Both the position numbers and the translations under genes were made by a program. Below are positions 1 through 64,000 of a stretch of DNA of 64,000 bases, in pieces (the first letter of the stretch is position 1; every line of letters starts with the position of its first letter). This DNA comes from Escherichia phage vB-Eco-KMB23: sequence record OR525702.1. One strand, 5' to 3'. The notes beneath the pieces are model-generated. The model worked only from the letters and a program-made list of their open reading frames with translations, did not search any database and had not been told where the DNA came from.

Positions 1-1479
1 TACAATAGAAGCAATATCACGCCAAGTAAATAAAAGAGCAATATCAATTCTTGCCTTTTCACCTTCACTAAATGAAGCATAACTAAAATCTTCACGACCA
101 CGGGATTTAATTGTCTCATTAAATTCTTCATCTAATGTAAACACATAATCCGCTTCCATTATTTTAAGATAATGGTTAATCTGCTTATTAAATAATGGAA
201 TGTACTTTTTAATAATAGCACCTTTAATACCAGAATCTTTGAGCATATCAGTCAAAATTCCTCGGTGGTATTTTTCCATTACTAAATTAGTTTTTGTCTT
301 AACAATTTTATCAAGTTCTTCTTGAAGCAGTGCTATTTCATCAGCATGGTCAATAAACTCAGAAGATGCTTTTTCTATAGCTGCTTTAACTTTTTTAGCT
401 TTATCTACCGTCGTGATTAGAGATTGCTTTTTATTGCGAATATCATTTGCCAACGACTGTTGGGTTTTAATATTATCTCGGTATTCATCAACAAGAACTT
501 TTAAATTATCACGATGTGTTGAAAGCTGTTCAAACGAATGCGTACATTCAGAAACTTTATCTTTAATTTTAGAAACAACTTTATCACCGGAACTTAATTG
601 TGACAAGCAGGTTGGACATAATCCGCCTTCGTGATACATATTAATGACTTTATTATACGAGTCAATTTTTGATTTAATTAAAACTGCTTCTTGACCGATT
701 TTATTAAATGCATCAGTCGGGTCTTCATCTAAAACAATATTAACTAATCTTTCATTAGCTTCTTCTATTTCCGATTTTAGCGTTCTAGCTTCTTTTGCCA
801 AATCATCATACATATTTTGCAGACGAGTAAGGTTGTCACCAGTTAATTTTTTCTGGCGTTCAACGTTATCATTATATATTTTAATTTGTTGGATAATACT
901 ATCTTTTTTAACATCAAGCACTTGGTTTTGTGAATTTAATTCACGTATTAGTGCTTTATTAAGCTTATCCATTTCAGCTAATGTTCCTACCTCGAGCAGG
1001 TCTTCCACAAGCTTTCTTCGCGCAGGGGTCGACAAACCCATGAAAGGGGTATACCCTGCTGTACCAAGGACAACAATCTGCTTGAAACTGGCATATGACA
1101 TTCCGATAAGCTGTTCAAATTCTGCTTGGAAATCTTTACTGCTAGCAGATTCATTAAGACGTGTACCGTTAACGGTGATTTCGAAAACGTTCGGTTTTTG
1201 TCCTCTTTTGATATAGTACTTTTTCTCATCATATTCCATCCACAGTTCAACTAAAAGTTCTTTCTTATTTGTGCTGTTTATTAATTGGCCTTTCTTTACA
1301 TCACGAAATGGCTTGCCAAAAAGCCCAAATGTGATGGCTTCTAACATAGTAGACTTACCACCGCCATTTCGGCCAGTAATAAGAGTTTTTTGAACCTTAT
1401 CTAATTGAATGTCAACTCCATTTTGACCAACTGACATTATATTTTTATATTTTACTCTATTAAGTTTAAATGATTTCAT
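1..1479 (-). CDS. 46: Recombination endonuclease subunit gp46 (SbcC/Rad50-like ATPase), partial; C-terminus lies beyond window start
   Basis: Runs off the window so absent from ORF track; manual minus-strand translation from ATG at 1477-1479 gives MKSFKLNRVKYKNIMSVGQNG...TGRNGGGKSTMLEAITFG (Walker A), matching T4 gp46 N-terminus; lies downstream of gene 47 as in T4. Confidence 0.85.
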   Translation of the reverse strand, partial: MKSFKLNRVKYKNIMSVGQNGVDIQLDKVQKTLITGRNGGGKSTMLEAITFGLFGKPFRDVKKGQLINSTNKKELLVELWMEYDEKKYYIKRGQKPNVFEITVNGTRLNESASSKDFQAEFEQLIGMSYASFKQIVVLGTAGYTPFMGLSTPARRKLVEDLLEVGTLAEMDKLNKALIRELNSQNQVLDVKKDSIIQQIKIYNDNVERQKKLTGDNLTRLQNMYDDLAKEARTLKSEIEEANERLVNIVLDEDPTDAFNKIGQEAVLIKSKIDSYNKVINMYHEGGLCPTCLSQLSSGDKVVSKIKDKVSECTHSFEQLSTHRDNLKVLVDEYRDNIKTQQSLANDIRNKKQSLITTVDKAKKVKAAIEKASSEFIDHADEIALLQEELDKIVKTKTNLVMEKYHRGILTDMLKDSGIKGAIIKKYIPLFNKQINHYLKIMEADYVFTLDEEFNETIKSRGREDFSYASFSEGEKARIDIALLFTWRDIASIV

Positions 1480-1494
1480 TTTGTATCCAATTGT

Positions 1495-2349
1495 TCACAA
1501 TGAAGAAAATTCTTTAACTAAAGCCTGTAATGAAGCCTCTATTGGATATCCATTCTTAACTAACATTTTCCTAAACATCACATGTTTAGGACGATTATAT
1601 GATATCCACAATTCATACAATTTATCTTTATTATCCCAATGATAGCCTTTTCGTCGAGATGCTATATGAGCTTTTCTAATCTCCGGATTTTTCCAACTAG
1701 CAGCTACTGAATTTGATATAGCTATTTTATATTCAGGTTTTGATAAAGCAGCACGAACAGCCTTTTGGTGTTTAATTTTATTTTCTTCGTTATTAAACCA
1801 TTCCCTTGAAGCCATTGAAATTTTTTGTTTTGTTTTAAAATTATTTAATCTTTCTTTGTTATCTTTCCTATTTTTTGCTACTGAAAAATATTTTAATGCC
1901 CTTTCTCTAGCAGCATTTCTATTTTGCGGATTTGAATAATACTGTTGAAGCCTTTTTGATATTGTGTCACTTACATCTTGTTTTATAAAACTATATTCAG
2001 CAGCTATTAAATCAACTTCGGCTAAAGATAAATTTTTATATGTTTTTCCTGACATCATTCTATTTAAAGCATTTAGCATTTTTCCATTTTTACCTTTTGC
2101 TAATAAGAAATGTGCTTTAAAATGATTAAAATGACTTAAATTAACTAAATTCCATGTAGATTTTAAATATTCAGGAAATATTGATTTAGGAAGCACGTGG
2201 TGTGCTTCCGTTTTACCTGGAGTTTTAACAGTTGAATTCATAGAAATAAAATTAATGTAAGACTTGGCGTCTTCTTCACTCAACGCTAATTTTTCAACTA
2301 ATTCCTTTATTAAAAATTCATCATTAATGTCAAGTTTAAAATTCTTCAC
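1495..2349 (-). CDS. HNH-family homing endonuclease (free-standing, mob-like), 284 aa, GTG start
   Basis: HNH-like motif AHHVLPKSIFPE...NLVNLSHFNHFKAHF; C-terminal repeated basic WxNPE(I)RKA-type motifs typical of endonuclease DNA-binding modules; sits between genes 47 and 46. Confidence 0.7.
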   Translation of the reverse strand: MKNFKLDINDEFLIKELVEKLALSEEDAKSYINFISMNSTVKTPGKTEAHHVLPKSIFPEYLKSTWNLVNLSHFNHFKAHFLLAKGKNGKMLNALNRMMSGKTYKNLSLAEVDLIAAEYSFIKQDVSDTISKRLQQYYSNPQNRNAARERALKYFSVAKNRKDNKERLNNFKTKQKISMASREWFNNEENKIKHQKAVRAALSKPEYKIAISNSVAASWKNPEIRKAHIASRRKGYHWDNKDKLYELWISYNRPKHVMFRKMLVKNGYPIEASLQALVKEFSSL

Positions 2350-2536
2350 AAAAGATTCCTTTTAATGTATCTTTTAGACCATTCTATCATATCATCATAA
2401 TCTAAAAAGTATTCATCAAATTCAGCCATGCAAACAACACCTTGTGCTGCTTTTGATGTGATATAAATTATTCCAACATATCTAGAATCTTCTTCGGTGT
2501 AATCAATATTTGCTATGAATTCATCATTAATGTCAA
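2315..2536. repeat. Direct repeat pair (19-bp perfect core TTGACATTAATGATGAATT on minus strand) at 2315-2333 and 2518-2536
   Basis: Both copies encode (F/L)DINDEF at the starts of two adjacent ORFs, the HNH endonuclease and the upstream small ORF. Confidence 0.75.
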
Positions 2537-2609
2537 ATGTCGAAAACTTCACAGTATGCATCCTTAATACAAGATACAGCCATATCTCGTAATGATTTAG
2601 GTGTGTCAT
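2346..2609 (-). CDS. Hypothetical small protein (probable true start near 2561, MHTVKFSTFDINDEF)
   Basis: ORF track; overlaps neighbouring ORF in another frame so the N-terminal extension is doubtful. Confidence 0.45.
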   Translation of the reverse strand: MTHLNHYEIWLYLVLRMHTVKFSTFDINDEFIANIDYTEEDSRYVGIIYITSKAAQGVVCMAEFDEYFLDYDDMIEWSKRYIKRNLL

Positions 2610-2796
2610 TATCTAAAATGTTGAAGTTAAAAGATACAGCCCAGTCAGTGCAGACTGTAACCTTTTTAATACAATTATCTTCAACCTCTAGTGGTTCAAA
2701 CCAATATTCAATAATTTCTTTGTGCCCAATATCATCTTTTACTTCGCATTCAAAATGCTGACTCATCATAACATTTTTAAATTCATCAAAAGTCAT
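2533..2796 (-). CDS. Hypothetical protein, 87 aa
   Basis: ORF track; start overlaps gene 47 stop by 4 nt (typical phage coupling). Confidence 0.5.
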   Translation of the reverse strand: MTFDEFKNVMMSQHFECEVKDDIGHKEIIEYWFEPLEVEDNCIKKVTVCTDWAVSFNFNILDNDTPKSLRDMAVSCIKDAYCEVFDI

Positions 2797-3812
2797 TGTG
2801 TTGCCTCTACATATAACTGATTTGCGTATTGAATAAGTGCTTCGCGATCAGAATCAGTGATGTCTGGAATTGCATTAATGTATTCTTCCATCAATGTCTG
2901 AAGAGATTGAACTTCAACCTCTTCGCTATCATCTGACTCGACAGAGTTATCAATCTTTGACACAACTCGTAATGAATGCACAACTTTTTCTAGTTCAGAT
3001 TCGAACTTCGTCAGATTTTTGTCTACCTCAGTTACTATAACACGTACTGATAGATTTGTAAAATCTTTATAGTCAATTTTTCCCTTAAATGGATATTGAA
3101 TTCGACGATGCCAGGTAGTGTTGTTTGGAATAAATTCCATTCGTTCTGTTTCTGTATCAAACATCCAGAACCCACGAGGGTCATTCTCGTCACCTGCAGT
3201 TAGTGTCCATGGTGTCCCAATATATCTGACGTTTGCAGCCTCAGAGATAGTATGGAAGTGACCAGACCACACTTCTTTATAAGTCTTAAGGAAATCAGGT
3301 TCAAGACCATGAGATTTCATTCCTTTATAAAAATAAAATCCGTTCAGTTCCCAGTGACCAACGCAAAAAGAAGCAGATGAAGTTTTGATGTGCTCAAGAA
3401 TTTCACCAGTATTTTCTTCGCACATCCAAGGAATCAAATCAATCAAACACCCGTCAAAATCTACTGTAGTAGGCTTATCATATACTTTAACATTAGAATA
3501 TTTAGCCAAAAGCTCAGTAGAGGCATTTGGATGCATTACATTTTTGTAGTGGAGATCGTGATTTCCTACAATAGTATGTAATGTGATTCCAGCGTCATCA
3601 AGCATTTGAACTATTTCACGGGCAAACTCCATAGTTTTATGTGTGATTGCTTTTCGCACATCAAAAATATCACCATATTGAATCCATACAGTAATTCCAT
3701 TTTTCTTAGAATATTCTATCGCTTGCTTAATTCCATCAATTTGAATACCGCGAATCCACTCATCATCAGCTTTAACGCCTAAATGCCAATCACCTAAATT
3801 TAAAATTTTCAT
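2793..3812 (-). CDS. 47: Recombination endonuclease subunit gp47 (Mre11-like nuclease)
   Basis: 339 aa as in T4 gp47; phosphoesterase motifs LGDWHLG, GDIFD, GNHD, GHWE, GHFH. Confidence 0.9.
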   Translation of the reverse strand: MKILNLGDWHLGVKADDEWIRGIQIDGIKQAIEYSKKNGITVWIQYGDIFDVRKAITHKTMEFAREIVQMLDDAGITLHTIVGNHDLHYKNVMHPNASTELLAKYSNVKVYDKPTTVDFDGCLIDLIPWMCEENTGEILEHIKTSSASFCVGHWELNGFYFYKGMKSHGLEPDFLKTYKEVWSGHFHTISEAANVRYIGTPWTLTAGDENDPRGFWMFDTETERMEFIPNNTTWHRRIQYPFKGKIDYKDFTNLSVRVIVTEVDKNLTKFESELEKVVHSLRVVSKIDNSVESDDSEEVEVQSLQTLMEEYINAIPDITDSDREALIQYANQLYVEATQ

Positions 3813-3973
3813 ATATCAAGAACCGTCATTGAAATGCAAAATAAAATTATTGAAATAAATCCATCTGGAGTGCTAAAGAACCCAATCCAGCACGCTCTAG
3901 TGAATAGATAAAATGCAAGAAAAAGTATCACATATCCAAGAAATATCATTATATCAAACTCCGTATAAAGCTA

Positions 3974-3991
3974 AAGGGCCGAAGCCCTTTA
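3974..3991 (-). terminator. Stem-loop (GGGCC-tetraloop-GGCCC) overlapping a-gt stop; RNA stability or partial terminator
   Basis: aaagggccgaagcccttt; weak U-tract on minus strand. Confidence 0.35.
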
Positions 3992-5191
3992 TTTTGTAAT
4001 AATGTCAAACTGTTCTTTAAAGCAGAAGCTTGAATCTTGATGTTGATACAAAAATTCATACGCTTTTTCTCGCTCACGGTCATAAAGAGCTCGGTCAGAT
4101 GACAGTTCTTTAATACGTTCAAATGTTGATTCCATATCATTTTCATCAAACCAAATGATACCGCTATCATGCGAGGTCAAAGGAGTATTATCAACACGGA
4201 ATTTTAAATTTTCGCCAGTAGATTTCCAAAATACCGGAATTGTTCCACATGCACCAAGCTCGAGGTGAGTATATTCTAAAGAGCGCTGTAGATATTTTTT
4301 ATCCAACTTACTCAGCTGATAACCAAATCCGGATTTACTCATGCGTTCAAGCATTTCGCTATTTACATAACGGTCAAGAATTTGCGTTGGCAAATTAGGA
4401 GCAATTTTAATTTGGTCTACTTGATGAAGACGATAATACTCGTATGGAATTCCTTTTTCTTTAATAGGAATGAACGCTGGAGAACGTTCCAGACCTTCCA
4501 TAATAGTACTTAGTCCTGCAGGTTTAAGATGTTTTTCATGAAAATCAAACATCTGATAAAAACCTTTCCATGTAGTCGTACGACCAATCCAACGGTTGAT
4601 ATTCATGTTAATTTCAGAAACATCTTTCCAGTAGGTTGACCGAACCTTCGCAATATCCATAGGAGGCTGAAAGTTATATACTGTCGGTGCTTCTTCAATA
4701 TCATCAAACAGAGAAACAGTTTCTGGATACCATTCTTTCATCAGAACTTTATTAAAATCACCATTATCAGAATGGCTAAAAATAACATCAGCTCGACGAA
4801 CAGTTTCTTCTAATCCCAAATTTCGGCGCAAAGAAAGAGAAGAATGGTCATGTTGATAAACTACAACACGAACAGAAGGTTTAATGTTATCAATAATTTT
4901 TTTATAGTTATTAATAGTGTCTTCTTCAACCGAAGTAGCAGGAACTGAATTGATAATTAGAATATCACAATCATTTACCAGCTTAAGTGTTTTATCATAT
5001 TCTTTTGCCAATAAAACCGGAATTGAAAATGATTTATAATCATGCGCGCAATTACGAGTAAATGATTTATCTTTAGCATAAACCAAAGTTACTTCATGAC
5101 CATTCTTAATAAACCAATCACGTTGCTCAAGAGAAAATTTAGTTACACCACAACCTTCAAGACCTCGAGCCATAAAAATACATACTTTCAT
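3989..5191 (-). CDS. a-gt: DNA alpha-glucosyltransferase
   Basis: 400 aa; N-terminus MKVCIFMARGLEGCGVTKFSLEQRDWFIKNGHEVTLVYAKDKSF matches T4 alpha-glucosyltransferase as I recall it. Confidence 0.9.
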   Translation of the reverse strand: MKVCIFMARGLEGCGVTKFSLEQRDWFIKNGHEVTLVYAKDKSFTRNCAHDYKSFSIPVLLAKEYDKTLKLVNDCDILIINSVPATSVEEDTINNYKKIIDNIKPSVRVVVYQHDHSSLSLRRNLGLEETVRRADVIFSHSDNGDFNKVLMKEWYPETVSLFDDIEEAPTVYNFQPPMDIAKVRSTYWKDVSEINMNINRWIGRTTTWKGFYQMFDFHEKHLKPAGLSTIMEGLERSPAFIPIKEKGIPYEYYRLHQVDQIKIAPNLPTQILDRYVNSEMLERMSKSGFGYQLSKLDKKYLQRSLEYTHLELGACGTIPVFWKSTGENLKFRVDNTPLTSHDSGIIWFDENDMESTFERIKELSSDRALYDREREKAYEFLYQHQDSSFCFKEQFDIITK

Positions 5192-5241
5192 TTAATATCC
5201 TCTTTGTTTTGGTTTATTTTACCAAAAATTTATAAAGCAAT

Positions 5242-5261
5242 ATAGGAGCCGAAGCTCCTAT
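5242..5261 (-). terminator. Stem-loop, candidate terminator
   Basis: ataggagccgaagctcctat, tetraloop hairpin with moderately T-rich tail on minus strand. Confidence 0.45.
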
Positions 5262-5434
5262 CCACATAATACGCCATACAGAGGCTCGTTAGAACTTTTA
5301 AATTTTATGCGCTTATATTTTATAGTTCCTTCTGCTTTAGCTTTATCATGAGACGCTTTAAAGAGTCTCATCATTTCCTCTTTAGAGGAACGAATTTTAT
5401 TATAATCTATTTCAGAAGTCTGGGTGTTCATCTT

Positions 5435-5641
5435 TCATAACTGCCACCATTTTTTGACTTGATAAGAATCAACCCACACTTTCATATTAGGGTCTGCTCT
5501 TACAATAGGAGGATTAACTTCTTTAATTGAACTATCATGGTATTCTTTTTCAGAAATTTTCACACAAAGATGACCATTCAAAGATTCAGTAAATCCTGCA
5601 TTAATTTTAAGACGCTTGAATTTTACGTGTGTAAGCATCAA
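5435..5641 (-). CDS. Hypothetical small protein
   Basis: ORF track only; overlaps next ORF. Confidence 0.4.
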   Translation of the reverse strand: MMLTHVKFKRLKINAGFTESLNGHLCVKISEKEYHDSSIKEVNPPIVRADPNMKVWVDSYQVKKWWQL

Positions 5642-5924
5642 TCATATCCTCAATCTGCGATCTAGTAGTCTTCCAAAGAATACTGATAAGTTCATCGTTA
5701 TATGGCTGTTTTAGAATATCCCGACTTTTCTTGATAGCATATTCGTATTGAGCAAAATTATTATTTTCAGCTGCAATCTGAGCGTGCTTATAAAGACGAT
5801 TCAGTTCGCGTTTGTTTTTAGACAATAACTTATTTGCTTTTCTTTCTGCTTCAAGACGGTTCTTTTCTTCAATAGAAGAAATAAGCTTTTCCACTTCATC
5901 ATTAATTTCGGGTTTATCAGTCAT
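5607..5924 (-). CDS. Hypothetical protein, 105 aa, charged/helical
   Basis: ORF track; compact fit between neighbours. Confidence 0.5.
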   Translation of the reverse strand: MTDKPEINDEVEKLISSIEEKNRLEAERKANKLLSKNKRELNRLYKHAQIAAENNNFAQYEYAIKKSRDILKQPYNDELISILWKTTRSQIEDMIDAYTRKIQAS

Positions 5925-5925
5925 A

Positions 5926-6144
5926 TTATTTCTCTAATATAAAATAAAAATCATCATCTGTTAAATGATACCGATAGTTTAATTCTACACCATTAGATTT
6001 AAAAGCGGTATCATACGGATTTTCTGGATCAATATCAATGTCAAGAGCTAAAACTTCCCTGAGATACATTTTAAGTAAATAGGGAATAGCTTCAACTTCA
6101 GGTATTTCTTCCAAGAATCCGGAGAGGTTAATCGTTAGCCTCAT
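5926..6144 (-). CDS. Hypothetical protein, 72 aa
   Basis: ORF track; directly downstream of gene 55. Confidence 0.5.
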
Positions 6145-6685
6145 ATAAAAAATCCAAACTAGGAGAATCGTCTACAACACTTTTCTTTTCAGCCCCCGGT
6201 GTTCTATAGGTTGATTCTTCGTAATGCGTCATTTTATCGTAGATGTCTTGAATAAAAGTTTCATCTACTAACGCAACCATATCGTCGTCACGACTGTCAT
6301 AGACATTGTGAACGAAGTAACTATATTTCTTTGCAACTTCCTTACGTTCTTTTTTAATACGCTGGACGAATGCATTAAAACAAGCTTGAGTTATATATGC
6401 ATGTGGGTTTTTATATTTCGTTTCATCAAAATTATGAAGCCCCTTAATAGAAGCTTCTATACCATCTGCAATCATTTCTTGTTTCCAAGACTGGGTGTAT
6501 CCTGAAAAGTTGAAACGTTTAGATAAGCCTTCTGCAATAAGCATAATGGCTAATCCGATAGTATCATTCTGACGAACTACTTTATTTGGGTCTTTATTAT
6601 TTGCTAATTCTGTTTTCCAATCAATAATAGCTTGTAAAAGCTCTTTATTGTTTACGTAATTATATTTAGGCTTAGTTTCTGACAT
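6128..6685 (-). CDS. 55: Late-transcription sigma factor gp55
   Basis: From [24 protein letters not shown] the product is 185 aa, matching T4 gp55; the ORF track adds a 2-codon upstream extension. Confidence 0.9.
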
Positions 6686-6763
6686 TTTCACCTCTTAGCT
6701 CAATTCATAGATCTATTATATCATAATATTTGAAGATCTATCTTAAAGCATAGAGGATATCAG

Positions 6764-7033
6764 TTATCTAAGTAAACAGTATGCTTGGAACACTTTCTCC
6801 ATCATCTTTTTAAATTCATGAATATCTATATAATGACTAGTTAAATCAGCATGATATAAAAAGTCTAAAAACTTTTCATGTGTGCTAACATATTCACTTT
6901 CATTTAATTCAGAAACATGACTTTCCCAATATCCAACACCAGTCTTATTTGGGAAAAATGAAATTTTCATGTATTGGTCAACATAGAAAATGCCATAATT
7001 TTCAATAGTAATAGAAATATTAATAAATTTCAT
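6764..7033 (-). CDS. Hypothetical protein, 89 aa
   Basis: ORF track. Confidence 0.5.
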   Translation of the reverse strand: MKFINISITIENYGIFYVDQYMKISFFPNKTGVGYWESHVSELNESEYVSTHEKFLDFLYHADLTSHYIDIHEFKKMMEKVFQAYCLLR

Positions 7034-7245
7034 ACATTCATCAACTTAGCCGCTTCAAGAGCTGCATCTAGTGAATCAAATTGGTCAACATATTCAATCA
7101 ATTCGCCATAATTGGCATATAACCACCATTGGCTAAATTCATACTCAAGGATGAATCCGTTTCCTTCAATTTGAGTTAAACCAATGCCATTTGTATTTAC
7201 TTCATATCCAGCAAGACGCAAATCGTTAATAAGAGCTTCGTTCAT
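7030..7245 (-). CDS. Hypothetical protein, 71 aa
   Basis: ORF track; 4-nt overlaps with neighbours. Confidence 0.5.
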   Translation of the reverse strand: MNEALINDLRLAGYEVNTNGIGLTQIEGNGFILEYEFSQWWLYANYGELIEYVDQFDSLDAALEAAKLMNV

Positions 7246-7247
7246 AA

Positions 7248-7574
7248 TTATACCTTAGTAATTTTCAGGTCTGCAAATTTTTTCTTGCGTTGATTTTTCA
7301 TACGACGAATAGTTTTATCGGAAATTTCATGCTTTTGATAAGCTTTAGATTCTACACCAAAAGCTTTAACATCAAATTCTGACAAGATATATTGAACCAA
7401 CAATTCACGGACAGTATTGCGTCCAATCTTCTGATCATTCTGTTTCATCGTCTGATGAAGCTCTTTTTCCCATTTATCCAAAATTTGAGGAGTTACAATA
7501 TCGCCTTTTTCTAGCAAAGAAACTACTTTATCATATGCGTAAGAATTAATGACGTTTTTAATTTGAATAGTCAT
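7248..7574 (-). CDS. Hypothetical protein, 108 aa
   Basis: ORF track. Confidence 0.55.
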   Translation of the reverse strand: MTIQIKNVINSYAYDKVVSLLEKGDIVTPQILDKWEKELHQTMKQNDQKIGRNTVRELLVQYILSEFDVKAFGVESKAYQKHEISDKTIRRMKNQRKKKFADLKITKV

Positions 7575-7606
7575 ACATTATCCTCAATTACGTTAAAATT
7601 TTATTA

Positions 7607-7627
7607 TCCAAAAAGGGCCGAAGCCCT
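7607..7627 (-). terminator. Rho-independent terminator
   Basis: Minus strand AAGGGCTTCGGCCCTT followed by TTTTT; immediately after stop of 7627..7827. Confidence 0.65.
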
Positions 7628-7827
7628 TAGCTAAACTTTTTGGCACCCTTCCAGCCTTCATACATCATTGCGGCTGATATTAATATTGCTCCTGAGCAAC
7701 TTGAATATTTGTGATTCCAAAACCAGTTTAGAAAAACTTCATCATCAATACCTTGGGCTATCATATTTTCAAAGAACTGACGACGAGATTCGGCAATTCG
7801 TTGTGATAATTTAGATTCAGGATTCAT
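7627..7827 (-). CDS. Hypothetical protein, 66 aa
   Basis: ORF track; followed by terminator hairpin. Confidence 0.45.
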   Translation of the reverse strand: MNPESKLSQRIAESRRQFFENMIAQGIDDEVFLNWFWNHKYSSCSGAILISAAMMYEGWKGAKKFS

Positions 7828-8043
7828 TTAAATTTTCCAGTTACCGTTTTCATCAATAAATTTAATCCAGTCATTTACTGACCACTTAGTTGTATCACCT
7901 TTTGGAGTAACATTTAAAGTGTATAACCCCTGCTTAAAAAGCATTCGTTTGATATTCATAATTTCCTCAGCTGTAACGATAACACTCGTTTGATTTACGT
8001 TTAGCAACTCGTTGAGAAGTATTATAATCAAAATCATCGTCAA
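7828..8043 (-). CDS. Hypothetical small protein (start uncertain)
   Basis: ORF track; overlaps 7967..8305 by 77 nt in another frame. Confidence 0.35.
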   Translation of the reverse strand: MTMILIIILLNELLNVNQTSVIVTAEEIMNIKRMLFKQGLYTLNVTPKGDTTKWSVNDWIKFIDENGNWKI

Positions 8044-8305
8044 TGTAAACTGATTTTTTCAACTTTCTTACTTCACCACGTAATTGGCGATTTAGCTCAT
8101 CTTTAACTTCTGAATCAATGCCTTTCATTCTACGCCATTTATCTGAGCGAAAAATGTTTTCAACCATATCTTTATGACTTACACCATCAGGAGCTTTACG
8201 CTTTCCGAAATAGTCATAATCACGTACTTTTAAATCTTTACGACGATACGTTTTACCCATGGAGTTTAATTTCCTTAGCAACTGAACTAAATACAGCACG
8301 ATCAC
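7967..8305 (-). CDS. Hypothetical basic protein (likely start at MGKTYRRK)
   Basis: ORF track; downstream of an early promoter-like element at 8461-8490. Confidence 0.45.
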   Translation of the reverse strand: MIVLYLVQLLRKLNSMGKTYRRKDLKVRDYDYFGKRKAPDGVSHKDMVENIFRSDKWRRMKGIDSEVKDELNRQLRGEVRKLKKSVYIDDDFDYNTSQRVAKRKSNECYRYS

Positions 8306-8460
8306 AAATCATCTGTTTATTCCATTTAAGTACAGTATAATGAACATCTAGATCATCTACTGCTGTAACAATAACAATATGTCCGTTAACACGATAATAC
8401 TGATCCTTTTTAATCTCTTTATCAACCATATCAAATCCTCAAAGGCAATTCATATGTTAA

Positions 8461-8490
8461 TAATACCACGGTTTGAACTTGTTGTAAACA
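8461..8490 (-). promoter_or_regulatory. T4-type early promoter (sigma70-like)
   Basis: Minus strand: GTTTAC -35, 18-nt spacer, TATTAT -10, with upstream AT-rich element ttcacaaagtt. Confidence 0.5.
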
Positions 8491-8560
8491 ACTTTGTGAA
8501 AAATATTTTAGGGAATGACAAGAAGGGAACGATAGCTTAGAATGGTAATATACAGAATGC

Positions 8561-8584
8561 GAGAAAGAAAGGCCCAGAGGGCCC
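8561..8584 (-). terminator. Candidate terminator after nrdH
   Basis: Minus strand GGGCCCTCTGGGCC then TTTCTTTCTC. Confidence 0.5.
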
Positions 8585-8587
8585 GTC

Positions 8588-8896
8588 TTAATCTTCTATG
8601 ATATCTCTATCATATCCAAGTGAAATGAGAGTTTCTTTGAAGTGTTTAATGTTCTTTTGTCTAGAATCATTAATGAAAATGACCGGATAACGAATGTTAA
8701 GAGATGTGAATCCAGCGCGTTTAGCAAGAGATACAATCAGTGGACGATCATACTCAATCTTACCATTATTTGTAAGAACTTTATAGAAAGTAAAAGGAGC
8801 ATTGAGCTCCTTTAGAAGTTTTGTAACTGATTGACATCCAGGACAACGACCTACTTCATCTGGAATTCCATAGACTTCAATCTTATTTTGTTTCAC
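8588..8896 (-). CDS. nrdH: Glutaredoxin-like protein
   Basis: 102 aa with CPGC redox motif; positioned next to nrdG/nrdD. Confidence 0.7.
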   Translation of the reverse strand: MKQNKIEVYGIPDEVGRCPGCQSVTKLLKELNAPFTFYKVLTNNGKIEYDRPLIVSLAKRAGFTSLNIRYPVIFINDSRQKNIKHFKETLISLGYDRDIIED

Positions 8897-8898
8897 AA

Positions 8899-9111
8899 CT
8901 ATTCCTTACTAAGAGCAGCATTCAGCTTGTTAGTAATTTTATCCAGACGCTTATTGAACTCACTAGAAGATAAGCCTTTTTCTGGAGAAATTAAGCTAAT
9001 CACGAAAAATATAGCAATAAAAGGAATAAGAAAAATAGCACCAACTGCCATAAACAAAAAGAACGTTACAGTTGTAAGAAAATCAGCTAAACCTTTACGA
9101 AATTTATACAT
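8899..9111 (-). CDS. Small membrane protein, 70 aa
   Basis: Hydrophobic segment FLFMAVGAIFLIPFIAIFFVISLI. Confidence 0.5.
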   Translation of the reverse strand: MYKFRKGLADFLTTVTFFLFMAVGAIFLIPFIAIFFVISLISPEKGLSSSEFNKRLDKITNKLNAALSKE

Positions 9112-9226
9112 ATTTTACCCTTAATTGATTAACCAAGCATTGATAAGCACTAAACTATATTGCGAATAAAATTCTGGACCAAAATGAAAAATCATATCAT
9201 TTATAGTATCCATAATGTAATTCAAT

Positions 9227-9697
9227 TTAATCATGTGTCCACACCCCATCGGTATTTGACCAAAGTCGCTGATTATCTGATCCTCGCCACAGCTTTTTGG
9301 TCGGAAGATTTTTCTCATACTTCCCATCAATAATAACATCAACATATTTAAGCATTTCTAGTTGTTTAATATCTTCAAACTTATATCCTGTCCACAACCA
9401 AATGCTTTTATTGGGATAAAGATTTTTAATAGTTTGAACCACAGAGTGAATCACGTCTCTGTTATCAGGATAGAGAGGGTCACCTCCGGTTATAGTCAAT
9501 CCTTCTATATAATCATTATTCAAACATTCAATTAATTGTTCTAGTGTTTCACCAGTGAATGGAATACCATTTCTAGCATTCCATGTTGATTTATTATAAC
9601 ACCCTTCACATTTATGCAAACAACCTGTAACGAAAAGAACGACCCTGCAACCAGGGCCATTCACAAAATCACAAGGATAAAATCTATCATAATTCAT
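9227..9697 (-). CDS. nrdG: Anaerobic ribonucleotide reductase activating protein (radical SAM)
   Basis: 156 aa; Cys cluster GCLHKCEGCYN; overlaps nrdD stop by 4 nt. Confidence 0.85.
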   Translation of the reverse strand: MNYDRFYPCDFVNGPGCRVVLFVTGCLHKCEGCYNKSTWNARNGIPFTGETLEQLIECLNNDYIEGLTITGGDPLYPDNRDVIHSVVQTIKNLYPNKSIWLWTGYKFEDIKQLEMLKYVDVIIDGKYEKNLPTKKLWRGSDNQRLWSNTDGVWTHD

Positions 9698-11511
9698 TGG
9701 TGTTTAACCCTATGCATGATTTCTTTATTTTTACCGAGATTAAATCCGCGCTCGTTCGGATTTCCCAAATAACCACATGTTCTTCTTATTGTATTCATCT
9801 TTTTAGGATCAGTTTCTCCACAAATAGAACAAACAAATCCGTTTTCAGTAGGAGTCATTTCATGGGTACTTCCGCATGTAAAACACTTATCTACTGGCAT
9901 ATTAACACCAAAATAATCTAAATGCTGTGCAGCATAATCCCATACGGCCTCAAGGCCTTTCAAGTTATTTTTCATATCAGGAAGTTCAACATAAGAAATG
10001 TGACCACCTGTCGCAATGAAATGATATGGCGCTTCACGAGAAATCTTTTCAAACGGAGTAACATTTTCTTCTACTGAAACGTGGAAACTGTTAGTGTACC
10101 AGCCTTTATCAGTAACATCCTTTACACTTCCATATTTTTCTGTATCGAGTTTACAGAAGCGATAACAAAGGTTTTCAGCAGGAGTAGAATACAAGCTAAA
10201 AGCAAATCCGGTTCTTTCAGTCCACTGTTTAAGACGAGCATTCATTTTAGTTAAAATTTCTTGCCCAATATCACGACCGACAAGAATATTCAATTCGTGA
10301 ATACCAATGTATCCTAAAGACACTGAACTTCTACCGTTTTTAAATAACTCAATTATGTCGTCATCAGGTTTAAGACGAACCCCGAATGCACCTTCTTGGT
10401 AAAGAATAGGAGCAACAGTCGCTTTAACTCCTTTTAAGGAACTAATTCTACACATCAAAGCTTCAAAACATAAATCCATTCGCTCATTGAACAATTCAGT
10501 AAATTTCTGTTCATTGAACTGTGTTCCAATATAAGAATCTAATGCGATACGAGGAAGATTCAGTGTTACAACACCGAGATTATTACGTCCATCAAGAATT
10601 TCATTGCCAGTCGAATCTTTCCATACACTCAAGAAACTGCGGCAACCCATTGGAGAAACAGGAATAGATGAACCAGTGATAGCTTTATTGTTCTTAGCTG
10701 AAATAATATCAGGATACATCCTTTTGCTTGCACACTCTAGAGCAAGCTGCTTAATATCATAGTTCGGATCATCTTTATAAAGATTAACACCTTCTTCGAC
10801 GAACATAACAAGCTTAGGGAAAATAGGAGTTATCCCATCACGACCAAGACCTTTAATACGATTTTTCAGAATTGCTTTCTGAATCATTCGTTCAGTCCAG
10901 TCAGTTCCCGTACCAAATGTAATTGTTACAAAAGGCGTTTGTCCGTTTGAACTAAAGAGAGTATTTACTTCATATTCATAAGCTTGGAATGCATCGTATA
11001 CGTCTTTTTCTGTTTTAGATTGAGCATAATTCAACGCATCAGCGATTTGCCATTTTTCTGCATCCTCAATATGTTTTGCATATGTGCGTTTAACATAAGG
11101 AGAAAGTACTTTATCTACATTCGCAAAAGTCGTTCCGCCATATTGATGGGAAGCAACCTGTGCAGTAATTTGTGCCATAATTGCAGTAGCAACACCGATT
11201 GATTTAGGAGTTTCAATCTGCGCATTACCAAGCTTAAATCCGTTCTCAAGCATTCCTTTTAAATCTACTAAACAACAATTAGTAAATGGAAGAGCAGGGG
11301 AATAATCAATATCATGGAAATGAATAATTCCGCTTTCATGCGCTTTCATAATAAAAGACGGGACCATATTTTTGGCAATGTGTTTAGACACAATACCAGC
11401 CATAAGGTCCCGTTGAGTTGGAAAAACACGAGAATCTTTATTAGCATTCTCGTTCAAAAGGTCTTTATTAGTTTTATGAATCAATCCTTCAATTTCTTTT
11501 TCAATTGTCAT
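9694..11511 (-). CDS. nrdD: Anaerobic ribonucleoside-triphosphate reductase, intronless
   Basis: 605 aa continuous ORF; C-terminal Cys cluster and glycyl-radical tail RRTCGYLG. Confidence 0.9.
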   Translation of the reverse strand: MTIEKEIEGLIHKTNKDLLNENANKDSRVFPTQRDLMAGIVSKHIAKNMVPSFIMKAHESGIIHFHDIDYSPALPFTNCCLVDLKGMLENGFKLGNAQIETPKSIGVATAIMAQITAQVASHQYGGTTFANVDKVLSPYVKRTYAKHIEDAEKWQIADALNYAQSKTEKDVYDAFQAYEYEVNTLFSSNGQTPFVTITFGTGTDWTERMIQKAILKNRIKGLGRDGITPIFPKLVMFVEEGVNLYKDDPNYDIKQLALECASKRMYPDIISAKNNKAITGSSIPVSPMGCRSFLSVWKDSTGNEILDGRNNLGVVTLNLPRIALDSYIGTQFNEQKFTELFNERMDLCFEALMCRISSLKGVKATVAPILYQEGAFGVRLKPDDDIIELFKNGRSSVSLGYIGIHELNILVGRDIGQEILTKMNARLKQWTERTGFAFSLYSTPAENLCYRFCKLDTEKYGSVKDVTDKGWYTNSFHVSVEENVTPFEKISREAPYHFIATGGHISYVELPDMKNNLKGLEAVWDYAAQHLDYFGVNMPVDKCFTCGSTHEMTPTENGFVCSICGETDPKKMNTIRRTCGYLGNPNERGFNLGKNKEIMHRVKHQ

Positions 11512-11981
11512 TTTAAACTCTTTCTAAGCTGCTTCTTAAATGAAGCTATTAACTGTGTTTTAGTGTCAGATTCATTATATTCAAATCCTCTTTGAAGCAT
11601 CTCAGCCATCATTTCCTCTTTTCCTAAACGAGAAAATTCCTTTGATTTATCTCCAATAAAGTTAGGGTGAATATTATTTTGGGTGTAATCAGATTTTAAA
11701 TAAGTAAGTAAATTTTCTAACCATTCAAGATAATCAACACCTTGTCCCTTTAAGCCAGAACGATTAAATTTATGCTTCATTTGACCTTCTGCGGCATTGC
11801 AGAGATTACAAAGCAATCCACGTACCTTTCCTGCTTTTGGTCCATTTAATTCATGGTCATGGTCGAGGTGATTAGCTTGAACATCAGGATTTAGTTCTCG
11901 TTGGCAAATTAAGCATTTACCATTTTGTGCATCATAAAATTTCTGTTTTTCTTCTTTGTATAATTTGCCAGTCAATAACAT
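11508..11981 (-). CDS. 49: Endonuclease VII (Holliday junction resolvase)
   Basis: 157 aa; MLLTGKLYKEEKQKFYDAQNGKCLICQRELN...HLDHDHELNG matches T4 gp49. Confidence 0.9.
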   Translation of the reverse strand: MLLTGKLYKEEKQKFYDAQNGKCLICQRELNPDVQANHLDHDHELNGPKAGKVRGLLCNLCNAAEGQMKHKFNRSGLKGQGVDYLEWLENLLTYLKSDYTQNNIHPNFIGDKSKEFSRLGKEEMMAEMLQRGFEYNESDTKTQLIASFKKQLRKSLK

Positions 11982-12022
11982 AATAAACCCTTACCTTAAA
12001 TAGATAAGGGTATTTATTATTT

Positions 12023-12508
12023 TCAAGTATTGTAAAACATTTGATTCAATCGCTTATATTGCCGAATCTTTTGGTCAGAAAAAGAAATTTGGGTTTCAAG
12101 CCATTCAATATATTCTGCCGCAGCTTGCATCAAATTTCCTTCATAGCCATCGTTATTTTCTTGTGCAGCTAATTTAGCTAATGCGTATGAAATACGTTCA
12201 CCTTGAAAATCGGCTTTAGGCTTCTGAACAACTTGATTAGTTCGCTCTACAACTTCTTCAATTTCGCCATTTTCAATGGATTCAGTATTCCACAAGCACC
12301 AATACGTAATTGGCTTATCATAGATGTTAATAATCTTTCCGTCGGAAAGTTCAATTTCAATAATTCCAGTATCAGGCTCTATATCATCTTCACATTCTTT
12401 TGCAAGTTCACGAACTTTAAAGACAGTACCTGCACTAAGTTCCGGCCAGTAATTACACAGCCCTTTATCAGCACGATTAATTCTAAACCACTTATCTACT
12501 GCAATCAT
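12023..12508 (-). CDS. pin: Candidate protease inhibitor Pin (161 aa)
   Basis: Length and position between 49 and nrdC consistent with T4 pin; sequence identity not verified from memory. Confidence 0.5.
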   Translation of the reverse strand: MIAVDKWFRINRADKGLCNYWPELSAGTVFKVRELAKECEDDIEPDTGIIEIELSDGKIINIYDKPITYWCLWNTESIENGEIEEVVERTNQVVQKPKADFQGERISYALAKLAAQENNDGYEGNLMQAAAEYIEWLETQISFSDQKIRQYKRLNQMFYNT

Positions 12509-12632
12509 ACCCCCATCTCCATATCAATTAAGTCATTTATCGTCGGTTCATTATATACTGTTTCTTCATCAGTGTAAACCGGTTCTTCCGGCTCTGGCTC
12601 TACTGTTTCCCATCTAGCCGCCCACCAAGGTT

Positions 12633-12953
12633 TTATAGCGTAATCCATTCTCGTACTGTCTGAGTTACTACACGTTCACGGGGCTCGACTAGTTCAACAG
12701 TCGGAACTGCATAATACCAGTCAGAATGGTAAGAACCTGAGCGAGATTCATTTACAGACACATGAACGTTATGTTTTGGACTAAAATAAACACACTGACG
12801 ATATTGGCATTTACCATCTTGCACCCAGTCTTCTATTTCGATAGGTTTAAGATAATCCGAAAAATCGAAATCATAATTTTCTGAAAATGCATCATGGTCT
12901 TCGATGATTTCGCTCAGAACTGCATCAACATCTAATTTATTTTCAATATTCAT
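12633..12953 (-). CDS. Hypothetical protein, 106 aa
   Basis: ORF track. Confidence 0.5.
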   Translation of the reverse strand: MNIENKLDVDAVLSEIIEDHDAFSENYDFDFSDYLKPIEIEDWVQDGKCQYRQCVYFSPKHNVHVSVNESRSGSYHSDWYYAVPTVELVEPRERVVTQTVREWITL

Positions 12954-12963
12954 TTTTCACCAA

Positions 12964-13173
12964 TTAATTTCGCAATTTATTAAGTTCTTCATAATCAATC
13001 CAGGATTCTAGTCCTGATGGCAAATCAGATTCAATTTCCCAAAGAAGCTCTTCAATTTTCTGAAGACGATCTAATTCTTCGGCTGGAATAGTAACCATTG
13101 ACGGAGTTCTTGATACACTAATATCGTAGATCATATTTACCCCAGTTTGACCATGCAATCGCCATATTTCCAT
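12964..13173 (-). CDS. Hypothetical protein, 69 aa
   Basis: ORF track. Confidence 0.4.
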   Translation of the reverse strand: MEIWRLHGQTGVNMIYDISVSRTPSMVTIPAEELDRLQKIEELLWEIESDLPSGLESWIDYEELNKLRN

Positions 13174-13352
13174 TTAGAAATAGACTTTTCACCGTTAGAA
13201 TAATAAACTTCGAGTTTAGCACGATTATTTTTAATTTGAATAACCTTTGCTGTCATCAAAGTTCCATACCCGTAATAAACTGCAACCTCATCACCTACAT
13301 ATACCGCGCTTCCGCGGTAGTCATGGATATAATCAGTTCCTTCGAGCATCAT
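13137..13352 (-). CDS. Hypothetical protein, 71 aa
   Basis: ORF track; 4-nt overlap with nrdC stop. Confidence 0.45.
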   Translation of the reverse strand: MMLEGTDYIHDYRGSAVYVGDEVAVYYGYGTLMTAKVIQIKNNRAKLEVYYSNGEKSISKWKYGDCMVKLG

Positions 13353-13612
13353 TTAAAGTATTCCCGCAATTGGTCAAATCCACCAATATGACTTCCATCA
13401 GGAGCAAATACTTGTGGCATTGTCAAACCAATTTGAGTATCACGACCTAGTTTCGTCAGAAGCTCAGCGATTTTCTCATCATCAAAAACACCTTTTTCCG
13501 GCATAATGTTGATAAATTCAAACGGCTGTTTCTTCACGGTCAAAAGACGTTTTGCATTATCACAATACACACATTTGTGGATGTTGCTATCATAACCATA
13601 TACTTTAAACAT
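13349..13612 (-). CDS. nrdC: Thioredoxin/glutaredoxin
   Basis: 87 aa; MFKVYGYDSNIHKCVYCDNAKRLL with CVYC active site, matching T4 thioredoxin. Confidence 0.9.
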   Translation of the reverse strand: MFKVYGYDSNIHKCVYCDNAKRLLTVKKQPFEFINIMPEKGVFDDEKIAELLTKLGRDTQIGLTMPQVFAPDGSHIGGFDQLREYFK

Positions 13613-13613
13613 A

Positions 13614-13856
13614 TTATTCCTTAATTCCTAGTACTTGTTTAAAAGTCTCGTCGTAATCAAGACTTTGGCCCGTTTGTTCTTTATGTTTGTATATAATATC
13701 ACTTACTTCTGATAGCATATTTTTATATGAACGAGTTAAAGCAGATTTAAGCACGCTATATCTATCAGGAAATTTACCGTGTTCATTATAATACGCTATT
13801 GCTAATTCACGGACTGCCTTTTCAGCAGTCTCCATATATTCTTTACGCTTTGTCAT
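13614..13856 (-). CDS. Hypothetical protein (start adjusted to [13 protein letters not shown])
   Basis: ORF track gives 13614..13991, but that extension overlaps the upstream gene by 134 nt; an internal Met gives a tidy junction. Confidence 0.45.
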
Positions 13857-13857
13857 T

Positions 13858-14247
13858 TTAATCCAAAATATTATTAGGCATTGGTTGAACACTCGCAAGT
13901 TCTTTAAAGAACTCAGTAGAGTCAGGTAATTTAACCATTTCAGGAGCATGCTTACTAAATTTATGTTTGCAATGACGGCATTTATATTCAAGTTCCGGTT
14001 TACGCCAGTTAATCAATTGAACTTGTTCAGTACCGCATTCAGGACAATTAGGAACGTTTTTAGAAGCCCTTTCGCGACGTTCAACCATAACCATAATAGC
14101 ATCCCAGGCTGGAGGTTTAAAATCTAAATCGTCGCAGCCGTGAATCTTTCCACGCATTTCCATATCATCTTCCTCACCAGCCATAATAATTTTAATTAAA
14201 CTGGAATTACTTGAAGCTGCAATGTCTTCTAATAAACGCTTTTTCAT
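13858..14247 (-). CDS. Hypothetical zinc-ribbon protein, 129 aa
   Basis: CPECG...CRHCKHKF Cys4 motif. Confidence 0.5.
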
Positions 14248-15173
14248 TTCAATACCTCAATAGCATTACGTAAACCATTTGCTTTTGCATTAAGAGCTTT
14301 TAACAATTTGGTGTGTTCTGCAATTTGGGCTTCAACTTCAATCAAACGGGCATTGAGATATTCACGTTCTTCACTCAGATTATCAACCTTTTCTACTTTA
14401 GGCTCTTTTACAACTGTCTTATATGTATTAGGGTTCTTCAGTTTAATTAGAATGCGTGAACTGTATAACATTGAACCATTATCTTCGGTTTCGTCATACA
14501 TTTCCACTACGTCCATAATTTTTAACATCATGCGGAGTTTATAAGACAACGAACGAATAGTTTTGTTGTGCTTATTAATTTCTTTAGCTGTCATGGTGCC
14601 AAGATTACGTGAGTAATAATAAGGAACCTGGATATTAATTAATACTGATGAACCACCTGGCTTATGTGTTACTTCATCAGCAATAACCCAGTCCTTAACA
14701 TGAACTGTATTTGTACGGTCATCGCCTGCAGTAAACAGCTTGCGAGCATGCTTAAAAAGCATATTCACTTGGTCATTGAATTGACAAGCAAATTTATCAG
14801 CAAATTTAGTTTCAGGAATGGTAGATAACCAATCAGCCAAATGGGTCTTTTTAACATCGTTAACAATAGTAAATTCAACCAAATCAGTTATAGATGTCGC
14901 AGATTTAATGAAGCTCGGCTTCATAAAGTTTTTAATGTTATCACGAGCTACAGTAGAAGATAACATACGAGAACGTTTAAACCATTCAAGCAAATTGCCT
15001 AACGAATGAGAATAAGCGTTTTGAGTATCTTTACAGATATGATTTTCCTGACCAACATATTGAAGGAAATCACGAAGAATATTATTGATTACTGCTCTGT
15101 GCCCGATCTGATAATTACGGTGTTTAGTAATAAGACTGTCAAAATAATCAATATAATGTTTACGAGTTTTCAT
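14244..15173 (-). CDS. Hypothetical protein with C-terminal coiled coil, 309 aa
   Basis: ORF track; C-terminal heptad region [42 protein letters not shown]. Confidence 0.6.
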   Translation of the reverse strand: MKTRKHYIDYFDSLITKHRNYQIGHRAVINNILRDFLQYVGQENHICKDTQNAYSHSLGNLLEWFKRSRMLSSTVARDNIKNFMKPSFIKSATSITDLVEFTIVNDVKKTHLADWLSTIPETKFADKFACQFNDQVNMLFKHARKLFTAGDDRTNTVHVKDWVIADEVTHKPGGSSVLINIQVPYYYSRNLGTMTAKEINKHNKTIRSLSYKLRMMLKIMDVVEMYDETEDNGSMLYSSRILIKLKNPNTYKTVVKEPKVEKVDNLSEEREYLNARLIEVEAQIAEHTKLLKALNAKANGLRNAIEVLK

Positions 15174-15225
15174 GTTCTTCTCACTTGGTTAATGATTTAT
15201 ACTCCGAGCCATCCTTGGCTTTAAA

Positions 15226-16278
15226 TTACTTAATTAACTGTAAAGCTTGTTCTAGACGATCAAGACGATTAACAGATTCTTCCCAAATCCTTTTAGCCTG
15301 CTCATATTCTTTCTGCGCTTTATTAGAAATTTCTAGAACTTCTTTATAAGCTTTTTCTAGTGCAATAACTTCTGGACGAATTTCTACCGGTTCAGGTGAA
15401 TCATCAAGATTATCCATTAGTTCCTCAAGGGTAGTTTCTTCTTTAGGAGTATTCACAATTTCATCACATTTTTGTTGATAAATTTCTTTATCAGTCGGTG
15501 AGTACGCGCACTTTAATTCACGAAGGCTAATTACAATTTTATATCCTTCCCAACCGCATATATTCTTAAAAGGATATGTATGAATATTTTCTACTGTTTC
15601 CATACAAAGTAATGCAGTCTCTAACTGACGAGTTATAGTGCTAGCAATTGAGAAAAATTTATTAATATTCTTTTGGCTAGCGTTTGGTGTAAAAAATCCA
15701 TAATTCACAAAAATAGCTACTTTATTTTCATCAAGCTCATATTCTTTTACGATAATCATATCAGAAGCCAAAGGATGAATTTGACGATAATCGCCATAAC
15801 ATAATTTAGAAGCTGATTTTAGAATTTGTCCTTTGAAAAGTTTGAAATTACTAATCCAACGACGAGTAAAAATATTCTCAGGGTCTTCTTTATTATTAAG
15901 ATGATAAGAATTAACATCACCGAACCAATTATATCCTACTACATCTTTAGTTCGTTTAATTTCTTTCCCAAAATTACCAAGAATATCCCGATTAACCAAA
16001 TATGAAAGAAGACGAGACTCTTTAAAGGTTTTCTTGATAACATCTTTATCTACACGGCTAGAAATTTTACGAATTTCATGAATAAATTTAGTAGAAGAAA
16101 CAATACTTGCATCAACACTATTGAGCCATTGATTGATAATAGAAAGAACGATATTTTGACCAAACATCGGTATAGCTTTATCATCAATAACGCTATTGAA
16201 TGATTTGATATATTCGTTACGAGTCATAATAATCTCCTCAGTAGAAAGTAAGAACATTATACCACATCCTTGTGGCAA
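15226..16278 (-). CDS. Hypothetical protein with C-terminal coiled coil (probable start at MTRNEYIKSF, about 16227)
   Basis: ORF track; C-terminal heptad region KAYKEVLEISNKAQKEYEQAKRIWEESVNRLDRLEQALQLIK. Confidence 0.6.
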   Translation of the reverse strand: MPQGCGIMFLLSTEEIIMTRNEYIKSFNSVIDDKAIPMFGQNIVLSIINQWLNSVDASIVSSTKFIHEIRKISSRVDKDVIKKTFKESRLLSYLVNRDILGNFGKEIKRTKDVVGYNWFGDVNSYHLNNKEDPENIFTRRWISNFKLFKGQILKSASKLCYGDYRQIHPLASDMIIVKEYELDENKVAIFVNYGFFTPNASQKNINKFFSIASTITRQLETALLCMETVENIHTYPFKNICGWEGYKIVISLRELKCAYSPTDKEIYQQKCDEIVNTPKEETTLEELMDNLDDSPEPVEIRPEVIALEKAYKEVLEISNKAQKEYEQAKRIWEESVNRLDRLEQALQLIK

Positions 16279-16284
16279 TGTAAA

Positions 16285-17310
16285 CTAGTTCAGTGCATTT
16301 AGTGCATTGTTCAGTTTAGAACGTTGCTTCGTAAGATTTTTGACTTTTTCTTGAGCTTTTTCCAACATCTTTTCAGCTTCTAGCACTTCATTAGTTGCTT
16401 TAACGAGTTCATCATCTACTGCCTTGATAGACTTCTCAATCGCATCTGCATGCCATTTTTCAACAGGTTTAAGACTCGGATTTTCAATAGGAAGAAAATT
16501 CACTTTATTAAATTTCCATGCATCTTTATTACCTGAACTATACATCCAAAATTTAGGATCGTTTGATAAGTAATTGGATAAATTTAAATTTAAGTTATCT
16601 TGTACTTCCTGCTTTTTCTCTTGCGGGACTTCGTCCTTTCTCAAAAAATCATATTTAAATGAAACAACCATATCAAGTTCATATGTTGTTGTGTCTAATT
16701 TAAATCGTTCAAAACGAGGTAAAATCTTAGATTGAACAGCAGCAACAACATCCATATACTTAAATGCTTCTGTCAACTGTGATTTAAGGCATTCACAAAT
16801 TGAAAGAGAATTTTTAGTATTAGGCTTAAAGCTAATTCGTGCAGTTCTATTATTTTCCTTTAATGGTCTTACTTCCATCTGAAGAGTATAACCATCAAAT
16901 TTAAGATTCTTTAAGTTAATATCAGAACCTTTTAATCGACTAGCAGTAGACAAAATTTGCTTTAATTGTCTACGGAATAGAGCAATAAATCTCCATTCAA
17001 TACGATAATGATTTGGATTGAAAAATCCAGATGATAAATCGACCTTACTTTGACCAACGCCTTGAACAAATAGAGGATTTTTATAATCAATAGTTTTACA
17101 GAAATCGGTGAGTTGCTCACGAGCAGTCATTTGTGTAATATACCCAGCTTTACTAAAATGACGTAACCATTCACTGCTATTCATATATTTAAAGTGAATA
17201 TCACGATTAACTTTATCAAGGTCTAAATTATTTTGGCACAAAAATGTCATAACATCACGAGTATAGCTGGCATTACGAACCATATCTTCAATTTGAGAAC
17301 GAGTTTTCAT
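16285..17310 (-). CDS. Hypothetical protein with C-terminal coiled coil, 341 aa
   Basis: ORF track; C-terminal heptad region VKATNEVLEAEKMLEKAQEKVKNLTKQRSKLNNALNALN. Confidence 0.6.
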   Translation of the reverse strand: MKTRSQIEDMVRNASYTRDVMTFLCQNNLDLDKVNRDIHFKYMNSSEWLRHFSKAGYITQMTAREQLTDFCKTIDYKNPLFVQGVGQSKVDLSSGFFNPNHYRIEWRFIALFRRQLKQILSTASRLKGSDINLKNLKFDGYTLQMEVRPLKENNRTARISFKPNTKNSLSICECLKSQLTEAFKYMDVVAAVQSKILPRFERFKLDTTTYELDMVVSFKYDFLRKDEVPQEKKQEVQDNLNLNLSNYLSNDPKFWMYSSGNKDAWKFNKVNFLPIENPSLKPVEKWHADAIEKSIKAVDDELVKATNEVLEAEKMLEKAQEKVKNLTKQRSKLNNALNALN

Positions 17311-17318
17311 GGTGTTCC

Positions 17319-18221
17319 TTAAGATTTAAGTAAATCAACAATTTTAATTAATTTTTCACGCTCAGATTTAGCTTTACTACTCAATCCAGATAGTCTGAAA
17401 ATTTCATCGTCATACTGTTGAATAGAAATATTCAGCTCTTCAATTTGCTTATTAAAATAATCAATTTGTTCAGAATGTTTTTCGTTACTACGAACTGGTA
17501 CAGGTTTTGTAGGTAATTTAGATGAACTGGATTCATCCGGGCGATAAATTAAAATACAACTTGAACCAATCGGGCATTTTGCACCAGACGAATATTCTAA
17601 TGTTCCGGCTTCTTTTAAAACTTCAAAAGCTAAACAGAGATGATGCCCCATATTGACATAATCTGTAGAGTGAGCTCTGACGTAATAATCATCTCCACGA
17701 GTGCTAAATTTAAAGCATTTAAGGTCTTCTGTATTATTAGTTTTAAAAATCATTTGTTTATCTAGACCTTTAGCCAATCGAGCACCTAATGCTAATAATC
17801 GTCGTTGATTTTCCCACAAATCCGCAATCATTTGATCGAATGACAATTTCGGCATTAGTCGACCGTAAAGATCATAGCCTTTATTATAATTACGAAGAAT
17901 TTCACTCGCATTAATACGAGACAACGCTCCAATTTTATTAAGGGCTTTCATAATACGATTAGATAAACTCATTCCAGACTCGTTTGTTCGCTGTAAATGT
18001 TTTTCTAATCCAAATCCAATATCAACTTTAAACTTATCTAAAATTTCTGCATGAACATCTCTGTCAATAACATTCAAATCCAAAGTTGGGTTAAATCTAT
18101 GAAAAAATTTATCTGGCTCTCCACGACGAAGTACAGTCCATTCATTTAATTTTTTATTAACTAAAGATTTAATTACTGCATTGACATTATTAATTACTAC
18201 TGACATATTTTTCTCACTCAA
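17319..18221 (-). CDS. Hypothetical protein with C-terminal coiled coil, 300 aa
   Basis: ORF track; C-terminal heptad region NKQIEELNISIQQYDDEIFRLSGLSSKAKSEREKLIKIVDLLKS. Confidence 0.6.
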   Translation of the reverse strand: MSEKNMSVVINNVNAVIKSLVNKKLNEWTVLRRGEPDKFFHRFNPTLDLNVIDRDVHAEILDKFKVDIGFGLEKHLQRTNESGMSLSNRIMKALNKIGALSRINASEILRNYNKGYDLYGRLMPKLSFDQMIADLWENQRRLLALGARLAKGLDKQMIFKTNNTEDLKCFKFSTRGDDYYVRAHSTDYVNMGHHLCLAFEVLKEAGTLEYSSGAKCPIGSSCILIYRPDESSSSKLPTKPVPVRSNEKHSEQIDYFNKQIEELNISIQQYDDEIFRLSGLSSKAKSEREKLIKIVDLLKS

Positions 18222-18622
18222 TTTTCAATTTTACTAAATACACAGAATATGATGGAAAAGACTATATAAGCACCGCACACAGATTGAACTAATACCATTC
18301 CAAAGAACCAAACAATATTATCAAACAGTGTCTGTTTTACGTCGAAAGGACGTAAACTTACAGTAATATTATCACCTTTTTCTATTGAAGAATACATCTC
18401 TGGGGAAATATATTCACTAAATCTATAACCGTCTTTAAGTTCATATACGGCAATAAACGATAAACTAGACCCTTTTCCTTGTGTTCCTGTAATGGTATTA
18501 ACTACAGTAACATCATAATCTTTATAATGCATATAATCATTAATTGCGTAATAACCGTATGCAACTACTACACATAAACAACATATCAATAAATTCAATC
18601 TTTTAATTATCAACTGTTTCAT
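18218..18622 (-). CDS. Membrane protein, 134 aa
   Basis: N- and C-terminal hydrophobic helices (LICCLCVVVAYGYYAI; FGMVLVQSVCGAYIVFSIIFCVF). Confidence 0.55.
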   Translation of the reverse strand: MKQLIIKRLNLLICCLCVVVAYGYYAINDYMHYKDYDVTVVNTITGTQGKGSSLSFIAVYELKDGYRFSEYISPEMYSSIEKGDNITVSLRPFDVKQTLFDNIVWFFGMVLVQSVCGAYIVFSIIFCVFSKIEN

Positions 18623-18677
18623 AATAATCTCAATTAAAAGGGCTTAGAACCATTATACCATCCTTGGTATAAAGCGG

Positions 18678-19205
18678 TTATGCGAGTACCGTCTTTAACC
18701 GTTCTTCAAACTTCCGAAGAGTATTTTGGCGTTCAGCTCTTTGCTTTTTGTAAGTTTCAATACGCTCTGAAATGAGAGCGTATCGTTCATTTACTGATTC
18801 TTTCATAAAATCAGGAATTTCACGAGAAGCTTTAATCTCATCAAATTTATCAATAACAGCTTGCTCTTCAGCAATTAAGTTATCATACATTAAAATATCT
18901 TTCTTGATGAACTCAATATCTTCTTGAGTTACACGAGATAATTTAGATGCTTTATCCTTTTTGTACTGTTCGTTAGTATCACGAGACCAGTGTAATGTAC
19001 GATTTTTATTCGTATTTTTGTAAATTTCTACAATACCAATTTCATCAATAATAACGATCCAATTCCAACGGGATTTGTAAATTTGTCCTCCATCAACAGT
19101 GATTTCACCTCCGATTGAGATGTCATTAAAGAACTTACTCTGTGCTTCAGATTTAAATTTACCATCGTTGTAATTTACTAAGTTGAAAATATCTTTAGCG
19201 TTCAT
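18678..19205 (-). CDS. Hypothetical protein (start adjusted to MNAKDIFNLV)
   Basis: ORF-track start 19265 lies inside an early promoter; the internal ATG at 19203-19205 is preceded by a GGAGG RBS. Confidence 0.55.
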   Translation of the reverse strand: MNAKDIFNLVNYNDGKFKSEAQSKFFNDISIGGEITVDGGQIYKSRWNWIVIIDEIGIVEIYKNTNKNRTLHWSRDTNEQYKKDKASKLSRVTQEDIEFIKKDILMYDNLIAEEQAVIDKFDEIKASREIPDFMKESVNERYALISERIETYKKQRAERQNTLRKFEERLKTVLA

Positions 19206-19233
19206 TTTCTGTTCCTCCGTAGTTGATAGTTGT

Positions 19234-19263
19234 ATAGTACCACAGAGGAACAGTCTTGTAAAC
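19234..19263 (-). promoter_or_regulatory. T4-type early promoter
   Basis: Minus strand GTTTAC ... TACTAT; GGAGG RBS and ATG follow. Confidence 0.5.
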
Positions 19264-19265
19264 AA

Positions 19266-19580
19266 CTAAAAGAAACTTCTTTCACAATTTTTTCCACTGA
19301 ACCAAGCACTTACCGCTTTCTTAGTCTCAGGAGCAGTGTTATCCATAAACCATTCAAAGGCAGCCTTTTTATGATTCTGGAGGGCTTCTCGGGCTTTAAT
19401 CTGCTCACGGTCTATTAACACTAACATATGAGCCTTTCTTGTCACCAAGGGCTTCTTATGATTTTTTGAATACTCCCAGTCATTTGTCCATCGCATCGTT
19501 GTTGCGAACTGAAATACTGCTTCTTTAATTTTAGTTTCGTAAATTTCACGAGCCTTTGAGTATAACATCATTACCTCCAT
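19266..19580 (-). CDS. Hypothetical protein, 104 aa
   Basis: ORF track. Confidence 0.5.
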   Translation of the reverse strand: MEVMMLYSKAREIYETKIKEAVFQFATTMRWTNDWEYSKNHKKPLVTRKAHMLVLIDREQIKAREALQNHKKAAFEWFMDNTAPETKKAVSAWFSGKNCERSFF

Positions 19581-19669
19581 TTACCAGTTTAATTCTAGTC
19601 ATCTTTTTGATGGCAGTCCATATAATCTATTTCTGAACTGCCTTTTTATCTTAGAAGGCCTCTTATGAA

Positions 19670-20638
19670 TTATTTCAGAAGAGTAACCTCAGCGATTTCT
19701 TCCCAACCGTTTTTGTCGGTCATAATAAAGTCAGCAAGATAAAGAGCAGTACGCAGTGAAACATTGCGTAAACGATTAACATTGACTTTCATCCATGATA
19801 ATGCTTTATAAGTTTCTTCATCAGAAAGACCACGCTTTTGCATCATGTCAGTTGAAAGAATAACATCTTCAACCCTGACCATAATTTCTTCATTAGTGTG
19901 AACACCCAAATCCAAATAAACTGAGCGGGACACTAATGCTTGTAAATGTGGAGCAAGTTTAGTACCACGGTCTAATTCGCGGTCAATGTCAACGTTTGTG
20001 ATAAAAACAATCGTTCCTTTAAATTCAAACTCACGCTCAATGCCTTTTTCTTCTAAGTAAGAAGATGCGGTGCTCCAGCAGACTTTACGGGTCTCTCCAG
20101 TGTCCAGAGCAGCTTTCAGAAGATTAAGAATGTCCATATCAGAGAAAACATCCACATCATCAATCAAAAGGACAGAATTCTCTTCACGATTATTCCAAAG
20201 CTGCTCATAAAGACCAATACCAGAGATTTTACCATTAATGCTTTTATATTCAATGTATCCAATATCATTTGCTTTATTTAAAGCTTTATCTAAAGAATAC
20301 GTTTTACCAATACCTGCTGCACCAGAGATAATTAATGAACGAATGTTTCCGTTAATAATACCATTCGTCATCATTCCCATAACATTAAATCTTTTATTAA
20401 TGCGGGTTTTCATATCTTCATACGATTCTTTAACTTCTTCAACTTTTACACCATCATATGAAATGTCTGATTTGTAAACCCAAACACCGCGACGTTTACC
20501 GTCAATTTCAACAAAAACTTTACCATCTCCTTGTGCATCTACCGGAGCATTATCTGGGAACCATTCGCCTAAGAGCTCAAAAGTTCCAGAGATTTCTTTA
20601 CCGAAGTAGATACCCTTATTGATAGTTACAGTTTTCAT
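19670..20638 (-). CDS. P-loop ATPase (AAA-like), about 322 aa
   Basis: Walker A ISGAAGIGKT, Walker B VLLIDDVD, sensor-like IVFITN; start taken at MKTVTINK (GGAG RBS), ORF track adds 4 codons. Confidence 0.65.
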   Translation of the reverse strand: MKTVTINKGIYFGKEISGTFELLGEWFPDNAPVDAQGDGKVFVEIDGKRRGVWVYKSDISYDGVKVEEVKESYEDMKTRINKRFNVMGMMTNGIINGNIRSLIISGAAGIGKTYSLDKALNKANDIGYIEYKSINGKISGIGLYEQLWNNREENSVLLIDDVDVFSDMDILNLLKAALDTGETRKVCWSTASSYLEEKGIEREFEFKGTIVFITNVDIDRELDRGTKLAPHLQALVSRSVYLDLGVHTNEEIMVRVEDVILSTDMMQKRGLSDEETYKALSWMKVNVNRLRNVSLRTALYLADFIMTDKNGWEEIAEVTLLK

Positions 20639-20672
20639 TTTATTCTCCAAATCCGTATCAGTTGATAGTTGT

Positions 20673-20702
20673 ATAGTACCATAAAGCTTTATGCTTGTAA
20701 AC
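20673..20702 (-). promoter_or_regulatory. T4-type early promoter upstream of P-loop ATPase gene
   Basis: Minus strand aaaaatttttcacaaaactGTTTACa ... TACTAT; same motif family as the other early promoters. Confidence 0.5.
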
Positions 20703-20726
20703 AGTTTTGTGAAAAATTTTTGAAAT

Positions 20727-20750
20727 AAAAAAGGGAGCCCGAAGGCTCCC
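20727..20750 (-). terminator. Rho-independent terminator after NTase gene
   Basis: Minus strand GGGAGCCTTCGGGCTCCC followed by TTTTTT. Confidence 0.7.
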
Positions 20751-20752
20751 TA

Positions 20753-21766
20753 TCATTTATAATAACTTCGGTGGTTTTCAAGATAGACCTTCTCAAGGAA
20801 GTCATCCCAGAAACTCATGTCTACTGTTTTAGGCATACCATTCTTAGAAGCTTCAGTAGATGCTGCTTCTACTTGATCGACCACATCTTCCAAAAACTCT
20901 TGAACTGTTTTAAATGGATGTTTACCCAACTTCACGTCGAGAATAAATGGAGCATCTTGGAGTGGATAAATCAAGTCGCCAGTTTTGTAAATTTCCAATA
21001 GTTGAAGTCCACCACGACAAGCATGACTTAGTGCTTTCCAATCAATACCTTCATTAGCTTCGGCCTTACGAGCACGTTCACCATATTCAGCATCTAATTT
21101 GTTCAGTGACTGCTTAAGCTCAATAAGAGAAAGCGTTGTCTGATATTTACGACCCAGCACTGTATAGAACGTTTGTGGACCTGTTTTCTCATGATTATGG
21201 AATACCCATTCACAGAATTCGTTCTCTGGAAGACGATGCTTAATATCTTCAACTTTAGTACGACGCTGCTTAATGGAACCGTCTTCTTGGTAATCAACCC
21301 ATTGCTCAGGGATTTGATTAACTACTTTCAATACATCACGTAATGCAGCCAAACGAGAACCCTTGACGCCGTATTTAGAAGCTTGCTTGCGGACATATCC
21401 TAAATAGGATTTCATGTTAGTCGTATAAAAACGAGAACGGTTGTCTTGAATAAACTTCCACACATCAGGCAAATCAGATTTAACCACTAGTTCAGGTGGA
21501 GTGTGAAGCATATCCAATGCTACAGTTTCACCATCTGCTGCTAATTTAAAGAAATATTTAAGACTGTATAGTTCATGGTCAATATCATCTTTAGTGTTTT
21601 TAGATGATGTGTTGTTAGTGTTTTTACTCATGTGCTCTTTGACATTTCCGATAAGAATATCACGAGCAGGAGGAACAAAGATTTCTTTAAAATCTACATC
21701 AGATTCTGGGGTAGAAGTTCCATAAAGATGACTACCAAAATAGCTTTTCATTACTGTTTTCATCAT
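20753..21766 (-). CDS. Predicted pol-beta-superfamily nucleotidyltransferase, 337 aa
   Basis: N-terminal motif YFGSHLYGTSTPESDVDFKEIFV (GS...[DE]h[DE]h NTase signature); followed by strong terminator hairpin. Confidence 0.55.
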   Translation of the reverse strand: MMKTVMKSYFGSHLYGTSTPESDVDFKEIFVPPARDILIGNVKEHMSKNTNNTSSKNTKDDIDHELYSLKYFFKLAADGETVALDMLHTPPELVVKSDLPDVWKFIQDNRSRFYTTNMKSYLGYVRKQASKYGVKGSRLAALRDVLKVVNQIPEQWVDYQEDGSIKQRRTKVEDIKHRLPENEFCEWVFHNHEKTGPQTFYTVLGRKYQTTLSLIELKQSLNKLDAEYGERARKAEANEGIDWKALSHACRGGLQLLEIYKTGDLIYPLQDAPFILDVKLGKHPFKTVQEFLEDVVDQVEAASTEASKNGMPKTVDMSFWDDFLEKVYLENHRSYYK

Positions 21767-22224
21767 TCAGCCTTATATTCAATAACAGGACATACTTTAG
21801 CTTTACGAGCTTTTAAAAATTCAACGATAATCGATTTCTTGGGTTGAATAGGAGGTAAACCTTTATTTTTCCTATCAATGTTTTCTACGTGTAAAGCATA
21901 ATCCTTTTTCCATTTATAATCTTTATATTTTTCACGCAAATGTACAGGAATAACAAATGAACCAATAATAAGTAAAACAACCAAAAGCGCAAGTATAAAT
22001 GCTGATGGAAGCAAAGTCCATAAACTACCAAAAATAAGCCAACGCTGTAAACTTTCTGCACAAATAATTGTTAGCCCTACGAGTATAGCACACCCAAAAA
22101 TAGAAACGAAAAATGTAGGGATAACAATAGACCAAAAATATGCGCATAGTGTCTTAGGTCGTTGCCATTCATCGTTAAACAATTTGAATAATTTATAGTG
22201 CCAAGAGTTTTCATTAATAATCAT
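21763..22224 (-). CDS. Membrane protein, 153 aa
   Basis: Several hydrophobic helices; stop overlaps the NTase start (ATGA). Confidence 0.55.
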   Translation of the reverse strand: MIINENSWHYKLFKLFNDEWQRPKTLCAYFWSIVIPTFFVSIFGCAILVGLTIICAESLQRWLIFGSLWTLLPSAFILALLVVLLIIGSFVIPVHLREKYKDYKWKKDYALHVENIDRKNKGLPPIQPKKSIIVEFLKARKAKVCPVIEYKAE

Positions 22225-22226
22225 AA

Positions 22227-22748
22227 CTATCCTTTCATTGAAGGCGTAACAGTTGTTAAATACTTAATCATAGCTTCAGCTTCTGATTTTGATAGTGAAA
22301 TTTCTTCACCGTTTTGGCGAATAGAAACAAAATCTGGATGACGATCACCACCAGCTTTTAAAACACACATATAAGTATCAGCTTCGCCTTCAATATTTGA
22401 AATGATTGAAGCAGTTCCACATGAATGCGGTTTTTGATAAATCAATACAGCTTTTCTTCCACCATTTGACTGTTCATAGGCTTTTAATACATCAAACAAA
22501 TCAGTTCTTTTATCAATAGCTAAGATGTTATTTTCATCTTCAATATTAAATCCTTCGGATACTTCATAAAGAGTTACCCATAAATCACCGATGTCAATAA
22601 CAGCATTTACTTTTCCACGGCTTTCAAGAGTATGACAAATTTTCTTGATTTCGTCATAACTCATTTTAATAATATCATCTCCTTGACTAAGGAAGATGTC
22701 ATTTTTAAATTCAACACGAATTAAACCACTTCCACTTGAAATAAACAT
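22227..22748 (-). CDS. Hypothetical protein, 173 aa (paralog of 22755..23321)
   Basis: Shares C-terminal motif SKSEAEAMIKYLTTVTPSM with the neighbour's TKDEAIALKTYLDSVIPTM. Confidence 0.55.
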   Translation of the reverse strand: MFISSGSGLIRVEFKNDIFLSQGDDIIKMSYDEIKKICHTLESRGKVNAVIDIGDLWVTLYEVSEGFNIEDENNILAIDKRTDLFDVLKAYEQSNGGRKAVLIYQKPHSCGTASIISNIEGEADTYMCVLKAGGDRHPDFVSIRQNGEEISLSKSEAEAMIKYLTTVTPSMKG

Positions 22749-22754
22749 ATTTCC

Positions 22755-23321
22755 TCACTTTGAAATCATAGTTGGAATGACAGAATCAAGATAAGTCTTT
22801 AGCGCAATAGCTTCGTCTTTGGTAAATGTGACAATATGTGCTCGAAAATCATCAATTTGACGAATAGTTAAGACATCTCCTTCTTCATAACATTTTGATA
22901 CATTTAAAACAGTTTCATCATTCTGATCGCACTGATCGCAAGCGTTAGTAATAATAGCATTGCAATTTTTAAGCCATTTTAAACTATGTTTTCTTTCATT
23001 AGAATAATAAAAATATTTAATGTAAGTTATAAAATTATCCCAATTATTAATTGATAAGCATATTGACTCGCTTTTAATATTAAATCCTGGGCATGAAGAA
23101 TAAAAATGAATTTTATGCTCATCATTAATGCTTACAATTTTATCAGTGTAAGCGTATTCAATTTGGGTTAAACGAACAATTTCACTAGGTGTAAAATATA
23201 GCATATCGTCTTCTTGCGTCAAACGATACATGTTATTTACTTTTTCTATAGCCAATTCGCCAAAAAGCGGACTAACTTCTAATACTAATCGTTTCATATT
23301 GATTCTCTTCGACTCACTCAC
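22755..23321 (-). CDS. Hypothetical protein, 188 aa, GTG start (or ATG at MKRLV)
   Basis: ORF track; paralogous C-terminus to 22227..22748. Confidence 0.55.
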   Translation of the reverse strand: MSESKRINMKRLVLEVSPLFGELAIEKVNNMYRLTQEDDMLYFTPSEIVRLTQIEYAYTDKIVSINDEHKIHFYSSCPGFNIKSESICLSINNWDNFITYIKYFYYSNERKHSLKWLKNCNAIITNACDQCDQNDETVLNVSKCYEEGDVLTIRQIDDFRAHIVTFTKDEAIALKTYLDSVIPTMISK

Positions 23322-23323
23322 AA

Positions 23324-23428
23324 TTACATACTCCTTTGAATAATATCAATAATGTTGTTCACCAGATTATAAGTAAACATTGGGTAATTATATTGAATCA
23401 TCACATACACAACAAACAAAACTTTCAT
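23324..23428 (-). CDS. Candidate 34-aa hydrophobic peptide (MKVLFVVYVMIQYNYPMFTYNLVNNIIDIIQRSM)
   Basis: Below ORF-track cutoff; found by manual translation; AAGGAG RBS 6 nt upstream of ATG, immediately downstream of an early promoter. Confidence 0.3.
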   Translation of the reverse strand: MKVLFVVYVMIQYNYPMFTYNLVNNIIDIIQRSM

Positions 23429-23444
23429 TCTCTTCTCCTTGACA

Positions 23445-23486
23445 GTTGACAAGATTACTATACCATAACCTTGTCAACTTGTAAAC
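23445..23486 (-). promoter_or_regulatory. Early promoter with overlapping dyad symmetry, start of the NTase operon
   Basis: Minus strand GTTTACA -35 and TATAGT -10; 9-bp inverted repeat GTTGACAAG/CTTGTCAAC (23445-23453 and 23470-23478) brackets the -10. Confidence 0.45.
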
Positions 23487-23488
23487 CA

Positions 23489-23662
23489 TTAAATGACGTT
23501 TTCAATAAAATTCTGAAGCTTTGTATGAGCATCAACCATGATTTTCATTTCTTCTTTGGCGAAAGCTGTACCTCTTTCCCGAGAAGAACATTCATAATCA
23601 GAAACTGCATTAGCATATTCTTCAATTAGCTTCATTAAAAACATCTGCTTTTCAGTTTTCAT
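23489..23662 (-). CDS. Candidate 57-aa small protein (MKTEKQMFLMKLIEEYANAV...)
   Basis: Below ORF-track cutoff; manual translation; start overlaps stop of upstream gene (coupling); coordinates approximate. Confidence 0.3.
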   Translation of the reverse strand: MKTEKQMFLMKLIEEYANAVSDYECSSRERGTAFAKEEMKIMVDAHTKLQNFIENVI

Positions 23663-23846
23663 TATTCCACCTAATCATTTCAAGGTATTGAACTAACTTA
23701 GCTTTGGATTTATCCAAATCCTTTTTAGCTGCTTCTATACCATCGTATGAGTATCCTTCACAATGCTCAACTGCCAATTGGTATGAATCTATTTCAACAT
23801 CACGTGCTAATTTAATGATTTTTTCAAACTGTTCACGTGTTAGCAT
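23652..23846 (-). CDS. Hypothetical small protein, 64 aa (EQ-K family)
   Basis: ORF track; N-terminus MLTREQFEKIIKLARDV. Confidence 0.45.
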   Translation of the reverse strand: MLTREQFEKIIKLARDVEIDSYQLAVEHCEGYSYDGIEAAKKDLDKSKAKLVQYLEMIRWNNEN

Positions 23847-23848
23847 AC

Positions 23849-24052
23849 TTAAACTCTCGTATTATGATCGATAATTTCATCAAGAAACATATCTAAAGCT
23901 TCTACAGCATTATCAACTTTAGCTTCAAGTTCTTCAGCACCTTTATTTGCAATGCCTGACGAAAACCAAGCAAAGTCACTAAGTTCCTCATCTGCTTTGC
24001 GAATTAAAGCTACCAATTCCTTAATTTTATCCGCTTGTTCGATACTAATCAT
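23849..24052 (-). CDS. Hypothetical small protein (start adjusted to [16 protein letters not shown])
   Basis: ORF track gives 23849..24088; internal Met avoids overlap with upstream gene. Confidence 0.45.
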   Translation of the reverse strand: MISIEQADKIKELVALIRKADEELSDFAWFSSGIANKGAEELEAKVDNAVEALDMFLDEIIDHNTRV

Positions 24053-24240
24053 TATTCCACCACATATGAAAGAGAGAATATTGCACACGCCATGTGAGTT
24101 GCAACTTCATCACACATATTATAACGTTTCTTAAGAAGTTCTACAAGTTCTTCACTAGTAACTTCATCCATGTCGACGAAAAAATCACCATTAATGATGA
24201 CGTAGATATTTCCTTCTTGATTGAGTGCTTCAATTTTCAT
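24052..24240 (-). CDS. Hypothetical small protein (start adjusted to [10 protein letters not shown])
   Basis: ORF-track start lies inside a promoter; internal ATG preceded by GAGGAG RBS. Confidence 0.45.
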
Positions 24241-24268
24241 GATGTTCTCCTCTTTATCCGATAGTTGT

Positions 24269-24298
24269 ATAGTATCACAGCTCAAACGGAAAGTAAAC
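24269..24298 (-). promoter_or_regulatory. T4-type early promoter
   Basis: Minus strand GTTTAC ... TACTAT; downstream GAGGAG RBS. Confidence 0.5.
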
Positions 24299-24308
24299 CG
24301 GTAAAATG

Positions 24309-24330
24309 AAAAAAGTCTCCCGAAGGAGAC
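24309..24330 (-). terminator. Rho-independent terminator
   Basis: Minus strand GTCTCCTTCGGGAGAC followed by TTTTTT. Confidence 0.7.
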
Positions 24331-24335
24331 TAATG

Positions 24336-24722
24336 TTATTCGAGGGAAAGAAGATACTTACTCTGGTAAAACATTCCAGTAATATCATCTATCGTGCTTT
24401 GAATGGCTGGAGGCATTTCTTTATAAATGCTGTTAGATTGGTCTAGTATGCGATCAATCATTTTAATTGTGTCGGTAGGAAGTTTACTGGCATCTGGAAT
24501 TGAAGGTGTGTATTTTCTACCAGAATACCCCAAATATTGCTCACCAAATTTATCAATCAAATCTGGCAACTCGGAGAAAATAAAATCGTATGCTTTGTGT
24601 CTAGCATAACTTTTAGTTTCAAAATGTGCAGAATGAAAATAAGCTTGTGCAGCCATTAATAAACCTAAGTATTCATCTGCCTTTGAAGGTTTTCCACTTT
24701 GTGAAAAGTCGCTGAATTTCAT
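24336..24722 (-). CDS. Hypothetical protein, 128 aa, downstream of rI
   Basis: ORF track; followed by terminator hairpin. Confidence 0.55.
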
Positions 24723-25012
24723 TCAGTCTCCAATTTAATGTTCATAATTCTAGCGTATGATTGTGCCATCTCCGCGCCTCGTTCTATACATTCAAAATCA
24801 GAAGAGCACGGGTCATTTTTATAGGTCGTTCTCATAAAACTATAGAACTGTTCAGACGATTCTACGCTTTTATTTTCAAAAAGCATATAAACGTGCCTAA
24901 TACCAGATTCCATAAATTTATCAAAATGAGGATCGACATTCGCTTCAATCGATGGAGATAAAACAAATGACAATCCTAGCATGGCAAAAAGTGCCGTTGC
25001 TTTTAAGGCCAT
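24719..25012 (-). CDS. rI: Lysis inhibition regulator RI (signal-anchored periplasmic protein)
   Basis: 97 aa; N-terminal hydrophobic signal MALKATALFAMLGLSFVLSPSIEA; length and position match T4 rI. Confidence 0.8.
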   Translation of the reverse strand: MALKATALFAMLGLSFVLSPSIEANVDPHFDKFMESGIRHVYMLFENKSVESSEQFYSFMRTTYKNDPCSSDFECIERGAEMAQSYARIMNIKLETE

Positions 25013-25024
25013 AAAGGCCTCCTA

Positions 25025-25237
25025 TCATTTTTGTCCTGTATTTACTTTATGCCGATGCACGGCCTTAACTTTATCAAGGTATTTTTCAAAATTTCGCAAT
25101 CTAGTATAGTCTGCCGGAGATTGATTGAGTGATACTTCTCGACGCAAAGCTGAAATGATATTTCCAACTTCCCTACGAATTTCATCTAATTGAAGCACAG
25201 TAAGATTGCGAAGTTGCTTTTCAGTTAATTGTAGCAT
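25025..25237 (-). CDS. Hypothetical protein, 70 aa
   Basis: ORF track; between tk and rI. Confidence 0.5.
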
Positions 25238-25279
25238 ATATACCCCTTTAGTTAGATAAACCTATTTATAACTTTTGCA

Positions 25280-25861
25280 CTAACCGAGCTTTTTAGTTAA
25301 TTCATTCCAATGTTTTCTGCACAAAGAAACATAAATTTCATCACCAATACAGATTTGATTACCTTCTTTAACTGGTGTTCCATCTTCCATTAATCGAGCT
25401 GTCATAATCGCTTTTTTGCCGCAATGACAAACTGCCTTTAGTTCAATAAGTTTATCTGCAATCGCTAAAAGTTCTTTAGAACCTTCAAACAATTTTCCAG
25501 CGAAATCAGTCCTTAATCCATAAGCCATAACAGGAACATTATATGTATCAACAATTCGGCTTAATTGGTGCACCTGTTCAGTTTTTAAAAACTGGGCTTC
25601 ATCTACAAATACGCAATGAATATCTTTTTGTGCTTCAGCCCATTTATAGAACTCGAAAATATCCATATCATCTGTAATAATATTCGCTTCCTGCTTAATT
25701 CCAATGCGAGAAACGACTTCACAGACAGAATCGCGAGTATCAATAGCAGGCTTAAGAACTAATACACTCATTCCACGTTCTTTATAATTATGCGCAGCAG
25801 TCAAAAGAGAAGCAGATTTTCCAGCATTCATTGCTGCATAAGTAAAAATTAAACTCGCCAT
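25280..25861 (-). CDS. tk: Thymidine kinase
   Basis: 193 aa; P-loop YAAMNAGKSASLL; C-terminal zinc-binding Cys pairs. Confidence 0.9.
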   Translation of the reverse strand: MASLIFTYAAMNAGKSASLLTAAHNYKERGMSVLVLKPAIDTRDSVCEVVSRIGIKQEANIITDDMDIFEFYKWAEAQKDIHCVFVDEAQFLKTEQVHQLSRIVDTYNVPVMAYGLRTDFAGKLFEGSKELLAIADKLIELKAVCHCGKKAIMTARLMEDGTPVKEGNQICIGDEIYVSLCRKHWNELTKKLG

Positions 25862-25862
25862 C

Positions 25863-26051
25863 TTAGTCCTTAGTTAAATTTTCTAAATATGTTTCTAAAT
25901 CATTTTCAGCTTTATCGATAGATTTTACTAATTTGTAATATGTTTCGGCATCTCCATATTCAGAAGATATTTCAAAAGACAAATCCTTTTCTAAACTAAT
26001 AATTTCACCAACTAAAAATAATATTTCGTTCTTTTGTTCGCGAGTAATCAT
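25863..26051 (-). CDS. Hypothetical small protein, 62 aa (EQ-K family)
   Basis: N-terminus MITREQKNEILFLVGEI. Confidence 0.45.
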   Translation of the reverse strand: MITREQKNEILFLVGEIISLEKDLSFEISSEYGDAETYYKLVKSIDKAENDLETYLENLTKD

Positions 26052-26233
26052 AAGGAATTTATATAATTAATAAGTTCTTGTTCTTTATTATCGAATTCTT
26101 TAGAAAGTTCTTCGTACTCGTTTGCACTAAAAGGACCGCATTCATTACAAACTTTTTCCAATTCGCTATTTTTATCCATAACTTCGTGGATAAGAGAAAA
26201 GAGTTTGTCTTTTTGTTCTTTGCTTAGGCTCAT
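26048..26233 (-). CDS. Hypothetical small protein, 61 aa (EQ-K family)
   Basis: N-terminus MSLSKEQKDKLFSLIHEV. Confidence 0.45.
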   Translation of the reverse strand: MSLSKEQKDKLFSLIHEVMDKNSELEKVCNECGPFSANEYEELSKEFDNKEQELINYINSL

Positions 26234-26399
26234 ATATTAATTTCCAGAAGTTTTAAAATAATTCGCTTTTGCTTAAATATTTCCATAGTTAAATGATCAG
26301 TATCTTTTTGACCAATTCCAATGGCAAAACCTTTATTAGCAGCGAGTTCAATTAAATTATCAAGTTCACGTAACACTTCGTACTGTAACTCAGAACTAT

Positions 26400-26612
26400 T
26401 CATTTCGGTTTACCTTCTTTAACGAAATCTGGATAAGGATAAAATCCCGAATAAAATCCTTCACCTTTATGATTGACGCATCCTTTATTAGAACAATAGC
26501 ACCAATAATCGAAATCACAAGCCATTTCATCGTTGCATAAAGCAAAAACAACCGGCCACTTACACTTTTCACAATGGGCATTTTTAAGAATACTAGTTTG
26601 GCTCATAACCAT
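26400..26612 (-). CDS. Cys-rich small protein, probable zinc binder (likely start at MSQTS, 26606)
   Basis: HCEKCKW...CYCSNKGCVNH; preferred over the overlapping-frame ORF 26396..26581. Confidence 0.45.
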   Translation of the reverse strand: MVMSQTSILKNAHCEKCKWPVVFALCNDEMACDFDYWCYCSNKGCVNHKGEGFYSGFYPYPDFVKEGKPK

Positions 26613-26830
26613 GTCACCTTTAAGCAGTATTCTTCTACATGCTGTTTACGACCTTTCTTATCAATAAAGGTATATTCAACGAATGTTCCAATGTAGTCTT
26701 TATCTACATCATGTGGACTATTAATTGGACATTTAGTACGGCAAATGCGTTCCCATTGACGAATAATTACTGCCTTATTCTTTGGGTCATACGGATGTGG
26801 ATAATGTATATTCATAATAACGGTTCCCAA
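26603..26830 (-). CDS. Hypothetical protein, 75 aa
   Basis: ORF track. Confidence 0.45.
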   Translation of the reverse strand: MGTVIMNIHYPHPYDPKNKAVIIRQWERICRTKCPINSPHDVDKDYIGTFVEYTFIDKKGRKQHVEEYCLKVTWL

Positions 26831-27279
26831 TCAACAATCACAATTTCTAATTTAGAGGAATATGTATCTAAAATCCCCTCAATAATATCCCAGTTCCCTT
26901 TACCCATGCCTGCACCAATCCTAGGCATATAGATTGTAGGTTTAATCAGTTTATTTTCACCAAACTCATTTAATTCTAACATACAATTCATTAAAGCGGA
27001 ATACTCAAAATTTGGCCCCGGTTGAAATTGAGTATAAAGATTGAAGCAGTAAGCTTTATGAGTCCTAAAGTATTTTTCATAGACTGAGTAAGAACCGAGT
27101 TTAGTTACATCGCCCCATTCTGTCTGTAATTTATCAGCTTCCAAAATTTTAGGGAAAGCTTTGGTTAATTGACCCGCTACGCCTGAACCCATAGTATGAA
27201 AACAATTGCATCCATGCGCAATATTTTTACCTTCAGCGAAAAGGGCGACAATATCGCCCTTGATATATTTTACAATCAT
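26812..27279 (-). CDS. TARG1/OARD1-like macrodomain protein (putative ADP-ribose glycohydrolase)
   Basis: KGDIVALFAEGKNIAHGCNCFHTMGSGVAGQL and IYMPRIGAGMGKGNWDII parallel human OARD1 motifs as recalled (AHCISEDCRMGAGIA; MPRIGCGLD). Confidence 0.7.
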   Translation of the reverse strand: MIVKYIKGDIVALFAEGKNIAHGCNCFHTMGSGVAGQLTKAFPKILEADKLQTEWGDVTKLGSYSVYEKYFRTHKAYCFNLYTQFQPGPNFEYSALMNCMLELNEFGENKLIKPTIYMPRIGAGMGKGNWDIIEGILDTYSSKLEIVIVDWEPLL

Positions 27280-27617
27280 CTAGTACTCAATCCTCGATTA
27301 TAAGAATCTACCAAACGGTCAACCATTGAATGACAAGCGGCTTTATCTTTCTCCTCCGCAACTGAACATTCTAAGGTATTCCACTTTTTAGCATATCGTT
27401 TTAACAATGTATCATTTTTGTATCTGCTTGATTTATCTCTTTCTCCGTCTTTATATGCATATATTAATTTCTGCGCAAATTCAGCTTGGCATGCTTTATT
27501 TTTCCCGCAATAATCCGCTGCAGTACGGTTTACATACTCTCTAATTTCAGTATATGATGTATCTGCTAACGCAGAAAATGAAATTAATCCTATACATAAA
27601 ACCAAAATTTTAGTCAT
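27276..27617 (-). CDS. Secreted/periplasmic small Cys-containing protein, 113 aa
   Basis: N-terminal signal peptide MTKILVLCIGLISFSALA; four Cys in mature part. Confidence 0.55.
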   Translation of the reverse strand: MTKILVLCIGLISFSALADTSYTEIREYVNRTAADYCGKNKACQAEFAQKLIYAYKDGERDKSSRYKNDTLLKRYAKKWNTLECSVAEEKDKAACHSMVDRLVDSYNRGLSTR

Positions 27618-28155
27618 TTACTATTTCCAAAAGTTTATTATTTTTAAGGTAATTAGCCTTTTCTAGGACTTCAGAAGCATATTTAGAACCTGCTTTAACA
27701 TTCCATCCCGAATTATAAGAGGATATTGCTTTTCTTATATCGCCCTTATGTATATTTAACCAATAAGAAAGTTCAATGTACGCCCAGGAAGCTGAATTGG
27801 ATCGTTTATTCAACATTCTTTTTATTTCAGCATCGGTCATATTATAACCAAGTTCCTTAACTCTTGCTCGCATAGTAGGCAAATAATTTTGGAACATTCC
27901 GTAGGCGTGATGCTTTGGTTTAGATTTTAAATTAACTCCGCCAGAGCTTTCTTGCCATAAAATGGCTGCCATTATATGACCTAATCCGCTCTTGTGGATA
28001 TTTTTGTGTGTTTTATATTTTCCATCCTTAGAAAATTGTTCCCCGAATTGATACGCGTAACGCATGTTATCGAGTTGGACATTACTGAAAGTATGCTCGG
28101 AGCTATGTGCCATCATTGAAATGGCCAATAGACCAGCGAGTAGTGCTTTTCTCAT
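27610..28155 (-). CDS. Periplasmic lytic transglycosylase-like (SLT/GH23-like) protein
   Basis: Signal peptide MRKALLAGLLAISMMAHS; SLT motifs WQESSGG (catalytic ES), GMFQ, SYNSGW. Confidence 0.65.
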   Translation of the reverse strand: MRKALLAGLLAISMMAHSSEHTFSNVQLDNMRYAYQFGEQFSKDGKYKTHKNIHKSGLGHIMAAILWQESSGGVNLKSKPKHHAYGMFQNYLPTMRARVKELGYNMTDAEIKRMLNKRSNSASWAYIELSYWLNIHKGDIRKAISSYNSGWNVKAGSKYASEVLEKANYLKNNKLLEIVND

Positions 28156-28162
28156 GCTTACC

Positions 28163-28624
28163 TCATTGAGTTTTAATTACTGCTTTAGAAGCCTTTCCTG
28201 GTAAACGACGACTGTTGATAATTGCCATCCTGCATTGAAGCGACGGGTCTTTGAACTTCGCATTAGGTTTACAAACTGTAAATCCAAGCCAAAGATTTCC
28301 ATCTGTGATTTCTAAACGTCCAGGACGATATTCAACCCCATCAATAAAATCCTCGTCAATGTCAGGACGCGGAGGCATACTCAGGAATTCATTAACTTCT
28401 AAAACATGGTCTTTTATTTTATGGAATAATTCAAAAACGTATGTCTCATCAATCTCCCGTTGAATTGCGCGATCAAGAAGATGCTGAGAATATTTTAGAT
28501 GAAACGATGAGACTCCTGCTGCTTTTGATGCCTCACGAATCTCATTGTTAATTTGACGAAACTCCGACTCAAAGTGACGACGAAGCTTATTTCGACGGAT
28601 AAAAACTTCTGTATTGATAGTCAT
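28163..28624 (-). CDS. regB: Sequence-specific endoribonuclease RegB
   Basis: 153 aa as in T4 RegB; own early promoter and AAGAGGAG RBS upstream. Confidence 0.8.
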   Translation of the reverse strand: MTINTEVFIRRNKLRRHFESEFRQINNEIREASKAAGVSSFHLKYSQHLLDRAIQREIDETYVFELFHKIKDHVLEVNEFLSMPPRPDIDEDFIDGVEYRPGRLEITDGNLWLGFTVCKPNAKFKDPSLQCRMAIINSRRLPGKASKAVIKTQ

Positions 28625-28651
28625 GTTATTCTCCTCTTAACTGATAGAAAA

Positions 28652-28681
28652 ATTATACCACAGTCAAGAGGAAAAGTAAAC
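28652..28681 (-). promoter_or_regulatory. T4-type early promoter upstream of regB
   Basis: Minus strand GTTTAC, 18-nt spacer, TATAAT. Confidence 0.55.
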
Positions 28682-28683
28682 AA

Positions 28684-29004
28684 TTATTCTTTAAATCTAA
28701 TCAATTTATTCATAGACTTTGAAACTTCTGCACGAACCTCATGTAGATTTTTGAGCTGTTCAAGACGCTGCGTATAGTAAGCAATTTCATCTTCTTCGAG
28801 ACAGTCCTGTGAATCTTCTTTAAGATAACGTGCATAGTCCTGAAAAGCGTTACGAACTACTTCCTGAAAATCATCAAGACTTTGAATTTTCTTAGGAGCA
28901 GCAGATACACGACGAGGGGCAGTATAATACTCATAACCAAACCCTGCGCTTAATTGAGCCATTAGTATTTTTCCTCTGGTTGGAACACTGCACGACAAGC
29001 CCAC
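28684..29004 (-). CDS. Hypothetical protein, 106 aa
   Basis: ORF track. Confidence 0.5.
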
Positions 29005-29264
29005 ATACTGGCTTCTTTGAGTTTCGTTTTAGCAATAGTTAACTGATCGAGGCTTTCAGCATAATTCTTCGCGAGTTCATCATCTTCACAGCTATCAAAT
29101 GCTTCCCAAAATTCATCGTATAAAGCATCAAAGATAAGTCCTAAACGAACTTCAGCGTCTTTGATAGCATTCACTTTACTGATTTTCTCTTCGGTATGCG
29201 GCTTATAACCCTTAATATCTTCAATCATATTTGACTTCCTCACCAGTACATAAATCATATTCAA
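28962..29264 (-). CDS. Hypothetical acidic protein, 100 aa
   Basis: ORF track. Confidence 0.5.
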
Positions 29265-29442
29265 CTAAACGAATAGGTTCATGAATGCCATATCCCTGAA
29301 CAGAAATTTCTGTCGTGGGATAAATTCCATCAATATCACCCATATTCCAGGCTTCATTAAATTGCTGTTCGCCTGAATTACTAAACCACTCGGCGAAAGC
29401 ATTTAGCACATCTTCAGAACCTTCAATAATTATCTTTGCCAT
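29221..29442 (-). CDS. Hypothetical acidic protein, 73 aa
   Basis: ORF track. Confidence 0.45.
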   Translation of the reverse strand: MAKIIIEGSEDVLNAFAEWFSNSGEQQFNEAWNMGDIDGIYPTTEISVQGYGIHEPIRLVEYDLCTGEEVKYD

Positions 29443-29804
29443 TACAAACTCTCGGTGAAGGTACGAGCGATAACGTCGCGCTGCTGTTCCGGAGTCAGAG
29501 AGTTAAAGCGAACTGCATAACCGGATACACGGATGGTCAGCTGCGGATATTTTTCCGGATGCTTAACTGCATCTTCCAGAGTTTCACGACGCAGAACGTT
29601 AACGTTCAGGTGTTGACCACCTTCAATTTTAACTGTAGGTTGTGTTTCAATTTCAATTTCACGGGCATGCAAACCATAGAAAATTTCTGGGTCTACAAAA
29701 GAGTCCTCTTTAAAGGTTTTAGAGACAATAATTCGTGCTTGAATACCATCTTCAAAATAAATAGTACCTTTATGTGTGCCTTCAAGAATTTGATATGCTT
29801 TCAT
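29442..29804 (-). CDS. Autonomous glycyl-radical cofactor (GrcA/YfiD-like; T4 Y06I-like)
   Basis: C-terminal pyruvate-formate-lyase glycyl-radical motif [27 protein letters not shown]. Confidence 0.8.
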
Positions 29805-29811
29805 ATAAACC

Positions 29812-30192
29812 TCAATTAGAAAATAAATTTATCCAAGATTGTTCTTTAATTAAAAACGGCTCAGAATCATATGCCATTAAACTTTGCGTAATTAATCCTT
29901 TAAAAGGTCCATCAATAAATTCCATGGTAAAATATGGAATTTTATTCATTAGCCGTGCATTAGGAGCAGTACATAAAACTCTGCATCCTTTGAATACACC
30001 TTTTTGTAATTTGTATTGCTTGGGATAAAATTCGCTCAAAATGTTATTATTTGCTAAAATTTCAAAATGATTCACCAATTTATTTTTAATAGTTTTTGGC
30101 GAAAAATAAAGATATTCGAAAAGTTGCGTATCTGTCATCATTGCATTCCAATTACGAAAAACTGCGGACGAGTAATACCACCAATACAGCAT
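29812..30192 (-). CDS. Hypothetical protein (start uncertain; overlaps upstream ORF)
   Basis: ORF track; 55-nt overlap with 30138..30731 in a different frame. Confidence 0.4.
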
Positions 30193-30731
30193 TTACTATT
30201 GCAGCAATATTGCACAGTTTCAATATGAATATCGTAAATTTTATCCATATCAGGAGATTTAACAGGCTCATCGATTATATACAAAATTCGAGAAAGCGAT
30301 AAACCTCTGAACTTGCTACCTCTATTACCAACAAAACTACGGACAGAATCAGTAAATAAACGGAATCGAATATCATCGCTAGAATAACGAGAAAATTCTT
30401 TTTTAATGCGGCCCACAGAAATTTTAGCGTAAGCTGAAGTATTAGAAAGAACAATAACTGTTCCACCATCATACAACCAATTAGCGGCAAAATTAGTTGC
30501 TGCAGTTGATTTACCGGATTGTCTGCCACCATCTAAACGAAGTGTACAATATTCTTTAAATAAATACGACGAATCAGGTACATAAAATCCACTATTACAA
30601 ATTTCTTCTACTCTAGCGTCAGAATGGTGTGTAAAAGCATTCATCAGGGATAGATAAGGACCAGTTAAAAATGTTCTCATGTTATTTCTCTTAAGGTTTT
30701 TGGGCCATTCCGTGGCGCATGAATTGTCCAT
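30138..30731 (-). CDS. Small P-loop NTPase-like protein
   Basis: Walker A DGGRQSGKST and Walker B-like LYIIDE. Confidence 0.5.
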   Translation of the reverse strand: MDNSCATEWPKNLKRNNMRTFLTGPYLSLMNAFTHHSDARVEEICNSGFYVPDSSYLFKEYCTLRLDGGRQSGKSTAATNFAANWLYDGGTVIVLSNTSAYAKISVGRIKKEFSRYSSDDIRFRLFTDSVRSFVGNRGSKFRGLSLSRILYIIDEPVKSPDMDKIYDIHIETVQYCCNSKCCIGGITRPQFFVIGMQ

Positions 30732-30824
30732 TTCTGTATTTACCCATTACCGCACTTGGGCTCGACCTTATTACAGGTTGGCGGGAATCCCTCATAGAAT
30801 CATGAGGTCCAGGTTGTTCCCATA

Positions 30825-31298
30825 TTATTTGAACGATTTAACGTACTGAATAGAACCTTTACTATTTACAAAGGCAATTTTACCATTTTTATTATACATT
30901 GTAGCAGTACGTTGATAGCCATAAGTTTGTTTACCAGATTGATAACCAACTAATGCAAAATTATCTTCACCCATTTTATTCTGTTTAGCGCGAATGCGTT
31001 CATGACCATGTGCCATAAGAACCTTAGCATCACCAGTTGCAATGGATCGACGAGTTTTTTCATCTTCAACTGTATTAACAAAGTCGTCAAATGAATCAAA
31101 TTTAGCATGAGATTTATTATACAGTTTTCCATCTACTGCATAATTATATCCTTGTACATCCATCTCAATTTCTGTACCATCATCCAATACAGCAGTAATT
31201 TTCTGTCCTTTTTTAAATTTCAAAAGATCAGTAAAAGATTCAGCAATAATTTGAGAATTAATAGCTGCTTCAGTGATAAATTCTTGATATGTTTTCAT
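30825..31298 (-). CDS. Internal (capsid-targeted, injected) protein, IPII/IPIII-class
   Basis: N-terminal capsid-targeting sequence MKTYQEFITEA (T4 IP consensus MKTYQEFIAE with prohead-protease site I-x-E); adjacent to e as ipII/ipIII are in T4. Confidence 0.7.
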   Translation of the reverse strand: MKTYQEFITEAAINSQIIAESFTDLLKFKKGQKITAVLDDGTEIEMDVQGYNYAVDGKLYNKSHAKFDSFDDFVNTVEDEKTRRSIATGDAKVLMAHGHERIRAKQNKMGEDNFALVGYQSGKQTYGYQRTATMYNKNGKIAFVNSKGSIQYVKSFK

Positions 31299-31351
31299 GT
31301 GTTTCCTTTAAATATTTTAATTAGTAATTTGTCTCTTCAAGCAACTGTGAA

Positions 31352-31382
31352 TATACTATCACAATTCTAGGAGAAAGTAAAC
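31352..31382 (-). promoter_or_regulatory. T4-type early promoter upstream of internal-protein gene
   Basis: Minus strand GTTTAC ... TAGTAT. Confidence 0.45.
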
Positions 31383-31386
31383 AACT

Positions 31387-31917
<531 letters not shown>

Positions 31918-32373
31918 TTAAAAGAGGCTGTTCATTATTCGGTAAAGTGAAGGACCCATCACATATTGCCACTGAGTACGAGGAATAAGAGCAAAAGCAT
32001 CCATCTCTGGAATCATAACGCCATCTTTATTTTCAAAATAAGACTCGCAATGGCAATTTCTGAACATCTCATGCTCTACTGGAATCGTATAATAAAATAA
32101 CTGTAAGTCTTTATTACTAGAATATTTAAATACACCTAGGTCTTCTAGAAGGTCTGGATTATAATTGCTAAAACCGGTCTCTTCTAAGCATTCTCTTTTT
32201 GCAGCTTCCAGTGCATTCAAATCAGAACTTTCTACACGGCCCTTTGGAATATCCCAACGATGTGCCATCATTCCAGGCTTACGAGAACCAGTAACCCGAC
32301 CCATAAATAAATCTTTATCTTCTGTCATAAAGATAATACCAGCTGATAGTGTTTTCATTTTAATTTCCTGCAT
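31918..32373 (-). CDS. nudE: Nudix hydrolase
   Basis: 151 aa; Nudix box GRVESSDLNALEAAKRECLEETG. Confidence 0.85.
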   Translation of the reverse strand: MQEIKMKTLSAGIIFMTEDKDLFMGRVTGSRKPGMMAHRWDIPKGRVESSDLNALEAAKRECLEETGFSNYNPDLLEDLGVFKYSSNKDLQLFYYTIPVEHEMFRNCHCESYFENKDGVMIPEMDAFALIPRTQWQYVMGPSLYRIMNSLF

Positions 32374-32843
32374 TCAGTGATAAAGTTATTTAAATTTTGA
32401 GTATATTTCTTTTCATCAAAAATCTTTTGTTGTCTGCGTAAACGCCATGGCATTTCAATGAACACGCACCACATTCCTGATAATATTGCTGCTGTCAAAA
32501 TATTAACAAGCATAATTAAAAGAATCCAATCTCCTGTTCTGCCTATTGGACTTTCACCAAAGAAGCAAAATACAAATGATGTCACAGGAAAACTAATGAT
32601 ATACCACAGAATCATAATCTTATTTGTAAACCAATCAGCGTTCGTTAGCTTAGCGCGACCATTATGAATACACACGAATTTATCATCTGTTATAATAGAT
32701 GGCTTAGCTGCTTGATATCCCATTCTAAACTCCCTAATCAACAAATTTTTCATATCTTCGGAACAACCATTCCAGTCAACTCTATTAACTGAAATGCCAT
32801 CATCCCCATCATCTAAATCATACCAGCGAGTTTTTAAAATCAT
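32355..32843 (-). CDS. Membrane protein, C-terminal CRKLK tail
   Basis: Two hydrophobic helices; C-terminus FITECRKLK. Confidence 0.5.
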   Translation of the reverse strand: MILKTRWYDLDDGDDGISVNRVDWNGCSEDMKNLLIREFRMGYQAAKPSIITDDKFVCIHNGRAKLTNADWFTNKIMILWYIISFPVTSFVFCFFGESPIGRTGDWILLIMLVNILTAAILSGMWCVFIEMPWRLRRQQKIFDEKKYTQNLNNFITECRKLK

Positions 32844-33202
32844 TTAATTTTCCTGCAATCACTCACAAACTCTTCCATTGATTCTTTTTCAATATAAGAC
32901 ATGTAGTTGTTATATTCCTTTAATTGTATTTTGTAATCCTTTTTTCTTTGCCAATTTATTTTAAAATTATCATAATGAAAATATAACATGGTACCAAAGA
33001 ATGAAAATAATGAAATAATTTTAGTATAGTGAAGTTCACTCCAAACTTCTATTATATTTACTGTGCCGTCAATGTTTAAAATAATACAGTCAATTAACAA
33101 TCCAAAAAGACTACCCGCAAGAGCTGCAGCCAACGCCACAGCAAAAATTAAAAATGACTCAGGAAGAGAATATTTGACTTTATTTAGTTTTGGCTTTTGC
33201 AT
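32840..33202 (-). CDS. Small 2-TM membrane protein, C-terminal CRKIK tail
   Basis: Hydrophobic helices LIFAVALAAALAGSLFGLLI and IISLFSFFGTMLYF; C-terminus EEFVSDCRKIK. Confidence 0.55.
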   Translation of the reverse strand: MQKPKLNKVKYSLPESFLIFAVALAAALAGSLFGLLIDCIILNIDGTVNIIEVWSELHYTKIISLFSFFGTMLYFHYDNFKINWQRKKDYKIQLKEYNNYMSYIEKESMEEFVSDCRKIK

Positions 33203-33576
33203 CGTGATTCCTTAACAAATTTCATAATTTCATCAAATTCATGTGCAGCAAGTTTAAGCTGATGTTCCTTTTTAATCTTTTTACACTGGGCTTTCCAATC
33301 ACGTACACGTTTACGATAGTGTCTTCCTTGATACCAGTATCCCACCCAATTTACAGGTACTAATAAAAATGGAACTATCATTGGAAGAATTAGTGTTGAC
33401 GCAAATATTACATTAGATTCAATATCAGTCATAACATCTATAACTATTCCAACCCCCAGTAGAATTACAAATGATACAGCTATTACAGGACCTATTAATA
33501 CATCAGTAGAAATTAGCTGGCGCTTTAATTCATACTTCAACGGTTTACTTGGAAGATACATTGATGGCTTTGACAT
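33184..33576 (-). CDS. Small 2-TM membrane protein, paralog of previous two
   Basis: Hydrophobic helices; C-terminal segment QCKKIKKEH...MKFVKESRCK. Confidence 0.55.
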   Translation of the reverse strand: MSKPSMYLPSKPLKYELKRQLISTDVLIGPVIAVSFVILLGVGIVIDVMTDIESNVIFASTLILPMIVPFLLVPVNWVGYWYQGRHYRKRVRDWKAQCKKIKKEHQLKLAAHEFDEIMKFVKESRCKSQN

Positions 33577-34159
33577 ATTCTCTACATTCCTTCACAAATT
33601 TTTCTAATAATAAATCGCTTTCAAAATTGGGATTTTCCACGAATTTATCAAAAAGATCATCAACAATAGTTAAGATATTCTTTTTACTAAGAATACGCTT
33701 ATTTTCATGCTTCGTTTCAGAATCAACTATAAGAGTAAAGAAATATTTCTTGCCCTGAAATTTTACAGTAGTATCAATATAGAATAAATTTGACTTTTGT
33801 AAATTACGTTTAAACCATGCATCACTTAAACTATAAACGCCAAGATAATCATAATCGTCGTTTAAATAACAGACCGTCCATTCAGGAGAAACAAAATCAG
33901 TAAATTCAACGTCAAAATCGCATGTTAATGAATGAATTGATTCAATACTGTTAATAAGTATTCCAGGACGTATTAAAGACTTTTTACCTCTAGAAAATCT
34001 TCCAGAAAGATTTTCATCAGTTTCATATGAAGAACCCCAATAATAATTACGTCCTTCTGCCATGCGTTTAAGAGCATTTAGTAATTGGTCTGGAACATCA
34101 ACCTGTCTTTGGAACTCTTCAAACATTGAATTAAAATCACTTTGCATTTTCATTTTCAT
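33545..34159 (-). CDS. Hypothetical protein, 204 aa
   Basis: ORF track. Confidence 0.55.
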   Translation of the reverse strand: MKMKMQSDFNSMFEEFQRQVDVPDQLLNALKRMAEGRNYYWGSSYETDENLSGRFSRGKKSLIRPGILINSIESIHSLTCDFDVEFTDFVSPEWTVCYLNDDYDYLGVYSLSDAWFKRNLQKSNLFYIDTTVKFQGKKYFFTLIVDSETKHENKRILSKKNILTIVDDLFDKFVENPNFESDLLLEKFVKECREYVKAINVSSK

Positions 34160-34180
34160 TCCTATTTACTCCAAGTAATA

Positions 34181-34194
34181 GGGGCCGAAGCCCC
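34181..34194 (-). terminator. GC-rich tetraloop stem-loop (RNA stability element or weak terminator)
   Basis: ggggccgaagcccc; no clear U-tract. Confidence 0.3.
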
Positions 34195-34200
34195 TTATCA

Positions 34201-34794
34201 TTATTTCAGAGAATTAATGTATTCCTGAACATCGGCAGAGGTAGTTTCAACCCCAGAAGTATTACCATTAAAGGTTTCAACTCGAGCAAGGGTATCTTCA
34301 ATATCAACCTTAGTCAGTGCTGCAATTTCAACTACATCATCTGCAGTACTAATTCCAAGGGCATTTGCTGCACGAGTTTCACGGATATATTCCAATTTAA
34401 CTGCAAGTTCTTGGCGAGCATCATCTAACTCAACTACTTTCTTGGCAATTTCAATTCGCATTTCAGCATAACCATCAGCTTTAGTAGTCAACTGCTCAGC
34501 TGTTCGACGATATAGTAAACCGAGTTTAGCATGCATTGTTACATCTTGACCTTCAGAAAGGAGCTTGCGAATTTCGCGCTCTTTTGATTCGGCCTGCTTA
34601 TTCTTTTCGACAATAAGTTCACGAATACGCTTTTCTTCGTTAATAGATTTAATGGAAGCAGTTTTTAGGTCTTTAATCTTATCAAGTAGTTTTGCTGCTG
34701 CAGCAGTATACTGTTCTTCAACAGATAGATTTTTAGCCATAGCAGAACCAAGTTTAGTGCGAATAAACTCAACAATTTTCTTCAGTGTGTTCAT
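34201..34794 (-). CDS. Coiled-coil protein with PspA/IM30-like character, 197 aa
   Basis: Long heptad-repeat helices; loose resemblance to PspA (e.g. [10 protein letters not shown] vs PspA DEAMARFESF); weak. Confidence 0.5.
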
Positions 34795-34836
34795 AGTATT
34801 TCCTTAGGTTGATTAAAATTAAAATCCACAGAAAAA

Positions 34837-35370
34837 TTATATCATGCTATTTAAGAGATGTAAACTATTTTTAATTTTACAAATTCGTTCAGCTTCTTCA
34901 ACAGCGGCAGTGATAATGCTTTTAGCTATAGGAGTACTAATACTAGTAGCTTTTACACTTAACACGATTTCTTTATCTTTACCAGGCCAACCCCACGATT
35001 TTTCACCATGAGTGCCTTTAATTACAGCAGACACCTCAAGTGAGCATCCATTATCACATGTTTTTACATTAACAACCCAAGTGTCACTTTTCTCAACCGG
35101 TTTATCCCAGTAAATATTAAGAATACGTGGGACATCAAATTTAGCAGGGCAAATCTTAACAGTAAGACCTTCGCTTTCTAGCCAATTAATAAGAGGGCGT
35201 TCATACATGCGGCGATGTGGGCTTTGAACTCGACAAGCTTTGTACCCATTGCTTGCGGCTTCACTAAGCTCTTCTAATACCTGCTTTTGCATTATTGATA
35301 AGATACCATCAAAAGATTTTTCGGAAGTTTCATTCAGTTCGGTATAAAGAGACATAACAGTTTTCCTCAA
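34837..35370 (-). CDS. Hypothetical protein, 177 aa
   Basis: ORF track. Confidence 0.55.
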   Translation of the reverse strand: MRKTVMSLYTELNETSEKSFDGILSIMQKQVLEELSEAASNGYKACRVQSPHRRMYERPLINWLESEGLTVKICPAKFDVPRILNIYWDKPVEKSDTWVVNVKTCDNGCSLEVSAVIKGTHGEKSWGWPGKDKEIVLSVKATSISTPIAKSIITAAVEEAERICKIKNSLHLLNSMI

Positions 35371-35411
35371 ATTATAGGCTCATAATATCTCAATCATGAG
35401 CCTATGTAAAC

Positions 35412-35687
35412 TTATTTCATATTATTGAAATATTCTTCTGCAATTTCGTCGTTATCATGATAAACTTTAGAAGACAGTTTAACATAACCTTCAGCAGTGA
35501 ACATGTTAATCACAACCTTTACAGTATACCACTGACCATCTTCATTACCCATTACTGCGTAAGTTTCAAACATCGGATGATCAGGACCGATAACTTTAAT
35601 ATCATTCACTGTACGACCAAAATCTTCTGAAACACATTTCATAAAGAAGTTGAACAGTTCGCCGTAATTATCCATTTCATTCTCCAA
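35412..35687 (-). CDS. Hypothetical protein, 91 aa
   Basis: ORF track; early promoter immediately upstream. Confidence 0.5.
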   Translation of the reverse strand: MENEMDNYGELFNFFMKCVSEDFGRTVNDIKVIGPDHPMFETYAVMGNEDGQWYTVKVVINMFTAEGYVKLSSKVYHDNDEIAEEYFNNMK

Positions 35688-35718
35688 GTTGTTTTCTGTA
35701 TCAGTAGTTGATAGTTGT

Positions 35719-35748
35719 ATAGTACCATAGAAGAACAGGGATGTAAAC
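35719..35748 (-). promoter_or_regulatory. T4-type early promoter
   Basis: Minus strand aaaaaatttttcacaaaactGTTTACa ... TACTAT. Confidence 0.5.
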
Positions 35749-35881
35749 AGTTTTGTGAAAAATTTTTTAAAAAGTTTTGGGGAATTCTAGGGCAAGGAGG
35801 GGAAATTAAAGGATAGGATAATATATTATAAAGGGTAGAAACTAAATGATGCCTAGAGAGGCCTGGAAAGGCCTAGATACC

Positions 35882-35906
35882 AAAAAGCCCCAACCTTTTG
35901 GTCGGG
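35882..35906 (-). terminator. Rho-independent terminator
   Basis: Minus strand CCCGACC-AAAA-GGTTGGG then GCTTTTTG. Confidence 0.6.
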
Positions 35907-35916
35907 ACTAAGAATG

Positions 35917-36390
35917 TTATTTGATTTGTTTAGCAGACCAAATGCGGTCTTTAATAATTTTTTGGATGTCTTCAACATACTCGAGAGAATGAGCATGTGG
36001 GTTATCTTTAAAGCTATGAGCACGAGCTAGCTTTTGGCCTTCAGTTTTGATTACTAAAAGCTCTTTAAGGATAGCTTCATATTTGGAGATAATTCCTTTA
36101 ACGATATTTTTTTCTTGTGCGACTTTAGGATCTGCTTTAGGAGCAGGTTTACCCGAAGCCTTTGCAAAAGCAGCGCCAGTAGCAACTAAACTTTTCCAGG
36201 CCATACTAACTGCATTTCCCGTAAATCCTTCCGCTTTCATGTCGCGTGCGAACTGGAATCGTGATTCATCAGAAGCATCTTTGTAAGAATATTTACCCGC
36301 TGCAATGGCTGCTTTTGCGACAGCTTGAATTTCGGTGCTAGATGCTTCATTTAACACCGCTTCATTTAAAAATTGAGTATATGATTTCAT
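35917..36390 (-). CDS. Internal-protein-like (capsid-targeting sequence) protein, 157 aa
   Basis: N-terminus MKSYTQFLNEA resembles the IP capsid-targeting sequence with L-x-E cleavage motif; Ala/Lys-rich body. Confidence 0.6.
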   Translation of the reverse strand: MKSYTQFLNEAVLNEASSTEIQAVAKAAIAAGKYSYKDASDESRFQFARDMKAEGFTGNAVSMAWKSLVATGAAFAKASGKPAPKADPKVAQEKNIVKGIISKYEAILKELLVIKTEGQKLARAHSFKDNPHAHSLEYVEDIQKIIKDRIWSAKQIK

Positions 36391-36440
36391 CTTATTTCCT
36401 GTTTTAATTCGTGGTTTTAATATACTACTATATTTATACC

Positions 36441-36468
36441 AAAAAGCCCCAACCTTTCAGTCGGGGCT
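36441..36468 (-). terminator. Rho-independent terminator (homologous to the 35882-35906 element)
   Basis: Minus strand AGCCCCGAC-TGAAA-GGTTGGGGCT then TTTTT; ends the tRNA/small-RNA transcription unit. Confidence 0.6.
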
Positions 36469-36479
36469 AAGCCTTGCGG

Positions 36480-36780
36480 CAACCTTGTCGGGGTTCCACC
36501 TGCTAAGGCAAGTGTTTGTACGAAACGCCGGGATTCGAACCCGGTTATTAAGTAGTTGACGCTACTCAATATTTTAAAAGGCCATATCTCGACCATATCC
36601 GAACGTTCCGTCAAAAACGCTACTCGGTTTACGGCAAACATATTTCCTCGAATCGATAATTCGGTGCGCCGTTTCTGCTGTGATAGTAAAGAGCCAGAAC
36701 ACAGTAAAACTGTGGGAGGAAACTATACTCCAGGGAACATCAGTCCGACGACTTACCGGTAGCGACCCGGTTTCTTAGTA
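36480..36780 (-). ncRNA. Putative stable small RNA region (T4 species 1/2 RNA-like), partly tRNA-like
   Basis: Non-coding stretch between tRNA cluster and a strong terminator; contains a perfect T-arm-like CCGGGTTCGAATCCCGG (minus strand) but no canonical cloverleaf found by eye. Confidence 0.25.
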
Positions 36781-37125
36781 TTCTTTTAAAGCATCAACCT
36801 GTTCACGACGTTTACGCCATAAATCAATTACTTCATACGCAGATTCAGCATTTCGAATTGGACGGCATTTATATAAAGACTTGTGATTTTGATATTGTGT
36901 AGATAACGGAATTTTATCTAAAAGGTCTTTACGTTCAAAATATTCGTAACCATCTAAACCAAATGAACGATTTTTGAGAAATTGCCAATGACCAAATTCG
37001 TTTTCGACATAAACATAATCTGCATGCTGATAAAGCAAATTAATTACACGTTCAGAAATAACAGTATCATTATGATTAAAATAGAATGTTAAATCATGAA
37101 CTACTAAATAAACATTACCTTTCAT
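36775..37125 (-). CDS. Hypothetical protein, 116 aa, inside the tRNA region
   Basis: ORF track. Confidence 0.45.
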   Translation of the reverse strand: MKGNVYLVVHDLTFYFNHNDTVISERVINLLYQHADYVYVENEFGHWQFLKNRSFGLDGYEYFERKDLLDKIPLSTQYQNHKSLYKCRPIRNAESAYEVIDLWRKRREQVDALKEY

Positions 37126-37143
37126 ATTTTCCTCACTTATAAT

Positions 37144-37219
37144 TGGTCGAGGCAGTAGGGATCGAACCTACGACCCAGGACTTAGAAGGTCCTTGCTCTT
37201 CCTTCTGAGCTATGCCCCG
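37144..37219 (-). tRNA. tRNA-Arg (anticodon UCU), CCA encoded
   Basis: Manual cloverleaf: acceptor CGGGGCA/TGCCTCG, anticodon loop CTTCTAA, T-arm GTAGG-TTCGATC-CCTAC. Confidence 0.8.
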
Positions 37220-37223
37220 TAAT

Positions 37224-37299
37224 TGGGGTGACCGATGGGAGTCGAACCCATGACTACGAGAATCACAATCTCGAGTTCTACCAACTGAACTACGGCCAC
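37224..37299 (-). tRNA. tRNA-His (anticodon GUG), CCA encoded, no encoded G(-1)
   Basis: Manual cloverleaf: acceptor GTGGCCG/CGGTCAC, anticodon stem CGAGA/TCTCG, loop TTGTGAT. Confidence 0.7.
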
Positions 37300-37413
37300 A
37301 TTAATACCTACTCCAACAATCATGATGTCTTCACACGAAATTAAGAGAAGAGTGATCAGTTCAACCCCTATAATCGCGTCAAGTAGATATTAATGTGACA
37401 GTTGTCACAAATT

Positions 37414-37488
37414 TGGCGGACGTGATAGGATTCGAACCTATAACCAATCGCTTAACAGGCGATCGCTCTGCCATTGAGCTACACATCC
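37414..37488 (-). tRNA. tRNA-Asn (anticodon GUU)
   Basis: Manual cloverleaf: acceptor GGATGTG, anticodon stem ATCGC/GCGAT, loop CTGTTAA, T-loop TTCGAAT. Confidence 0.7.
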
Positions 37489-37492
37489 AAAT

Positions 37493-37579
37493 TGGTGGGG
37501 AGTGGTGGAGTCGAACCACCCGAGTCGCAATGACAATGGATTTACAGTCCACACCGCTACCTCTACGGGATAACTCCCC
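37493..37579 (-). tRNA. tRNA-Tyr (anticodon GUA), long variable arm
   Basis: 87 nt; anticodon loop CTGTAAA; class II variable arm; T-loop TTCGACT. Confidence 0.7.
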
Positions 37580-37591
37580 TAATTCATAATT

Positions 37592-37666
37592 TGGTGGCCC
37601 TGGGTGGAATTGAACCACCATCTGGCGATTATGAGTCGCTTGCTTGAACCTTCCAGCTACAGGGCC
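37592..37666 (-). tRNA. tRNA with CAU anticodon (Met, or Ile if lysidine-modified as for T4 tRNA-Ile)
   Basis: Anticodon loop CTCATAA; acceptor GGCCCTG/CAGGGCC. Confidence 0.65.
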
Positions 37667-37667
37667 T

Positions 37668-37743
37668 TGGTGCTGATTGACGGAATCGAACCGCCGACCT
37701 TCTCATTACAAGTGAGTTGTTCTACCTACTGAGCTAAATCAGC
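37668..37743 (-). tRNA. tRNA-Thr (anticodon UGU)
   Basis: Acceptor GCTGATT/AATCAGC; anticodon stem ACTCA/TGAGA, loop CTTGTAA; 1-nt spacer from previous tRNA. Confidence 0.8.
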
Positions 37744-37748
37744 AAAAC

Positions 37749-37838
37749 TGGCGGAGGCGATAGGATTTGAACCTATGAGTCGCCGGAGCGACTGCCGGTT
37801 TTCAAGACCGGTGCATTAAACCACTCTGCCACGCCTCC
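37749..37838 (-). tRNA. tRNA-Ser (anticodon UGA), long variable arm
   Basis: 90 nt; anticodon stem CCGGT/ACCGG, loop CTTGAAA; T-loop TTCAAAT. Confidence 0.8.
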
Positions 37839-37844
37839 AAATAT

Positions 37845-38495
37845 TTATATATTGTTAATTTGATTTAGAATTCTTTTTGCTTGAGTATGACTTACACCAA
37901 TATGCTTAGCATATTTAGATAATTCACCACGTTTAGAAAAATCATATAATTTAGAAATTTCTATTCTTCTTTTTCTTTCATCCGCAGAAACTTTTGATTC
38001 GTTTGCTTTTGCTATTTTACGTTTAGCTTCTTGAGAATGAGTTTTACCAGCAAAGCCATTCTTCATTAATCCATTTGAAGACCATCCTTTTAATTTTCCG
38101 TTAGAATGTGCCTTTTTAACACCCAATGAAATTAATTCGCGTTGCTGATCTGTCATAGGATAATTATTTATATGATCCCATCCACCTTCACCGCCGAGTT
38201 TTAAATTATACACATCTGGTTTATTTAAAAACTCTTCTGTGACAATATTTTTCTCAGCTTCAAGCATAGATTCTTTATCATCAAAATACTCTAATATTTC
38301 TTTAGAAAAATTTTCTATACCATATTTATCTTGGGCTCTTTTTAATAATTTACCAGAACCCATATATCCATCATCTAAATTTTCGGTAGAATGCACACCA
38401 ATATAAATTTTATTATTAATTTTATTTGTTATTTTATAAAGATAAAAATGCATATCAGTCCCTAATAAAGAACTGAGCGTCTCACGACGAGTCAT
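37845..38495 (-). CDS. segB: GIY-YIG homing endonuclease (SegB-like) embedded in tRNA cluster
   Basis: GIY-YIG module FYLYKITNKINNKIYIGVHS; C-terminal basic helix-turn-helix-like region; start codon ambiguous (38495 or MHFYLYK at about 38453). Confidence 0.75.
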   Translation of the reverse strand: MTRRETLSSLLGTDMHFYLYKITNKINNKIYIGVHSTENLDDGYMGSGKLLKRAQDKYGIENFSKEILEYFDDKESMLEAEKNIVTEEFLNKPDVYNLKLGGEGGWDHINNYPMTDQQRELISLGVKKAHSNGKLKGWSSNGLMKNGFAGKTHSQEAKRKIAKANESKVSADERKRRIEISKLYDFSKRGELSKYAKHIGVSHTQAKRILNQINNI

Positions 38496-38499
38496 AAAT

Positions 38500-38573
<74 letters not shown>

Positions 38574-38578
38574 AAATT

Positions 38579-38665
38579 TGGTGCGAGAAGTGGGACTCGA
38601 ACCCACAAGGAAATCATTCCGCAGCATTTTAAGTGCTGTGCCTTTACCAATTTGACCATTCTCGC
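38579..38665 (-). tRNA. tRNA-Leu (anticodon UAA), long variable arm
   Basis: 87 nt; anticodon stem CAGCA/TGCTG, loop CTTAAAA; acceptor GCGAGAA/TTCTCGC. Confidence 0.8.
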
Positions 38666-38666
38666 G

Positions 38667-38739
38667 CTGGGAATAAAGGACTCGAACCTTTGCATCCTGG
38701 AATCAAAATCCAGTGCCTTACCAACTTGGCTAATTCCCA
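38667..38739 (-). tRNA. tRNA-Gln (anticodon UUG), 3' CCA not encoded
   Basis: Anticodon stem CTGGA/TCCAG, loop TTTTGAT; acceptor TGGGAAT/ATTCCCA; abuts tRNA-Leu with 1-2 nt spacer. Confidence 0.75.
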
Positions 38740-38740
38740 A

Positions 38741-38790
38741 TTATTAACAAAGGCTCTTAAGCAAGAACCCTTGATGATAGAGGGTATTAA
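38741..38790 (-). promoter_or_regulatory. Candidate middle (MotA-box) promoter for tRNA cluster
   Basis: Minus strand cTTGCTTAa (MotA-box-like) 12-14 nt upstream of TAATAA/ATAATT, just 5' of tRNA-Gln; weak. Confidence 0.3.
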
Positions 38791-38836
38791 TCAGTGCGGT
38801 ATGAGTTAATAATAACAAATAATTCTTAAAGCATAT

Positions 38837-39121
38837 TTACCATTTATGATACGTATTTACGATGCATTCAAGACTTAAAGGATTCTTGAAAATATCATAT
38901 TCAAGAGGACCTTTTTCTGTTTCAATAAAGAAATCAAAATTTACTGTATTAAATTTACGGTCTTCCTTCACTAATTTAACCTGAGAAGATGAACGGTCAA
39001 TGTAAACCTTTTCAACTTCAAAACATGTTAAAATGCCATAATCATCAATCAAGGCTTTAGCTGCTTCTTGATCATATTTATATCCATTTTCAATGGACGA
39101 TACTTTAGCATAAAGAATCAT
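38837..39121 (-). CDS. Hypothetical protein, 94 aa
   Basis: ORF track. Confidence 0.5.
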   Translation of the reverse strand: MILYAKVSSIENGYKYDQEAAKALIDDYGILTCFEVEKVYIDRSSSQVKLVKEDRKFNTVNFDFFIETEKGPLEYDIFKNPLSLECIVNTYHKW

Positions 39122-39123
39122 TG

Positions 39124-39534
39124 TCAGCCTCTATCAACGATAGCATGAGTATGGGCATTTACGATTTGCCACCAGTCGAAACGATTGAAACCATAATCTG
39201 GTTTATTTTCATTTTCTTTAATGATATCACGCAGCTTATCTTCTGTTTCAGCATACGCAATTAAATCATCATATCCACCACAAGGGTAATAATTATCACC
39301 TGCGAATAAAAGAAAATTTACCTTAGATGGATTTACATAATAATGGTCTTTAGGATATTTAGTTCCTCTCCAATCAGTTACTTCAACATAACGGTAAGAA
39401 AATCCATTTTTACTTTCAATCCAACTCCACGCTTCAAAAGGAGTATTAAAAACTTTATCAGGTATTAAATTACCTTCAAAATGAGAAGGATTTGCATAAT
39501 CCCCAGCATAAACATAATATTCGTTAATACTCAT
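39124..39534 (-). CDS. Hypothetical protein, 136 aa
   Basis: ORF track. Confidence 0.55.
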   Translation of the reverse strand: MSINEYYVYAGDYANPSHFEGNLIPDKVFNTPFEAWSWIESKNGFSYRYVEVTDWRGTKYPKDHYYVNPSKVNFLLFAGDNYYPCGGYDDLIAYAETEDKLRDIIKENENKPDYGFNRFDWWQIVNAHTHAIVDRG

Positions 39535-39720
39535 TTATTCACCTTTAGAAATTTTATCCATAACGATAGCAATTAAACCAATTAAAAATGCTACTACAAG
39601 TGAAAACGCATTTTCTGCTGTAGTTAATAATCCGCATATAAATCCAACAAACATTGAAAAACTAAAAGCAGAAGCAGAAATTGCAATAGCAACATTTCGA
39701 ATTAATTCACAACGTTTCAT
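39535..39720 (-). CDS. Small membrane protein, 61 aa
   Basis: Two hydrophobic helices; GAGGAG RBS and early promoter upstream. Confidence 0.5.
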   Translation of the reverse strand: MKRCELIRNVAIAISASAFSFSMFVGFICGLLTTAENAFSLVVAFLIGLIAIVMDKISKGE

Positions 39721-39748
39721 TTTATTCTCCTCGGTAGTTGATAGGGTA

Positions 39749-39778
39749 ATAGTATCACTACCCTATCTAAAAGTAAAC
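39749..39778 (-). promoter_or_regulatory. T4-type early promoter with -10 centred in a 9-bp inverted repeat
   Basis: GTTTAC -35; -10 core atagtatcac flanked by GATAGGGTA / TACCCTATC (39740-39748, 39759-39767). Confidence 0.5.
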
Positions 39779-40012
39779 TTATTTTTTACGAAAAATTGAT
39801 TTATTTTCTGCTGCCCATTTTTCAATAACTGCAGCAGGACCAGTAACAACAATTTTATCACCGTAATCTTCTGCGGCGAGTTGACCGAAATTATCTAATG
39901 CATCACGAAGAACTCCATGAGGCATTTCACCCATTTTATCTTTCTTGCCGGTGTAAATAAACTCAACTTTTACATCAGAAGATTCAGCGATAAACTCTTT
40001 GAAAGTTTTCAT
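39779..40012 (-). CDS. Internal-protein-like (capsid-targeting sequence) protein, about 78 aa
   Basis: Start placed at MKTFKEFIAESS (capsid-targeting consensus) rather than the track's upstream extension; own early promoter at about 40047-40076. Confidence 0.6.
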   Translation of the reverse strand: MKTFKEFIAESSDVKVEFIYTGKKDKMGEMPHGVLRDALDNFGQLAAEDYGDKIVVTGPAAVIEKWAAENKSIFRKK

Positions 40013-40046
40013 TTTGATTTCCATTTGGTTTTGTTTTGATAGAGTA

Positions 40047-40076
40047 ATAGTATCACTACTAAAACCCTGTGTAAAC
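40047..40076 (-). promoter_or_regulatory. T4-type early promoter upstream of internal-protein-like gene
   Basis: Minus strand ttcacaaagttGTTTACac ... TACTAT; upstream 30 nt duplicated at 40402-40431. Confidence 0.5.
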
Positions 40077-40088
40077 AACTTTGTGAAA

Positions 40089-40346
40089 TTATTTTAAATC
40101 TTCTAATCGTTTCTTCATCTTAGAACCATTTTTAGCAATTTCTCCTGCATCTGAGCATAATGCTAAAAGTGCTTTAACTTTAGTTTGGTCTCCTTTAAAA
40201 GATGAAGGATCGACTGCAGCAGCAAGTTCTTTAATACGAGAGAAAAGACGCTCAGCTTCAGCTAAAGCCATTCCAAGCTTTACTTCCATACCGTGGGAAG
40301 ATTCGGTGATAGTAGTTTTTGTAGCAAACTCTTTGAAAGTTTTCAT
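40089..40346 (-). CDS. Internal protein I-like (capsid-targeted, injected), 85 aa
   Basis: N-terminus MKTFKEFATKTTITES with I-x-E cleavage motif; adjacent to 57B as ipI is in T4; own early promoter. Confidence 0.65.
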   Translation of the reverse strand: MKTFKEFATKTTITESSHGMEVKLGMALAEAERLFSRIKELAAAVDPSSFKGDQTKVKALLALCSDAGEIAKNGSKMKKRLEDLK

Positions 40347-40377
40347 TTTTATTTTCCTAATTAATTTTGATGAGGTA

Positions 40378-40407
40378 ATAGTATCACTACCTCATCAGTA
40401 TGTAAAC
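40378..40407 (-). promoter_or_regulatory. T4-type early promoter upstream of ipI-like gene, -10 centred in inverted repeat
   Basis: GTTTAC -35; -10 core atagtatcac flanked by GATGAGGTA / TACCTCATC (40369-40377, 40388-40396). Confidence 0.5.
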
Positions 40408-40419
40408 AACTTTGTGAAA

Positions 40420-41116
<697 letters not shown>

Positions 41117-41117
<1 letters not shown>

Positions 41118-41842
41118 TATAGTACCTTTAGTGTATTTTTAATTTTAGAAAAAAGTTCTTCAAGAGAACCATCGTTTGTAATTACTAAATCACCATCACG
41201 AATTGGCAATCCAGCTTCTGTAATATGTGTATCATTGGATTTTTGACCAGGACGAACTACATGAATTACTGTAGCACCCATCGCCCTAGCCGCATCCATT
41301 TCATGATCTTGACGAGTATCAGGAACGATATAATAATCATAACCTGAGTTAAATTTATCAAGATAATCTAAAGCAAATAATTTTACCCAATACATGCGGT
41401 CGAAGTTATTAACAATCAAATCCGTACCTAGGGCTTGCATCAGACGACGGACTGACCATTGATCTTCAATATTATTTATAACGTCAGCAATCTTATTAAA
41501 TGCTACGAAAGTAACTGATTCTTTTCCTTCGTCATCAAAAACAAACACACCTTTAATTGGGCTTTTACTATTAAGATAGCAAAATGCTTGTTCCATAATC
41601 GTGATTACTTCTAATTTAGTCAGATTTAAATTAGTCTCACGATCATAGTCAATTCCTTCAAACTCTTTACGAGTTAAGCAAGGATAGTCAGTGTTTGCTG
41701 CAAATACTCCCCATGCATAAGCCAATGCATCCTTAATAGGACCAGCAAGTTGGTATTTAACTGCAGAATAATTATTCATGATAAAATCTGCAGTAGTATC
41801 TTTTCCGCTACGCTTTACACCACTTAAAAAGATTAGTTTCAT
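41117..41842 (-). CDS. 1: Deoxynucleoside monophosphate kinase
   Basis: 241 aa; P-loop MKLIFLSGVKRSGKDTTADFI. Confidence 0.9.
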
Positions 41843-41891
41843 ATGTTTCTCCTCAAATTTAGTTAAGATTATAACACATGAAACTGAAGCA

Positions 41892-42422
41892 TTAAACTTC
41901 TGCTATAATTTTTCCATCTTTTTCTACTTGAAAATAGGTGTAAGGAATCGTTGCAGTACATACTAAAGCCGGGTCTGAATCTTCCGTATAGCTAAATTCT
42001 ACTTCAGATAGGTCAGAAACCCAAGGCTTATAAAAATTTATTGACATCACGATTTCAGTTTTGCTATTATCTAAGATGTAAAGCGTAATGTACTCAGGAC
42101 CTGTTTTTTGGGCAGTATTTTCACCTGTAAGATAGTTGCTAGTTCCTAGCATCCATTCATACATTCCTATCCACGACTTAAGTTCTTCATCAACTATAAA
42201 TCTCACAATGAGTGGATCATACTCGAATGTAACACCTGGACGTTGTGCTCGGCCCAGTCCAAACGGCCCAGTCACGGTATCAGTAACAGGTATTCTAATT
42301 CCTGGAATAGGAACTGACTGAGCATTTAAAGTAAAAGCAGATGTAGTATTACTATGTGGTATTGATACTACAAAGTTAGTTGTATTTGCTTGGTTAAAAA
42401 TTTGTTGTAGAGCTTGCGACAT
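41892..42422 (-). CDS. 3: Tail completion and sheath stabiliser protein gp3
   Basis: 176 aa from MSQALQQIFNQ as in T4; the ORF-track 202-aa version adds 26 codons that run into a tandem repeat. Confidence 0.8.
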   Translation of the reverse strand: MSQALQQIFNQANTTNFVVSIPHSNTTSAFTLNAQSVPIPGIRIPVTDTVTGPFGLGRAQRPGVTFEYDPLIVRFIVDEELKSWIGMYEWMLGTSNYLTGENTAQKTGPEYITLYILDNSKTEIVMSINFYKPWVSDLSEVEFSYTEDSDPALVCTATIPYTYFQVEKDGKIIAEV

Positions 42423-42474
42423 ATATTCCTCATAATGCTTTATAACTGTTGGTGGTATAATGGGTCTAAGTCCC

Positions 42475-42511
42475 TTCCATTCAATTCCATTCAATTCCAT
42501 TCAATTCCATT
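42475..42511. repeat. Tandem repeat, 10-bp unit TTCCATTCAA x3 plus partial copy
   Basis: ttccattcaattccattcaattccattcaattccatt read directly; lies in the gene 2 / gene 3 intergenic region. Confidence 0.9.
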
Positions 42512-42548
42512 TAGAACAAACAACAGAAAAGAATGGAAGATAATAGAA

Positions 42549-43373
42549 TTAGATATTTGACCAGACTTTGTTTGCAGAGAAACGTTTTCCTTTTGAAACG
42601 AACTGCTGAAGTGGCATCAACACAACGTTCGCCCAGTCTTTCGGGGCGATTTCAACAAGGCTACCCATAATATTACCAGGTATATATGCCTTAATCATTT
42701 GGTCTGCACCCCTAAATCCTTTCACTTGACTCCAATCAATTTTTAATTTCGTTTTATTAGTAATAGTAGGTGTATTTGAATATTGCTTTAAAAGCTCTTC
42801 TAGAAATTGCTGACGAGCTTTAGGTGGAATATAGTGCAAGTTTAATCCGTACATTAAATTATGCTTACCTAAACCAAGGTAAATTATCAAAGGAAATTTA
42901 TCCCAGTAAGGAAGAGTTTCCTTGTGTTTAGCATCATAAGCAAAAGCATATATTCGTCCCGGCTGCGGGCGAACAACTTTATGTCCTTTTACTTGCTTAA
43001 TAGTTTCAGCAAACCACTTTCTGGTTTTATTATTAATTGCTGCACCTTCATTACGAATTTTATCACGCAATGTTTGTCTGAATGAATTTATCATAAGCAG
43101 TTGTCTTTCTTGCTTATTGAGTTTATTCATTGGTTTTGATTCAAGCTTTTGAATCTTTTCAGCCGTTTTAATTCCTGAAGCATATTTTGACATTGCTGAA
43201 GTAAACGTAGAGTATTTGATTCCTCTTTCTTCAGCAAATTGCTTTCCTGTCATTCCTTTTGCTTTGGCCTTTTTATATTCAAGACCTATCTGAATCCATT
43301 TCTTTTCGTTTAATGATTGCTTAACCTTTGGAACTTGGGGAGTGCTTTCATTAATTATTTGAAAAATAGCCAT
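42549..43373 (-). CDS. 2: DNA end protector protein gp2
   Basis: 274 aa as T4 gp2; basic protein; stop overlaps gene 4 start region. Confidence 0.85.
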
Positions 43374-43825
43374 TATGCCCCCTTAAAGCCAAGAGCTCGT
43401 AATCCATCTTCTGTTAGAATTCTAAATTTTATTCCACGCTTTTCAGCTAAAGCTTGCGCTGCTTTCCATTTGTCGGTATTAACGGAATATGTATAAATTT
43501 CATTCATAAATCTTTTCTTCGCTGCAGTTGTTAGATGTGCTGGTTTAACTGGTGGTTGTGTTTCTTTTTTAGGTTTTATTTCAATAAAAAATTCTTGTCC
43601 AGAAGAATCTTTCATCCAAATATCCATGAAGTATCTACGTTTTTTCCCTTCTGCATTACAAAAATAAGGAATTACTGCTGTTTCACTACCCCATGCAATA
43701 ATTTCTGGATTTTTATCTAACCATTCAAAAAAGAATTTTTCCCAATTTGATCTATACGTAATTTTTTTAGGGTCACCTCTATACTTTGATATATTTTTAG
43801 GAACCCATTTTCCAGAATATGCCAT
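43373..43825 (-). CDS. 4: Head completion protein gp4
   Basis: 150 aa as T4 gp4; divergent from gene 53 across a late-promoter region. Confidence 0.85.
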
Positions 43826-43846
43826 TGGATTCTCCTTATAAATAGA

Positions 43847-43854
43847 TAATATAT
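43847..43854 (+). promoter_or_regulatory. Late promoter (TATAAATA) for gene 53
   Basis: Exact TATAAATA about 20 nt upstream of gene 53 ATG, in the divergent 4/53 intergenic region. Confidence 0.6.
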
Positions 43855-43872
43855 TTATAAACAGGAGGGCCC

Positions 43873-44463
43873 ATGCTCTTTACATTTTTTGATCCGATTG
43901 AATATGCGGCCAAAACGGTGAATAAAAACGCGCCGACTATTCCTATGACAGATATTTTTAGAAACTATAAAGACTATTTTAAACGCGCTCTTGCGGGATA
44001 CCGCTTACGTACTTATTATATCAAAGGTTCACCACGCCCGGAAGAATTAGCAAATACTATATATGGAAATCCACAGTTGTATTGGGTTTTATTGATGTGT
44101 AATGATAATTATGACCCGTATTATGGATGGATTACTTCACAAGAAGCTGCTTATCAAGCATCTATACAAAAATACAAAAATGTGGGTGGAGACCAGATAG
44201 TATATCATGTGAATGAGAACGGTGAAAAATTTTATAATTTAATATCATACGATGATAATCCATATGTTTGGTATGACAAAGGTGATAAAGCTAGAAAATA
44301 TCCTCAATATGAAGGAGCACTTGCTGCGGTCGATACGTATGAAGCTGCTGTTCTTGAAAATGAAAAACTTCGTCAAATAAAAATAATAGCAAAATCCGAC
44401 ATTAATTCATTTATGAACGACCTTATACGTATAATGGAGAAATCTTATGGAAATGATAAGTAA
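43873..44463 (+). CDS. 53: Baseplate wedge protein gp53
   Basis: 196 aa as T4 gp53; TATAAATA late promoter upstream. Confidence 0.9.
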   Translation: MLFTFFDPIEYAAKTVNKNAPTIPMTDIFRNYKDYFKRALAGYRLRTYYIKGSPRPEELANTIYGNPQLYWVLLMCNDNYDPYYGWITSQEAAYQASIQKYKNVGGDQIVYHVNENGEKFYNLISYDDNPYVWYDKGDKARKYPQYEGALAAVDTYEAAVLENEKLRQIKIIAKSDINSFMNDLIRIMEKSYGNDK

Positions 44464-46174
44464 TAACCTTAATTGGTTTGTTGGTGTTGTTGAAGATAGA
44501 ATGGACCCATTAAAATTAGGTCGTGTTCGTGTTCGTGTGGTTGGTTTGCATCCACCCCAAAGAGCACAAGGTGATGTAATGGGTATTCCAACTGAAAAAT
44601 TACCATGGATGTCAGTTATTCAACCTATAACTTCTGCAGCGATGTCAGGAATTGGAGGTTCTGTTACAGGGCCAGTAGAAGGAACTAGAGTTTATGGTCA
44701 TTTTTTAGACAAATGGAAAACTAACGGAATTGTCCTTGGCACATATGGTGGAATAGTTCGCGAAAAACCGAATAGACTTGAAGGATTTTCTGACCCAACT
44801 GGGCAGTATCCTAGACGTTTAGGAAATGATACGAACGTATTAAACCAAGGCGGAGAAGTAGGATATGATTCGTCTTCTAACATTATCCAAGATAGTAACT
44901 TAGACACCGCAATAAATCCCGATGATAGACCACTATCAGAGATTCCAACCGATGATAATCCAAATATGTCAATGGCTGAAATGCTTCGCCGTGATGAAGG
45001 ATTAAGACTAAAAGTTTATTGGGATACAGAAGGATATCCGACAATTGGTATTGGTCATCTTATCATGAAGCAGCCAGTTCGTGATATGACCCAAATTAAT
45101 AAAGTTTTATCAAAACAAGTTGGTCGTGAAATTACCGGAAATCCAGGTTCTATTACAATGGAAGAAGCGGTAACTTTATTTGAACGCGATTTGGCTGATA
45201 TGCAACGTGACATTAAATCACATTCTAAAGTAGGACCAGTCTGGCAAGCTGTAAACCGTTCTCGTCAAATGGCATTAGAAAATATGGCATTTCAGATGGG
45301 CGTTGGCGGTGTAGCTAAATTTAACACAATGTTAACTGCTATGTTAGCCGGAGATTGGGAAAAGGCATATAAAGCTGGTCGTGATTCATTGTGGTATCAA
45401 CAAACAAAAGGCCGTGCATCCCGTGTTACCATGATTATTCTTACAGGGAATTTGGAATCATATGGTGTTGAAGTGAAAACCCCAGCTAGGTCTCTATCAG
45501 CAATGGCTGCTACTGTAGCTAAATCTTCTGACCCTGCTGATCCTCCTATTCCAAATGACTCGAGAATTTTATTCAAAGAACCAGTTTCTTCATATAAAGG
45601 TGAATATCCTTATGTGCATACAATGGAAACTGAAAGTGGACATATTCAGGAATTTGATGATACCCCTGGGCAAGAACGATACAGATTAGTTCATCCAACT
45701 GGAACTTATGAAGAAGTATCACCGTCAGGAAGAAGAACAAGAAAAACTGTTGATAATTTGTATGATATAACCAACGCTGATGGTAATTTTTTGGTAGCCG
45801 GTGATAAAAAGACTAACGTCGGTGGTTCAGAAATTTATTACAACATGGATAATCGTCTTCACCAAATAGATGGAAGCAATACAATATTTGTACGTGGCGA
45901 TGAAACTAAGACGGTTGAAGGTAATGGAACTATCCTAGTCAAAGGTAATGTTACTATTGTAGTTGAAGGCAATGCTGACATTACAGTTAAAGGAGATGCT
46001 ACCACTTTAGTTGAAGGTAATCAAACTAATACAGTAAATGGAAATCTTTCTTGGAAAGTTGCTGGGACAGTTGATTGGGACGTTGGCGGTGATTGGACAG
46101 AAAAAATGGCATCTATGAGTTCTATTTCATCTGGTCAATACACAATTGATGGATCGAGGATTGACATTGGCTAA
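44447..46174 (+). CDS. 5: Baseplate hub / tail-associated lysozyme gp5
   Basis: 575 aa; internal lysozyme domain MAEMLRRDEGLRLKVYWDTEGYPTIGIGHL; C-terminal beta-helix VEGN repeats. Confidence 0.95.
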   Translation: MEMISNNLNWFVGVVEDRMDPLKLGRVRVRVVGLHPPQRAQGDVMGIPTEKLPWMSVIQPITSAAMSGIGGSVTGPVEGTRVYGHFLDKWKTNGIVLGTYGGIVREKPNRLEGFSDPTGQYPRRLGNDTNVLNQGGEVGYDSSSNIIQDSNLDTAINPDDRPLSEIPTDDNPNMSMAEMLRRDEGLRLKVYWDTEGYPTIGIGHLIMKQPVRDMTQINKVLSKQVGREITGNPGSITMEEAVTLFERDLADMQRDIKSHSKVGPVWQAVNRSRQMALENMAFQMGVGGVAKFNTMLTAMLAGDWEKAYKAGRDSLWYQQTKGRASRVTMIILTGNLESYGVEVKTPARSLSAMAATVAKSSDPADPPIPNDSRILFKEPVSSYKGEYPYVHTMETESGHIQEFDDTPGQERYRLVHPTGTYEEVSPSGRRTRKTVDNLYDITNADGNFLVAGDKKTNVGGSEIYYNMDNRLHQIDGSNTIFVRGDETKTVEGNGTILVKGNVTIVVEGNADITVKGDATTLVEGNQTNTVNGNLSWKVAGTVDWDVGGDWTEKMASMSSISSGQYTIDGSRIDIG

Positions 46175-46703
46175 TATACTTCCAATGAGCGCTGATTTAG
46201 GAGAATCCATGGAAGGTTCTTCTATCGACGTCACCTTTACCGCTCAATTAGAAACAGGTGAAACGTTAGTATCTATAAATATAACTAGTTACGAAGAAAC
46301 TCCTGGAGTTTTAGTAGAAGAAAATCGCTTATATGGAACATATGAATCTGTATTTGGTTTCGGAAATGACGCGTTGAAATATCGTTTAGGCGATGAATTT
46401 AAAACTGCTGCTTCATGGGAAGAACTTCCTACTGATTCTGATACTCAGTTGTATTTGTGGAAAGCTCCTCAAAATCTCCAGAAGACATTCACTTACGAAG
46501 TAACATTAATATATGACTACCAAGAACAAAGTGAATCTGGAGGTTCTGGCAGTAATTCTAGGTCATCTTCTGATACTACTGAACCGGCAGATCCTCCTGC
46601 TCCAGTAAGAAAAACTCTCGTTAAAAATTATACTAAAACTATAGTTGGAAATTGGAGTCGTTGGGCTAATAAACTGAGAAGCTATGTGTATGAGAGGCCA
46701 TAA
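46146..46703 (+). CDS. 5.1: gp5.1-like protein
   Basis: ORF between 5 and 5.4 in T4 order; start may be at an internal Met. Confidence 0.6.
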
Positions 46704-46997
46704 ATGTCAGGATTAAGTTATGATAAGTGTGTTACTGCTGGCCATGAAGCGTGGCCTCCAACAGTTGTGAATGCTACACAAAGTAAAGTATTCACTGGAG
46801 GAATTGCTGTTCTCGTAGCAGGCGATCCAATTACAGAACATACAGAAATTAAAAAGCCATATGAAACACATGGCGGAGTGACACAACCCAGAACTTCTAA
46901 AGTATATGTCACTGGAAAGAAAGCTGTTCAAATGGCTGATCCAATATCATGCGGTGATACTGTGGCTCAGGCATCATCTAAAGTATTCATTAAATAG
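46704..46997 (+). CDS. 5.4: Baseplate spike tip protein gp5.4 (PAAR-like)
   Basis: 97 aa as T4 gp5.4. Confidence 0.85.
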
Positions 46998-47005
46998 GAT
47001 TTAAA

Positions 47006-48988
47006 ATGGCAAATACCCCTGTAAATTATCAATTAACAAGAACAGCAAATGCTATTCCCGAGATATTCGTCGGGGGTACGTTTGCTGAAATAAAACAAAA
47101 CCTCATTGAATGGCTTAATGGTCAAAATGAATTTTTGGATTATGATTTTGAAGGCTCAAGATTAAACGTTCTGTGTGACCTTTTAGCTTATAATACATTA
47201 TACATTCAACAGTTTGGTAATGCTGCTGTGTATGAAAGCTTTATGCGTACTGCTAACTTACGAAGTTCAGTTGTTCAAGCTGCACAAGATAACGGATATT
47301 TACCTACTTCAAAATCCGCTGCGCAGACCGAAATTATGTTAACATGCACCGACGCATTGAATAGGAATTACATTACTATTCCTCGCGGAACTCGCTTTTT
47401 AGCATATGCAAAAGATACTTCTGTTAATCCATACAACTTCGTTTCTACCGAAGACGTTATTGCTATTCGTGATAAAAATAACCAATATTTTCCGCGTTTA
47501 AAATTGGCCCAGGGACGTATAGTAAGAACTGAAATCATTTATGATAAATTAACACCTATTATCATTTATGATAAAAATATTGATAGAAACCAGGTTAAAT
47601 TATATGTTGATGGAGCGGAATGGATTAACTGGACGAGAAAGTCAATGGTTCATGCTGGTTCAACATCAACGATTTATTATATGCGTGAAACTATTGATGG
47701 AAACACTGAATTCTATTTTGGTGAAGGTGAAATTTCTGTTAATGCTTCTGAAGGAGCTTTGACCGCTAATTATATCGGAGGTCTTAAACCTACTCAGAAC
47801 TCTACGATTGTTATTGAGTACATTAGTACTAATGGTGCTGACGCGAACGGAGCAGTCGGATTTTCATACGCAGATACATTAACAAATATAACTGTCATCA
47901 ATATTAATGAAAATCCAAACGATGACCCAGATTTTGTTGGGGCAGATGGCGGCGGTGATCCAGAAGATATTGAGCGTATTCGCGAATTGGGTACTATTAA
48001 ACGCGAAACCCAGCAACGATGCGTAACTGCGACTGACTATGATACATTCGTTTCAGAGAGATTTGGTTCTATTATTCAAGCAGTTCAAACTTTCACTGAT
48101 TCTACTAAACCTGGGTATGCATTTATTGCTGCTAAACCTAAATCAGGTCTGTATCTAACTACTGTACAACGTGAAGATATTAAAAATTATCTCAAAGACT
48201 ATAATTTAGCTCCTATTACGCCATCAATTATTTCTCCTAATTATCTTTTTATTAAGACTAATTTAAAAGTCACATATGCTTTAAATAAACTGCAAGAATC
48301 CGAGCAGTGGCTTGAAGGTCAAATAATTGATAAAATTGATCGCTATTATACCGAAGATGTAGAAATTTTTAACTCGTCTTTTGCCAAGTCTAAGATGTTG
48401 ACATATGTAGATGATGCAGATCATTCTGTCATTGGTTCATCAGCGACTATTCAAATGGTTCGTGAAGTACAAAACTTCTATAAAACACCTGAAGCAGGTA
48501 TTAAATACAATAATCAAATAAAAGATCGTTCTATGGAATCTAATACGTTTTCATTTAATTCTGGACGAAAGGTTGTAAATCCTGATACTGGTTTAGAAGA
48601 AGATGTATTATATGACGTTCGTATAGTATCAACAGACCGAGATTCTAAAGGAATCGGTAAAGTTATTATTGGTCCATTTGCTTCTGGCGATGTTACAGAA
48701 AATGAAAACATTCAGCCGTATACAGGCAACGATTTTAACAAATTAGCAAATTCTGATGGACGCGACAAATACTATGTTATCGGTGAAATAAATTACCCAG
48801 CTGACATGATTTATTGGAATATCGCTAAAATTAATTTAACATCTGAAAAATTTGAAGTTCAGACTATTGAATTATATTCTGACCCAACCGATGATGTTAT
48901 CTTTACTCGCGATGGTTCACTGATTGTATTTGAAAATGACTTACGTCCGCAATACTTAACTATCGATTTGGAGCCTATATCACAATGA
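47006..48988 (+). CDS. 6: Baseplate wedge protein gp6
   Basis: 660 aa as T4 gp6. Confidence 0.9.
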   Translation: MANTPVNYQLTRTANAIPEIFVGGTFAEIKQNLIEWLNGQNEFLDYDFEGSRLNVLCDLLAYNTLYIQQFGNAAVYESFMRTANLRSSVVQAAQDNGYLPTSKSAAQTEIMLTCTDALNRNYITIPRGTRFLAYAKDTSVNPYNFVSTEDVIAIRDKNNQYFPRLKLAQGRIVRTEIIYDKLTPIIIYDKNIDRNQVKLYVDGAEWINWTRKSMVHAGSTSTIYYMRETIDGNTEFYFGEGEISVNASEGALTANYIGGLKPTQNSTIVIEYISTNGADANGAVGFSYADTLTNITVININENPNDDPDFVGADGGGDPEDIERIRELGTIKRETQQRCVTATDYDTFVSERFGSIIQAVQTFTDSTKPGYAFIAAKPKSGLYLTTVQREDIKNYLKDYNLAPITPSIISPNYLFIKTNLKVTYALNKLQESEQWLEGQIIDKIDRYYTEDVEIFNSSFAKSKMLTYVDDADHSVIGSSATIQMVREVQNFYKTPEAGIKYNNQIKDRSMESNTFSFNSGRKVVNPDTGLEEDVLYDVRIVSTDRDSKGIGKVIIGPFASGDVTENENIQPYTGNDFNKLANSDGRDKYYVIGEINYPADMIYWNIAKINLTSEKFEVQTIELYSDPTDDVIFTRDGSLIVFENDLRPQYLTIDLEPISQ

Positions 48989-51900
48989 CAGTAAAAGCAC
49001 CTTCAGTCACTAGTCTCAGAATTTCCAAGTTATCCGCAAATCAGGTGCAAGTACGCTGGGATGACGTTGGTGCTAATTTCTACTATTTTGTAGAAATCGC
49101 TGAGACAAAAACAAACTCGGGGGAAAATCTCCCGAGTAATCAATACAGATGGATTAACTTAGGATATACTGCAAATAACAGCTTCTTTTTTGATGATGCT
49201 GACCCATTGACATCATACGTTATTAGAGTAGCTACAGCTGCACAAGATTTTGAGCAGTCTGATTGGATTTATACCGAAGAGTTTGAAACTTTTGCTACAA
49301 ATGCTTATACATTTCAAAACATGATTGAAATGCAATTAGCTAATAAATTCATTCAGGAAAAATTTACTCTTAATAATTCTGATTATGTTAATTTTAATAA
49401 TGACACTATAATGGCTGCATTGATGAATGAATCATTTCAATTCAGCCCATCATATGTTGACGTTTCATCAATAAGTAATTTTATTATTGGTGAAAATGAG
49501 TATCATGAAATACAGGGTTCTATTCAGCAAGTATGTAAGGATATTAACCGAGTTTATTTGATGGAATCAGAAGGGATTTTATACCTTTTTGAGCGCTATC
49601 AACCTGTAGTTAAAGTATCCAATGATAAAGGACAAACTTGGAAAGCTGTAAAGCTCTTCAATGACCGCGTAGGATATCCTTTATCTAAGACAGTATATTA
49701 CCAATCTGCGAACACAACATACGTTCTAGGATACGACAAGATTTTCTATGGCCGCAAATCTACTGATGTTAGATGGTCAGCTGATGATGTCAGATTTAGT
49801 TCGCAAGATATAACATTTGCTAAACTTGGTGACCAATTACATCTAGGATTTGATGTAGAAATTTTTGCCACTTACGCGACTTTACCAGCGAATGTATACC
49901 GCATTGCAGAAGCTATTACTTGTACAGATGATTACATTTACGTTGTCGCCAGAGACAAAGTTAGATACATAAAAACGAGTAATGCACCTATAGATTCTGA
50001 TCCATTATCTCCAACATATTCGGAAAGACTTTTTGAACCCGATACAATGACTATAACTGGAAATCCTAAAGCAGTATGCTATAAAATGGATTCTATCGGT
50101 GATAAAGTTTTTGCTCTTATTATTGGTGAAGTTGAAACATTAAATGCTAATCCTAGAACATCAAAAATAATTGATTCCGCTGATAAAGGAATATATGTTT
50201 TAAATCATGACGAAAAAACATGGAAAAGAGTTTTTGGTAATACTGAAGAAGAAAGAAGACGTATTCAACCCGGATATGCGAATATGTCAACTGATGGTAA
50301 ATTAGTTTCTCTATCATCGAGTAATTTTAAATTTTTAAGTGATAATGTTGTTAATGACCCTGAAACTGCAGCAAAATATCAGTTAATCGGTGCTGTTAAA
50401 TATGAATTTCCTCGTGAATGGTTAGCTGATAAGCATTATCATATGATGGCATTTATAGCAGATGAAAAGTCTGATTGGGAAACTTTTACGCCTCAGCCGA
50501 TGAAATACTACGCAGAACCGTTCTTTAACTGGTCTAAAAAATCTAACACACGTTGTTGGATAAACAACTCCGATAGGGTTGTAGTAGTTTATGCTGATTT
50601 AAAATACACTAAAGTTATAGAAAATATTCCGGAAACATCACCAGATAGATTAGTTCATGAATACTGGGATGATGGCGATTGTACTATAGTAATGCCAAAT
50701 GTTAAATTCACTGGATTTAAAAAATATGCATCTGGGATGCTTTTCTATAAAGCCTCTGGTGAAATAATTTCTTACTATGATTTTAACTATCGCGTGAGAG
50801 ATACAGTAGAAATTATTTGGAAGCCAACTGAAGTATTTTTAAAAGCATTTTTACAAAACCAAGAGCATGAAACTCCTTGGTCGCCCGAAGAAGAGCGTGG
50901 ATTAGCTGACCCTGATTTAAGACCATTGATTGGCACAATGATGCCTGATTCTTATTTGTTGCAGGATTCGAATTTTGAGGCATTTTGCGAAGCATATATT
51001 CAGTATCTTTCTGATGGATATGGAACTCAGTATAACAATTTACGAAATTTAATTCGTAACAAATATCCACGAGAAGAGCATGCATGGGAATATTTGTGGT
51101 CAGAGATATATAAAAGAAACATTTATTTAAATGCTGACAAACGTGATGCTGTTACAAGATTTTTCGAATCACGTAGCTATGATTTTTATTCTACTAAAGG
51201 AATTGAAGCATCATACAAATTTCTTTTTAAAGTTCTTTATAATGAAGAAGTTGAAATTGAAATTGAATCTGGGGCTGGTACTGAATATGATATAATCGTT
51301 CAATCTGATTCTTTGACTGAAGACTTAGTAGGACAAACGATTTATACAGCTACAGGAAGATGTAATGTTACTTATATAGAAAGAAGCTATTCTAATGGTA
51401 AATTGCAATGGACCGTAACTATTCATAATCTTTTGGGAAGATTGATTGCCGGTCAAGAAGTTAAAGCAGAAAGACTTCCTAGTTTTGAAGGCGAAATTAT
51501 TCGTGGGGTTAAAGGAAAGGATTTGCTTCAAAATAATATAGACTATATTAATAGAAGTCGATCATATTATGTAATGAAAATTAAATCCAACTTACCTTCT
51601 TCCCGCTGGAAATCTGACGTTATTCGTTTTGTTCATCCAGTAGGATTTGGATTTATAGCAATTACCCTTTTAACTATGTTTATTAATGTTGGTTTAACTC
51701 TTAAACATACAGAGACCATAATTAATAAATACAAAAACTATAAATGGGATTCTGGATTGCCTACTGAATATGCTGATAGAGTAGCTAAATTAACTCCGAC
51801 TGGTGAAATTGAGCATGATTCGGTAACAGGCGAAGCAATTTATGAGCCTGGCCCAATGGCTGGTGTAGAATATCCTCTTCCTGATGACTATAATGCTGAA

Positions 51901-52083
51901 AATAACAATTCAATATTTCAAGGTCAATTTCCGTCTGAACGACGTAAATTAATGAGTCCTCTATTTGACGCATCTGGAACAACATTTGCACAATTTAGGG
52001 ATTTAGTTAATAAACGTCTAAAAGATAATATAGGAAATCCAAGAGACCCTGAAAATCCAACACAGGTTAAAATAGATGAATGA
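48985..52083 (+). CDS. 7: Baseplate wedge initiator gp7
   Basis: 1032 aa as T4 gp7; 4-nt overlap with gene 6. Confidence 0.9.
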   Translation: MTVKAPSVTSLRISKLSANQVQVRWDDVGANFYYFVEIAETKTNSGENLPSNQYRWINLGYTANNSFFFDDADPLTSYVIRVATAAQDFEQSDWIYTEEFETFATNAYTFQNMIEMQLANKFIQEKFTLNNSDYVNFNNDTIMAALMNESFQFSPSYVDVSSISNFIIGENEYHEIQGSIQQVCKDINRVYLMESEGILYLFERYQPVVKVSNDKGQTWKAVKLFNDRVGYPLSKTVYYQSANTTYVLGYDKIFYGRKSTDVRWSADDVRFSSQDITFAKLGDQLHLGFDVEIFATYATLPANVYRIAEAITCTDDYIYVVARDKVRYIKTSNAPIDSDPLSPTYSERLFEPDTMTITGNPKAVCYKMDSIGDKVFALIIGEVETLNANPRTSKIIDSADKGIYVLNHDEKTWKRVFGNTEEERRRIQPGYANMSTDGKLVSLSSSNFKFLSDNVVNDPETAAKYQLIGAVKYEFPREWLADKHYHMMAFIADEKSDWETFTPQPMKYYAEPFFNWSKKSNTRCWINNSDRVVVVYADLKYTKVIENIPETSPDRLVHEYWDDGDCTIVMPNVKFTGFKKYASGMLFYKASGEIISYYDFNYRVRDTVEIIWKPTEVFLKAFLQNQEHETPWSPEEERGLADPDLRPLIGTMMPDSYLLQDSNFEAFCEAYIQYLSDGYGTQYNNLRNLIRNKYPREEHAWEYLWSEIYKRNIYLNADKRDAVTRFFESRSYDFYSTKGIEASYKFLFKVLYNEEVEIEIESGAGTEYDIIVQSDSLTEDLVGQTIYTATGRCNVTYIERSYSNGKLQWTVTIHNLLGRLIAGQEVKAERLPSFEGEIIRGVKGKDLLQNNIDYINRSRSYYVMKIKSNLPSSRWKSDVIRFVHPVGFGFIAITLLTMFINVGLTLKHTETIINKYKNYKWDSGLPTEYADRVAKLTPTGEIEHDSVTGEAIYEPGPMAGVEYPLPDDYNAENNNSIFQGQFPSERRKLMSPLFDASGTTFAQFRDLVNKRLKDNIGNPRDPENPTQVKIDE

Positions 52084-53080
52084 TTCAAGTGTTATCTATC
52101 GTGCGATAGTTACTTCAAAATTTAGAACAGAAAAAATGTTGAATTTTTATAATTCAATTGGAAGTGGTCCGGATAAAAACACTATCTTTATCACATTTGG
52201 AAGATCAGAACCGTGGTCATCAAATGAAAATGAGGTGGGCTTTGCTCCACCTTATCCTACCGATTCCGTATTAGGTGTAACTGACATGTGGACTCATATG
52301 ATGGGAACAGTAAAAGTTCTTCCATCAATGCTTGATGCAGTTATTCCTCGCAGAGATTGGGGAGATACTAGATATCCGGATCCATACACATTTAGAATTA
52401 ACGATATTGTAGTATGTAACTCAGCTCCTTACAACGCTACTGAATCAGGCGCAGGCTGGTTAGTATATCGTTGTTTAGATGTTCCTGATACCGGAATGTG
52501 TTCAATAACATCTTTAACTGATAAGGATGAATGCCTTAAGTTAGGTGGAAAATGGACTCCTTCTGCTAGGTCAATGACTCCGCCTGAAGGCCGAGGAGAT
52601 GCTGAAGGAACAATTGAACCTGGAGACGGATATGTTTGGGAATATTTATTTGAGATTCCGCCCGATGTATCTATAAATAGATGCACGAATGAATATATCG
52701 TGGTTCCTTGGCCTGAGGAATTAAAAGAAGACCCGACTAGATGGGGATATGAAGATAATCTCACTTGGCAACAAGATGATTTTGGATTAATTTACCGTGT
52801 TAAGGCAAATACTATCCGTTTTAAAGCATATTTAGATTCAGTTTATTTTCCTGAAGCTGCATTGCCAGGAAATAAAGGATTTAGACAAATATCAATAATC
52901 ACGAATCCTCTTGAAGCTAAAGCTCATCCAAATGACCCAAACGTTAAAGCTGAAAAGGATTATTATGATCCGGAAGATTTAATGAGGCATTCGGGCGAAA
53001 TGATTTATATGGAAAATAGGCCACCTATTATCATGGCAATGGATCAAACAGAAGAAATCAATATTCTGTTTACATTTTAA
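52076..53080 (+). CDS. 8: Baseplate wedge protein gp8
   Basis: 334 aa as T4 gp8; followed by terminator hairpin. Confidence 0.9.
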   Translation: MNDSSVIYRAIVTSKFRTEKMLNFYNSIGSGPDKNTIFITFGRSEPWSSNENEVGFAPPYPTDSVLGVTDMWTHMMGTVKVLPSMLDAVIPRRDWGDTRYPDPYTFRINDIVVCNSAPYNATESGAGWLVYRCLDVPDTGMCSITSLTDKDECLKLGGKWTPSARSMTPPEGRGDAEGTIEPGDGYVWEYLFEIPPDVSINRCTNEYIVVPWPEELKEDPTRWGYEDNLTWQQDDFGLIYRVKANTIRFKAYLDSVYFPEAALPGNKGFRQISIITNPLEAKAHPNDPNVKAEKDYYDPEDLMRHSGEMIYMENRPPIIMAMDQTEEINILFTF

Positions 53081-53085
53081 CTTAA

Positions 53086-53110
53086 GGGAGCCCATGGGCT
53101 CCCTTTTTCT
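53086..53110 (+). terminator. Rho-independent terminator after gene 8
   Basis: GGGAGCCCATGGGCTCCC followed by TTTTTCTTT. Confidence 0.7.
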
Positions 53111-53111
53111 T

Positions 53112-53119
53112 TATAAATA
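53112..53119 (+). promoter_or_regulatory. Late promoter (TATAAATA) for gene 9
   Basis: Exact TATAAATA right after the gp8 terminator and about 25 nt before gene 9 ATG. Confidence 0.6.
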
Positions 53120-53143
53120 CTATAAACTCATAAGGAAACCGCT

Positions 53144-54010
53144 ATGTTCATTCAAGAACCAAAGAAATTGATTGATACCGGCGAAATTGGTAACGCTTCT
53201 ACTGGTGATATCTTATTCGACGGTGGTAATAAAATTAATAGTGATTTTAACGCAATTTATAATGCGTTTGGCGATCAACGTAAAATGGCAGTAGCAAATG
53301 GAACTGGAGCAGATGGCCAAATTATCCATGCTACTGGATATTATCAAAAACACTCTATTGCAGAGTACGCAACTCCGGTAAAAGTTGGCACTAGGCATGA
53401 TATTGATACCTCTACTGTAGGTGTTAAAGTTATCATTGAAAGAGGCGAACTCGGCGATTGTGTTGAATTCATTAACTCAAATGGATCAATATCAGTTACT
53501 AATCCTTTAACAATTCAAGCTATTGATTCAATTAAAGGTGTTTCGGGTAATTTAGTAGTAACTAGTCCATATAGTAAAGTAACTTTACGCTGTATTTCAT
53601 CTGATAATTCTACGTCGGTTTGGAATTATTCTATTGAAAGTATGTTTGGACAAAAGGAATCACCAGCTGAAGGTACATGGAATATTTCTACATCTGGATC
53701 AGTTGACATTCCATTATTTCATCGCACTGAATACAATATGGCTAAATTGCTAGTTACGTGCCAATCAGTAGATGGAAGAAAAATTAAAACGGCAGAAATA
53801 AATATTCTTGTGGATACTGTTAATTCAGAGGTCATTTCTTCTGAATATGCTGTCATGCGAGTTGGGAATGAAACCGAAGAAGACGAAATCGCTAATATTG
53901 CATTTAGTATTAAAGAAAATTATGTAACGGCGACTATAAGTTCTCCAACTGTCGGTATGAGAGCAGCAGTTAAAGTTATCGCTACGCAGAAAATCGGGGT
54001 GGCTCAATAA
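53144..54010 (+). CDS. 9: Baseplate wedge / long tail fibre connector gp9
   Basis: 288 aa as T4 gp9; late promoter TATAAATA at 53112-53119. Confidence 0.9.
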   Translation: MFIQEPKKLIDTGEIGNASTGDILFDGGNKINSDFNAIYNAFGDQRKMAVANGTGADGQIIHATGYYQKHSIAEYATPVKVGTRHDIDTSTVGVKVIIERGELGDCVEFINSNGSISVTNPLTIQAIDSIKGVSGNLVVTSPYSKVTLRCISSDNSTSVWNYSIESMFGQKESPAEGTWNISTSGSVDIPLFHRTEYNMAKLLVTCQSVDGRKIKTAEINILVDTVNSEVISSEYAVMRVGNETEEDEIANIAFSIKENYVTATISSPTVGMRAAVKVIATQKIGVAQ

Positions 54011-55818
54011 TGAAACAAAATATTAATATCGGTAATGTTGTAGATGATGGTACCGGTGACTACCTGCGTAAAGGTGGTATAAAAATAAATGAAAACTTTG
54101 ATGAGCTTTATTATGAACTCGGTGATGGTGATGTTCCATATTCAGCTGGTGCCTGGAAAACTTATAATGCTTCATCAGGACAAATATTAACAGCAGAATG
54201 GGGAAAATCATACGCTATTAATACATCTTCTGGAAGAGTGACTATAAATCTTCCAAAGGGCACAGTCAATGATTACAACAAGGTAATTAGAGCTAGAGAC
54301 GTATTTGCTACATGGAACGTCAACCCCGTTACACTAGTAGCTGCTTCCGGCGATACGATTAAAGGGTCTGCAGTACCAGTTGAAATTAATGTTCAATTCA
54401 GCGATTTAGAACTAGTGTATTGTGCCCCAGGACGTTGGGAATATGTCAAAAATAAACAAATTGACAAAATTACCAGTTCAGACATTAGTAATGTAGCTCG
54501 TAAAGAATTTTTAGTCGAAGTCCAAGGACAAACAGACTTTTTAGATGTTTTCCGTGGAACCAGTTATAATGTAAATAACATCAGAGTAAAACATCGTGGT
54601 AACGAATTGTATTATGGCGATGTGTTTAGCGAAAACAGTGATTTTGGCTCTCCGGGCGAAAATGAAGGAGAACTAGTTCCTCTTGATGGATTTAATATTC
54701 GATTAAGACAGCCTTGTAATATTGGTGACACTGTTCAAATTGAAACATTTATGGATGGTGTATCACAGTGGAGAAGTTCATATACAAGACGTCAAATTAG
54801 ATTGTTAGATTCAAAATTAACGTCAAAAACTTCTTTAGAAGGAAGCATTTACGTTACTGATTTATCAACAATGAAATCAATTCCATTTTCTGCTTTTGGA
54901 TTAATTCCAGGAGAACCTATTAATCCTAACTCTCTTGAGGTTCGTTTTAATGGAATTTTGCAGGAATTAGCTGGCACAGTTGGAATGCCATTATTTCATT
55001 GTGTTGGTGCCGATTCAGACGATGAAGTAGAATGCTCTGTTTTAGGTGGAACTTGGGAACAATCTCATACCGATTATTCAGTTGAAACTGATGAAAACGG
55101 CATACCGGAAATTTTACATTTCGATAGAGTATTTGAGCATGGTGACATTATCAATATCACCTGGTTTAATAATGATTTGGGTACATTATTAACAAAAGAT
55201 GAGATTATTGATGAAACTGATAATCTTTATGTATCGCAAGGACCGGGAGTAGATATTTCTGGTGATGTAAATTTAACAGACTTCGATAAAATTGGTTGGC
55301 CAAATGTAGAAGCAGTTCAATCTTACCAACGCGAATTTAATGCTGTTTCAAATATCTTTGATACGATTTATCCTATTGGAACTATATATGAAAACGCTGT
55401 TAATCCAAACAACCCTGTTACATATATGGGATTCGGCTCATGGAAATTATTTGGGCAAGGAAAAGTTTTAGTTGGATGGAATGAAGATATTTCGGATCCG
55501 AATTTTGCTCTAAATAACAACGATTTAGATTCTGGCGGAAATCCTTCACATACTGCAGGTGGAACAGGTGGTTCTACTTCTGTTACATTGGAAAATGCTA
55601 ATCTTCCTGCAACTGAAACAGATGAAGAAGTTCTAATAGTTGATGAAAATGGATCAGTCATTGTTGGTGGATGTCAATACGATCCAGATGAATCTGGTCC
55701 AGTTTACACGAAATACCGTGAAGCTAAAGCATCTACTAACTCTACTCACACTCCGCCAACATCAATAACTAACATTCAACCATACATTACAGTTTATCGT
55801 TGGATAAGGATTGCATAA
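54010..55818 (+). CDS. 10: Baseplate wedge protein gp10
   Basis: 602 aa as T4 gp10. Confidence 0.9.
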
Positions 55819-56477
55819 TGAGTTTACTTAATAATAAAGCGGGAGTTATTTCCCGCTTAGCCGATTTTCTTGGTTTTAGACCTAAAACTGGCGACATCGA
55901 TGTAATGAATCGTCAATCAGTTGGGTCAGTGACAATTTCTCAACTAGCGAAAGGATTTTATGAACCAAACGTAGAATCAGCTATTAATGATGTTCATAAT
56001 TTTTCTATAAAAGACGTTGGTACAATTATTACTAATAAAACTGGTGTTTCTCCTGAGGGTGTTTCTCAAACTGATTATTGGGCGTTTTCGGGAACTGTAA
56101 CAGATGATTCGCTTCCTCCTGGTTCTCCTGTTACTGTATTAGTATTTGGTCTTCCGGTTTCAGCAACAACAGGAATGACAGCTATCGAGTTTGTTGCCAA
56201 AGTTCGCGTTGCGCTGCAAGAAGCTATTGCGTCATTTACTGCTATCAATTCATATAAAGACCATCCAACTGACGGTAGTAAATTAGAAGTTACTTATTTA
56301 GATAATCAGAAACATGTATTAAGCACATATTCTACATATGGAATAACTATTTCCCAAGAAATTATTTCAGAATCTAAGCCTGGATATGGCACATGGAATT
56401 TGCTTGGTGCACAAACTGTAACTTTAGATAATCAGCAAACTCCAATAGTACTTTATCATTTTGAGAGAACAGCATGA
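55818..56477 (+). CDS. 11: Baseplate wedge / short tail fibre attachment protein gp11
   Basis: 219 aa from [19 protein letters not shown] as T4 gp11; ORF track adds 6 codons. Confidence 0.9.
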
Positions 56478-58057
56478 GTAATAATACATATCAACACGTT
56501 TCTAATGAATCTCGCTATGTAAAATTTGATCCAACCGGTACAAATTTTCCGGCAGAGATTACTGATGTTCAGGCTGCTATAGCAGCCATTTCTCCTGCTG
56601 GTGTAAATGGAGTTCCTGACGCATCATCAACAACAAAGGGAATTTTATTTCTTGCCACTGAACAGGAAGTTATCGACGGAACTGATAATACCAAAGCAGT
56701 TACACCAGCAACGCTGGCAACAAGATTATCTTATCCAAACGCAACTGAAACTGTTTATGGATTAACAAGATATTCAACCAATGATGAAGCAATTGCCGGA
56801 GTTAATAATGAATCTTCTATAACTCCTGCTAAATTTACTGTTGCCCTTAATAATGCCTTTGAAACTCGTGTTTCAACTGAATCATCAAATGGAGTTATTA
56901 AAATTTCATCTCTACCGCAAGCATTAGCTGGCGCAGATGATACTACTGCAATGACTCCGTTAAAAACACAGCAGTTAGCTATTAAATTAATTGCGCAAAT
57001 CGCTCCTTCTGAAACCACAGCTACCGAATCTGACCAAGGTGTTGTTCAATTAGCGACAGTAGCTCAAGTTCGTCAAGGAACATTAAGAGAAGGCTATGCA
57101 ATTTCTCCTTATACGTTAATGAATTCTACTGCTACTGAAGAATATAAAGGCGTAATTAAATTAGGAACACAATCAGAAGTTAACTCGAATAATGCTTCTG
57201 TTGCGGTTACTGGCGCAACTCTTAATGGTCGTGGTTCTACAACGTCAATGAGAGGCGTAGTTAAATTAACTACAACCGCCGGCTCACAGAGTGGAGGTGA
57301 TGCTTCATCAGCACTAGCTTGGAATGCTGATGTTATCCACCAAAGAGGTGGTCAAACTATTAATGGAACACTTCGCATTAATAATACGCTCACGATAGCT
57401 TCAGGTGGAGCAAATATTACCGGAACAGTTAACATGACCGGTGGTTATATTCAAGGTAAGCGTGTCGTAACACAAAATGAAATTGATAGAACCATTCCTG
57501 TCGGAGCTATTATGATGTGGGCCGCTGATAGTCTTCCTAGTGATGCTTGGCGTTTTTGCCATGGCGGAACTGTTTCAGCATCAGATTGTCCATTATATGC
57601 TTCTAGAATTGGAACAAGATACGGCGGAAGTTCATCAAATCCTGGATTACCTGATATGCGCGGTCTTTTTGTTCGTGGCTCTGGTCGTGGCTCTCACTTA
57701 ACAAATCCAAATGTTAACGGTAATGACCAATTTGGCAAGCCTAGATTAGGCGTAGGTTGTACTGGTGGGTATGTTGGTGAAGTACAAAAACAACAGATGT
57801 CTTATCATAAACATGCTGGCGGATTTGGTGAGCATGATGATTCTGGAGCATTCGGTAATACCCGTAGATCAAATTTTGTTGGTACACGTAAAGGACTTGA
57901 CTGGGATAACCGTTCATATTTCACCAATGACGGTTATGAAATTGACCCAGCATCACAACGAAATTCCAAATATACATTAAATCGTCCTGAATTAATTGGA
58001 AATGAAACACGTCCATGGAACATTTCTTTAAACTACATAATTAAGGTAAAAGAATGA
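56474..58057 (+). CDS. 12: Short tail fibre protein gp12
   Basis: 527 aa as T4 gp12. Confidence 0.9.
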
Positions 58058-59517
58058 CAGATATTGTACTGAATGACTTACCATTCGTTGACGGCCCTCC
58101 TGCAGAGGGCCAGAGCCGCATTTCCTGGATTAAAAACGGCGAAGAAATATTAGGAGCTGACACACAGTATGGAAGCGAAGGTTCAATGAATAGACCTACA
58201 GTTTCTGTACTAAGAAATGTTGAAGTTCTTGATAAAAACATTGGAATACTCAAAACATCTTTAGAATCCGCGAATAGTGATATTAAAACAATTCAGGGCA
58301 TCTTAGATGTATCTGGTGATATTGAAGCTTTGGCCCAAATAAGTATCAATAAAAAGGATATTTCTGACCTTAAAACGCTAACCAGTGAACATACAGAAAT
58401 ATTAAATGGGACTAATAGTACGGTTGACAGCATTCTTGCTGATATTGGTCCATTTAACTCCGAGGCCAACTCTGTATACAGAACGATCAGAAATGATTTA
58501 CTGTGGATAAAGCGTGAACTTGGACAATATACAGGCCAAGATATTAATGGTCTTCCTGTTGTAGGAAATCCTAGCACAGGAATGAAGCATCGCATTATTA
58601 ATAATACTGATGTCATCACTTCACAGGGAATACGTTTAAGCGAATTAGAAACAAAATTCATTGAATCTGATGTAGGTTCTTTAACTATTGAAGTTGGTAA
58701 TCTTCGCGAAGAGCTTGGACCTAAACCACCGTCATTTTCACAAAACATCTACAGTCGTTTAAATGAAATTGACACTAAACAGACAACAGTTGAGTCTGAC
58801 ATTAGTGCTATTAAGACCTCAATAGGATATCCAGGAAATAATTCGATTATCACGAGTATTAATACAAACACTGATAATATTGCATCTATTAATTTAGAGC
58901 TAAATCAAAGTGGAGGTATTAAACAGCGTTTAACCGTTATTGAAACTTCTATTGGTTCAGATGATATTCCTTCGAGTATTAAAGGCCAAATCAAAGATAA
59001 TACAACTTCAATCGAAGCTCTAAATGGAATCGTCGGTGAAAACACTTCATCCGGTTTAAGAGCGAATGTTTCGTGGTTAAACCAAATTGTTGGAACTGAT
59101 TCTAGCGGTGGACAACCTTCTCCTCCTGGGTCTCTTTTAAACCGAGTTTCTACAATTGAAACTTCTGTTTCAAGCTTGAACAACGATGTTCAGAACCTAC
59201 AAGTAGAGATTGGTAATAACAGCACAGGAATTAAAGGGCAAGTTGTAGCGTTAAATACTTTAGTAAATGGAACTAATCCAAATGGTTCAACTGTCGAAGA
59301 ACGTGGATTAACCAATTCAATAAAAGCTAACGAAACCAACATTGCATCAGTTACACAAGAAGTGAATACAGCCAAAGGTAGTATATCTTCTCTGCAAGGT
59401 GATGTTCAAGCTCTACAAGAAGCAGGTTATATTCCTGAAGCTCCAAAAGATGGTCAAGCTTACGTTCGTAAAGACGGCGAATGGGTATTACTTTCTACCT
59501 TTTTATCACCAGCATAA
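58054..59517 (+). CDS. wac: Fibritin (whisker/neck antenna)
   Basis: 487 aa; coiled-coil segments; C-terminal foldon [27 protein letters not shown]. Confidence 0.95.
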
Positions 59518-59520
59518 CAT

Positions 59521-59546
59521 GGGGCCGCAAGGCCCCAAAGGATTTT
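59521..59546 (+). terminator. Stem-loop after wac, candidate terminator
   Basis: GGGGCCGCAAGGCCCC followed by aaaggattttt. Confidence 0.4.
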
Positions 59547-59549
59547 TAA

Positions 59550-61251
<1,702 letters not shown>

Positions 61252-61292
61252 TAAATATTATAAACTAATTAAAGCCCAGATTAGGAGAAATC

Positions 61293-64000
<2,708 letters not shown>

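Follow-up and report, generated by a model that had tools for sequence, protein, structure and literature searches.

Stem-loops around the -10 element of T4-type early promoters at the internal-protein locus of Escherichia phage vB-Eco-KMB23

The inverted repeats that surround the -10 element of early promoters in Escherichia phage vB-Eco-KMB23 and its T-even relatives are real and under selection, and it is the complementarity of the arms that is conserved, not their sequence. The selected entity is very probably a hairpin of the sense strand that acts on read-through RNA. We further consider it probable that the sites are composite T4-type early promoters with an embedded stem-loop, similar to the promoter-early stem-loops (PeSLs) of T4-like phages, in which the hairpin would insulate neighbouring early units from each other.

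Results

The window, i.e. the whole stretch of 64,000 nucleotides analysed here (OR525702.1), represents a T6/PST-like Tequatrovirus, of which PST is the nearest relative with 97.8-98.7% identity. The genes of the internal-protein (IP) locus are located on its minus strand, with the following features:

40420..40875, minus strand: gene 57B, the upstream gene; stop codon 12 nt before the GTTTAC of the ip5 promoter
40365..40435, minus strand: copy 3 of an intergenic cassette of about 71 nt (repeat family D1), 85% identical to copy 2
40368..40407, minus strand: early promoter of ip5, downstream of 57B; -35 GTTTAC 40407-40402, GTGA-TACTAT 40387-40378; hairpin 5' arm TGATGAGGTA (plus 40388-40397) in the spacer, 3' arm TACCTCATCA (plus 40368-40377) reaching about +3
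40089..40346, minus strand: ip5, internal head protein Ip5; SD AGGAAA 40358-40353, beginning 10 nt past the hairpin (nine bases between)
40034..40104, minus strand: cassette copy 2 of about 71 nt (D1), the reference copy
40041..40076, minus strand: early promoter of ip6; -35 40076-40071, -10 TACTAT 40052-40047, core 40047-40056; hairpin outer pairing AGGGU 40068-40064 with ACUCU 40045-40041 (one G.U pair), inner pairing UAGUA 40061-40057 with UACUA 40052-40048, loop GUGA
39779..40012, minus strand: ip6, internal head protein Ip6; an N-terminal leader repeat (D2) is common to ip6 and ip5
39736..39806, minus strand: cassette copy 1 of about 71 nt (D1)
39740..39778, minus strand: early promoter of trna.4; -35 GTTTAC 39778-39773, directly adjoining the ip6 stop codon, -10 TACTAT 39754-39749; hairpin GATAGGGTA (plus 39759-39767) with TACCCTATC (plus 39740-39748)
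39535..39720, minus strand: trna.4, small membrane protein; SD GAGGAG 39732-39727, 8 nt past the hairpin

There are exactly four copies of the core ATAGTATCAC in the window, at 24269, 39749, 40047 and 40378. An earlier note on this DNA had described perfect inverted arms around two of these copies, and a repeat search confirmed both. The dyad of the trna.4 site consists of two arms of 9 nt, 100% complementary and 10 nt apart (GATAGGGTA at 39740-39748, TACCCTATC at 39759-39767), and that of the ip5 site, noted as 40369-40396, is one pair longer, with 10-nt arms (TGATGAGGTA at 40368-40377, TACCTCATCA at 40388-40397). Between the two dyads, two neighbouring bases of one arm differ (AG vs GA), and the opposite arm carries the complementary change (CT vs TC). 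The elements belong to the minus strand, where they form GTTTAC-N18-TACTAT promoters in which the core GTGATACTAT comprises the extended -10 and the -10. All three IP-locus sites have the form TTTACA-17-TACTAT with TG and an AT-rich stretch upstream, which supports their identity as early promoters, namely of ip5, ip6 and trna.4. The dyad overlaps the -10, with the loop formed by the extended -10/-10.

Folded as sense-strand RNA, the trna.4 site reaches -16.4 kcal/mol (z = -4.0) and the ip5 site -17.4 kcal/mol (z = -5.4), with 0 of 200 shuffles as good in either case; the stems at these two sites are 9-13 bp long. The third promoter, at about 40047, had been thought to lack the symmetry. It nevertheless forms an interrupted stem (sense -11.6 kcal/mol, z = -3.3; antisense -7.5 kcal/mol, z = -1.4), and its orthologues in T6 and T4 possess a perfect dyad. 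The sense strand folds better than the antisense strand by about 4 kcal/mol at all three sites.

Each cassette contains the end of the upstream gene, an AT-rich UP region, the -35, the spacer, the -10 and the start region. As the three cassettes are paralogous copies of family D1, the similarity of their cores is due to descent, and one may ask whether the dyads are chance palindromes in AT-rich DNA, or hitch-hike with a duplicated cassette while their pairing is not selected. We regard this as extremely improbable, because the z-scores of the two perfect dyads against shuffles are -4 to -5.4 and because hairpins are far too frequent among early promoters. In particular, a hairpin encloses the -10 at 69 of 175 early-promoter-like sites in T-even relatives (39%), as opposed to 14.5% of arm-swapped sites, and within the window folding energies of -11 kcal/mol or lower are reached by 8 of 17 GTTTAC-N18-TAnnnT sites, as opposed to 25 of 272 arm-swapped chimeras. 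Covariation, scored as a fixed-register pair count over 94 sites that were picked without regard to their arms, amounts to 0.278 and exceeds all 500 shuffles (0.192 +/- 0.015) as well as all slid registers (0.14-0.18). Stems were searched by MFE and by diagonal scans, and an unbiased scan yielded 119 perfect stems with 7 bp or more, of which 42 had their centre at +20 to +29 from GTTTAC, i.e. on the -10.

A further control for chance is provided by the 16-mer GTAGTGATACTATTAC, for which exact matches in IMG/VR are mostly unrelated coding sequence and useful for this purpose only. The stems flanking about 50 non-promoter occurrences in unrelated viral contigs measure only 3-6 bp, as compared with 7-11 bp in most of the copies at T-even promoters. 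The exceptions (the second copy of L016, L019 and L032) have 4-5 contiguous Watson-Crick pairs and represent a G.T-interrupted arm and two chimeric joins. The covariation of the arms that the earlier note had proposed is borne out by the early promoters aligned from the window and its relatives, and together with the arm-swap controls and the conservation at the locus (see below) it supports selection on the dyad.

The nature of the selected structure had been left between a hairpin and a binding site for a dimeric protein, and of these the hairpin is favoured. The non-Watson-Crick pairs, as read on the sense strand, comprise 13 of the G.T and one of the A.C type (binomial p = 0.002; as the analysed sites are related to each other, this and the other p-values given here overstate their independence). 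With a strand-neutral choice of sites, the sense strand folds better at 47 of 50 sites, with a mean difference of -3.3 kcal/mol. The arms, on the other hand, are unrelated between promoters (for examples ATAGGCTCAT, AGTTGACAAGG, CTGTTCCTCTGTGG and GGTGTAGGAGC, or AGGATGAT in Mosigvirus). We rejected an operator for a dimeric DNA-binding protein, as half-sites are not conserved across promoters or genera and the tolerance for G.T is strand-asymmetric; an operator in duplex DNA predicts neither unrelated arms nor a bias towards the sense strand.

Alternatively, the promoter itself might be the target of the dyad, which would serve either as a dimeric-protein operator for early shut-off or as a non-template hairpin that presents the -10 to sigma-70. 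The centre of the dyad coincides with the extended -10/-10, the shut-off mechanism of early promoters is only partly understood, and the sense strand is the non-template strand, so that the G.T bias would fit a hairpin in single-stranded DNA equally well. However, no arm sequence is shared between promoters, and consequently no single protein could read the arms; about 60% of the early promoters are devoid of a dyad; and the 5' arm (-26 to -17) remains duplex in the open complex according to the established geometry of sigma-70. An action on the promoter also gives no rationale for the adjoining upstream gene or for those hairpins that cover the SD. We consider it highly unlikely, and the same holds for the specific suggestion that a non-template hairpin offers the -10 as a single-stranded loop or forms a supercoil- or structure-dependent switch for early shut-off, which, if true, would make this a case of the host polymerase using a structured-DNA promoter.

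The sense-strand hairpin is well conserved at the IP locus. It is kept in 32 of 36 real intergenic promoters of 12 phages, so that the absence of symmetry from most early promoters of relatives, which the earlier note had named as evidence against its proposal, was not observed at this locus. The sequence of the ip5 promoter is identical at P(ipI) of T4 and in RB15, RB3 and CM8. The orthologue of the ip6 promoter forms a perfect 7-bp dyad (ATAGGGT/ACCCTAT) in T6, T4, SA20RB and CM8, and includes one G.U pair in RB15 (ATAGGGT/ATCCTAT). Relatives of the trna.4 promoter display G.U variants (GATGGGGTA) and an extended 11-bp form, and the arms of Mosigvirus at this locus differ from those found here. 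The RB15 sequence Z35082, which stems from the study of Repoila 1994, carries the same hairpins.

The IP gene content between the cassettes varies among phages, with ipI in T4, ip5 and ip6 in T6 and PST, ip5, 9, 7 and 8 in RB15, and other contents in RB3 and CM8. Between phages, the halves of the cassettes form mosaics, whose joins stay paired by means of G.U wobble. In some chimeric promoters (RB15, L019) the hairpin is lost yet the promoter persists, and the hairpin is therefore not essential at every site. This mosaicism raises the possibility that the dyad is primarily a recombination signal at the DNA level, i.e. a cruciform or a target of a structure- or site-specific enzyme that drives IP shuffling and the formation of mini-circles. 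The cassettes flank variable IP genes and are themselves mosaics joined in the shared core, they bound a tandem duplication in CM8, and PeSL-mediated exchanges and mini-circles were demonstrated in RB49/phi1, where one crossover was mapped to the loop (Arbiol 2010, PMC2839356). Against this, the homology of cassettes of about 70 nt suffices for recombination without any hairpin, and hairpins are equally common at promoters outside variable loci, such as that of regB. A sense-strand G.T bias is unexpected for a cruciform, which needs both strands, and the central spacer of 10 nt would disfavour extrusion. A primary role in recombination is thus improbable in our view, and we return to the hairpin in read-through RNA.

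The position of the hairpins relates them to the gene upstream. At the focal sites the stop codon precedes GTTTAC by 0-12 nt, the 5' arm starts 5-16 nt after the stop codon and the whole hairpin lies within about 45 nt of it, while the SD follows the stem at 8-10 nt and the ATG at 20-22 nt. Hairpin promoters in general are located at a median distance of 5 nt from the upstream stop codon, as opposed to 28 nt in hairpin-less ones (p = 0.002), and only 1 of 79 hairpin promoters, in contrast to 18 of 115 hairpin-less sites, has no end of an upstream ORF within 200 nt. Two hairpin-less promoters of the window have a canonical UUCG terminator just upstream instead. Over 185 sites, embedded hairpins and canonical upstream terminators show a non-significant trend to exclusivity (OR 0.57, p = 0.22).

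The hairpins share with intrinsic terminators their intergenic position just past a stop codon, and software has called the orthologous sites terminators: the SA20RB orthologue of the ip5 site is annotated as an overlapping promoter plus terminator, and in independent annotation a predicted terminator overlaps the early promoter at both orthologous sites. True terminators elsewhere in the window differ, however, in having UUCG loops and U-runs. The tails past the focal stems are AACUACCG and AAAUUAAU, none of the 73 hairpin sites has at least five T within 8 nt past the stem, and a consensus terminator scan of 38800-41200 found no terminator-like site. A canonical intrinsic terminator was therefore rejected for the focal sites and the 73 related hairpins, and efficient intrinsic termination is doubtful given the lack of a U-tract. 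A search of 39400-40700 against Rfam 15 assigned no family, as the two hits were at chance level (22.5 and 15.5 bits vs gathering scores of 55 and 50), and a literature search for 3'-end, Term-seq or cappable-seq data on T4 or T-even transcripts found none relevant. The SD lies within the 3' arm in 29 of 73 hairpin promoters, including those of regB and nrdC.8 in the window; at the focal sites of ip5 and trna.4, by contrast, it follows 8-10 nt past the end of the stem.

Discussion

The arrangement of the arms provides insight into the transcripts in which the hairpin may form. With the start site placed by sigma-70 geometry, the 5' arm is located in the spacer between -35 and -10 (about -26 to -17), the loop corresponds to the extended -10/-10 and the 3' arm extends from -6 to about +3. 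The start site thus lies downstream of the 5' arm, which rules out a hairpin in RNA begun at the promoter itself; most likely the hairpin forms only in read-through transcripts from the upstream gene. Self-initiated RNA would lack the 5' arm and be unstructured, while RNA reading through from 57B into ip5, or from ip6 into trna.4, would fold into a hairpin of 9-13 bp. What the hairpin does to this RNA is inferred, and which of attenuation, 3' protection, for instance after cuts by RegB or RNase E, and translational insulation dominates is much less certain. Most likely the hairpin attenuates or pauses read-through transcription and thereby insulates adjacent early transcription units, and in addition marks the 3' end of the upstream message and shields it as a 3'-proximal barrier. 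At trna.4, where GGAGAAUAAAA matches the consensus of strong RegB sites, such a barrier might act once RegB has cut at the GGAG that follows 8 nt downstream. In this way, each gene would be expressed mainly from its own promoter. The location inside the promoter is explained by the gap between stop codon and -35 (0-12 nt), which is too short for a separate structure. As a side effect, the shared cassettes of about 70 nt provide recombination points at which IP genes are shuffled, and joins within the common core create matched or mismatched pairs of arms.

A related explanation places the insulation at translation (and RegB): only self-initiated transcripts would be open to ribosomes, whereas read-through RNA would be structured at or near the ribosome-binding region. 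This is conceivable, as in all cases the 5' arm precedes the start site, the 3' arm includes the SD in a large subclass of promoters, the T4 genes e, soc, 49 and I-TevI offer an established precedent, and secondary structure is known to protect from RegB (PMC3014915). From the end of the focal stems, however, it is 8-10 nt to the SD and about 20 nt to the AUG. As the SD is not sequestered there, a translational effect would have to act via the standby region, and we regard translational insulation as a rather unlikely main function at these sites. It would extend the e/soc/49/I-TevI design to early promoters. Attenuation of read-through RNA or protection of its 3' end remains our preferred reading for ip5 and trna.4.

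Both the elements and this locus are already known (Repoila 1994, via Arbiol 2010; Arbiol 2010; Comeau 2014), and little is therefore added here as discovery. PeSLs were described from RB49/phi1 (Arbiol 2010, PMC2839356), and the catalogue of Comeau 2014 (PMC4122927) includes those of PST/T4 and nt-1/KVP40. PeSL-like elements at internal-protein loci of T-even phages go back to Repoila 1994 (EMBO J 13:4181), as summarised by Arbiol 2010 (PMC2839356). The quantitative points that this analysis contributes are the prevalence of about 40%, the centring on the -10, the sense-strand G.U signature, the link to adjoining upstream genes and the large subclass in which the SD is buried. They concern an arrangement of overlapping signals, in which the promoter of the next gene and the RNA structure of the previous transcript occupy the same 40 bp, and in which the cassette doubles as a joint for recombination, whereby injected anti-defence (internal) proteins are shuffled among T-even phages.

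Like PeSLs, the sites are composite cassettes of an AT-rich upstream region, an early promoter, a stem-loop, an SD and a start codon; PeSL stem-loops are often found between -35 and -10 or over the -10, with G-T pairs in their stems, and the repeated cassettes flank small variable genes and mark points of indels or replacements. All three sites have the early promoter with AT-rich upstream sequence, the stem-loop, the intergenic position and the repeated cassette at gene replacements, and all three fit the PST/T4 PeSL promoter consensus TTTACW-N17-TAYWAT as given by Comeau 2014 (PMC4122927). According to the legend in that study, however, the PST stem-loops are 'just upstream of the promoter', whereas the hairpins described here enclose the -10. 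The PeSLs of RB49 differ: their sigma-70 promoter is near consensus (TTGACA) and their stems are GC-rich (polyG/polyC), with termination shown for one of them, whereas the present sites have the T4 early consensus GTTTAC...TACTAT, AT-richer stems and no U-tract. Experimental demonstration of terminator activity and of mini-circles is confined to the RB49/phi1 elements (Arbiol 2010, PMC2839356); the sole terminator test concerned a GC-rich RB49 stem and not the AT-richer T-even stems.

A comparable design is known from the T4 genes e, soc, 49 and I-TevI, in which a promoter lies within a hairpin, and long read-through transcripts fold while short self-initiated ones do not (PMC3014915). The 5' strand of the helix is, by our reading, likewise encoded upstream of the start site of the internal promoter. 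These are late promoters, however, and their SD or AUG is sequestered by the 3' strand, unlike at the focal sites, where the SD lies beyond the stem. In the window, the promoters of regB and nrdC.8 match this design, but as early promoters.

Promoter dyads of the internal-protein locus

Over the 4-kb stretch around the dyads, identity to Yersinia phage PST and to phage T6 (Tequatrovirus) is 97-98%. The orthologous genes of T6 (trna.3, trna.4, Ip6, Ip5, 57B, 57A and gene 1) all lie on the minus strand, and dyads and promoters are therefore to be read on that strand, where the core atagtatcac becomes GTGATACTAT, a TG-extended -10 plus the -10 hexamer TACTAT. Three sites are T4-type early promoters, GTTTAC-N18-TACTAT:

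40368-40397 (dyad), minus strand, ip5 promoter, downstream of 57B
40047-40056 (core), minus strand, ip6 promoter, downstream of ip5
39740-39767 (dyad), minus strand, trna.4 promoter, downstream of ip6

A promoter-like GTTTAT-N18-TAAAAT at 39962 (minus strand), within the ip6 coding sequence, has no hairpin and recurs at the same place in PST and T6; it was taken as a chance match and left out of the locus counts.

The inverted repeats described in an earlier note were recovered with a repeat finder as a 9-nt dyad (39740-48/39759-67) and a 10-nt dyad (40368-77/40388-97), both 100% complementary with arms separated by the 10-nt core. The compensatory changes are likewise present: two neighbouring positions differ between the sites and the partner arms change complementarily. 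Sense-strand RNA folds at -16.4 kcal/mol (z = -4.0) and -17.4 kcal/mol (z = -5.4), with none of 200 shuffles as good. The dyads are real and non-random; chance, a weaker reading than either an RNA hairpin or a translational role, has a practically negligible probability. The third (ip6) promoter, which the earlier note described as lacking the symmetry, is not fully asymmetric: it forms an interrupted hairpin of 5 + 5 bp with one G.U pair and a GUGA loop (sense-strand energy -11.6 kcal/mol; z-scores -3.3 for sense and -1.4 for antisense). Its orthologues in T6, T4, SA20RB and CM8 carry a perfect ATAGGGT/ACCCTAT dyad; RB15 has this dyad with one pair changed to G.U.

Distribution among early promoters

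The pattern GTTTAC-N18-TAnnnT has 17 matches in the window, all on the minus strand, seven of which have strong hairpins that differ completely in their arms and enclose the -10:

35411, minus strand, arms ATAGGCTCAT/ATGAGCCTAT
23486, minus strand, arms AGTTGACAAGG.../...CTTGTCAACT
28681, minus strand, 3' arm over the Shine-Dalgarno sequence (SD)
19263, minus strand, 3' arm over the SD
31382, minus strand
two sites, minus strand, the trna.4 and ip5 promoters

Energies of -11 kcal/mol or better occur at 8/17 window sites versus 25/272 chimeras made by giving a promoter the 3' half of another. A scan of IMG/VR with GTTTAC-N14-GTGATACTAT, leaving the arms free, gave 112 loci. Across all T-even-like sequence retrieved, 175 unique sites resemble such promoters and have SD and ATG downstream; 69 of them have a -10-enclosing hairpin, compared with 14.5% of arm-swapped controls. 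When 94 unique sites are held in the register of the focal hairpins, 50.2% of cells are paired (shuffles 43.1 +/- 1.3; 0/500) and the covariation score is 0.278 (shuffles 0.192 +/- 0.015; 0/500), falling to 0.14-0.18 in registers slid by 1-3 nt. An unbiased stem search from -70 to +110 placed 42 of 119 perfect stems (>=7 bp) on the extended -10/-10, with centres 20-29 nt past the G of GTTTAC. The 16-mer GTAGTGATACTATTAC is flanked by stems of only 3-6 bp in unrelated viral contigs (about 50 occurrences); its T-even promoter copies mostly have 7-11 bp, apart from one in which G.T interrupts the stem and two chimeric joins.

In 12 phages, two of them Mosigvirus, the 57B-IP-trna.4 locus keeps the hairpin at 32/36 real intergenic promoters, in Mosigvirus from other arms (AGGATGAT/ATCATCCT; TAGGACTA/TAGTCCTA). 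Such hairpins are general, and at this locus the asymmetry of most early promoters in relatives, which the earlier note had named as the outcome against it, is therefore not what we find.

Strand of the fold

Internal mismatches in 43 unique stems, counted with an equal penalty for every non-Watson-Crick pair, comprise 13 G.T, one C.A and two others (binomial p = 0.002); G.T on the sense strand corresponds to a mismatched A.C on the opposite one. Among 50 sites picked strand-neutrally by a perfect Watson-Crick stem (>=7 bp), the sense strand folds better at 47 (mean difference -3.3 kcal/mol versus -1.0 at stemless sites). Wobble also keeps mosaic joins paired, as in PST, where GATGGGGTA pairs with TATCTCATC via two G.U pairs. 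On these grounds, a single-stranded structure of the sense strand is under selection, most simply as RNA, although formally also as non-template DNA. Of the two explanations originally offered, the hairpin is correct and the dimeric protein site is not: the strand asymmetry lends a duplex-DNA site no support, and it is independently ruled out by the unrelated arm sequences.

Position and possible function

The 5' arm begins directly past the -35, on average at position 8-10 from GTTTAC, and lies within the spacer, a part of the promoter that RNA polymerase leaves unread. For the 3' arm there are two classes: in one, including the focal sites, its end falls around the expected start site (positions 36-41), in the other over the SD (positions 48-56; 29/73 promoter hairpins in T-even relatives). 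With transcription probably starting about 7 nt past the -10, as sigma-70 geometry suggests, the promoter's own RNA would lack the 5' arm and only RNA from the upstream gene could fold. Direct action of the dyad within the promoter itself is very improbable, and weaker than readings through RNA folding or translation. Upstream stop codons adjoin hairpin promoters (median gap 5 nt versus 28 nt at hairpin-less ones, p = 0.002; 12 nt for 57B and 0 nt for ip6 at the focal sites), and no ORF ends in the 200 nt upstream at 1/79 hairpin promoters versus 18/115 hairpin-less ones.

We consider it probable that the RNA hairpin, confined to read-through transcripts, insulates neighbouring early units. 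It may do so by attenuation or pausing together with a barrier at the 3' end of the upstream message, and its place in the promoter spacer may reflect a lack of intergenic room. The trna.4 SD GGAGAAUAAAA (39721-39732, minus strand), 8 nt past the stem, agrees with the consensus published for strong RegB cleavage sites, GG*AGRAYARAA; a cut here would put the hairpin at the end of the ip6 message.

No U-tract follows the stem at any hairpin examined (the focal ones and 73 related), and the promoter hairpins are therefore not canonical intrinsic terminators; orthologous sites in SA20RB are annotated by prediction software as terminators overlapping early promoters. The mobD.5 and nrdC.10 promoters have no -10-centred hairpin, and a canonical UUCG-loop terminator with a U-run lies just upstream of their -35:

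about 24314-24331, minus strand, intrinsic terminator AGTCTCC-ttcg-GGAGACT + TTTTT, upstream of the mobD.5 promoter
about 20732-20751, minus strand, intrinsic terminator AGGGAGCC-ttcg-GGCTCCCT + TTTTTT, upstream of the nrdC.10 promoter

Across 185 sites, hairpin and upstream terminator did not exclude each other significantly (OR 0.57, p = 0.22).

The main rival, translational insulation of read-through RNA, has precedent in e, soc, 49 and I-TevI, whose design resembles that of the regB and nrdC.8 promoters. It is very plausible for this SD-covering class but not evident at the focal sites, for which we regard it as rather unlikely. The regB promoter (28630-28681, minus strand) forms a 15-bp hairpin, G.U allowed (TTTTCCTCTTGACTG/CAGTTAAGAGGAGAA, -20.9 to -21.6 kcal/mol). 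The 5' arm lies between -35 and -10, the 3' arm over the SD GGAG, at which RegB itself cleaves. In read-through RNA, GGAG would be concealed from ribosomes and RegB; in self-initiated RNA it would be exposed. At nrdC.8 (19210-19263, minus strand), a 15-bp stem (CTGTTCCTCTGTGGT/ACTACGGAGGAACAG, -19.6 to -22.1 kcal/mol) likewise surrounds the -10 and sequesters the SD GGAGG.

Relation to known elements

Arbiol et al. 2010 (PMC2839356) defined the PeSLs (promoter-early stem-loops) of RB49 and phi1 as cassettes of early promoter and stem-loop, the latter most often between -35 and -10 or overlapping the -10, marked G-T pairs in the stems, proposed and partly tested a terminator/attenuator role, and demonstrated recombination between cassettes. 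As summarised there, Repoila et al. 1994 described PeSL-like elements at two T-even IP (internal-protein) loci, T4 early promoters with weaker AT-rich stem-loops; by that summary, this is the same IP locus as that of our dyads. PeSLs were also catalogued in PST, the closest relative of the window, by Comeau et al. 2014 (PMC4122927). Given these descriptions, the dyads are a correct rediscovery of a known element and no new kind. Our analysis adds a prevalence estimate, the -10 centring in T-evens, the strand-asymmetry test, the association with abutting stop codons and the large SD-covering subclass.

Cassettes and recombination

The three promoter sites are copies of a cassette of about 71 nt (repeat finder). 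Across phages, cassettes are mosaics of a few 5' halves and a few 3' halves joined in the common core; arms match at most joins, and a few joins have broken hairpins (RB15 position 766, -3.6 kcal/mol; the relatives' sequences L019/L032, -7.0). The genes between cassettes are ipI in T4, ip5 and ip6 in T6, PST and the window, and ip5-9-7-8 in RB15. Shigella phage CM8 (MK962750.1, 71234-74368) has a tandem duplication of a truncated 57B together with ip5 and ipI, with the same promoter/hairpin cassettes at its bounds, a direct example of cassette-mediated rearrangement at the IP locus. That the dyad itself serves as a recombination signal is improbable, and weaker than the RNA-hairpin and translational readings.

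Positions 39689-39761 (73 nt: first codons of trna.4, SD, 3' arm and -10) match many Klebsiella T4-like phages at 93% identity, although these have nothing else of the 1.4-kb query; the segment looks like a conserved cassette end and possibly marks a recombination joint. A 29-nt direct repeat (39992-40020/40326-40354, 97% identical) spans the starts of ip6 and ip5 and codes for their common N-terminal leader MKTFKEF, which we take to be the conserved leader that targets internal proteins of T-even phages to the capsid.

Follow-up and report, generated by a model that had tools for sequence, protein, structure and literature searches.

A rare two-unit expansion of a 10-bp tandem repeat in the hairpin-forming spacer between genes 2 and 3 of a T4-type phage

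We find that the tandem repeat between genes 2 and 3 of Escherichia phage vB-Eco-KMB23 is probably a rare, derived allele of a non-coding spacer. It is best explained by slippage that expanded one arm of an RNA hairpin and was tolerated, with the start of gene 3 kept at position 42422. All positions refer to the window, that is, the whole 64,000-nucleotide (64 kb) stretch of DNA that was analysed.

A perfect 10-bp repeat in the gene 2 / gene 3 spacer

The window phage belongs to Tequatrovirus, the T4 genus. Its nearest INPHARED records are about 97% identical to the window over 24 kb, which indicates a distinct phage and not T4 itself. The repeat and the genes around it are as follows.

41117-41842, minus strand: gene 1
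41892-42422, minus strand: gene 3 (gp3, tail tube terminator / tail completion protein, 176 aa), with its SD GAGG at 42431-42428
42475-42511, minus strand: the tandem repeat, which exceeds that of T4 by 20 bp (2 units) and makes up the 3' arm of a sense-RNA hairpin
42549-43373, minus strand: gene 2 (gp2, DNA end protector, 274 aa), whose stop codon directly abuts the hairpin
43373-43825, minus strand: gene 4
plus strand: genes 53 and 5

The plus strand at 42475-42511 reads three copies of TTCCATTCAA followed by TTCCATT (3.7 copies in total), and the coding (minus) strand correspondingly reads AATGGAA followed by three copies of TTGAATGGAA. TRF reports a period of 10, 3.7 copies and 100% matches, with a score of 74 that is the highest among perfect short-period arrays in the 64 kb window. 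A repeat search likewise returned three in-register 17-nt copies at 100% identity. The 10-mer TTCCATTCAA occurs four times in the window against 0.55 expected, a count that none of 100 shuffles reached. Sequence, TRF and shuffles thus bear out the original prediction of a perfect 10-bp tandem with three copies and a partial fourth. The coordinates agree with it in placing the repeat in the intergenic region, here the 126-bp spacer separating gene 2 from gene 3. Its wording "immediately upstream of gene 3" is right as to the side and slightly loose as to the distance, since the repeat ends 52 nt from the downstream gp3 ATG and 44 nt from its SD.

Two further repeat observations concern other parts of the window. 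A lone additional copy of TTCCATTCAA at 63253-63262 on the minus strand is probably due to chance. An imperfect 24/48-nt periodic repeat (TRF scores 81 and 120) lies on the plus strand at 45914-46045, near the 3' end of gene 5, and is probably equivalent to the "iterons" of oriE, direct repeats at even spacing described in PMC3016281.

Relatives carry 1.7 copies, and one other phage carries 3.7

A 401-nt query spanning the spacer matched 503 phage records in INPHARED. The full-coverage matches (n=478) span 380-383 nt, compared with 401 in the window, and the best identity is 95.0% (381/401). T4 and about 480 sequenced Tequatrovirus records have 1.7 units (coding strand: AATGGAA-TTG-AATGGAA), which leaves the window exactly 20 bp longer. 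Indeed, in an alignment with T4 (NC_000866), T2, FJ1, fPS-2 and an IMG/VR contig the flanks match, and the sole difference is a clean 20-nt gap within the repeat. Among ten further contigs with the identical 176-aa gp3, every one carries the short form, in two sequence variants, and the two records with odd spacer lengths, PYps55T and PST, differ outside the repeat. A gp3-based locus search of IMG/VR returned only three close relatives, each with 1.7 copies or uninformative. Searches with two different patterns gave no match to alleles of at least 2.7 units in IMG/VR, JGI metagenomes or GTDB genomes, and INPHARED contained none. Alleles of 2.7 or 4.7 units were found in none of the collections searched, and 1.7 and 3.7 are the only states seen.

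The exact 202-aa open reading frame (ORF) that the 3.7-copy form creates by extending gp3 is on record in two contigs, whereas the 176-aa gp3 has 2623 index blocks. The two sequences, GCA_050537045.1 and the Logan assembly of SRR33660935, match at 100% identity and represent a single phage, assembled twice independently from one sample. Both assemblies contain 3.7 copies. Against the window, this second carrier shows 55 mismatches in 3.6 kb and an identity of 96.5-97.5% over 11.6 kb. The same count in two phages about 3% apart, together with the agreement of two assemblers, indicates that the allele is real, heritable and rare, and is not hypervariable. The comparison of copy number across relatives that had been proposed as a check therefore sets the window apart, with the 1.7-copy state essentially fixed and the 3.7-copy state confined to the window and this one other phage. 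Each carrier has nearer relatives than the other, and a SNP 67 bp from the repeat distinguishes them; this fits recurrence as well as a single origin followed by spread through recombination.

The expansion creates an upstream ATG in the gp3 frame

The longer repeat brings one additional feature into the gp3 reading frame.

42423-42500, minus strand: 26-codon in-frame ORF extension of gp3, with its ATG at 42500 and an in-frame TGA preceding it

As originally predicted, the repeat supplies on the minus strand an ATG (42500) that opens this extension. Its translation is MELNGIEWKGLRPIIPPTVIKHYEEY, continuing into MSQ... of gp3, and the peptides belonging to it are MELNGIEWKGLRPIIPPTVIK and MELNGIEWK/GLRPIIPPTVIK. 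The in-frame ATG arises only at copy numbers of at least 2.7, and the extension is the same for every such count. The upstream frame is not itself peculiar to the 3.7-copy allele, since in 1.7-copy phages, T4 included, 58 codons ahead of gp3 are open in its frame, reaching across the spacer into gene 2. Several public records annotate a 203-aa gp3 with a TTG start (MFVLNGIEWK...).

The further suggestion that an extended gp3 is made did not hold up. The 26-codon extension is unlikely to be translated and looks like a by-product of ORF calling, because its SD is weak, its start lies within the hairpin, relatives lack it and the known protein is shorter. The predicted anti-SD duplex is -3.3 kcal/mol for the upstream ATG at 42500 and -6.3 kcal/mol for the gp3 ATG at 42422, and the probability of being unpaired is 0.20 and 0.45, respectively. 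The extension with its ATG is missing from 1.7-copy relatives that encode the identical 176-aa gp3, and the gp3 chains in three solved T4 structures (9mkb, 9mof and 9x3p) are 176 aa. The repeat expansion thus probably leaves the gp3 protein unchanged.

Two points on database entries for gp3 also deserve mention. Fragments of T4-type gp3 are deposited as "phage tail protein, partial [Enterococcus faecalis]", probably through assembly contamination, and a 90% protein cluster mixes gp3 with an unrelated 219-aa HNH endonuclease.

A conserved hairpin follows gene 2

The spacer is more conserved across Tevenvirinae genera than expected. In the sense RNA the repeat forms one side of a predicted hairpin, whose other parts are listed here with the nearest late promoter.

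42512-42521, minus strand: loop of the T4-type fold, GUUUGUUCUA, 10 nt, partly paired with the first repeat copy in the 3.7-copy allele
42522-42548, minus strand: 5' arm of the hairpin, adjoining the gene 2 stop, with the degenerate 10-nt array UUCUAUUauc UUCCAUUcuu UUCUGUU
43852-43859, minus strand: nearest canonical late promoter, TATAAATA, upstream of genes 4-2-3

The hairpin predicted for the T4 spacer RNA has 17 bp with interruptions and reaches -19.1 kcal/mol (z -5.4); that of the window spacer RNA reaches -25.0 kcal/mol (z -4.8). None of 200 shuffles was as good in either case. In the predicted window fold all four AAUGGAA copies pair in register with left-arm units. Modelled with 1.7, 2.7, 3.7 and 4.7 copies, the fold reaches -19.1, -22.6, -25.0 and -28.0 kcal/mol, respectively. 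Mosigvirus (z -4.8), Gelderlandvirus (z -8.4) and Karamvirus (z -4.5) likewise have a predicted hairpin at this position, and for each of them 0/200 shuffles fold as well. Across these four Tevenvirinae genera the CUUCC/GGAAG core is common and the inner stems are unlike; compared by eye, they are CAUUC/GAAUG in T4, CGGA/UCCG in Karamvirus and UGGUU/AACCG in Gelderlandvirus. A crude MAFFT/RNAalifold analysis found 4 of 16 pairs changed on both sides, a figure that comes from only six sequences, two of them misaligned by MAFFT. The sense RNA folds better than the antisense RNA (-19.1 versus -11.9 kcal/mol in T4, -25.0 versus -12.3 kcal/mol in the window), because several pairs are G·U in the sense orientation only.

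Elsewhere in the subfamily and beyond, the arrangement varies. The predicted hairpin of Dhakavirus and Gaprivervirus is placed differently and encloses a TATAAT element. Serratia phage Muldoon and Acinetobacter phage Lazarus have G+C-rich stem-loops after gene 2, that of Muldoon being annotated as a terminator. We further note that in T4 the last AAUGG of the repeat may alternatively pair with a CCAUU overlapping the -10 element of the opposite-strand motif described below. In fPS-2, vB_EcoM_112-like phages and Dhakavirus dhabil, an HNH-type homing endonuclease gene (219 aa) sits between gene 2 and the hairpin. These relatives keep the hairpin spacer downstream of the insert, and the window lacks the gene.

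A scan of 42400-42600 detected no intrinsic terminator. The hairpin is followed by GGGACUUAGACCC and has no U run, so it is not a canonical intrinsic (rho-independent) terminator. Rfam in E-value mode gave only chance-level matches on 42300-42700 and no fitting family, and a sigma-70 promoter and terminator scan of 41800-43900, which did not include a MotA-box model, reported nothing at the repeat. Between gene 4 and gene 3 there is no canonical late promoter TATAAATA; the sites found all lie in the divergent region of genes 4 and 53. Late gene 3 mRNA would thus read through the hairpin and the repeat as a 4-2-3 co-transcript. As a late promoter for gene 3 we considered TATAAAGC, the nearest near-match, and rejected it, as it has two mismatches and is not conserved. 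The divergent region itself holds overlapping back-to-back late promoters, with TATAAATA on both strands within 43837-43859 (plus-strand copy at 43837-43844).

Since the co-transcript contains the hairpin, its most likely role would be that of an intercistronic mRNA element, either a 3'-end or processing barrier or an attenuator. Intercistronic mRNA hairpins such as the E. coli REP elements protect the upstream cistron. The hairpin described here resembles them as a stable stem-loop directly 3' of a cistron within a polycistronic message, without a U-tract. It differs in its unrelated sequence without an Rfam match and in the 10-nt internal periodicity of its arms, and its role here is deduced.

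A middle-promoter motif on the opposite strand

On the plus strand, a candidate promoter lies next to the repeat.

42434-42461, plus strand: putative MotA-dependent middle promoter, with MotA box AATGCTTTA at 42434-42442, a 13-bp spacer and -10 element TATAAT at 42456-42461

This motif fits the MotA box, spacing and -10 element of the T4 MotA/AsiA-dependent middle promoters, whose consensus is a MotA box (a/t)(a/t)TGCTT(t/c)A, 12+/-1 bp and a -10 element TAnnnT (PMC2988021). The strict motif WWTGCTTYA-N11-13-TATAAT has two matches in 128 kb (both strands of the window) against 0.04 expected. The second match, shortly before gene 1, coincides with the mapped position of T4 promoter P1. Six genera (Tequatro-, Mosig-, Gelderland-, Karam-, Dhaka- and Gaprivervirus) keep NNNGCTTNN (GCTT) and an invariant TATAAT, 12-13 bp apart, at this site. 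They also share a conserved downstream block, and the flanks diverge. The motif was not found at this place in phages of Acinetobacter (Lazarus), Proteus (Bragavirus) and Serratia (Muldoon). Transcription from the candidate promoter is predicted to start near 42468, which would put the repeat at about +7 to +44 of the transcript.

The candidate differs from the T4 middle promoters in being antisense to late genes, in having no obvious downstream gene for 1.4 kb, and in its absence from the table of 58 mapped T4 middle promoters (PMC2988021). Consensus-like middle-promoter sites can also be inactive in vivo (PMC2988021), and the MotA box overlaps the SD region of gene 3. For these reasons we treat the motif as a candidate only. 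The literature searched contained nothing relevant on a T4 antisense or "anti-late" transcript or on a mapped start at this place. A 45-aa ORF on the plus strand (42533-42670, ATG at 42533) was considered as the target of the promoter and set aside, as the ATG is absent at that position in Mosigvirus. A review of T4 replication describes oriF and oriG as a MotA promoter combined with an A+T-rich unwinding element. Near oriE, which lies a few kb from the candidate, the review knows of no middle-mode promoters.

We tentatively raise the possibility that the spacer is an undescribed functional module. It would combine an antisense MotA promoter (six genera) with an abutting hairpin (four genera, with 10-nt periodic arms in T4), and the repeat expansion would be a natural variant of its 5' leader. 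Its transcript could act as an antisense regulator of early read-through or of the late 4-2-3 message; an R-loop-forming element like oriF and oriG would be a less likely function.

Origin of the expansion and alternative explanations

The features of the allele fit slippage or unequal recombination: a 7-bp direct repeat at 10-bp spacing, an exact insert of two units in perfect head-to-tail copies, and unchanged flanks. In the ancestral state, two AATGGAA heptamers 10 bp apart in all phages of the T4 genus would provide a substrate for misalignment. Slipped-strand mispairing during replication (or unequal recombination) between them would then lengthen the array of 1.7 copies to 3.7 through the gain of two perfect 10-bp units. 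The added units would sit in the 3' arm of the sense-RNA hairpin and lengthen its stem; since the 5' arm is itself a degenerate 10-nt array, they would find in-register partners. Such lengthening is compatible with a tolerated allele in which gp3 initiation stays at the conserved ATG at 42422. Both the slippage mechanism and the near-neutrality of the expansion are inferred.

The likeness to Streisinger-type slippage, classically described in T4, lies in the perfect whole-unit insertion, the short direct repeat already present in relatives and the unchanged flanks. Here, however, the event affects a hairpin arm in a non-coding spacer and not a coding frameshift hotspot, and it comprises two steps, the intermediate being unobserved. 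Stepwise slippage predicts a 2.7-copy allele no rarer than the 3.7-copy one, and its absence from the collections searched counts against that course. An origin templated by the left arm (a quasi-palindrome correction) was rejected, because the new units are perfect copies of the neighbouring TTGAATGGAA and not complements of the degenerate left-arm units.

A contingency (phase-variable) locus, at which frequent slippage would toggle an N-terminally extended gp3 or tune gp3 expression, is suggested by a perfect repeat with units of a length not divisible by 3, by an in-frame ATG that depends on copy number and by a count unlike that of relatives. The repeat resembles bacterial contingency loci in being a perfect tandem of such units near a gene start. 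It differs from them in lacking hypervariability among relatives, with two states only across hundreds of genomes and several large collections and the same count in both 3.7-copy phages despite their divergence of about 3%. It also lies neither within a translated ORF nor between -35 and -10 elements, being 52 nt upstream of the gp3 ATG and downstream of the putative plus-strand -10 element. A weak SD and a position inside the hairpin disfavour use of the upstream ATG, and because the extension is identical at all counts of at least 2.7, further slippage would not switch the form of gp3. We consider this explanation very improbable. The original proposal that slippage could vary the copy number accordingly stands for the whole-unit difference from relatives and fails for ongoing variability. 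Less probable still is a sequencing or assembly artefact. Assemblers can miscount short tandem repeats and the allele occurs in no INPHARED record, but a different phage, 55 mismatches away over 3.6 kb, has the same 3.7 copies, the submitter and Logan assemblies of its sample agree on the count, and a 37-bp array is far below the length of a sequencing read.

The expansion might instead matter through the other strand. With the MotA promoter at 42434-42461 (plus strand) starting about 6 nt before the repeat, extra units would alter the leader of a transcript antisense to genes 2 and 4, or a module like oriF and oriG. The rarity of the strict motif, with P1 as its only other match, the retention of GCTT and TATAAT in six genera amid diverging flanks, and the build of oriF and oriG together with the nearby oriE argue for this reading. 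It is nonetheless unlikely, though less so than a contingency locus, given that consensus-like sites can be silent and that conservation of the MotA box could partly reflect the overlapping SD region. The hairpin of the antisense RNA is also far weaker, the extra units adding only 0.4 kcal/mol, and the first plus-strand ORF (45 aa) does not keep its ATG in Mosigvirus. A slippage expansion that was tolerated in a non-coding hairpin arm remains the explanation we prefer.

Significance

Taken alone, the repeat is an ordinary, apparently tolerated slippage polymorphism that is rare and stable. In its 3.7-copy form it makes gene callers output a spurious 202-aa gp3, and annotators should keep the 176-aa start. 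The repeat itself is of low interest; experiments would be better spent on the conserved hairpin and the antisense promoter motif beside it. Should the promoter prove active, one of the best-studied phage genomes would gain an antisense middle transcript or an origin-like element, and the 3.7-copy phages would be natural variants for testing it.
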